NCBI GenBank assembly: GCA_016840465.1
Contig: JAEOSH010000026.1
Coordinates: 1 to 25,575 of the forward strand
Direction: 5' to 3'
DNA length: 25,575 nucleotides
Origin: Candidatus Baldrarchaeum yapensis
GTDB taxonomy: Archaea; Asgardarchaeota; Baldrarchaeia; Baldrarchaeales; Baldrarchaeaceae
Part shown: one piece after another, positions 1 through 25,575 of the stretch
Numbering within the stretch: position 1 is the stretch's first letter
Layout of the letters: every line of letters starts with the position of its first letter
The notes under the pieces: model-generated
Database searches by the model: none
What the model saw: the letters and a program-made list of their open reading frames with translations, nothing else
What the model was told of the DNA's origin: nothing
Translations under genes and position numbers: made by a program

Positions 1-529
1 GTTTTCCCTCAGCCGGTATTCTCTCCAGTACGAAGGACACGTACTCGTCTATTATTTCGTTTGTGTTCCAGTGCTCAACTTTTCCGAGGTTGTTCCAGTT
101 CGCCAGTCTGAAGTTTCCGTCGTAGAATACTTTCTTGATTTTCTGGTTTTCGATGTCTATGTATCCAGTTCCGTCGGGGTGACGGAATCTTATTCCGTTG
201 TACTCAGGCGGGTTGTGGCTCGCGGTTATTATAATTCCGGCATTGAAGGTTTTTGCCTTCCAGGTTGCCCAATTACCGACGGATATTGGAAGTTCGCCTA
301 GGAGGGTTACGTTCACGCCTGTGGATGTAAGGCTTGCGGTGAGGGCGTGCTCTATTGCGGGGCTACTTGTTCTGACATCTCTGCATATGGACACCGAGTT
401 CCCCTCCTCCAGGAGCGTTCCGAAGGCCTGCCCTATTCTTGCGACAATTTCGGGGGTGAGTTCCTTGTTGTAGATGCCTCTGATGTCGTAGGCTCGGAAT
501 ATATGTTCTATTTCTTCGAGTTTGGGCAT
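1..529 (-). CDS. Phosphohexomutase (phosphomannomutase/phosphoglucomutase/GlmM family), 5' part; runs off the window start
   Basis: Not in the ORF track; translated by hand from ATG at 529: MPKLEEIEHIFRAYDIRGIYNKELTPEIVARIGQAFG...RDVRTSS...IIITASHNPPEYNGIRF. Contains the FRAYDIRG N-terminal signature and the TASHNP phosphoserine motif. GGTGAG RBS upstream. No stop codon before position 1. Confidence 0.95.
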   Translation of the reverse strand, partial: MPKLEEIEHIFRAYDIRGIYNKELTPEIVARIGQAFGTLLEEGNSVSICRDVRTSSPAIEHALTASLTSTGVNVTLLGELPISVGNWATWKAKTFNAGIIITASHNPPEYNGIRFRHPDGTGYIDIENQKIKKVFYDGNFRLANWNNLGKVEHWNTNEIIDEYVSFVLERIPAEGK

Positions 530-652
530 GTAACTCACCGCGGGTTATGCTGTAGATAGGTATCCCGTGCGGATACTTTTATTTTACCTTAGGAGGCGGT
601 GCGGATGGGGGACTTTAAATATTGTGTGTGGGAACGAAAATATGGTGATGCG

Positions 653-1435
653 ATGGACGCGTTACGGAAGGAGTTCTTAGAATTATTGGAGAAGGATAAG
701 GAGTTCCGATATGCGGTTGCGGGGTATTTAGGAGTACTTGAGGTACTGAAGAGGTTAGATCAAATTGCGGATGCTCAGAAGAAGTTAATAGAGGGGCAGA
801 ACAAAATATGGGCTGAGATTTCAAAAATATGGGACGAAATTTCTAAGATATGGAGGGAGATTGAAAAGGTGTGGAAGGAAATTGAGAGTGTTCGTGGGGA
901 GATAAAGGCTCTAAGAGAGGAGGTTTCAAAGATATGGGAGGAGATTAGGAGTATATGGAGCGAGGTGAAAAAGTTACGTGAAGACTTCAATAAAATGTTA
1001 GCGGAGATCAGGAGCATAAATATGAGGCTAGAGAGGGTTGAGAGGACGCTGGAGAAGATCACATTAAGCATCGAGGACGATGCTCGTGTTATTATCGAGT
1101 GGTCTCTAAGAGGTAGGGGTATAGACATGAGAGTAAGAGAGCTTATTCTTCCGGATCTTCAGATGAACATCTATGGGGCGTCAGATGAGATATGTATCGT
1201 GGGTGAAGTAGAGACGAGAGCAGGGGTTTCAACCCTCAGGGAGTTGGAGAGGAAGTTTGAGATCCTGCGGTCGAAGTATCCCGAGTATTTGCGGAGGAGG
1301 GTAATCCTCGTAATATACACCCTTCAGCCGACGTACGAATTGATAGAAGAGGCGCGCAAGAAGGGCGTATGGCTCTTGAGGCCGACGGTAGAGTATGTAA
1401 GACCAGATCCTTTGTGGAAAGAGATTTCCTTATAA
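653..1435 (+). CDS. Coiled-coil protein with Trp-rich heptad repeats and a C-terminal degenerate PD-(D/E)xK-like domain (archaeal paREP/DUF3782-like accessory family)
   Basis: ORF track 599..1435. Preferred start is ATG 653 (GGTGA at 644-648; TTTAAATA TATA-like box at 614-621). N-terminus LRKEFLELLEKDKEFRYAVAGYLG, heptad array, then C-terminal QMNIYG...IVGEVETR...VILVIYT...ARKKGVWLL, which resembles a restriction-endonuclease-like fold. Family name is from memory. Confidence 0.7.
   Translation: MDALRKEFLELLEKDKEFRYAVAGYLGVLEVLKRLDQIADAQKKLIEGQNKIWAEISKIWDEISKIWREIEKVWKEIESVRGEIKALREEVSKIWEEIRSIWSEVKKLREDFNKMLAEIRSINMRLERVERTLEKITLSIEDDARVIIEWSLRGRGIDMRVRELILPDLQMNIYGASDEICIVGEVETRAGVSTLRELERKFEILRSKYPEYLRRRVILVIYTLQPTYELIEEARKKGVWLLRPTVEYVRPDPLWKEISL
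803..1033 (+). repeat. Degenerate 21-nt (heptad) tandem repeat, about 11 units, consensus K-I-W-x-E-I-x
   Basis: KIWAEIS KIWDEIS KIWREIE KVWKEIE SVRGEIK ALREEVS KIWEEIR SIWSEVK KLREDFN KMLAEIR SINMRLE. DNA units such as aaaatatgg/aagatatgg recur every 21 nt. Confidence 0.9.
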
Positions 1436-1483
1436 TTTTATCAATTTCGTTCTAAATTTTAATTTCTTGGAATCTTCAAGCTA

Positions 1484-1503
1484 TAATCATTTAATGATGA
1501 TTA
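1484..1503. promoter_or_regulatory. AT-rich inverted repeat, possible operator
   Basis: TAATCAT (1484-1490) / ATGATTA (1497-1503) with a 6-nt spacer, in an AT-rich intergenic stretch upstream of the wHTH pseudogene. Could be chance given the base composition. Confidence 0.25.
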
Positions 1504-1642
1504 ATAGCATGATATTTTAAATAAAAACGGGTACGCACTAGTTATATTGCGTTACGGGCAGTATTGGCGCATTTTTGAGGGGGCAACATCTCGCAAAATA
1601 ATTGATGTAATGGCCGGTTGTTGAGATTCTTGTGTAGTATGA

Positions 1643-1908
1643 ATGATTGAAGTAGAGAGATTGAGATGATAGGGATATTGCATGTGCTCATCGTTCTTCG
1701 AAAAACCGGTATAATGTTAACAGAGTTGCTGCAGAAAGTAGATACTTCTTCTAAAACCGTTATGAGAGCCGTAAACCACCTACTAAAAATAGGCCTTATT
1801 AAGGAAGTTTAAGGAAGTCCGCGAGGGGAGTTTCCGCACAGGAGGGGACTTTTCCTCACAGAGAAGGGGAAGAGGATAGAGGAGTTGTTAGAAAAGATAG
1901 AGCCATAA
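1643..1908 (+). pseudogene. Disrupted winged-helix (MarR/ArsR-like) transcription regulator
   Basis: Frame from ATG 1666 reads MIGILHVLIVLRKTGIMLTELLQKVDTSSKTVMRAVNHLLKIGLIKEV*GSPRGEFPHRRGLFLTEKGKRIEELLEKIEP*, with an in-frame TAA at 1810-1812. HTH helices and the LTEKG wing motif are clear. An upstream ATG at 1643 (MIEVERL) is one base out of frame. Confidence 0.75.
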
Positions 1909-1978
1909 GTCAGGAGAGTTAAAAGTAAAGGAGGTCGCGCTCTCCGAATCCCTGTCGGTATCTCCCAAACGCGGTCGA

Positions 1979-2089
1979 AGACTGCCGCTTCCTATCTCCT
2001 CCCCATTTTTCCTCCTACGATACCCCGGGCCGAAAAACTTGGCCGCCGAGGGTTGCGAAGTTGGGCGGGTTGATCTGCTGCGGCAGTCT
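1979..2089. other. GC-rich long imperfect hairpin closed by a perfect 10-bp inverted repeat
   Basis: AGACTGCCGC (1979-1988) / GCGGCAGTCT (2080-2089). Inner pairings CCTC/GAGG and GGCC/GGCC around a GAAAAACTT loop. About 59% GC by hand count (66/111). Confidence 0.45.
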
Positions 2090-2172
2090 AATCGGTATGA
2101 AAAGACGAAGTGTCGTTTTGAAGGGAGAAGGACCTGCAGAGTAGGAGAAGCGCATTGCGCTTGTGTGGGACA

Positions 2173-2180
2173 TTTATATA
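2173..2180 (+). promoter_or_regulatory. Consensus archaeal TATA box with no adjacent coding gene
   Basis: TTTATATA at 2173-2180. The nearest downstream CDS start is ~300 nt away, and a second TATA-like TTTATAAT lies at 2373-2380 closer to vapB. Confidence 0.5.
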
Positions 2181-2203
2181 TCGTTGCCCACAACAGTAGT
2201 AGT

Positions 2204-2282
2204 GGGCATGGCTAGGCATGACATGCCCTCTCGTCAGGCGGTTGCAGTTGTTACGATGCCAACCGCGCCCTTTTCTACTTTT
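2204..2282 (+). ncRNA. Candidate small non-coding RNA or structured leader (two hairpins + oligo-T)
   Basis: Begins ~24 nt after the TATA box. Stems GGGCATG/CATGCCC (2204-2210/2222-2228) and GCGGTTG/CAACCGC (2238-2244/2260-2266), followed by TTTTCTACTTTT. No known RNA family recognised. Confidence 0.3.
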
Positions 2283-2481
2283 CGCTGCTTTGTCGCAAAT
2301 AATCGTTAGCCTGACAAAGGACAACTTTTGGTGGGCTCGCATTAAGCATATGTCGCTTATGAATGTTTAAGCCTTTATAATATCACATGATGGTAATACT
2401 ATAGCATAATAATGTTACATGGTTATATTGCTTTTTGCTTTCAGAGATGGAATGTAAGAACGATGCCTCGAGGTGAGACTA

Positions 2482-2709
2482 TTGAAAACAATTGCCGTAT
2501 CGGAGAGGATTTACCGGTTGTTATTATACGTCGAGAAAGAGTTAGGGGCGAAAAGTCATGGAGAGGCGATTGAGAGGTTGATTCGTATATATAAGGAGTA
2601 CAAGAAGGCGCGAATAAGGGAACTAATGAAACTTTCGAGGCTTCCGGAGGATAAGGTAAAGGAGCTGGAGGAAATAATTGCGAAGTTGAGGGATAGGCCG
2701 TGGAGATAA
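2482..2709 (+). CDS. vapB: VapB-type antitoxin (RHH-like N-terminus)
   Basis: MKTIAVSERIYRLL...SHGEAIERLI resembles a ribbon-helix-helix antitoxin. Lies immediately upstream of, and overlaps, a PIN gene. The ORF track starts at GTG 2473; TTG 2482 is preferred because GAGGTGA at 2470-2476 is an RBS. Confidence 0.75.
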   Translation: MKTIAVSERIYRLLLYVEKELGAKSHGEAIERLIRIYKEYKKARIRELMKLSRLPEDKVKELEEIIAKLRDRPWR

Positions 2710-3107
2710 GAACTTGTGTTCTCGACACATCGGTTGTGATCGCTATTTATGACAAGAATAAGGATTGGCTTTTGGAGTACATTTTCGAAAGGTATGAGAG
2801 GATATTAATACCGTGGATTGTGGAACACGAGTATCTATATGGACACGAGTACATAGGTGAGGACATTACGAGGAAAAAGTTTCTTCTTGAACAATTAGGT
2901 GAAATAGTATTTCCCACGCAGGATATTGTGATGCGAGCGGTAAAATTGGACGTTAATCTGGCAAAAGAGGGTATGCAGATACCATTTGGGGACATATACA
3001 TAGCAGCGGTCGCATTGACGTATAATGCAGATCTTGTCACGTTAGATGTGCGTCATTATGAGAGGGTTAAGGATCTTAAGGTTGTAGTTCCCAAAGAACA
3101 AAAATAG
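2700..3107 (+). CDS. vapC: PIN-domain ribonuclease toxin (VapC family)
   Basis: PIN acidic motifs VLDTSVVI, EHEYLYG, GDIYIAAVAL, LVTLDVRHY. 135 aa; overlaps the antitoxin by 10 nt. Confidence 0.92.
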   Translation: MEIRTCVLDTSVVIAIYDKNKDWLLEYIFERYERILIPWIVEHEYLYGHEYIGEDITRKKFLLEQLGEIVFPTQDIVMRAVKLDVNLAKEGMQIPFGDIYIAAVALTYNADLVTLDVRHYERVKDLKVVVPKEQK

Positions 3108-3113
3108 GAGAGA

Positions 3114-3653
3114 TTAAAGTTCTTTTAAGACGTCATCGAGTTTTTTGATTTCCGCATTCAGTACGTTTTTCATGTGTTCCAGTCCGTATTGTTGTGCTTT
3201 TTCGTCTATTGTGGCGACGCATTCCTCGGGAACTATTATTTTGTAGCCTAGGAAGTAGGCGTCGGCGGCCGTGTGCAGGACGCAGATGTTTGTGGCGACG
3301 CCCGTCAGTATCAATGTATCGACGCCCAACTCTCTCAGCGTGAGGTCGAGGGATGTCTGGAAGAATCCGCTGTATCTTCTCTTTTCTATGATTATGTCTC
3401 CGGGCTGGGGTTTTAGTTCGTCCACGACCTCGGCTCCCTTTGTTCCCTTAACGCAGTGCTTTGGCCAGATTTTGAACTCGGCGTCGTTCTCCAGATGGCT
3501 ATCGCATATGTATATTATTGGGATTTTCTTTTTGCGGGCCTCCTCTAGGAGTCTTTTTATGTTAGGGATTATTTTTCTCCCCTCTGGAAGTTCCAGAGGC
3601 GCGCCTTCGAGCAGGAAGTCGTTAAGCATGTCGATCACAAGGATTGCCTTCAT
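3114..3653 (-). CDS. pncA: Nicotinamidase / isochorismatase-family cysteine hydrolase
   Basis: VIDMLNDF, DSH, WPKHCVKGTKGAE, IEKRRYSGF, GVATNICVLHTA (Asp-Lys-Cys triad). Divergent from pncB. GGTGA RBS. Confidence 0.88.
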   Translation of the reverse strand: MKAILVIDMLNDFLLEGAPLELPEGRKIIPNIKRLLEEARKKKIPIIYICDSHLENDAEFKIWPKHCVKGTKGAEVVDELKPQPGDIIIEKRRYSGFFQTSLDLTLRELGVDTLILTGVATNICVLHTAADAYFLGYKIIVPEECVATIDEKAQQYGLEHMKNVLNAEIKKLDDVLKEL

Positions 3654-3857
3654 GCTATCACCGTGAGACTTTTAGAATTATTGGGTTCTCCGGCTATTAG
3701 AGTTGTGATGGTCATGGCAAGCTTTGACATTGGCGTCGTGATGAGGTTCTAGGATTGCCTTTACCTAAAAGGTTGAAATATTGTGCGTGGTAGAGAGTAG
3801 TACATACGGCGTCGTGTGGTTGAGACGGAAGAATAAAGGGGGCCGCGGTGAGTTCCC

Positions 3858-5105
3858 ATGGGCGATGACTATCTTTTCATTATGGCGACTCCCGAGGAGA
3901 TAAAGGAGGGAAAGACGACAGACATCTATTTTATCCGTACGGTCAAGATTTTAGAGGAGGACAACCTATCGAATGTTGTTGTGAATGCAGAATTCACTGC
4001 GAGCGGTTTTCCTGACAATTATCCATGGGCCTTCTTGGGAGGATTGAGAGACGTTGCCAAGCTTTTGGAGGGGCTCCCCATAGACGTTGATGCGATGCCA
4101 GAGGGTTCTGTCTTCTACAAGGAGGACTATTACGGTGTGAAGGAGCCCGTTATGGTCATTAGGGGGCCCTATGGCAAGTTTGCGATCTACGAGACTCCGG
4201 TGCTGGGATTTCTGTGTATGGGCTCAGGGGTTTTGACGAAGACCGCAAGATTGAGAAAGGTTGCCGGAGACGATGTCATATTGATTTCGTTCGGCGCTCG
4301 TAGGACTCATCCGGCGATTGCTCCATTTACTGCATTTTACGCGTACATTGGGGGATGTAATGCAGTTTCATGCGTTTTATCTGCTGAGAAGTTTTTGAAC
4401 ATGGCACCCGCGGGGACCATGCCTCATAGTCTCATAATAATATACAGTGTTGTTAAGGGCGACCAAGCAGAGGCGTGGAGAGCGTTTGACAGGGTGATGC
4501 CGCCTGAGGTTCCGCGTATAATGCTGTGTGACACTTATCTTGACGAAACCACCGAGAGCGTTAAAGCGGTTGAGGCTGTTGGTCCCGATAGGGTTTGGGG
4601 AGTGAGACTTGACACTCCAGGGTCTCGAAGAGGGAATTTTGCCGCAATAGTCAGGGAGGTCCTTTGGGAGTTGAGGGCGCGCGGGCTAAAGGGCAAAGTG
4701 TTCGTCTCGGGTGGTATTGACGAGGATGTCATACCGGAGTTGGTCAAGGCGGGGGTATCTGGGTTTGGTATAGGTTCCGCGATAGACAATGCCCGCATAA
4801 TAGACATTGCGATGGACATAACTGCAATATTTCAGAATGGGCAGTGGGTTCCGTGTGCGAAGCGTGGAAAGTTCTCGGGTGTTAAGAAGGTATATCGATG
4901 CCCCGACTGTCTGACCGATGCGATAACGTTGGAGAATGAGCCTAAACCCAAGTGTCCAAAGTGTGGCGGTGAGATGGAGAACATCTTACAGCCGCTGATT
5001 AGGAACGGAAAAATAGTCATGGAGTTTCCGGAGCCGAAGGAAGAAAGGGAATACGTACTGAAGCAACTGAAGAAATTGGACTTGAATAAACGTCCATGGG
5101 ATTAG
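3858..5105 (+). CDS. pncB: Nicotinate phosphoribosyltransferase with C-terminal Zn ribbon
   Basis: TDIYF, SFGARR, AGTMPHS, DTY, VRLDTPGSRRG, FVSGG, GFGIGSAI; CPDC...CPKC near the C-terminus. GGTGA RBS at 3847-3851. Confidence 0.93.
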   Translation: MGDDYLFIMATPEEIKEGKTTDIYFIRTVKILEEDNLSNVVVNAEFTASGFPDNYPWAFLGGLRDVAKLLEGLPIDVDAMPEGSVFYKEDYYGVKEPVMVIRGPYGKFAIYETPVLGFLCMGSGVLTKTARLRKVAGDDVILISFGARRTHPAIAPFTAFYAYIGGCNAVSCVLSAEKFLNMAPAGTMPHSLIIIYSVVKGDQAEAWRAFDRVMPPEVPRIMLCDTYLDETTESVKAVEAVGPDRVWGVRLDTPGSRRGNFAAIVREVLWELRARGLKGKVFVSGGIDEDVIPELVKAGVSGFGIGSAIDNARIIDIAMDITAIFQNGQWVPCAKRGKFSGVKKVYRCPDCLTDAITLENEPKPKCPKCGGEMENILQPLIRNGKIVMEFPEPKEEREYVLKQLKKLDLNKRPWD

Positions 5106-8100
5106 GTGCTGGTGTTATACGATTTCAGTAATTCGATGTCTGAACGCAGAACCCACTGCTTGTCCGGTTTGTATTTCAGATAGTATCCCGAAACAACCTT
5201 TCCTTCCATTTCTAATTGATTTAATAACTCCCTAATCTCATCCTCGTTGAGGCCCGACCACTCGCATATCTCATCTACCGTCGAGGGGCCATTGAACCAT
5301 AGGAACTTCTCTATGAGTTTCTTTTGGGCCAACCTCCTCGTTAAACTTTGGTAACGCTCCAATATTTCTGCTGGAAGGACGCGTTCCGGCAGATCCCATA
5401 CTATCATTGTCTTGCCTTTTTCGTCCTTTATTGTGTCCACGCGAATTATTAAGAAGTTGCTTTCCAGCCTCTGTAAGGAAACTCTCACATCGGAAATCTT
5501 CGCTTTCAGTTTCTTTTTCAATTGTATGATTGTTTGTGGGCCCTCAGCTTTTATTGTATCAAGGATCCTTCTGTCAAGGTCGTTGAGTGGAATGTTCTGT
5601 TCATACACCCTTCTGAAGATCGGGTACTCTTCGGTTACGATCCACAATGGTTGCAGGCCGCGCAGACATCTTATCCATAGTACTTTCCTTTCTCTCCACA
5701 ACTCTCTTGTTGCATTTTGTATTTCTTCCATGTTCATCTTCATTCGCTTTTTAAGGGAAGGTTCCTTATCCATTAATGCGTTTAGGGGACCGCAGTCTTT
5801 CAGTATTCTCACAATATCATCTTTTGTTGTTCCTAGAGAATCTTCTGTCAGACGTGACCTTCTCGCGTAGAATTTCTCAATGACCTCAGCCGGTATTGCT
5901 ATAAAAGTTAGGTTGCTGAGTTCTTCGTACATGTCCCTAGAGATCACCTGAGGAGTGGGTTTGTAGTCGACGAATTTTCCACTCAGGATCTCTCCGCCCA
6001 TTTCTAGGGATGAAAGTATTTTGCTTATCTCTTCGGCGGGTATTCGCGTGTATCTCTCTATTTCTTCCAGTGTTGATGGACCATTATTCCTCAGGAAGGT
6101 CATTATTGCTTCTCGTTTTGCCAGAGCAACGTCGTAGTTTTCTGCGGATTCTAAAATTGCGGGAGGAACTATCGACTCCCTCGCGCACCACAGGTTCTTC
6201 GTCGTGTACTTTCCATTTTTCTTTCTTTTTCTTCTATGTACCAGATATGCCTCTTCCAGAGACTTTAGTGCCTTCTTTACGGTTTTCACGTCCAGATTTA
6301 AGTCCCCGGCAATTTGTTCTTCCGTTGCCTTTCCTACAGTTCTCAGGTATCTTAGAACATTATTTTCGATGCGCGAAAGCGAGGAAATTTTCCTAAAGGC
6401 GGCGTAATATACGGGGTATCTTGCCATGGGGATATAACATGGTTTCTTGTACTTGAGGCAACGAACTTGGATAACTTTTCCTTCTTCCTCCAACATACCC
6501 AGCCATTGACGGACAATTTCGCGTGCCTTCTTATCGTTCTCCGCATGCACTCTTCTTACAATTTCGTCTTCTGGGAGCGCGCCGACATCAAATAATATTG
6601 TTAAGAGGTCATCGGGGGATCTTGCCATAGTTTCCTCAGTGAGGTGCTGTCGTTGCATGATCACACGTTCGACGATATCTCTTGGGAAAATCACTGGTGA
6701 TACCGGAATTCTCTCCATCTTCTCGGATATTCTCTGGAGAACTTTTCTATGCAATTCGCGCAGAAGTGTCTGCCTATCCTCCATTATCACTACATCGCTT
6801 ATTCCGACTAGGAGTATTCCGTGAGCAAAGGGCGATGGCACGTCGTGGGAGTGCAAGAAGTCAAACCTTATGTTTCCGCGTTCGATTTCCCTTAACACAT
6901 ACTCAGCGTTTTGTACGTCGAAAACGTCCTCTAGTATTTCCCTATATGTTTCTTTGACTACCGGGAAGTCCTCCCATTCTGAAATCAGGTCAAGAATTCT
7001 GGAAGCACGGAGTTGCTGTTTCGACAATGAAATTTCTACGCCCTTATACCGCTTAAGGATCATGAAACTCCTAGCGGCGACATGCTGGAATCTTCGCCTG
7101 AACAATTCTGTGTTCTTTACTGCTCTACGTAAAACCTCCCTCAATTCTCTCCAGTTCAGCAACTCCGGTATTTCGTGTATGTCCATCCTCTTATCGCTCG
7201 GAAGGACGAGGAGAAAGCCGTCGTCATTAACTGCGGTTCCAACATTTGCCCTAATCAAGTTTGAGATTTTATACGCGTATGCGCGGGAAAGAGCATCATT
7301 GACCCTTCTTCCAAATGGCGCATGGAAGATTATGTGTTGTTTTCCGCTATCATCGAAGAACTCCTCTATCAATATGACTCTATGTGTCGCGATTTTTCCT
7401 GAAAAGCGGAGTTGTTCGAGGAAGTAATTGATAATGCTGTTTGCAGCGTATTCGTCAAGATAATACTCCCTTACTAACCACTCCCTCACGCTGTCTTCGC
7501 CCTCGGTAAGTAGCCGTCGCACGACTTCCTCCCTAAATTTTCCGACTTCTATTGAAAGATCGAAGCTTCGCGGAAGCATTTCACCTACCCATGTTGGTAC
7601 CGTCGGTCTCTTTCCGAAAGCGCTCCTCACGAAGACTGTCATACCGCTGGTCGTGAGGTATTCGTATGTTTTTCCTCCTAGGACAAAGACATCTCCGGGA
7701 TTCAACCTTTCAAGGAATTTCTCGCTCAGCATTCCAATTTTCATGCCAGTATCTTTGTCGATGACCTTGAATTCCGCCTCTTCCGGTATAGTTCCAACGT
7801 TAAGGAAGTATATCATCCGAGAGGATTTCTTTCTCCCAAATTTCCCCTCGGAAAGATCAAGCCATATCTTTCTGTAGACTCCCGCGTACTCGAGGGGGGC
7901 ATATTCGCCACCTAGAAATCTCAGTACGGACAGATAGTCGTCCCAGCTGAGATCGTGGTAGCAGTACGAGCACCTTATCAGTTTATATGCGTCGTGGATG
8001 TCCCACTTGGCGTTAATCGACATTCCAACTATGTGCTGCGCCAGGACATCTAAGCAGTTTTTAGGTATTTGCACGCGATCTATCTTCCCATCATATGCTG

Positions 8101-9328
8101 CTTTTATCAAAACGGTACATTCTATTAGGTCATCTCTGTCGAAAACTATGAATCTTCCCTTGGACACTTCATGAAGATAATGTCCGGCTCTGCCGACTCG
8201 TTGCAGCCCCTTTGCAACGCTCTTTGGGCTTCCTATTTGTATTACCAGATCAATGTATCCGATGTCGATTCCGAGTTCAAGTGAGGTAGAGGTGACCACC
8301 GCCTTTAGTTCTCCGCGTTTTAGTTTGTCCTCAACGGTCAATCTTGTGTCTCGCGATAGGCTTCCATGGTGAGTTGCAATGTAGTCTATTAATTCGTCTC
8401 CTATGAACTGCTTGAGGTGGAAGGTAACGCTTTCGGCGCCGCTTCTTGTATTCGTAAATATCAGTGTGGTTCTATGCTTCTTCACGAGGTCTCTTATCAA
8501 TTCGTACATTCGGGCGTTAACATACGCGTAATCGGATCTTATTAGGTCCTTGACCGGGCATACGACCCTTATATCCAGTTTCTTTGTCTCATACACGTCG
8601 ACAATGGCGACATCTCTAAGTTCACCATCTTCCCTGTAACCCACAAGCCACTTTGCGATTTCCTCGAGTGGAGCCTGTGTTGCACTTAAACCTATTCTGA
8701 TGAACTCCCTGCCTATCATCCATCTTAGTCTTTCCAAGGAGAGCGAAAGATGTACCCCCCGTTTGTTATCGCATAGCTCATGTACCTCGTCCACTATAAC
8801 GTACCTGACAGTTGAAAGCTTTTGGCAGAACTTGGGAGCGCATAGCACTATTGCTAGGCTTTCTGGGGTTGTTATAAGGATGTGCGGTGCTTTTCTAAGC
8901 ATCTTTGCTTTTTCGCTCGATGAGGTGTCACCTGTACGGACGAACACTCTAATTTCCGGCAGTTCTATTCCCATCTCTTCGGCGACTTTGCGAATTCCCT
9001 CGAGCGGGAAAAGTAAGTTCTTTCTTATGTCGTTTGCTAGGGCTCTTAAGGGTGATATATACACGACGTAAACGCCATCGCCGAGTTCTCCCCTCTCTCC
9101 TAACTCGAAAAGCCAGTTTATTACAAATAGGAACGCGGCCAGAGTCTTCCCACTTCCGGTTGGGCTGAAAACGAGAACATTCTTTCCCTCTTTAATCAGG
9201 GGTATCGCCCGCCGTTGAGGAGGAGTGAAGGTTTCGAAGGTGCGGCGAAACCACTCTGCCACGTAAGGCCTAAGCATTGCAAGTATTTCCTCGTCGCTCC
9301 AGTCCCTGTTGACATATATTATTGCCAC
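5102..9328 (-). CDS. lhr: Lhr-family SF2 DEAD/H helicase with a long duplicated AlkZ/HTH_42-like winged-helix C-terminal extension (1408 aa)
   Basis: FTPPQ, PTGSGKT (Walker A), YISPLRAL, DEVH, GLSAT, HHGSLS, LELGIDIG, QRVGRAGH, LDVLAQHI, GRRVNDAL. The core of ~880 aa is followed by two 264-aa repeats. GGTGA RBS upstream of the GTG start. Confidence 0.95.
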   Translation of the reverse strand: MAIIYVNRDWSDEEILAMLRPYVAEWFRRTFETFTPPQRRAIPLIKEGKNVLVFSPTGSGKTLAAFLFVINWLFELGERGELGDGVYVVYISPLRALANDIRKNLLFPLEGIRKVAEEMGIELPEIRVFVRTGDTSSSEKAKMLRKAPHILITTPESLAIVLCAPKFCQKLSTVRYVIVDEVHELCDNKRGVHLSLSLERLRWMIGREFIRIGLSATQAPLEEIAKWLVGYREDGELRDVAIVDVYETKKLDIRVVCPVKDLIRSDYAYVNARMYELIRDLVKKHRTTLIFTNTRSGAESVTFHLKQFIGDELIDYIATHHGSLSRDTRLTVEDKLKRGELKAVVTSTSLELGIDIGYIDLVIQIGSPKSVAKGLQRVGRAGHYLHEVSKGRFIVFDRDDLIECTVLIKAAYDGKIDRVQIPKNCLDVLAQHIVGMSINAKWDIHDAYKLIRCSYCYHDLSWDDYLSVLRFLGGEYAPLEYAGVYRKIWLDLSEGKFGRKKSSRMIYFLNVGTIPEEAEFKVIDKDTGMKIGMLSEKFLERLNPGDVFVLGGKTYEYLTTSGMTVFVRSAFGKRPTVPTWVGEMLPRSFDLSIEVGKFREEVVRRLLTEGEDSVREWLVREYYLDEYAANSIINYFLEQLRFSGKIATHRVILIEEFFDDSGKQHIIFHAPFGRRVNDALSRAYAYKISNLIRANVGTAVNDDGFLLVLPSDKRMDIHEIPELLNWRELREVLRRAVKNTELFRRRFQHVAARSFMILKRYKGVEISLSKQQLRASRILDLISEWEDFPVVKETYREILEDVFDVQNAEYVLREIERGNIRFDFLHSHDVPSPFAHGILLVGISDVVIMEDRQTLLRELHRKVLQRISEKMERIPVSPVIFPRDIVERVIMQRQHLTEETMARSPDDLLTILFDVGALPEDEIVRRVHAENDKKAREIVRQWLGMLEEEGKVIQVRCLKYKKPCYIPMARYPVYYAAFRKISSLSRIENNVLRYLRTVGKATEEQIAGDLNLDVKTVKKALKSLEEAYLVHRRKRKKNGKYTTKNLWCARESIVPPAILESAENYDVALAKREAIMTFLRNNGPSTLEEIERYTRIPAEEISKILSSLEMGGEILSGKFVDYKPTPQVISRDMYEELSNLTFIAIPAEVIEKFYARRSRLTEDSLGTTKDDIVRILKDCGPLNALMDKEPSLKKRMKMNMEEIQNATRELWRERKVLWIRCLRGLQPLWIVTEEYPIFRRVYEQNIPLNDLDRRILDTIKAEGPQTIIQLKKKLKAKISDVRVSLQRLESNFLIIRVDTIKDEKGKTMIVWDLPERVLPAEILERYQSLTRRLAQKKLIEKFLWFNGPSTVDEICEWSGLNEDEIRELLNQLEMEGKVVSGYYLKYKPDKQWVLRSDIELLKSYNTST
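5105..6688 (-). repeat. Intragenic tandem duplication of a ~792-nt (264-aa) module, visible at protein level
   Basis: FPRDIVERVIMQRQHLTEET vs IPAEVIEKFYARRSRLTEDS, and FLRNNGPSTLEEI vs FLWFNGPSTVDEI, are each offset by exactly 792 nt (for example, Gly codons at 6080-6082 and 5288-5290). Confidence 0.9.
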
Positions 9329-9487
9329 GGAGCATGTTCACCCCATGTGACGGACAGGTATTCAGAAATATCCACTAATCCACTGTTATAAATTCTTGGA
9401 TTACAGGGAAGGATGGAATTAATATTGGGAACTTATCAGTTTAACTATTGGGACTAAAAGTTAGAATTTTCGCGTGGAGGACAATTG

Positions 9488-10291
9488 ATGGCAGAAAGCA
9501 CGCGCATCACGCTCCATAAAGGTGATGTGGAGATTGCATCAGGAATTCCCGCAATATTTGTGAAATCGATAGGCGCGGTCGTCATAGCGGATCTTCATAT
9601 TGGTTACGAGTGGGCGCTTGGTCAGCAGGACATTCATCTTCCGTTATCACAGTTCCCCGAGATGCTTGACGATATCAAGAGGCTTATCGAAACATACGAT
9701 CCGGATATACTTATAATAGATGGCGATCTCAAGCACGAGTTCAGTAAGGCGACTGCGCAGGAGTGGAGGGAGGTTCTAGATCTGCTCCATTTCCTCGACA
9801 AAAACATTCGAAAAACGTACGTTGTACGGGGCAACCATGACAATTTTATAAGGGGTTTCTTCCGGCGATACGAGCACGTGGATTTCGTGGAACCCTACTT
9901 ATTACTCGAGGATTACATGTTCTTGCATGGTGATAAGGAAATTCTCGACATCAATTCGCGAAAGGACGAGTATGAGGTTCTAGTAATAGGGCATGAGCAT
10001 CCCTCCATGATAATAGTGGACGAGGTCGGTGCTAGGGTCAGACTGAAAGTTTTGATGACGGGTCCTATGAAAATAGGACGAGAATTAATAGTGTTGCCAG
10101 CGTTTTCTCCGATAATGAGCGGAGTCGAGGTTGTGACAATAAGAGTTGGTGCGGGTGGTTTTGCCTTACCACAGAGTCAATTTCTATCCCCAATTTTGAG
10201 AAATTATACAGAGATAGGCGAGATGAGGGTTATTGGAATCGATAAGGAGGGAGGCGTGCTTCCCTTCCCGAAAATAGCCGATCTTTTATGA
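9488..10291 (+). CDS. Calcineurin-like metallophosphoesterase (COG1407, Lhr-associated type)
   Basis: ADLHIGYE, DGDLKHEF, RGNHDNF, LHGD, GHEHP, LPAFSP. GGAGG RBS at 9476-9480; divergent from lhr. The ORF track starts at TTG 9485. Confidence 0.9.
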   Translation: MAESTRITLHKGDVEIASGIPAIFVKSIGAVVIADLHIGYEWALGQQDIHLPLSQFPEMLDDIKRLIETYDPDILIIDGDLKHEFSKATAQEWREVLDLLHFLDKNIRKTYVVRGNHDNFIRGFFRRYEHVDFVEPYLLLEDYMFLHGDKEILDINSRKDEYEVLVIGHEHPSMIIVDEVGARVRLKVLMTGPMKIGRELIVLPAFSPIMSGVEVVTIRVGAGGFALPQSQFLSPILRNYTEIGEMRVIGIDKEGGVLPFPKIADLL

Positions 10292-10292
10292 A

Positions 10293-10787
10293 TTAGGATG
10301 TTGGCGTTGCCCTTGCCATACTTCGCAGCTTTTCAAGTTCCTTTCGCATCTCGCTTTTAAGTTTTTCAAGGACATCGAAACTTGGAGACTTAACCGATAT
10401 GCTTTCTATCGGAGGTTTAGAAGGTGTTGTACTTGGCGGAGCCGGCGCAAGCGCACCTCTACCCTCACTAGGCGATATAGAGGGCGTTCGTGCTGGCGCT
10501 TTTATAGCGGGACTTGGCGCAGGCGCAGCTATTGGAGGTTTCACACTCCGCAATTCTCTTACTACGTCTTCCATTTTACTCAATCTACTTTCGAGGTCGG
10601 AGATTCTGTCTTTTAGCGACTGTATTACAGGGAATTGATCAGCAAGCTTTTCTAATCTTCTCAGTCTACCATCTATGTCGTTTAACGCGGTTATTACCAT
10701 TTTTATGAAGCCTTCTATTATCTCACCTATCTCGTCGAGCGTTCGCGGCTTCTTCTGCGCTGCCCTTTTCCTACCAAATACCGATAT
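10293..10787 (-). CDS. Hypothetical protein: N-terminal coiled coil, Pro/Ser/Ala-rich linker, C-terminal amphipathic helix
   Basis: ORF track 10293..10700. The frame stays open to TAG at 10802-10800, adding ISVFGRKRAAQKKPRTLDEIGEIIEGFIK. AGGGGGT RBS lies 7 nt before an ATA codon at 10787. The start is uncertain (alternative ATG 10700). Confidence 0.7.
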   Translation of the reverse strand: MSVFGRKRAAQKKPRTLDEIGEIIEGFIKMVITALNDIDGRLRRLEKLADQFPVIQSLKDRISDLESRLSKMEDVVRELRSVKPPIAAPAPSPAIKAPARTPSISPSEGRGALAPAPPSTTPSKPPIESISVKSPSFDVLEKLKSEMRKELEKLRSMARATPTS

Positions 10788-10868
10788 CCCAGTAACCCCC
10801 TAACTTGAGCAATCCCATTACTTGATTTCTGTCAGCCAAATTTATACTTTTACCTTGCTGATATAGTG

Positions 10869-12839
10869 TTAACCTAGTATATATAGGATTTGTGAGGCTA
10901 GATTAATTCCAAATCTATAAACGTTTTCCAAGCTTTTAGCATTTCTAGCAAGAGGGTACATACTCCCATGATACCTAGACCTGAACACCTGTAAGCATCT
11001 GCGTGCGAACTCATCGACCCTCTTCAATACTCTGAGGATCATTGATCGCGTGGGGACGCGCAAGAGGATTTTATCTCCTTCTTTTCTAAGTTCCGAACAC
11101 CTATGACGAACAACATCACATAGGGATACGAAGCTTATGCAGGGGAGTGCTCCTAGCAAAAGTAGCACTGCTGAGAGAAATTTGTATGCCTCAGCGATGA
11201 ATACATCGATAGAAAATCTAATATCGCCGTTCGTTAGCAAATCAAGTGCATATTTGAAGCTCTCGATCGATTTTCTCATCACATTGGCGCATATGTCGAG
11301 AACTTTTTTACGAAATGAATTTTCATCCCTAGAGGCCTCGAAAAGTTGTGCGAAGTATGGAACAGCACTTGACAGTATCGCTCTTATGATTTCAAGAATT
11401 AATTCTTCGGGCACACATAGTGGTGTTTCATCTCTTATTGCGACAACTCTGGGTACTAGTGTCATGAATAGAGACCTTAAGCCCTCGTATATTTGGGATG
11501 CTAGAGATTCGACCATAGACTTGCTCGCTTTCAATGGAATTTTTGATAAAAAGTTGCGTGTGACGAGCATTTCTATGGTCGTTCGACTGAAAGGATACAT
11601 GTGGCCGTTCTTGGATTTAATGACTAGGAAGTCTTGTGTCGATACGTAATATTGATACCTTGTTGAGAACTCTCCCGTTCCGTCAATGCTATCCAGCGCC
11701 CTGCAGACGCTCCAAACTATCTCATCAGATCCTACAATTGCGGATCCTCTCAGAGAGTTCACAATACTGTCAATGACCGATAGGGCTATTGAGACGTCTA
11801 TATTTGCACGTATCAGCGATTCGAGAATTTTTTCGTACGAAAATTTTGATAGTTTTCCATCACGTAACACTACATATTTCTTTTCCGAACTCAATGTGTC
11901 GAACAGTTCTTTTATTGGATTTTTTAGCCTCCCTACGTAATTTTCTTCCCAAAAACTCAGTATTCTTTCAAGTTCTCCTATTAATGCTTTACCTTTTGGT
12001 AGTATTTCCACCCACCTGTTGGATCTCTTGACAATCTCTGCGTTCTCGAGTTTTTCTAGCATACTATTAACCAAGGAAGGATCATGATACTGCTCAATAT
12101 CGAGTATAGGGAAGACTTTCTCGTATAGAAGGCCAAGATCACCTTCATACATGTGTAGCAGGAAGAGTAGAAGATAAATAGTTGCGGTTTCATTCCCGAA
12201 ACTTTCTAGTTTGTTTGCAACCTCCTTTAGATCCTCATATAAGTCCAGAAGCCATGAACCGATGGTGGATAATCTTATAATGTCTCGTTCTACCTTTTCG
12301 ACGACCCCGAGACTTTCCAAGCGTTGCATTATTGATGCATTAACAGAAATATCCGTAGATGTGGAAAGATCCGGAACTTGAGAGTAAGGACGCTTCGAAA
12401 GTTCTGTTAGAAGTTTATGAACGTAGGGGTCACATTCCTTTATAAGAATCATTATATCAATTATGAGCCTTAGGCTCTGTAACTTCATCAACAAGTCTAC
12501 CTTTTCATCGGAACTAAGGTCCTCGTCCTCGACCTGACTTACCGATATCCTATTCATGATCATTCCCTGTTTTTTAAGGAAATTTCCCAAATTCTCCTCC
12601 AAGATTTTCATCGCCGACTCGGCGGATTTTTTATCTATGGCCTTAATTACGAAAATTGCCTCCATTTCGTCCTCTATTATCTTCCAGCCCCTGATACGTG
12701 CCCCTACCTCTCTTACTTGCGCTTCCACTTCTTTCATCAGTTCTTGGAGGTCGTAAATTATTTTCCTGTCAAAATTGTTCAATTGATAAATGGCGGTGAG
12801 CATGTATCTTTTCGAGCGATTGCCGCTATATGAATACAT
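10869..12839 (-). CDS. Unrecognised multidomain protein: ferredoxin/ACT-like N-terminus, two winged-HTH, two ATP-cone-like domains, HEPN-like C-terminus
   Basis: wHTH wings MQRLESLGVVEKVERDIIRLSTIG and LEKLENAEIVKRSNRWVEILPKG; ATP-cone KYVVLRDGKLSKFSYEKILESLIRANID; second cone-like LVIKSKNGHMYPFSRTTIE; HEPN-like AEAYKFLSAVLLLLG...FRSRYH. Alternative start ATG 12803. The gene is certain, the domain calls are by eye. Confidence 0.6.
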   Translation of the reverse strand: MYSYSGNRSKRYMLTAIYQLNNFDRKIIYDLQELMKEVEAQVREVGARIRGWKIIEDEMEAIFVIKAIDKKSAESAMKILEENLGNFLKKQGMIMNRISVSQVEDEDLSSDEKVDLLMKLQSLRLIIDIMILIKECDPYVHKLLTELSKRPYSQVPDLSTSTDISVNASIMQRLESLGVVEKVERDIIRLSTIGSWLLDLYEDLKEVANKLESFGNETATIYLLLFLLHMYEGDLGLLYEKVFPILDIEQYHDPSLVNSMLEKLENAEIVKRSNRWVEILPKGKALIGELERILSFWEENYVGRLKNPIKELFDTLSSEKKYVVLRDGKLSKFSYEKILESLIRANIDVSIALSVIDSIVNSLRGSAIVGSDEIVWSVCRALDSIDGTGEFSTRYQYYVSTQDFLVIKSKNGHMYPFSRTTIEMLVTRNFLSKIPLKASKSMVESLASQIYEGLRSLFMTLVPRVVAIRDETPLCVPEELILEIIRAILSSAVPYFAQLFEASRDENSFRKKVLDICANVMRKSIESFKYALDLLTNGDIRFSIDVFIAEAYKFLSAVLLLLGALPCISFVSLCDVVRHRCSELRKEGDKILLRVPTRSMILRVLKRVDEFARRCLQVFRSRYHGSMYPLARNAKSLENVYRFGINLASQILYILG

Positions 12840-13701
12840 ACAGATGATCCTCCGCGTAAAATCTATCGATATTTATTCCACCTCGTATTTTCATTAGATT
12901 TCGCTGCCTTAAAATTATATTTAAGATTTTATTTCGCTCCTTCAGATCAAGATCCTCGGATGTTCGGGAGAGGAGTTTTAGGGGGACGTTTACGAAAAGG
13001 GGGCGTGCTGGTATTATGTGGCGTGTCGTCTTTGGAGGGAAGACTTCTCCTCTCAGGGCGACTTCCACGACATCCTTCTTGGCGATGGGGGGTGTTGCCA
13101 TGATTGCGTTGGCACCTGATTCTCGTAACGCAAGTGCATCCGCCTGGTAGGTTATCTTTGCGCGAAATGTTGTCGTTAATATTCTTTCTAATCTATACAC
13201 TTCGTCATAAAGGGCCTTTATGCTCAATGTTTCTTCAGGTAATATCAGAATTGCGCTTTTCCTCTGTTTTAACATTATTGCCGCAATTGCATTCTTAGAA
13301 TTCAATTCTTCCATTGCGACGTCGATATTGCATTTTTCTGTGCAATATTCCTGCGAGATCTTACTTACCATGTCATCTATTGGACCTTCCAGCCAGATCT
13401 CTCGATACCAATTACGGACTTTAATGTGAGGGTCTTCATATCTCACGAGGCAGGCGACAATGTACTCATAACCTAGCTCTCTTAGGGCGTAGTATCTATG
13501 CATTCCGTCTAATATAACGCGGGTTCGTTCATCAACTATTATTGGATTCATGAGGATAGAGGATCTTTTTATTTCCTTTACCAGTTTTTCGAGGAGGTGG
13601 GGTACTACCATCTCATGAGGATAGAGATCAGTCAACTTTAAAATGGATATTTTGAGCGTGAATATAGTGTGATCCGGGAGAAGGTGATTAATTACGAACA
13701 A
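12826..13701 (-). CDS. serK: SerK-like ParB/Srx-fold protein (putative ADP-dependent free serine kinase) with C-terminal extension
   Basis: LYPHEMVV, NPIIVD, LDGMHRYYAL, VRNWYR, RGEVFPPKTTRHIIP match the motifs of Thermococcus SerK (PHE, DGHHRW, FSPKTTRH). GAGGTG RBS before TTG. Confidence 0.72.
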   Translation of the reverse strand: MFVINHLLPDHTIFTLKISILKLTDLYPHEMVVPHLLEKLVKEIKRSSILMNPIIVDERTRVILDGMHRYYALRELGYEYIVACLVRYEDPHIKVRNWYREIWLEGPIDDMVSKISQEYCTEKCNIDVAMEELNSKNAIAAIMLKQRKSAILILPEETLSIKALYDEVYRLERILTTTFRAKITYQADALALRESGANAIMATPPIAKKDVVEVALRGEVFPPKTTRHIIPARPLFVNVPLKLLSRTSEDLDLKERNKILNIILRQRNLMKIRGGINIDRFYAEDHLYVFI

Positions 13702-13765
13702 GTTTGTAGCACCTCATCTGTTCTAAGTAAAGATTTGAACGTATTTATCAAAAAGTTGACGAACA

Positions 13766-14776
13766 ATGGCGGTGCCTGATATGCGAAAATTGCATTTAGA
13801 GTACAATGGCGGAATACTTTTAGAATACCAAGAAAAACGCATTCTGATAGATCCTCACGGGAAAACGGTGAAAAACCCCGATATTGTGATAGTTTCTCAC
13901 GCCCATAGTGATCATAGTAGCGGAATCTGGAGTCCTAGGCTCAGAAGTGCATATAAGATAATGAGTCCGGCAACGAGGAAAATACTTGAGAGGCGGAGAG
14001 GGAGAAAACTTACAAACGTCATTGAATTGTCCGAGGGAGAATATTTGGACATTGGAAGCATCAGAATTCATACAGAAACTGCCGGACACTGTGCGGGCAG
14101 TTTGCAATTTCTCATATCGTTTAAAAATTTGGATGTTGTTTACAGTGGTGATTTTTGCCTTGAAAGGAGAGTAATTTTGAATGCGTGTCGGCCGTTAAAG
14201 GGTGATGTGCTGATCATGGAGGCTACGTATGGCAATCCGAGATACATATTTCCTCCTCGCACCACGTTATATACGCGTTTTAAGAGTTGGCTGATGGAAA
14301 TGTTCGAAAAATATCAGGGAGTGATCGTAAAATGTCGAAGCTTAGGCACCGCACAGGAAGTTACAAGGCTCATTTCGGAGCTTAAAGGAGCCCAGATATT
14401 TGCGCATGCTTCAATAGCTGAGATGAATAGGGTACACGAAGAGTACTATAACAACTTAGGGGAGTATTACGAGTTTTGCGGTAACTTAGATTATATGAGT
14501 GGGATTCTGCTGGTGCCCCTAGGGGCTAAGATGAAGATTAGAAATCAAAGTCTTGTGAAGTCCTTTGTAAGTGGGCGTTTTGCAATATCTGGTTACAGAT
14601 ATTCCTTCCCAATAAGTTCACACGCGGATTTTGTCCATTTGATAAAGTACGCGCGGGAAAGCCAAGCAACTGATGTTTTTACGGTATACGGGTATGCTGA
14701 AGACCTTATTACTTATCTGCACGACGAACTTGGAGTTTCGGGACACCCCATTAAAAGAAGAAAATTGATGAAGTAA
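13766..14776 (+). CDS. Metallo-beta-lactamase / beta-CASP nuclease (similar to the ligase-associated DNA-damage-response exonuclease family)
   Basis: SHAHSDH, AGHCAGS, YSGDF, DVLIMEATYGNPRYIFP, SLGTAQE, ISSHADF. No KH domains, so not aCPSF1. Confidence 0.85.
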   Translation: MAVPDMRKLHLEYNGGILLEYQEKRILIDPHGKTVKNPDIVIVSHAHSDHSSGIWSPRLRSAYKIMSPATRKILERRRGRKLTNVIELSEGEYLDIGSIRIHTETAGHCAGSLQFLISFKNLDVVYSGDFCLERRVILNACRPLKGDVLIMEATYGNPRYIFPPRTTLYTRFKSWLMEMFEKYQGVIVKCRSLGTAQEVTRLISELKGAQIFAHASIAEMNRVHEEYYNNLGEYYEFCGNLDYMSGILLVPLGAKMKIRNQSLVKSFVSGRFAISGYRYSFPISSHADFVHLIKYARESQATDVFTVYGYAEDLITYLHDELGVSGHPIKRRKLMK

Positions 14777-14807
14777 CCTAGTAGGAATGACGGGTAATCT
14801 GAGTTTC

Positions 14808-14936
14808 TTATTCCTCTTTTTTAAGTTTTTCTTTAAGTTCTTGTATGACCTCCTTCATTCCTGATTCTTCGAGCCTTTCTTCGATTTCTTCCTTGGTGAT
14901 GACGGGGCTTTCTTTCTTTTCCTCACTCTCACTCAT
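14808..14936 (-). CDS. Small charged helical protein, 42 aa (not in ORF track)
   Basis: ATG 14936 to TAA 14808: MSESEEKKESPVITKEEIEERLEESGMKEVIQELKEKLKKEE. GGGGTG RBS at 14948-14943; TTATAA ~35 nt upstream; codon and amino-acid usage like neighbouring genes. Confidence 0.65.
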   Translation of the reverse strand: MSESEEKKESPVITKEEIEERLEESGMKEVIQELKEKLKKEE

Positions 14937-15106
14937 TAGTGACACCCCACTGGTGTGCTCCTAGTAGTTATAATGAGAGATGCAATTTTTATCTTTATGT
15001 TGTCTTGTGAACGTATATTAACAAAGATAGCGTTTGAGAAGTATATCCGTCAATATTATGAAACTATCGACAAAGATTTTGGATCTTTCCAGCAAAAATT
15101 CTATGT

Positions 15107-16612
15107 TTACTCAAGTACTGAGGACAAATATTCGTCCAGAAGTTCTAAGACCTTAGGAAGATATTTAATGGGAATCGTTATAGCGCATGCAGCTTTATGT
15201 CCACCGCCATCAACTCTAGGGTCTATTTTTCTAAATATTTCTTTGAGTCCAGCGAAGAACTTTCCAACATTCAAGTTTTTCTCGGAAAGTTCAAGTGGGG
15301 CTCGAAAGCTTATCTTTACCATTCCCCTCATAGCCGGATCCGTGTGATATGCTGCAACCACATGCGGTATCCTCCTATTTTTCAATTCACGCTTCATGAG
15401 TTTTGTTGCGATAACTCCTGTCACCTTCTCATTTATCATGTTTGCAAAGTTGTAGAACACAAAGTTGTTATAATATTGCGGCTTTACAAAACCCGATCTT
15501 ACGGCTTCCAGAGCCTCTCTGATCAAAGATCTATACAATCGATAATTCTTCATGGCTTTTTCAACGGCAACTATGTCCCCCCAGAGGAGAGAGAACGCTG
15601 TTTCATAATCGCTTTGCCTAGTGCAACTATTAAGAAACGTCGCCAGTTCACGTGGGTCTAGGCTGAACTTTTCCAGTTCGGATCCTTTATATACTGTCAG
15701 TTCGTATACCTCATTTCTTAGGGATTCCACGTATTCCACGAACTCGTCTTCGTTGTTTACCGATGTTGCAAGGAACACCTCCAATTCTTCCAGTAATCTC
15801 TTCTTTTCTTCTTCTGAAAGGTCCTTTAATCTCCTCCAGTATCGATGTCCGTTTTCTTCCTCGTAAATTTTAAAACCTTTTGAAATAAGCCATGCAGCGC
15901 ACTTAGAGGGATCAGAAAGGGGTTCTGGCAACTTGGGACTATGGTGTGCTATTGCAACGGGTAGCGGTTTTGTATATCTGCCATATATTCCGATGTCCTC
16001 CCAGAAGTCAACTGCACCTATCTCTTTCGCGAATACTAGTACATCTCTGTTTAAACCGATAAGTCTGCCATATTTGACATTTTGGAGGTCGGCAACTGCG
16101 CCTAGGACTGCAAGAGCTGCTATCTTTCGCCCCCAAACGGTGTCCCAGAATTCCTTATCGAAAAGACTGTAAATTAGGAGAAAACATGTTACACTTCCGG
16201 AACACTCCGTCATATCATTTATTCCATGAAATATCGGGTTAAGGTGTCTCTCTGATACCCACACTTCAGGCTCATGATGATCTAAGATTACGTAGTTCGG
16301 AAACTCCCTTGCAATAACACTTTCATTTCCGGCCCCGAAATCGCAGAATACAGCTCTGTGGTAGCCTTCATTCATCTTCCTCCTTATTTTCTCAATTACT
16401 GGCTCTGACAAGTCGTGTATTATTAAAAAGTCGACATCACACCCCATTCTCCAGAGTCCCATGTACATGAGTGCGCCGCTTGATATTCCATCACCATCGG
16501 CATGACAAATCACCAGCGTTGGTACATTTTCTCGGAAATGCTCCCTCGCAATTTCTCGTGCTTGTTCAAGCATTCGCAAATGTCTCTGGTCATGTAACTT
16601 TAACTCTACCAT
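15107..16612 (-). CDS. recJ: Archaeal RecJ-like DHH/DHHA1 phosphoesterase (GAN/Cdc45-related family)
   Basis: ICHADGDGISS, FCDFG, ILDHHE, HLNP, LGAVADLQ, KISFR, DGGGHKAAC, plus the WRRLKDLSEEEK insertion typical of archaeal RecJ-type proteins. Confidence 0.85.
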   Translation of the reverse strand: MVELKLHDQRHLRMLEQAREIAREHFRENVPTLVICHADGDGISSGALMYMGLWRMGCDVDFLIIHDLSEPVIEKIRRKMNEGYHRAVFCDFGAGNESVIAREFPNYVILDHHEPEVWVSERHLNPIFHGINDMTECSGSVTCFLLIYSLFDKEFWDTVWGRKIAALAVLGAVADLQNVKYGRLIGLNRDVLVFAKEIGAVDFWEDIGIYGRYTKPLPVAIAHHSPKLPEPLSDPSKCAAWLISKGFKIYEEENGHRYWRRLKDLSEEEKKRLLEELEVFLATSVNNEDEFVEYVESLRNEVYELTVYKGSELEKFSLDPRELATFLNSCTRQSDYETAFSLLWGDIVAVEKAMKNYRLYRSLIREALEAVRSGFVKPQYYNNFVFYNFANMINEKVTGVIATKLMKRELKNRRIPHVVAAYHTDPAMRGMVKISFRAPLELSEKNLNVGKFFAGLKEIFRKIDPRVDGGGHKAACAITIPIKYLPKVLELLDEYLSSVLE

Positions 16613-16698
16613 ATGGTCTCCCGCATCCGTTCTGATGTTCTATCCCACGTTTTCGGTTTTATTAGTGATGGTATGACGAGTGATGATGGTCTTCGACA

Positions 16699-16908
16699 CT
16701 ATTCCTTTTTCTGAGAGAGCCACCATTCTAAATACTCACGACGCATGCGTTTTCTCTTCTCTTCTTCAGGAATTATTTCATCCATTGCTTTCTCTTTTAA
16801 TTCGTCCAACTCCTTCCTTGAAAGGGCCAAACCGCACCTTTTACATACGTAAAATCTAGATTCTCTGTCCCATCTCATATCTCCGCCGCATTCCGGGCAT
16901 ATGGGCAT
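16699..16908 (-). CDS. Small Zn-ribbon protein (CPxCG...CxxCG) with charged C-terminal helix ending EYLEWWL
   Basis: MPICPECGGDMRWDRESRFYVCKRCG. GGAGG RBS; 13 nt downstream of the radical SAM gene. Confidence 0.8.
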   Translation of the reverse strand: MPICPECGGDMRWDRESRFYVCKRCGLALSRKELDELKEKAMDEIIPEEEKRKRMRREYLEWWLSQKKE

Positions 16909-16921
16909 AGATGTCCCTCCG

Positions 16922-18004
16922 TTAGCGGATGTAGTTGATCAGCCGGTGTCGATCTCCTCGATACTCTCCCTTTATCGCTATTTTTGTGCCGCATTTTTTA
17001 CATTTCATGTCCTCTGTGAGATTCCATTCTGTTATGTCGAAACCCAATCGCTTGACCACGGGGTACCCGCACTCTGGACAGTAAGTATATTCTCCCTCAT
17101 GTCCTGGGACATTACCTATATACACGTAATGTAGCCCTATTTCCTTCATTGCTATTTCTCTAGCTTTAACCAGCGTACTAATGGGTGTAGGGCTCACATA
17201 TATCATTTTGTAGTGAGGATAGAATCTTGAGAAGTGGAGCGGCGTGTCTGGCCCCAGTTCTTCGAACACCCATCTGGCGAGTTGTCGTATTTCATCAAAA
17301 TTATCGTTATAGCCGGGTATTATCAGGTTTGTACATTCAACGTGAACTCCCTTCTCCTTCATATATTTTGTTGCTTCTAGTACGGGTTTAAATGAGGGAA
17401 CGCTACAGAGCTCCTTGTAAAATTTGTCAGAGAACGCCTTAATGTCGATATTTGCCGCGTCTATATATGGTACAAGTTCCTCCAGCGCTTCTAGCGTTAT
17501 ATAGCCGTTTGTTACGAGGATATTCTTAACACCTTCCTTATGAGCGAGTTTTGCGGTGTCATATACGAATTCAAACCATATTATTGGTTCATTGTACGTG
17601 TATGCTATGGTTTCACAGTCATACTTCTTTGCAAGAGCAACTATTTCCTCAGGAGAGTACTCCTCTATTCTTCCACGCGCTTCTTCTATTGTCACTTGAG
17701 ATATTGACCAATTTTGGCAGAACTTGCATGCAAAAGAGCAACCGACGGTTGATATCGAAAAGGCAAGAGCCCCAGGCCAGAAATTGTAGAGGGGCTTCTT
17801 CTCTATGGGATCTACGGCAAGTGCGGTTAATGAGCCATAAATTAGTGTATACAATTTCCCGTCCCTATTTTCTCTGGTTTTGCAGAAACCGCGACGACCG
17901 GGTGGAATTACACAGTGCCGAGGACAGAGATCGCATCTAATTTTATTTCCATCAAGTTTTTTGTGTGGGGCAAATGCCTCACGTATCATCATTGAAACCT
18001 TCAT
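16922..18004 (-). CDS. amrS: AmmeMemoRadiSam-system radical SAM enzyme
   Basis: N-terminal CDLCPRHC...GFCKTR, DPIEKKPLYNF, CSFACKFCQNWSIS (CxxxCxxC), AYTYNEP, LHFSRFYP, YVYIGNVPG, C-terminal CPEC...CKKC. Confidence 0.9.
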   Translation of the reverse strand: MKVSMMIREAFAPHKKLDGNKIRCDLCPRHCVIPPGRRGFCKTRENRDGKLYTLIYGSLTALAVDPIEKKPLYNFWPGALAFSISTVGCSFACKFCQNWSISQVTIEEARGRIEEYSPEEIVALAKKYDCETIAYTYNEPIIWFEFVYDTAKLAHKEGVKNILVTNGYITLEALEELVPYIDAANIDIKAFSDKFYKELCSVPSFKPVLEATKYMKEKGVHVECTNLIIPGYNDNFDEIRQLARWVFEELGPDTPLHFSRFYPHYKMIYVSPTPISTLVKAREIAMKEIGLHYVYIGNVPGHEGEYTYCPECGYPVVKRLGFDITEWNLTEDMKCKKCGTKIAIKGEYRGDRHRLINYIR

Positions 18005-18084
18005 GCGTTTTTATGAAAGTTGAGCACAGTATGGAAAAAATTTTTCTATAAAGTGTCGTTGGTGATCTTGCGGCATTTGCCGTT

Positions 18085-19317
18085 TTAGAGATCTTCGCTG
18101 TGCACTCTGAACAGATCTATGTCTCCCGGTTCCTTTGGTACCTGTGTTGCTAACTGGAATAGGAACTCGCGTGTTGATCTCTCAACGTCACGACTTTGGG
18201 TTATGTATCTGCCGACTATCAAAATATCTGCTCCCATTGCGAGGGCTTCTGGAACCTTCTCCGGTACTATACCTCCTGCGACTGCAATTAGTATTTTATG
18301 CCCCTTGAATTTCTCCTTTATCTCTCTTATCCATCCCCACCGAAGATCTTCCTTTGTTTCAACATCTATTGCCCTATGTAGGATCACAACATCTGGAAGT
18401 TCATCCAGCGTTTCCAGTTTTGCGACCGGGTCGTTGACGTACATCATATCGACAAATGCATATATTCCTAGCCTGCGGGCCTCGTAGATGAACTTATTTA
18501 GAGAATCGGAGTCTGCGAGTCCGCTAGCTATCACACCATCCGCGGTTTCCTCATATGCTATGTCTACTTCGACCTTGCTTACGTCTAAAGTCTTGAGGTC
18601 AGCGACTATGAATGCATCACTTGCAACGCTACGTATTTGCCTGATTACTTGCGCGCCGTACCTCTTAATAAGTGGCGTTCCGGCTTCAAGGATTATTCTA
18701 TCGCTTTTAGGTAATTGTTTGACGATTTCCAGAGTCTTATTGATATTTGGGATATCCAGTGCTATCTGGAGGTATGGTGGGCGCCAGAGTCTGTTTGCTA
18801 TACGGAATCCTATATGAGGATGTACTGCTCTGTCCTTATCGTACATCAATTTGTCTATTGACGGGTAATTCATCAGTGCACGTCTTATTGCAAGTTTTGT
18901 CGCACTATAGTTATAGTTATAAAGCTTTCTGATATCTTTAGCTTTTGGACTGACAAAAACACTTGCAATTATTACCCAGTCATCTATCTTCTCTATCGGA
19001 ATTATTCCATCTTCTACCGCATCTGCTACTGCTTTCGCAACTGCAGCCTGTACCGGACCGAATACTATATTCGCTTGATCCAAGTTCTTGATCGTAACTT
19101 TAGGAACTATAAGTGTCCATGGCTTTGCTGGCAGATTTGGACGTATTACTGCGAGGAGCGGTGTATGTCCCATTTTGGGGTTTGCAAACGCCTCGGAGAA
19201 CGCCTTTCCGACGGGGCCGTCCTTATCACCTATTATTACTTCCACATGAGCGATCTCATCTCCCTTACCAACGCACGCCTCTCCTATCAGGAAGGTTTTC
19301 TTAGCAGAATTCTCCAT
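18085..19317 (-). CDS. fae-hps: Bifunctional formaldehyde-activating enzyme (H4MPT hydro-lyase) / 3-hexulose-6-phosphate synthase
   Basis: Fae domain [52 protein letters not shown]; Hps domain [35 protein letters not shown]. Confidence 0.93.
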
Positions 19318-19486
19318 GGAGATGATCCTCCGTCTTCACAACCCGGTCTCCAACTTTAGAGTTTGCATGCACATCTTTAAACTTACTTATTTTACCTCTT
19401 TGTAAAGTAAGATAGATCCTTTAAGGTTAGAGTATAGCCGTGGGTATTATCGAGAGATCTTCAACACAGGACTAGCGGTGAGATTC

Positions 19487-20533
19487 GTGGAAAAGTTACT
19501 AATACTGCTATCCGGAGAACATGAGACATTGCCAGTTGCGGAAATAAAGGCAATTGCAGAGGGAGAAAATCTAAGGATAAGAGACATTAGGGTACTGGAC
19601 CAGGTCTGTATACTGACAGGAGATGATGGACTGGGAGATGCTATTGCGAGAAGGGCGGCGTATGTGAAAACGATATGTAAATATCTTTTTTCATGCAACA
19701 CTAATCTGCACGAAATATATGATTCTGTGAAAAGTTTGAATTTTTCTGAGATATTTTGCGAAAAATCCAGTTTTGCCGTTAGAATTCATAGAATAAAGAA
19801 TTATAGTCCAGACATCAGCGCATATGAACTCCAGAGACGAATTGGGGCAATAATATTAGAGGCTTTTGGAAAAAGAGGAATAATGGTGAACTTAAGATCC
19901 CCTGATGTTATATTTATTGGATTTTTGACTGCTGGTAGGTTCGTGTTTGGAATTGTTGAAAAGGTAATTGAGAGGATATCGTTTAAGCGGCGTGCTCCTC
20001 AATTTCGGCCGTACGCGCATCCGAGCTCCATGAATCCTTTTTTGTCCAGATGTATGGTTAATCTATCGCGTGCAACATCCGGTGACGTTTTTTATGATCC
20101 TTTTTGTGGGGTTGGAGGGTTTTTGATAGAGGCAGCGTTAATAGGATGTAGAGTATTAGGATCAGATATCGATCCGAAAATGGTTTTAGGCTCGAGAAAG
20201 AATCTAGAGTTCTATGATTTGCCATATTTAGACGTATTCCTATGTGATGCAAGGTCATTTTCTACAATAGGAAGAGTTGACGCCATAGCAACTGATCCGC
20301 CATACGGAGCCGCATCATCAACGAAGGGAGAGGACCCGGAGAAGTTGACGCGTATGTTTCTTGAAAATTCCGAAAGTGTCATCAAAAGGGGAGGGTATGT
20401 TGTTGTTGCAACTCCTCATAAATTCGATATTGGAGGGCTTTTGAAATCCACGAATCTTAAGCTTTTAGAAATTCATTCAGTAAAGGTACATCAAAACTTG
20501 ACGAGAAGGATTCTGGTATTAAAGAGGGATTGA
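19487..20533 (+). CDS. trm11: tRNA (guanine-10, N2)-methyltransferase, THUMP + Rossmann MTase (Trm11/TrmG10 family)
   Basis: LSGEHETLPVAE, THUMP SFAVRI...VNLRSPD, HPSSMNP, DPFCGVGG, GSDID, ATDPPYG. The ORF track starts at 19478; GTG 19487 is preferred (GGTGA at 19477-19481). Confidence 0.85.
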   Translation: MEKLLILLSGEHETLPVAEIKAIAEGENLRIRDIRVLDQVCILTGDDGLGDAIARRAAYVKTICKYLFSCNTNLHEIYDSVKSLNFSEIFCEKSSFAVRIHRIKNYSPDISAYELQRRIGAIILEAFGKRGIMVNLRSPDVIFIGFLTAGRFVFGIVEKVIERISFKRRAPQFRPYAHPSSMNPFLSRCMVNLSRATSGDVFYDPFCGVGGFLIEAALIGCRVLGSDIDPKMVLGSRKNLEFYDLPYLDVFLCDARSFSTIGRVDAIATDPPYGAASSTKGEDPEKLTRMFLENSESVIKRGGYVVVATPHKFDIGGLLKSTNLKLLEIHSVKVHQNLTRRILVLKRD

Positions 20534-20535
20534 AC

Positions 20536-21447
20536 ATGTACATTGTGTTTCTCGGCACATCTGGTACTATGCCTACGAAGACACGTAATGCTCCAGCAAT
20601 TGCGCTTAAGTACGATGGAGAATTGATGTTATTCGATTGCGGTGAAGGAACACAGAGGCAGTTACTTAAGGCAGGACTAGGGCTTGGTGTTTCGAAGATC
20701 TTCATTACGCACATTCATGGAGATCACGTACTTGGAGTTCCTGGGCTTCTGCAGACGTTTTCTGTTCTTTGTAGAGAGAAACCCCTTGAAATCTACGGGC
20801 CACCGGGGATCCGACACTTTTTAGAGTTAGTAGTGGACGCTCTCCGGATGGAGTTATGTTATGATCTGCACGTCTATGAGGTCAAAAGTGGGACAATTTT
20901 GGAGACTAAAAGGTACAAGGTTGTATGCGTTCCCGTAGAGCATAACATTGAGGCCCTAGCATACGCATTCATTGAAAAGGATCGACCTGGGAAGTTCCAT
21001 CCCGATCGTGCGCTGAAGCTGGGGGTGCCGCGTGGTCCCCTTTGGAAGAAGCTCCAGGAGGGTGTTCCCGTAACATTGCCTGATGGGAGAACCATTCGGC
21101 CCGAAGAGGTTGTGGGACCGCCAAGGCCGGGCAGGAAGATTGTTTATAGTGGGGATACGAGGCCGTGTGATAGTGTAATAAAATTGGCCCAGAACGCAGA
21201 TGTACTTATCCATGAGGGAACATTTAGCAGTAAATTGAAGGATTTAGCGCATGAAAGTGGGCATTCCACGGTAGAGGACGCTGCCAAAATAGCTAAGGAG
21301 GCAAATGTTAAAAAACTTGTAGTAGTTCATATAAGTCCTCGTCACCAAGGAGAGGACATACGGATTTTGGAGGAAGAATGTAGGAGTGTTTTTAAGAATA
21401 GCATAATAGCGTACGATTTGTTCACATTAGAGGTAACTTATCCGTGA
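20536..21447 (+). CDS. rnz: Ribonuclease Z (tRNA 3' processing)
   Basis: FLGTSGTMPT, FDCGEGTQRQ, THIHGDHVLG, exosite GVPRGPLWKKLQ, YSGDT, HEGTF, GHST, HISPR. ATG 20536 preferred over TTG 20530. Confidence 0.96.
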   Translation: MYIVFLGTSGTMPTKTRNAPAIALKYDGELMLFDCGEGTQRQLLKAGLGLGVSKIFITHIHGDHVLGVPGLLQTFSVLCREKPLEIYGPPGIRHFLELVVDALRMELCYDLHVYEVKSGTILETKRYKVVCVPVEHNIEALAYAFIEKDRPGKFHPDRALKLGVPRGPLWKKLQEGVPVTLPDGRTIRPEEVVGPPRPGRKIVYSGDTRPCDSVIKLAQNADVLIHEGTFSSKLKDLAHESGHSTVEDAAKIAKEANVKKLVVVHISPRHQGEDIRILEEECRSVFKNSIIAYDLFTLEVTYP

Positions 21448-21878
21448 AATTCCCTTTCAAACAATGGTTTTCCGTGTCTTGTAGGGGGTGCAAGCCAGTC
21501 TATTAGTTCGGCTATTTTTTCTGCGCTATCAGATACTATTTCGACCGTTATGGGGCCTAAGGGAGGGTTTTCCTCTGGTTCACAGAAATTGACTTTGCCC
21601 ATGAAAGCCACCTGTTTGTTTATATGAAAGACTATTATGTTTTCAATGGCCTTACGTTTGAAGATCGACCGTGCGGTATCGAGTATTCTTTGCTCTCTAA
21701 GTTTCCTATGTAGTTCTCTCAACGCGTCAACTCCCTCCGCTAAGCCTACCATTCGTCTTCTTATTCCTTCCCCTTCAATTGTTATGTTCACTGTTGGAAA
21801 AATATTTCTAATCGCAAGCTCTACTTTTTTAGGATCCTCTGTTGGGTTCAGAGGTGTTTCAACTCTTAGTTTTATCAT
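21438..21878 (-). CDS. UPF0201/DUF54 family putative RNA-binding protein (COG1931)
   Basis: VETPLNPTEDPKKVELAIRNIFP, LREQRILDTARS, NKQVAFMGKVNFC, LGPITV, LIDWLAP. Confidence 0.85.
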   Translation of the reverse strand: MIKLRVETPLNPTEDPKKVELAIRNIFPTVNITIEGEGIRRRMVGLAEGVDALRELHRKLREQRILDTARSIFKRKAIENIIVFHINKQVAFMGKVNFCEPEENPPLGPITVEIVSDSAEKIAELIDWLAPPTRHGKPLFEREFHG

Positions 21879-22531
21879 GGATGTGACCCCTCGGCTATGG
21901 AGAATATCTTCTTTAGAACTTCATGCGATGCGGTTTCAAACTCCTTTTTCGTTCCGTTGTTTCTTATTATAAAGAACCTTTGGGGGTTCTTAAGGTACCT
22001 TCTTGCGGCCATTAATGTCCTCTTATACTTCTCCTCTTCCCACACATCATCTTTTTTGAACTTCTCTAGGTCTATGAGATCCTTTTTGCCCTCAAACCTC
22101 TTCATAACACGCTTTGCTCTTACGTTGAAATCTGCCTCTATTGCAACTAGGAAGAAGGCGCTACCGAACTTTTGCGCGAAGTATGCAACTTCCCCATAAT
22201 CACGTACGCCGTCTATGAAGATCACATCAACGGGTTGTTCGTTCCTTACGGATTCTTCTATTAGGCGATGTGTCAATATTGCAACTGCGGTGTTTCCCAG
22301 TTCTGTACGTGCGATATCTCCGATTTTCTGCATGGCTTCTCGAGTTGCATCCTCGTACTTTTCGATATTAAAGAGTTCCTTAAACTTCGAGCGGTAATAA
22401 TGAAAGAGAGCATAACTCATTTTAAAGCATTTTGAGGATAGGCCGTGCTTGCTTAGGAATCTCTCACAGAACTTTATGAAAGTGCTTTTGCCTGCAGCAG
22501 GAAGGCCACATACCCCAATTACGAGTTTCAT
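21875..22531 (-). CDS. P-loop nucleoside-monophosphate-kinase-like protein (dephospho-CoA-kinase-like, UPF0200/COG0237)
   Basis: IGVCGLPAAGKST, FIDGVRD..EV, IEADFNVRAKRV, IIRNNGT. Overlaps the DUF54 gene by 4 nt. Confidence 0.75.
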   Translation of the reverse strand: MKLVIGVCGLPAAGKSTFIKFCERFLSKHGLSSKCFKMSYALFHYYRSKFKELFNIEKYEDATREAMQKIGDIARTELGNTAVAILTHRLIEESVRNEQPVDVIFIDGVRDYGEVAYFAQKFGSAFFLVAIEADFNVRAKRVMKRFEGKKDLIDLEKFKKDDVWEEEKYKRTLMAARRYLKNPQRFFIIRNNGTKKEFETASHEVLKKIFSIAEGSHP

Positions 22532-22543
22532 GTCTCTTCCCGC

Positions 22544-23689
22544 TTATACGAACATCAGGGTCGGCGGTTGGTTACGTATAGTGCTTTTTGCGCGTTCAAC
22601 TGCTTTTTGCAGATGTTCATCTCTGACCTCTTTTGCATCTTCCAGAATAGCAAAGTGCAGTGCCGTTTTCAGGACTTTTTCTTTCAAATCACGTCCAGAG
22701 AAACCTTCCGTTTCTTTAGCTATCTTCATCAGGTCGCCTACTACTGGCAATGGCATCTTAGCAGCGTACATTTTCAGTATTTCATATCGTTCCTGTAGGG
22801 TTGGCAACGGGAACAGTATTTCTTCCTCAAATCGGCTACGTAATGCACGATCAAGTAGCAGTGGAGCGTTTGTTGCCATAATGGTGACTACTCCCGTATT
22901 AGGACTTAGTCCATCGAGTTCTGAAAGCAGGGCGTTGACAACCTCCGAAACATCACCTCTTATTGATTGATACTTTCTATCCAGGCCTATGGCATCAAGT
23001 TCGTCTATGAAGATAACACTTGGAGCGGAACGTCTAGCTTCATTGAATAATTGATGTATTCGTTTTGCGCCGTCTCCGACATGAGTTCCTATTAGATCGG
23101 TGGCTCTAGTCAGAAATATCGGACAATCCGCTTCGGAGGCGAGAGCCTTCGCCATCATGGTTTTTCCAGTTCCGGGTGGACCGTAGAAGAGGATGTTTCT
23201 AGGGGCCCATTCTCCGAAGAGTTTGGGGTTTTTTAGATATTTCAGGACAATCTTGCACTTCGATTTTGCATGTTCATGACCGACGATATCCGAGAATTTA
23301 ACCTTCGGAAATTCTTTTTTAAAGGGAGTGCTTAATGGGCTTTCAAGCTTGAAAATCGTCTTACTTGTAACCCTTCCGGTTCTGGGCCTAGCTTTAACGA
23401 CCTCAAACGCGAAATCGGGAAACATGAGTTGGTCAAACAGGAAGTCGCCCTCGGTTACGCGGAAGCCCATCCACTGGTCTCTTGCATATGCTTGGAATAG
23501 CTTCATATTATCGGTTGTCACCATTATTGGTCTATCATCTCCCAATGCTCTCAATGGGTATCCGACAGGCCTTAATACAACTAGCTTAAGTGGTGGGAGA
23601 TTTGCTCGCGATGAGTGTTGGCTTTTCTCCTTCTCAGAATCTTCCTCCGGCTTCAATGGTTGCGCAATTCTGCCTCCTTTACGCCCCAC
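22544..23689 (-). CDS. Archaeal AAA+ ATPase (COG1223-type)
   Basis: LVVLRPVGYP, YARDQW, LFDQLMFPDFAFEV, VGHEHAK, GPPGTGKT, IFIDELDA, ATN, LDRALRSRFEEE, GFSGRDLKE. GAGGTG RBS. Confidence 0.88.
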   Translation of the reverse strand: MGRKGGRIAQPLKPEEDSEKEKSQHSSRANLPPLKLVVLRPVGYPLRALGDDRPIMVTTDNMKLFQAYARDQWMGFRVTEGDFLFDQLMFPDFAFEVVKARPRTGRVTSKTIFKLESPLSTPFKKEFPKVKFSDIVGHEHAKSKCKIVLKYLKNPKLFGEWAPRNILFYGPPGTGKTMMAKALASEADCPIFLTRATDLIGTHVGDGAKRIHQLFNEARRSAPSVIFIDELDAIGLDRKYQSIRGDVSEVVNALLSELDGLSPNTGVVTIMATNAPLLLDRALRSRFEEEILFPLPTLQERYEILKMYAAKMPLPVVGDLMKIAKETEGFSGRDLKEKVLKTALHFAILEDAKEVRDEHLQKAVERAKSTIRNQPPTLMFV

Positions 23690-23821
23690 TGTACCACCTC
23701 AGCGTCGAAAAGTCCATTCTCTCTTTAAAATAAAAATCAATTTAAACCTATTTTTGCATGTGGATATTGTGGTTTATCTTTAATTTTCTTGGGTCAGAGG
23801 ATATAGCTTGAGGTGGCCGCA

Positions 23822-24388
23822 GTGGAGAAGGTGAGAAGCTTTATTTCAATAGATATCGAGGACCCGGAGATCATCAATAAAATCGTACATATTCAGAGGG
23901 AGATTGAGGGGTTACGCGTTGCAACAGTTAAGTATGTTGAGCCGGAAAATCTTCATTACACCTTGTGGTTCTTAGGTGAGATTCCTGCTTCGTTGATAGA
24001 GGATGTATATAGGGTTATGAGGGACATTAAAAGTAAGCCGTTTAAATTGGAATTGAGAGGTGTCGGCGCGTTCCCGAGTATTTCACGCCCTAGAGTTATC
24101 TGGATCGGTGCGGGAAAAGGTAGCGATGCCATGATTAACATATATAGGCAACTCGAGGGCGGATTGCGCGGGCTTGGATTCAAACCTGACAAGAGAGGGT
24201 TTACTCCCCACCTTACAATTGGGAGGGTCAAGAGCATATCGAATGCGCCCCTCTTGCATAAGAAGTTGATGGAGTTGTCGGATGTTGAGATCGGAGAAGT
24301 TCTTGTTGACCGCATTAGGCTGAAGAAGAGCACTCTAACTCCAAAGGGACCCATATATACTACTTTAAAGGAGGTGAGGTTCTCTTAA
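23822..24388 (+). CDS. thpR: RNA 2',3'-cyclic phosphodiesterase (2H phosphoesterase, LigT/ThpR)
   Basis: RSFISID, NLHYTLWFLG and FTPHLTIGR (two HxT motifs), GAFP..SRPRVIW, LKKSTLTPKGPIY. The ORF track starts at 23813; GTG 23822 is preferred (GAGGTGG RBS). Confidence 0.93.
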   Translation: MEKVRSFISIDIEDPEIINKIVHIQREIEGLRVATVKYVEPENLHYTLWFLGEIPASLIEDVYRVMRDIKSKPFKLELRGVGAFPSISRPRVIWIGAGKGSDAMINIYRQLEGGLRGLGFKPDKRGFTPHLTIGRVKSISNAPLLHKKLMELSDVEIGEVLVDRIRLKKSTLTPKGPIYTTLKEVRFS

Positions 24389-25491
24389 CTTACAGGTCTC
24401 CACAGCAAGCCGAGATCGTCAGCTATTTTATAGGCTTCCTTCATTTCCTGATAGGTCGGACGTCGGTTTATGTCTTTATATGCTGGGTCTTTAGGAACGA
24501 GATGCATCGGCCTGTATTGTTCCATTATGTTAACTAGAGCATTGGGGCAGTGTTTTGCGATCCATTCGAGTACCGGCCTCGTGCAACACTCCACGTGGTT
24601 TGGAAGGACAAGATGTCGTATTATCATTTCGCCGCCGCCCTCTTCATATGCCAGCTTGTGGTTTCGTGAAACCACCTCGAAATAATTCTTAACCTTAGAA
24701 AGTCTTTCTGCGCACTCATCGTTTCCGTATTTAAAGTCAGGTAGCCAGAAATCTATCACATCAAGAAGCAACTTCATGGTCTCTTCGGAACAGTACATGT
24801 TACTATTCCACAGTTGTGTCACATTGACCTTCAGGTATTTCATCGCTTCCAGTATTACATGAAGATTGGGAGTAGGCTCTCCTCCAACGTAGTTTATGTT
24901 TCTTGCGCCCTCTCTGAAGAGTTCGGCTGCTATCGATGCCAATCTTTTTCCATCGACCTCGACTCCATTGTACGGGTCTGTACTAATATCGTAGTTTTGA
25001 CAGAAAACGCATTTGAAGGTACAAGATGTGAAGAATATGGTGCCGGAGGGCACAAGTGGAGCTTCTTCTCCGAGATGTAGAAATGCTGATGATACCCTTG
25101 ATGTTTTGTCAAGCCTGCAAAAGCCCGTTTTTCCATTCAATCTGTCGACTTGGCATCTTCTTTCGCAGAAATGACAGCTTTGGAGAATTCTTTTTGCGAT
25201 TTCTACTTTTAAGTCCAGATAAGATATCTCGGGAGTTTCGAGTTCGCCATATTTCAATTCCCCCTCGTCTATCTTTTTCATTGTTTCTCGGAATACTTTA
25301 CTTGCTCTATCATGCTCTCTCCATAGTTTTTCAAGTGAGTCGTTATCATCTATTTTGACCGGGATCTTCTTTGCAATAAGAAACTTCGCGATGTATTTAT
25401 TATTGAGGATGCCGTAGTAGCGTCTTAACCTCCTTTTCACTTCCTCATCTCTCCAAACTAGAATTGCATCAGGCCGATATATTCTCCACAT
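24385..25491 (-). CDS. Radical SAM protein, PflX-like (COG1313, PFL-activating-enzyme related)
   Basis: CHFCERRCQVDR...GFC, HLGEEAPLVPSGTIFF, CTFKCVFCQNYDIS, GGEPTP, WNSNMY, PDFKYGN, IIRHLVLP, NIMEQYRP. ATG 25491 (MWRIYRPD) preferred; the ORF track extends to 25527. Confidence 0.85.
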   Translation of the reverse strand: MWRIYRPDAILVWRDEEVKRRLRRYYGILNNKYIAKFLIAKKIPVKIDDNDSLEKLWREHDRASKVFRETMKKIDEGELKYGELETPEISYLDLKVEIAKRILQSCHFCERRCQVDRLNGKTGFCRLDKTSRVSSAFLHLGEEAPLVPSGTIFFTSCTFKCVFCQNYDISTDPYNGVEVDGKRLASIAAELFREGARNINYVGGEPTPNLHVILEAMKYLKVNVTQLWNSNMYCSEETMKLLLDVIDFWLPDFKYGNDECAERLSKVKNYFEVVSRNHKLAYEEGGGEMIIRHLVLPNHVECCTRPVLEWIAKHCPNALVNIMEQYRPMHLVPKDPAYKDINRRPTYQEMKEAYKIADDLGLLWRPVS

Positions 25492-25575
25492 GTTAATCCC
25501 CGTTCCCATATAACGCGGTATCATCACAATCGACTATATGACGTACAGTGGCTTCATTAACAATTTTCATGCGCA

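What the first reader, a model, noticed from the sequence alone, without database searches (positions are those of the whole stretch)
5105..6688. Archaeal Lhr helicase with a tandemly duplicated AlkZ/HTH_42-like tail (2 x 264 aa)
Seen: after the ~880-aa helicase core, residues ~881-1144 and ~1145-1408 align with an exact 792-nt offset. Each copy has three winged-helix units, including LIEKFLWFNGPSTVDEICEWSGL, which closely resembles the AlkZ-family RRYLxxxGPATxxDxxxWSGL motif. The position of the AlkZ/YcaQ catalytic Q-x-Q/Q-x-D motif reads GALPED and GPLNAL. Known: archaeal Lhr proteins are usually core-sized, while long bacterial Lhr proteins carry an AlkZ-like C-terminal domain linked to oligomerisation and, in E. 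coli, glycosylase activity. Inference: an unusual archaeal architecture with a doubled, probably non-canonical lesion- or crosslink-recognition platform.
Basis: partly seen in the sequence, partly recalled or inferred. Interest (0 to 1): 0.78.

Follow-up and report, generated by a model that had tools for sequence, protein, structure and literature searches.

The report
Asgard Lhr helicase, doubled winged-helix tail
An Asgard archaeon's DNA-repair helicase (Lhr) ends in two diverged copies of the three-winged-helix fold of AlkZ/YcaQ DNA glycosylases, but without their beta-barrel or catalytic residues; it is a trimmed, lineage-specific variant of a common but little-described family of long archaeal Lhr proteins.

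Summary
The ORF at 5102-9328 (minus strand) encodes a 1408-aa Lhr. Residues 881-1144 and 1145-1408 are an old tandem duplication (29% identity, E 6e-37, no DNA-level repeat). Each copy scores above the Pfam cut-off for AlkZ-like (PF06224). Each folds as three winged helices that fit YcaQ/AlkX and AlkZ at Z 17-20.

The interpretation needs correcting in three ways:
- Both copies lack the AlkZ beta-barrel and the Q-x-Q/Q-x-D motif. They read P-E-D and N-A-L, and neither is conserved in orthologues. An AlkZ-type or E. coli-Lhr-type glycosylase is therefore unlikely.
- In a module tree, both copies belong to the barrel-less module next to the helicase core ("M1"), not to the complete AlkZ-like modules.
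- Long archaeal Lhr proteins with 3-4 tandem modules occur in other Asgard families sampled. This scan has also noted long forms in other archaea, and the same two-module form in another Asgard genome. The two-module, barrel-less form was found only in this Baldrarchaeota-like order (5 of 5 genomes).

Both modules are under purifying selection (dN/dS 0.12-0.21), and a metallophosphoesterase gene stays linked to Lhr.

Most likely role, inferred only: a non-catalytic nucleic-acid-binding or assembly platform for the helicase. It is a new variant of a known kind, of moderate interest.

The parts
5102..9328 (-). Complete Lhr gene, 1408 codons plus a TAA stop. It starts at GTG 9326-9328, the first start codon after an in-frame TGA.
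   Evidence: ORF list and translation. The start aligns with the Met of orthologues. Sequence around the start and stop was read directly.
6749..9328 (-). Lhr-Core, aa 1-860: DEAD 35-220 (GSGKT at 58, DEVH at 180, SAT at 215), Helicase_C 276-383 (QRVGRAGH at 376), WH_Lhr 411-575, DEAD_assoc/Domain 4 647-835.
   Evidence: Pfam. Motifs. phmmer to the M. smegmatis Lhr core 5V9X gives E 1.9e-137.
6689..6748 (-). Linker, aa 861-880. Poorly conserved (20-30% identity to orthologues) and of low model confidence.
5897..6688 (-). Repeat 1 (R1), aa 881-1144. Three winged helices, approximately WHa 883-967, WHb 985-1049 (pI about 10) and WHc 1065-1130.
   Evidence: PF06224 40.8 bits when scanned alone. 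Model pLDDT 93.8, pTM 0.88. VIA-align: Z 19.3 to YcaQ/AlkX 9zd6, 16.6 to AlkZ 5uuj, 16.2 to M. smegmatis Lhr-CTD residues 1079-1377. Charge figures.
5105..5896 (-). Repeat 2 (R2), aa 1145-1408. Three winged helices, approximately WHa 1147-1231, WHb 1249-1312 (pI about 9.7) and WHc 1329-1394. The protein ends here with no beta-barrel.
   Evidence: PF06224 44.3 bits when scanned alone. VIA-align: Z 19.8 to 9zd6_B residues 16-290 and Z 18.0 to AlkZ residues 3-275.
6566..6583 (-). R1 position of the AlkZ Q-x-Q / YcaQ Q-x-D motif. It reads GALPED (aa 916-921), so the motif triplet is P-E-D.
   Evidence: Aligned to GGLHAQ of stand-alone PF06224 proteins. Orthologues read KIS and KLS.
5774..5791 (-). 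R2 position of the same motif. It reads GPLNAL (aa 1180-1185), so the motif triplet is N-A-L.
   Evidence: Orthologues read YTL.
5249..5317 (-). R2 WHc motif around NGPST (aa 1338-1360), shared with HTH_42 proteins. G-P-S-T is invariant in all six repeat copies aligned.
9485..10291 (+). Metallophosphoesterase (MPE) gene, 268 aa. It is divergent from lhr here. In the sister family it lies directly upstream on the same strand.
   Evidence: Pfam Metallophos. Orthologues at 48-50% identity adjacent to lhr in the two sister-family genomes (G001, G002) whose upstream DNA was held.

Best explanation
This is an aLhr2/bLhr-HTH-type Lhr helicase, a 3'-to-5' ssDNA translocase, from a Baldrarchaeota-like Asgard archaeon. 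Its C-terminal domain is reduced to two tandem, diverged copies of the barrel-less three-winged-helix module (here called M1) that follows the core in other long Lhr proteins. Each copy has the C-shaped AlkZ/YcaQ winged-helix fold. Neither has the beta-barrel or the catalytic Q-x-Q/Q-x-D residues. The tail is therefore most likely a non-catalytic accessory platform: six winged helices, two of them strongly basic, that hold duplex or branched nucleic acid and/or organise assembly of the motor during repair. The linked metallophosphoesterase nuclease probably works alongside it. Shown here: the anatomy, the fold, the absence of motif and barrel, conservation within the order, and purifying selection. 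Inferred only: nucleic-acid binding or an assembly role, and cooperation with MPE.
For: The core carries all Lhr domains and motifs and matches 5V9X at E 1.9e-137. It scores 463 bits to M. smegmatis Lhr, against 272 bits for the genome's second, aLhr1-like paralogue. The duplication is significant at E 6e-37. Both repeats score above the PF06224 cut-off. Both fit YcaQ-DNA and AlkZ at Z 16.6-19.8 over about 240 residues, against about Z 10-12 for the next, single-WH hits. The whole tail's best Foldseek hit is the M. smegmatis Lhr-CTD 7LHL. Structural alignments stop at AlkZ residue 275 and M. smegmatis residue 1377, before their barrels, and the ORF ends there against a convergent gene. The motif triplets are P-E-D and N-A-L and are not conserved in orthologues. 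The module tree puts R1, R2 and all M1 modules in one clade (support 97/92), apart from the barrel-bearing M2-M4 modules. The same two-module tail is present in all 4 genomes of the sister family. dN/dS is 0.17-0.21 for R1 and 0.12-0.15 for R2. The WHb units have pI of about 10. MPE linkage is conserved. Lhr-MPE clustering is known in bacteria (my own knowledge: Ejaz and Shuman 2018).
Against: No binding or activity data exist for any archaeal long Lhr. The isolated M. smegmatis CTD did not shift DNA in EMSA (PMC8053096). The E. coli CTD also binds ssDNA poorly on its own (PMC10953399). A DNA-binding role is therefore not a given. The inter-module arrangement is uncertain (tail pTM 0.54). R1 keeps an acidic pair (E920-D921) at the motif site in this one genome.
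Confidence: 0.6

Rival explanations
1. The tail mainly serves homo-oligomerisation, as the M. smegmatis Lhr-CTD does. There, tetramerisation through the CTD is required for crosslink repair in vivo.
For: The whole tail's best structural match is the M. smegmatis Lhr-CTD. In mycobacteria the CTD nucleates a tetramer, and interface mutants fail to complement (PMC8053096, PMC9841417).
Against: The main mycobacterial interface residues (H1199, R1206, R1286) lie in the WH4-6 AlkZ-like subdomain, which is an M2-type module. Both modules here are M1-type by phylogeny. The barrel is absent.
Confidence: 0.2
2. One or both modules are an active, non-canonical DNA glycosylase, giving a fused helicase-glycosylase like E. 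coli Lhr.
For: The fold and Pfam family are those of AlkZ/YcaQ. E. coli Lhr has UDG activity without a Q-x-Q motif (PMC10953399). R1 has E920-D921 at the motif site.
Against: The motif residues are not conserved among orthologues: KIS/KLS in R1 and YTL in R2. The beta-barrel is missing, and with it any equivalent of E. coli Asp-1536. In AlkZ both glutamines of the motif are reported as catalytically essential, and YcaQ uses a catalytic Q-x-D motif (PMC9040887).
Confidence: 0.08
3. The tail is a decaying remnant of a longer multi-module CTD and has no function of its own.
For: The core nests in a clade whose other sampled members are 1433-2350 aa, nearly all over 1680 aa, and the ones dissected carry 3-4 modules with barrels. 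The tail evolves faster than the core: 42-44% identity to orthologues against 73%.
Against: Both modules are intact in 5 of 5 genomes of the order, with dN/dS 0.12-0.21. Model confidence is high.
Confidence: 0.05

Closest known systems
Bacterial full-length Lhr (bLhr-HTH): M. smegmatis Lhr (PDB 5V9X core, 7LHL CTD) and E. coli Lhr
   Same: It has the same four-domain Lhr-Core (E 1.9e-137). A CTD built of tandem winged helices follows it. The whole tail's best structural match is 7LHL. At the sequence level, M1 WHa and WHc match M. smegmatis WH2 and WH3 weakly.
   Different: There are six winged helices (2 x 3) instead of five. There is no beta-barrel, so no equivalent of the complete AlkZ-like subdomain or of E. 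coli Asp-1536. The middle winged helix of M1, absent from the canonical ~1500-aa forms, is present here. The second module is M1-type, not M2-type. The oligomeric state is unknown.
Long multi-module archaeal Lhr (1700-2350 aa) of other Asgard families and other archaea
   Same: The core belongs to the same clade (SH-aLRT 99). The M1 module directly after the core is the same. R2 is 33% identical to M1 of family f6.
   Different: Those proteins continue after M1 with 2-3 complete AlkZ-like modules. A ~150-aa segment follows each module, and for one it matches the barrel part of PF06224 (positions 16-298 of 329). This protein instead has a second M1-type copy and stops. No partner gene made of such modules exists in this genome.
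AlkZ / YcaQ (AlkX) interstrand-crosslink DNA glycosylases (HTH_42, PF06224; PDB 5UUJ, 9ZD6)
   Same: It has the same three-winged-helix C-shaped array (Z 16.6-19.8, rmsd 2.4-3.6 A over about 240 residues). It shares the GPST/GPAT-type motif in WH3.
   Different: There is no beta-barrel domain and no Q-x-Q or Q-x-D catalytic motif. The module is duplicated and fused to a helicase.
aLhr2 with an HTH_42 extension in Methanomassiliicoccales (Hajj et al. 2021, PMC8301817)
   Same: Both are archaeal aLhr2-type proteins carrying a PF06224-positive C-terminal extension.
   Different: That paper reports only the presence of the domain. It describes no module count, duplication, barrel status or Asgard examples. 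I made no direct comparison here.

Membership tests
Lhr helicase (Lhr-Core, COG1201) | Two RecA-like domains with SF2 motifs I, II, III and VI | tested here: met
   DEAD 114 bits and Helicase_C 61.5 bits. GSGKT at 58, DEVH at 180, SAT at 215, QRVGRAGH at 376.
Lhr helicase (Lhr-Core, COG1201) | Lhr-type winged helix plus Domain 4 (DEAD_assoc, PF08494) | tested here: met
   WH_Lhr 128.5 bits and DEAD_assoc 201.6 bits. 5V9X at E 1.9e-137.
aLhr2 / bLhr-HTH group (as opposed to aLhr1) | Core closer to bLhr-HTH than the aLhr1 paralogue is | tested here: met
   463 bits to M. smegmatis Lhr, against 272 bits for the genome's 955-aa paralogue. The two paralogues are 33% identical. No reference aLhr1 or aLhr2 sequences were included, so the assignment is indirect.
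HTH_42 / AlkZ-like (PF06224) | Pfam score above the gathering cut-off | tested here: met
   R1 40.8 bits and R2 44.3 bits against a cut-off of 25.9. The matches cover only profile positions 71-218 of 329.
HTH_42 / AlkZ-like (PF06224) | Three tandem winged helices in a C-shaped array | tested here: met
   Z 19.8 and 19.3 to 9zd6, Z 18.0 and 16.6 to 5uuj, over 238-242 residues.
HTH_42 / AlkZ-like (PF06224) | C-terminal beta-barrel domain | tested here: not met
   The alignments end at AlkZ residue 275 and YcaQ residue 290-293. R1 runs directly into R2, and R2 ends the protein.
AlkZ/YcaQ DNA glycosylases (functional class) | Catalytic Q-x-Q (AlkZ) or Q-x-D (YcaQ) motif in WH1 | tested here: not met
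   The triplets are P-E-D (R1) and N-A-L (R2), in the columns where PF06224 members read H-A-Q. They are not conserved in orthologues.
Bacterial Lhr-CTD (7LHL type) | Five winged helices (WH2-6) plus a beta-barrel | tested here: not met
   Six winged helices and no barrel. It is homologous but has a different module make-up.
Bacterial Lhr-CTD (7LHL type) | CTD-nucleated homo-tetramer | not testable with these tools
   This needs SEC-MALS, mass photometry or cryo-EM.
E. coli Lhr uracil-DNA glycosylase | Active-site Asp-1536 at the extreme C-terminus of the CTD | tested here: not met
   The region that holds it, the C-terminal barrel, has no counterpart here. The residue is defined in PMC10953399.

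The most novel reading that the evidence does not exclude
The barrel-less M1 module may be an autonomous functional unit of Lhr C-terminal domains. It could act as a duplex or fork-DNA clamp, or as a docking site for partners such as MPE. On this reading the Baldrarchaeota Lhr is a natural minimal CTD made of two such units. That would show that the essential contribution of the Lhr tail to repair needs neither the glycosylase-like barrel nor a catalytic site. It would also imply that the CTD of canonical bacterial Lhr is itself an M1 remnant followed by one AlkZ-like module.
Probability: 0.2. Interest if true: 0.55.

Novelty: new variant of a known kind. Interest (0 to 1): 0.38.

Why it matters
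What the large Lhr tail does is still open. In mycobacteria it is needed for tetramerisation. In E. coli it is a uracil glycosylase. In archaea it has not been studied. This protein is a natural deletion-and-duplication experiment: it keeps only the barrel-less winged-helix module, twice, under purifying selection. It is small enough to express. It would let one ask what the winged-helix array contributes on its own, whether DNA binding, assembly or partner docking, separately from any barrel-borne catalysis. The module tree also gives a simple grammar for Lhr tails (M1 followed by n AlkZ-like units), which I did not find in the papers held here. It does not reveal a new kind of system.

Tried and rejected
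- **Homodimer prediction.** I ran the tail (residues 883-1382, two copies). The verdict was "no answer", with a score of 0.00 against a mark of 0.42. This is no evidence either way.
- **Sequence route to AlkZ/YcaQ in the PDB.** Repeat profiles reached only generic single-winged-helix proteins and weak M. smegmatis Lhr matches. I obtained residue equivalence at the catalytic motif by aligning stand-alone PF06224 proteins to the repeat profile instead.
- **DNA-level repeat search of 5105-6688.** It found only short chance matches. A recent duplication or assembly artefact is rejected.
- **Word-indexed homologue search.** It returned only 5 proteins and understated the family. The exhaustive profile search found 273.
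- **Partner or stand-alone module gene.** I looked for a separate partner gene or a stand-alone AlkZ-like gene in this genome. None was found with the repeat profile or with PF06224, in a genome that is 96% complete.
- **Origin of R1 and R2.** The best tree places R2 inside the M1 clade and R1 outside it. The AU test does not reject R1+R2 as one clade (p 0.114). The timing of the duplication is therefore unresolved.
- **Taxonomy of the ~1800-aa representatives.** One lookup gave an unnamed NCBI MAG with archaeal-looking neighbours. The other returned no DNA. I did not pursue this.
Full report
**The gene.** The finding's coordinates (5105-6688) are the last 528 codons of a 1408-codon ORF on the minus strand, 5102-9328. 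It starts at a GTG, which is the first start codon after an in-frame TGA and aligns with the Met of orthologues. Its TAA stop overlaps the stop of a convergent nicotinate phosphoribosyltransferase-like gene, so no coding room is left beyond residue 1408.

Pfam finds the full Lhr-Core: DEAD 35-220, Helicase_C 276-383, WH_Lhr 411-575 and DEAD_assoc/Domain 4 647-835. It then finds two matches to AlkZ-like PF06224. The helicase motifs GSGKT, DEVH, SAT and QRVGRAGH are intact. The core matches the M. smegmatis Lhr core 5V9X at E 1.9e-137.

**The duplication.** Residues 881-1144 (R1) and 1145-1408 (R2) align at 29% identity, E 6e-37. Both are 264 aa. No repeat is visible at the DNA level, so the duplication is old. 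Scanned alone, each copy passes the PF06224 cut-off (40.8 and 44.3 bits against 25.9). Each match covers only profile positions about 71-218 of 329.

**Fold.**
- An AlphaFold model of residues 860-1408 (pLDDT 87.5, pTM 0.54) shows three winged helices per copy.
- Its best Foldseek match is the M. smegmatis Lhr-CTD 7LHL over about 560 columns, followed by YcaQ/AlkX bound to DNA (9ZD6) and AlkZ (5UUJ).
- With VIA-align, R2 fits 9ZD6 residues 16-290 at Z 19.8 (rmsd 2.4 A, 238 residues). It fits AlkZ residues 3-275 at Z 18.0.
- R1 modelled alone (pLDDT 93.8, pTM 0.88) fits 9ZD6 at Z 19.3, AlkZ residues 1-273 at Z 16.6, and M. smegmatis Lhr residues 1079-1377 (WH4-6) at Z 16.2.
- The next hits are single winged-helix proteins at about Z 10-12.
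- Both copies therefore have the complete three-winged-helix array of AlkZ/YcaQ. The alignments stop where the beta-barrels of AlkZ (276-371) and M. smegmatis Lhr (about 1374-1506) begin. Neither copy has a barrel.

**Catalytic motif.** Stand-alone proteins found with the repeat profile are full PF06224 members (about 148 bits, profile positions 2-292). They read GGLHAQ in the columns where R1 reads GALPED and R2 reads GPLNAL. The motif triplets are thus P-E-D and N-A-L. In the sister-family orthologues they are K-I-S or K-L-S, and Y-T-L. There is no conserved Q-x-Q or Q-x-D equivalent. The E. coli Lhr UDG residue Asp-1536 lies at the extreme C-terminus of the CTD (PMC10953399). That part has no counterpart here.

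**Organism and relatives.** Related loci are titled Candidatus Baldrarchaeota, with one titled Odinarchaeota. The window therefore lies in an Asgard archaeon, and its genome is 96% complete.
- All four genomes of the sister family carry the same two-module tail at 41-44% identity. Some of those genes also carry one or two inteins in the core.
- Other families of the phylum carry Lhr frames of 1900-2350 aa with three or four modules.
- In the 2349-aa form the modules lie at 885-1147, 1153-1402, 1555-1803 and 1955-2207. About 150 extra residues follow modules 2-4. The second module plus its extension matches PF06224 positions 16-298, which includes part of the barrel.
- An exhaustive profile search found 273 proteins. 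Many are 1700-1950-aa Lhr proteins with the same layout.
- The canonical ~1500-aa forms match only the first and third winged helix of the module, directly after the core. This agrees with WH2-WH3 of the mycobacterial structure (PMC8053096).

**Module and core phylogeny.**
- In a maximum-likelihood tree of 44 modules, R1, R2 and every core-proximal module (M1) form one clade (support 97/92).
- R2 nests among the M1 modules (98/97). The barrel-bearing M2-M4 modules lie elsewhere.
- An AU test does not reject R1+R2 as a single clade (p 0.114). A duplication within this lineage therefore remains possible.
- A tree of cores puts this protein in a well-supported clade (SH-aLRT 99) with the long multi-module archaeal forms, apart from the ~1500-aa forms.
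- The simplest reading is that this lineage lost the barrel-bearing modules and carries two M1-type copies. This is an inference.

**Constraint and context.**
- Identity to sister-family orthologues is 73% in the core and 42-44% in the repeats.
- Among three sister-family genomes, dN/dS is 0.17-0.21 for R1 and 0.12-0.15 for R2. Both modules are maintained by selection.
- The middle winged helix of each copy is strongly basic, with pI of about 10.
- A metallophosphoesterase gene adjoins lhr in both sister-family genomes whose upstream DNA was held. It is co-directional and upstream there, and divergent here.
- The genome holds a second, aLhr1-like Lhr of 955 aa. It is 33% identical in the core and more distant from M. 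smegmatis Lhr.
- The genome holds no other AlkZ-like or module-bearing gene.

**Function.** The helicase motor is almost certainly active. The tail cannot work as an AlkZ/YcaQ-type or E. coli-Lhr-type glycosylase, because the defining residues and the barrel are absent and the motif site is not conserved. The best-supported reading is a non-catalytic winged-helix platform that binds nucleic acid and/or organises assembly. This rests on fold, charge, selection and analogy with the CTD dependence of mycobacterial Lhr in vivo (PMC9841417). It is not demonstrated. A homodimer prediction gave no verdict.

**What is known.** Hajj et al. (PMC8301817) noted an HTH_42 extension on aLhr2 of Methanomassiliicoccales and unexplained extensions in Thermoplasmatales. 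Warren et al. (PMC8053096) described the bacterial CTD as five winged helices plus a barrel. Searches of the held library found no description of tandem module arrays or of a barrel-less doubled form.

Earlier notes of this scan report the same two-module form in another Asgard genome, and long multi-module forms in Heimdall, Marine Group II and Thermoplasmata archaea. My tests agree with the first of these, and with long forms for Asgard families only; the other lineages were not examined here.

**Verdict.** This is a new variant of a known kind, of moderate interest.

Noticed in passing
window 9485-10291 versus L022 285-1118 and L036 2305-3075: The metallophosphoesterase gene next to lhr lies on the opposite strand here (divergent). 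In the sister-family genomes it lies directly upstream on the same strand. This is a local inversion that keeps the linkage.
   Followed up: partly
L022 1190-8725 (G002); P0006; P0007: Sister-family lhr genes carry inteins with LAGLIDADG domains in the RecA domains. G002 has two (2512-aa frame), and P0006 and P0007 have one each. The window's gene has none.
   Followed up: partly
L016 478-6786 (G001:C5): In this relative, whose record is titled Odinarchaeota, an in-frame TAA interrupts repeat 2 and leaves a separate 183-aa frame. It could be a sequencing error, a pseudogene or a truncated variant.
   Followed up: no
L033 1944-4811 (G000 contig C67): A second Lhr paralogue of 955 aa is present in the same genome. 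It has the core domains plus about 165 extra C-terminal residues and no AlkZ-like match. It is probably aLhr1-type.
   Followed up: partly
window 10869-12839 and 12826-13701, minus strand: Two overlapping ORFs of 656 aa and 291 aa have no family assignment apart from a partial ATP-cone hit at residues 321-363 of the larger one.
   Followed up: no
window 3114-3653 (minus strand) and 3858-5105 (plus strand): An isochorismatase-family gene (a possible nicotinamidase) and a nicotinate phosphoribosyltransferase-like gene are syntenic with lhr across the whole order (72-78% identity). The latter's stop codon overlaps the lhr stop.
   Followed up: partly
window 18085-19317, minus strand: A fused formaldehyde-activating enzyme (Fae) and OMP-decarboxylase/HUMPS-family protein of 410 aa, as in archaeal ribulose-monophosphate pathway fusions.
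   Followed up: no
window 2700-3107, plus strand: A PIN-domain protein of 135 aa, possibly a VapC-type toxin. I did not look for a partner antitoxin.
   Followed up: no
P0011 (1433 aa, metagenomic): Another short-tailed Lhr. Its M1 is followed by a true M2-type module with apparently no barrel. It may be a truncated gene call or a second, independent reduction.
   Followed up: no

Follow-up and report, generated by a model that had tools for sequence, protein, structure and literature searches.

A 656-aa protein of the archaeon Candidatus Baldrarchaeum yapensis is most likely a nucleotide-sensing regulator of serine and phosphoserine metabolism, because of its domains and the near-constant position of its gene just after a serine-kinase-like gene. 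The gene lies on the minus strand (10869..12839) of the window, which is the whole stretch of 25,575 nucleotides that we analyzed. To our knowledge, hardly any role of ATP-cones is known other than switching the activity of ribonucleotide reductases and of their repressor NrdR. The family described here sets one conserved cone and a decayed second one among archaeal winged helices and a HEPN-like bundle free of nuclease motifs, in tight linkage with a serine-kinase-like gene. The reading that we prefer, and hold tentatively, is that the protein regulates the serine-kinase operon through its wHTH and is gated by adenine nucleotides in the manner of NrdR.

A rare protein family with a new combination of known domains

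The 656-aa ORF is present as initially annotated. Its ATG overlaps the end of the upstream gene by 14 nt, and a GGAGGA Shine-Dalgarno-like motif occurs 8 nt 5' of it, inside that gene. A word-indexed homologue search returned the protein itself as sole match, and the family came from an exhaustive search, which identified only 27 representatives among 1.8 billion. All named homologues, found in Thermoprotei, Asgard archaea and the phylum of the window, are labeled 'hypothetical protein'. Beyond the ATP-cone, no family in Pfam, NCBIfam or PADLOC spans the protein, the Atlas feature search with the whole protein gave no usable match, and a literature search returned no papers on ATP-cones with ParB, or on ATP-cones with winged helices, in archaea. 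The protein is rare and unstudied, and its architecture is a new one assembled from known parts; the combination had already struck the initial annotation as unrecognised.

We modelled the protein with AF2 from an alignment of 21 family members (mean pLDDT 82.5). The secondary structure of the model agrees with the segments that had been proposed by reading the sequence, and the earlier domain map holds almost entirely.

One conserved ATP-cone and a degenerate second cone

The region called a clear ATP-cone at about 11880-11650 is indeed a true cone (aa 318-404; 11628..11888, minus strand). It matches PF03477 with 26.6 bits (gathering score 25.8), over positions 1-42 of the 88 in the model, and the same Pfam family is matched by 11 of the 21 family members at E up to 0.05. 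Aligned to standalone archaeal cones, it reaches 98.9% in hhalign over 74 columns, and its modelled fold is that of a cone, with a beta-hairpin capping a four-helix bundle. Across the family, no other part of the protein is conserved as well (R326, G328, F333, K337, S341 and D386). In particular, G328 is invariant (21/21), R326 is kept in 15 of 21 members and position 337 is basic in 19 of 21. By our own alignment, R326 and K337 would correspond to R10 and K21 of E. coli NrdA, which bind phosphate. The retention of these residues speaks for a nucleotide-sensing regulator, and binding of ATP or dATP is predicted. Against it, the first Lys of the canonical V-x-K-R-x-G is replaced by Leu325 (K, R, H, L or Y in relatives), and the Pfam match covers less than half of the model.

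A second, degenerate cone had been proposed at about 11630-11370, and its fold, though no significant sequence signal, agrees with the proposal (aa 405-492; 11364..11627, minus strand). In the AF2 model, this unit has a b-b-a-a-b-a pattern with pLDDT of about 90. When aa 402-495 were searched by structure in the Atlas, six of the seven nearest rows were ATP-cone families (standalone, NrdD, NrdR and NrdA), with TM 0.53-0.65 by query (best TM 0.65/0.63); this fold support is moderate, since the search used the Atlas's own lower-confidence model. No Pfam match covers the unit, either in the protein or in the 21 family members, and its profile retrieved nothing meaningful among PDB sequences. The hhalign values are 11.6% to the first cone and 6.2% to standalone cones, in register but along the hairpin only, and an HMM of the region, run on a small set of sequences, matched a single unrelated cone (E 1e-3). 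We therefore assign a second cone with moderate confidence and by its modelled fold only; it carries no conserved nucleotide-binding signature.

The top Foldseek match of the whole AF2 model is the tandem-cone NrdA of P. aeruginosa (5im3, E 1.2e-4), a class Ia enzyme that likewise has two consecutive cones, with a conserved one at the N-terminus and a degenerate one behind it. This resemblance, a true cone followed by a cone-fold unit, favors the regulator reading. In NrdA, however, the cones regulate a covalently attached reductase, whereas the 656-aa protein has no catalytic domain. A functional parallel may be NrdR, the bacterial ATP/dATP-sensing repressor of ribonucleotide reductase genes, which has about 150 aa, an N-terminal zinc ribbon and a single ATP-cone. 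The 656-aa protein differs from it in size and in having a ferredoxin-like domain, one or two winged helices, the degenerate second cone and the HEPN-like bundle, and a zinc ribbon gave no match in it with Pfam or NCBIfam. Unlike NrdR, it is found in archaea, and its gene partner is a SerK-like kinase rather than ribonucleotide reductase genes.

The C-terminal bundle resembles HEPN proteins but lacks their catalytic motif

The C-terminus (aa 496-656; 10872..11354, minus strand) forms a five-helix bundle whose fold is probably HEPN/KNTase_C-like. Its best fold matches are proteins of the HEPN/KNTase_C clan, namely 3c18, ANT(4') 6nlt, LinB 3jyy and the MNT-partnered HEPN 5yep_B. The AMPylated HEPN toxin 8xdj is another fold match, and designed helical bundles score about as well. 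When Foldseek was run with this domain against the PDB, nothing appeared at E <= 1e-3 and designed bundles ranked first; similarly, the domain profile matched only designed helical proteins among PDB sequences. HEPN models of Pfam matched none of the 21 family members at E <= 0.05. The HEPN-like fold proposed earlier for the C-terminus is plausible, but a HEPN sequence match is not seen.

The protein could also be a nucleotide-gated HEPN RNase that serves a defence or toxin system as its effector, and the HEPN-clan fold matches of the bundle speak for this. Of the explanations that we weighed, it is the least probable. Among 20 homologues, the C-terminal domain has no conserved catalytic R-x4-6-H and not one conserved His column, and hence an RNase role of the bundle is not supported. 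As had been remarked before, the protein has only an R-x3-H motif in place of the canonical one; this motif, R620-x3-H624, is not kept in the family. In all these respects (R-x4-6-H, conserved His and sequence-level match) the bundle differs from HEPN-MNT toxins, ANT(4') and AF_0298 of the same clan. The chromosomal context is of a housekeeping kind, and PADLOC, run on the protein, the kinase and two flanking genes, matched none of them, so we dropped the reading as a defence system. Between the two roles offered by the initial annotation, a nucleotide-sensing DNA-binding regulator or a nucleotide-gated effector, the former is still the best reading, while the latter, as a HEPN RNase, finds no support.

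The N-terminal half combines a ferredoxin-like domain with winged helices

The beta-alpha-beta-beta-alpha-beta pattern noticed at about aa 13-103 reappears in the AF2 model as a ferredoxin-like domain (aa 12-102; 12534..12806, minus strand), in which G46, W52, E56, D57 and S101 are kept across the family. Pfam has no ACT or RAM match in this domain, and the Atlas feature search returned no usable match. Its top structural matches are other ferredoxin-like families.

Two wHTH wings had been placed at 12330-12270 and 12070-11980, and both correspond to hairpins of the model (aa 180-190 and 270-279, respectively). The second wHTH is well supported, but the first one is weak. The first winged-helix-like unit (aa ~139-210; 12210..12425, minus strand) is composed of helices 139-149 and 164-176, the hairpin and helix 192-210, with pLDDT of 52-81. 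It has weak Pfam matches (HTH_24 at E 0.039 and HVO_A0261_N at E 0.17), varies between lineages, and is gapped or missing in several homologues. The second unit (aa 212-305; 11925..12206, minus strand), with three helices and its hairpin, is a solid wHTH of the MarR/DtxR-N/TrmB type. The family profile of this region matches SSO2273 (E 5.3e-5), SSV1 F-93 (E 7.1e-5) and MarR (E 1.1e-3) in the PDB, and five of the 21 family members match HTH_45. Since these are bona fide DNA-binding proteins, the similarity supports a regulator, for which sequence-specific DNA binding is predicted. Winged helices may also mediate protein-protein contacts, which counts against this reading.

The wHTH shares profile similarity with MarR, TrmB and HTH_45. 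More generally, archaeal one-component regulators of the Lrp/AsnC (FFRP) and TrmB types also join a wHTH to a ligand-binding domain, ferredoxin-like or of another kind, and their genes lie beside metabolic genes. In the 656-aa protein, in contrast, the ferredoxin-like domain comes first, RAM and ACT are not matched, the overall size is far larger and cones are present.

The gene follows a SerK-like kinase gene across three phyla

The overlapping upstream gene (12826..13701, minus strand) encodes 291 aa from a TTG start, with a GAGGTG motif 8 nt 5' of it. It is a SerK-like ParB/Srx-fold protein that keeps the SerK catalytic motifs, and kinase activity is predicted. It aligns end to end with the free serine kinase of T. 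kodakarensis (TK0378; 5x0b, E 3.6e-18) and with PF0380 (1vk1). Invariant in 26 homologues are H29-E30, D65-G66-x-H68-R69 and K224-x-T226-R227-H228, and the motifs Glu30, DGxHR and C-terminal KTTRH align with both structures; Glu30 is presumably the catalytic base. Differences from SerK and SbnI are also evident: the NCBIfam SerK model (NF053625) gives 93.3 bits, below its equivalog cut-off of 380 (SbnI, 40.6 bits), the C-terminus of the subfamily is extended by a further conserved stretch of about 45 aa, and an ATP-cone partner gene is not described for SerK or SbnI. This is the sole SerK-family gene in the genome, which also encodes SepRS (549 bits, cut-off 381).

In other genomes, the SerK-like subfamily adjoins an ACT-ACT-HAD SerB-like gene, and it is also found near genes for a 2-hydroxyacid dehydrogenase (SerA-like), aminotransferases, phosphoglycerate mutase and glycine cleavage. 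Comparable clustering, with SerA-like, SerB-like and aminotransferase genes, has been reported for serK in Desulfurococcales (PMC5120207). This serine-metabolism context of the kinase speaks for the regulator reading, as do its SerK motifs and the SepRS gene.

The pairing with the SerK-like gene, absent from the initial annotation of the 656-aa ORF, is the most informative fact about the protein. Among 14 resolvable loci, drawn from the phylum of the window, Thermoprotei and Asgard archaea, the SerK-like gene is directly upstream on the same strand in 12, often overlapping, and one gene away in a 13th. In a scan of 400 genomes, every genome with the full-length partner also has the kinase, with one exception (G012), in which the partner gene lies so near the contig end that the sequence stops just upstream of it. 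The association is not absolute: around one family member, a kinase gene is absent to a distance of 5 kb, and the kinase subfamily often occurs without a 656-aa-type partner, for example in Bathyarchaeota and Thermogladius. Both observations count against the regulator reading. In another family, the kinase is followed by a short partner of 318-373 aa that has only the ferredoxin-like and wHTH parts. The wHTH half is therefore the core, to which the cones were added as a sensor.

These data also bear on a possible, though somewhat unlikely, archaeal two-gene module of a kind not described before, in which the tandem-ATP-cone/HEPN-like sensor would directly gate the ParB/Srx-fold serine kinase or be modified by it. 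Its first form, the main rival to our reading but itself rather unlikely, makes the protein an allosteric regulatory or adaptor subunit that binds the kinase directly. The cones would tie kinase activity, whether it makes O-phosphoserine from serine or runs backwards, to the levels of adenylates or deoxyadenylates through nucleotide-dependent oligomerisation, as in ribonucleotide reductases, and the HEPN-like bundle would cap the nucleotide site of the partner, as KNTase_C and HEPN domains do for nucleotidyltransferase domains. A cone that serves a small-molecule kinase would have a parallel in archaeal 2-phosphoglycerate kinases, with their N-terminal ATP-cone. The abutting or overlapping gene order, kept across three phyla, and the Shine-Dalgarno motif inside the upstream gene argue for coupled and roughly stoichiometric synthesis. 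Overlapping genes of this kind, apparently coupled in translation, are expected for the subunits of one complex more than for a transcription factor and the gene that it controls, which counts against our reading. The best fold matches of the bundle (3c18, 6nlt, 3jyy and 5yep_B) are helical domains paired with nucleotide-handling enzymes, and an adenylate sensor would be plausible because SerK enzymes use ADP or ATP (PMC5120207). On the other hand, the wHTH resembles those of true DNA-binding regulators, many lineages have the kinase without the partner, and, since the short partner lacks cones and bundle entirely, these parts cannot be the essential kinase contact. A complex prediction of the protein with the kinase, each given as an alignment (ipSAE 0.01, mark 0.32), has no weight either way.

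In the second form, which we consider improbable, the protein would be a substrate that the ParB/Srx-fold enzyme phosphorylates, toggling its regulatory state. Precedents are sulfiredoxin, in the Srx branch of the fold, which acts on a protein by phosphorylating a side chain, and the AMPylation of HEPN proteins by their MNT partners; the AMPylated toxin 8xdj among the fold matches and the family-conserved serines (S101, S334, S341, S418, S441 and S569) are in line with this. The kinase, however, keeps the motifs common to free-serine kinases, its other neighbors point to free serine and O-phosphoserine metabolism, it often has no such partner, and the T. kodakarensis SerK is inactive on peptide serine (PMC5120207).

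An even more doubtful alternative is a module for chromosome or DNA organization, in which a ParB-CTPase-fold protein would act with a wHTH adaptor, like AspA-ParB of pNOB8, and the cones would sense nucleotides. The sole Pfam match of the SerK-like neighbor is ParB_N, and it is weak. Srx and SerK have been summarized as ATP-using enzymes of the ParB/Srx fold, and for one SerK-like protein from archaea, binding of CTP instead of ATP was reported (PMC12704722). Moreover, DNA-repair genes (Lhr, a metallophosphoesterase and an MBL-fold protein) lie near the 656-aa gene in the window. This repair context is not conserved at other loci, whereas the metabolic neighbors recur, and no ParA-like gene is found among the annotated neighbors. 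The neighbor itself has no HTH or dimerisation domain, and its alignment with SerK runs end to end and includes the presumed catalytic Glu.

A possible mechanism for nucleotide-gated regulation

Our preferred reading, an NrdR-like regulator, can be put as a working mechanism. The protein would be a one-component-type sensor-regulator that belongs with the upstream SerK-like gene. Its N-terminal half (ferredoxin-like domain and winged helices) would be the output module and evolutionary core, and its C-terminal half (intact cone, degenerate cone and non-catalytic HEPN-like bundle) an addition for nucleotide sensing and oligomerisation. ATP, ADP or dATP bound by the first cone may shift the oligomeric state, which in turn would control DNA binding by the wHTH. 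The serK-like operon, and perhaps other genes for serine, O-phosphoserine or cysteine, would then be expressed according to the nucleotide status of the cell; we infer both these targets and the sign of their regulation. The organism needs O-phosphoserine for its SepRS.

If true, archaea would use a logic analogous to that of NrdR in amino-acid metabolism, and the protein would be a candidate regulator of O-phosphoserine supply where Cys-tRNA is made through SepRS. It would also provide a natural case of a sensor cassette (cones and HEPN-like bundle) added onto a simpler ferredoxin-like/wHTH partner, and a way into the function of the SerK-like subfamily, which is widespread among uncultured archaea and has no annotation yet. 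Should the two-gene module apply instead, it would for the first time extend ATP-cone control to an enzyme system other than ribonucleotide reduction, and the O-phosphoserine supply for cysteine coding through SepRS would be tied to the status of adenylates or dNTPs.

Additional observations in the window and at other loci

At two loci (L048 and L052) of another kinase family (f12), proteins of 332-336 aa are encoded 3' of the kinase; they are unrelated to the partner by HMM and jackhmmer and have no Pfam match. Inspection by eye of the 64-bp promoter region (about 13702-13765) revealed only a palindrome with 4-bp arms, which we judged not meaningful. Scans of the whole window for tRNAs and with Rfam were empty. 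No RNA runs were listed for the contig, and the DNA runs containing it were sediment, seawater and hydrothermal-vent metagenomes.

The cone protein and its kinase neighbour form a two-gene module

The 656-aa cone protein is encoded by ORF 10869..12839 on the minus strand. GGAGGA stands 8 nt ahead of its ATG, and the ORF shares its first 14 nt with the end of the neighbouring upstream gene (12826..13701). We consider this ORF a real gene because it has full-length homologues in other archaea (19-30% identity), because its AF2 model, built with the family alignment as input, has a mean pLDDT of 82.5, and because the protein is present in public collections. HMMER, run exhaustively against 1.84 billion representatives (E <= 1e-3), returned a family of 27 proteins, mostly of 550-610 aa, whose named members are all "hypothetical protein" from MAGs of Thermoprotei/Thermoproteales, Asgardarchaeia and Njordarchaeia. 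Within the window's phylum, 9 of 400 genomes, from five families, encode a full-length or near-full-length copy. Metagenomes from sediment, seawater and hydrothermal vents contain DNA nearly identical to the window stretch.

At 12 of 14 loci (the window, G027, G301, G302, G305, G306, G106, L004/5, L009, L043, L044 and L045), the gene directly upstream of the cone-protein gene, on the same strand, is SerK-like; this count leaves out two loci cut by contig ends. Since G301-G306 are one genus, the 12 loci represent perhaps eight independent lineages, and these span three phyla. In the Njordarchaeia contig L013 the two genes are separated by one SAM_HAT gene on the opposite strand. The syntenic locus L006 has no SerK-like gene within 5 kb of the cone-protein gene, and the kinase position is held by a 347-aa protein that is unrelated and has a weak match of asparagine-synthase-like type. 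At both loci the SAM_HAT gene (SAM hydroxide adenosyltransferase / halogenase-like; L013:5878-6699 and L006:4087-4893) directly precedes the cone-protein gene and lies on the opposite strand.

In family f16 of the window's phylum, the SerK-like gene is followed by a short partner of 318-373 aa (L055:1473-2591, L051:2897-3850 and L050:2089-3051, in G310, G033 and G308, respectively). The short partner has no Pfam match, and its homology to the long family is confined to the N-terminal half (ferredoxin-like and wHTH); it lacks both the ATP-cones and the HEPN-like bundle. Taken together, the evidence shows a two-gene module composed of a small-molecule kinase of serine/phosphoserine metabolism and a modular partner, whose conserved core is ferredoxin-like plus wHTH and to which a nucleotide-sensor cassette was added in the long form.

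The kinase neighbour probably belongs to serine/phosphoserine metabolism

The 291-aa kinase neighbour scores 93 bits with NCBIfam SerK (cut-off 380) and 40.6 bits with SbnI, aligns end to end with the free serine kinase of T. kodakarensis and with P. furiosus PF0380, and is the sole SerK-family gene of its genome. H29-E30, DGxHR (65-69) and K224-T-T-R-H228 are invariant among 26 members of its subfamily, which measure about 285-300 aa and carry an extra conserved C-terminal tail. The subfamily is more broadly distributed than the cone family, occurring also in Bathyarchaeota, Nezhaarchaeales, Njordarchaeales and Thermogladius, and of 400 genomes from the window's phylum, at least 79 carry some form of SerK-like gene. 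In the absence of the cone partner, the kinase gene abuts a gene for an ACT-ACT-HAD protein of SerB2-like phosphoserine phosphatase architecture (L054:2950-4212, G296) or lies near a SerA-like D-2-hydroxyacid dehydrogenase gene (L049:3850-4875, G025). These neighbours support the placement of this unannotated subfamily in serine/phosphoserine metabolism. Glycine-cleavage genes adjoin the kinase gene in Thermogladius, again where the cone partner is lacking, and the paired loci include an aminotransferase (L009 and L043) and a phosphoglycerate mutase (L044). Similar clustering was described for serK in Desulfurococcales (Makino et al., PMC5120207), and according to a 2026 study (PMC13759103), DUF1015 proteins remotely similar to SbnI have a part in making and using serine. 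The window's genome also encodes SepRS, the O-phosphoseryl-tRNA synthetase (G000:C1:58251-59789, L046; 549 bits), so O-phosphoserine is a required metabolite and the organism depends on its free form for Cys-tRNA. We hold it improbable that the cone protein is a protein substrate of the kinase, which has a ParB/Srx fold, and we give very little credence to a ParB-type DNA-organisation system.

Domain anatomy of the cone protein

DSSP on the AF2 model delimits a b-a-b-b-a-b unit (aa 12-102) followed by a helical linker, a helix-helix-hairpin unit that is weakly modelled (aa 139-210), a clean winged helix of three helices and a wing (aa 212-305), cone 1 (aa 318-404, b-b-a-a-b-a-a), cone 2 (aa 405-492, b-b-a-a-b-a) and five long helices (aa 496-656). 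The segments proposed in the initial annotation match these one to one. Over the second winged helix, the family profile matches SSO2273, SSV1 F-93 and MarR-type regulators (E 5e-5 to 1e-3), and five members match HTH_45. The first winged-helix unit is regarded as a variable accessory because it has marginal matches only and low pLDDT, and is deleted in several relatives.

Cone 2, initially described as a second degenerate cone, is not established by sequence methods: hhalign gives 11.6% against cone 1 and 6.2% against standalone cones, with both alignments in register across the hairpin, and among a few hundred ORFs an HMM of the segment recovers a single unrelated cone, at E 1e-3. The fold evidence is better. 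ESM Atlas search with aa 402-495 returns ATP-cone families in six of seven rows (best TM 0.65/0.63), and Foldseek with the whole model ranks the tandem-cone NrdA of P. aeruginosa first. On this basis, aa 405-492 are probably a degenerate cone, an assignment made with moderate confidence. Small standalone ATP-cone proteins (frames of 101-223 aa; L025-L027, L031, L032, L035, L041 and L042) occur in other genomes of the phylum; they share the motif W-x-F/Y-Y-D-R-x-V-K directly after the cone and are not NrdR-like.

The C-terminal bundle had been likened to COG2250-type HEPN domains, and this probably holds for the fold but not for family membership. None of 21 cone-family members matches HEPN Pfam models, a sequence-level PDB search gave no HEPN match, and across the family the bundle keeps neither an R-x4-6-H nor a single His position, R620-x3-H624 being idiosyncratic to the window's protein. 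The bundle therefore appears HEPN-like in fold with nuclease chemistry absent, and a HEPN RNase effector is a reading to which we assign almost no probability.

A candidate nucleotide-gated regulator

Like NrdR, the cone protein joins a putative DNA-binding module to an ATP-cone, but a zinc ribbon is missing and size and partners differ, and it is thus not a member of that family. As in P. aeruginosa NrdA, one presumably live cone stands beside a decayed one. We know of no described family with this architecture or gene pairing; the initial annotation, too, had not recognised the domain combination, and a literature search found no paper mentioning such an ATP-cone protein. We rate the cone protein as a candidate ATP-cone-based regulator with an architecture and kinase pairing undescribed elsewhere.

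Our preferred reading, tentative and held at somewhat under even chances, is nucleotide-gated DNA binding by the wHTH. Cone 1 would bind adenine nucleotides and its occupancy would change the oligomeric state, as in NrdR and RNRs, with cone 2 and the HEPN-like bundle as putative interfaces. The oligomeric state would in turn control wHTH binding at the operon promoter and perhaps elsewhere, at further Ser/Sep/Cys genes, and the ferredoxin-like domain may, speculatively, bring a second, metabolite input. The overlapping gene order, conserved across phyla, and the habitual pairing of HEPN/KNTase_C domains with nucleotide-handling enzymes favour instead the main alternative, in which the protein would act directly on the kinase as its allosteric or adaptor subunit; overall we judge this rather unlikely.

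Other genes of the window

The pair is flanked by genes for a metallophosphoesterase (9485-10291, plus strand), an MBL-fold protein (13766-14776, plus) and a DHH/DHHA1 protein (15107-16612, minus); these repair/nuclease-type flanks are not conserved at other cone-family loci. About 170 nt downstream of the cone-protein gene, on the same strand, lies a gene for a 135-aa coiled-coil, Pro/Ala-rich protein (10293-10700, minus), which gave only a spurious repeat match in a family search and is not conserved beside cone-protein homologues. A QRPTase/NAPRTase-like phosphoribosyltransferase gene occurs no more than a few kb from the pair in the window (3858-5105, plus) and in a Thermoprotei contig (L043:6533-7774, minus), which may reflect chance or a remnant of synteny. 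The window also encodes a Fae-Hps fusion (18085-19317, minus) of a formaldehyde-activating enzyme with an OMP-decarboxylase/HUMPS-family domain, which with the overall gene content identifies the stretch as archaeal DNA. Another gene encodes a 1408-aa Lhr-type helicase (5102-9328, minus; DEAD, Helicase_C, WH_Lhr and DEAD_assoc), whose long C-terminal extension has two AlkZ-like matches in addition to several winged helices.
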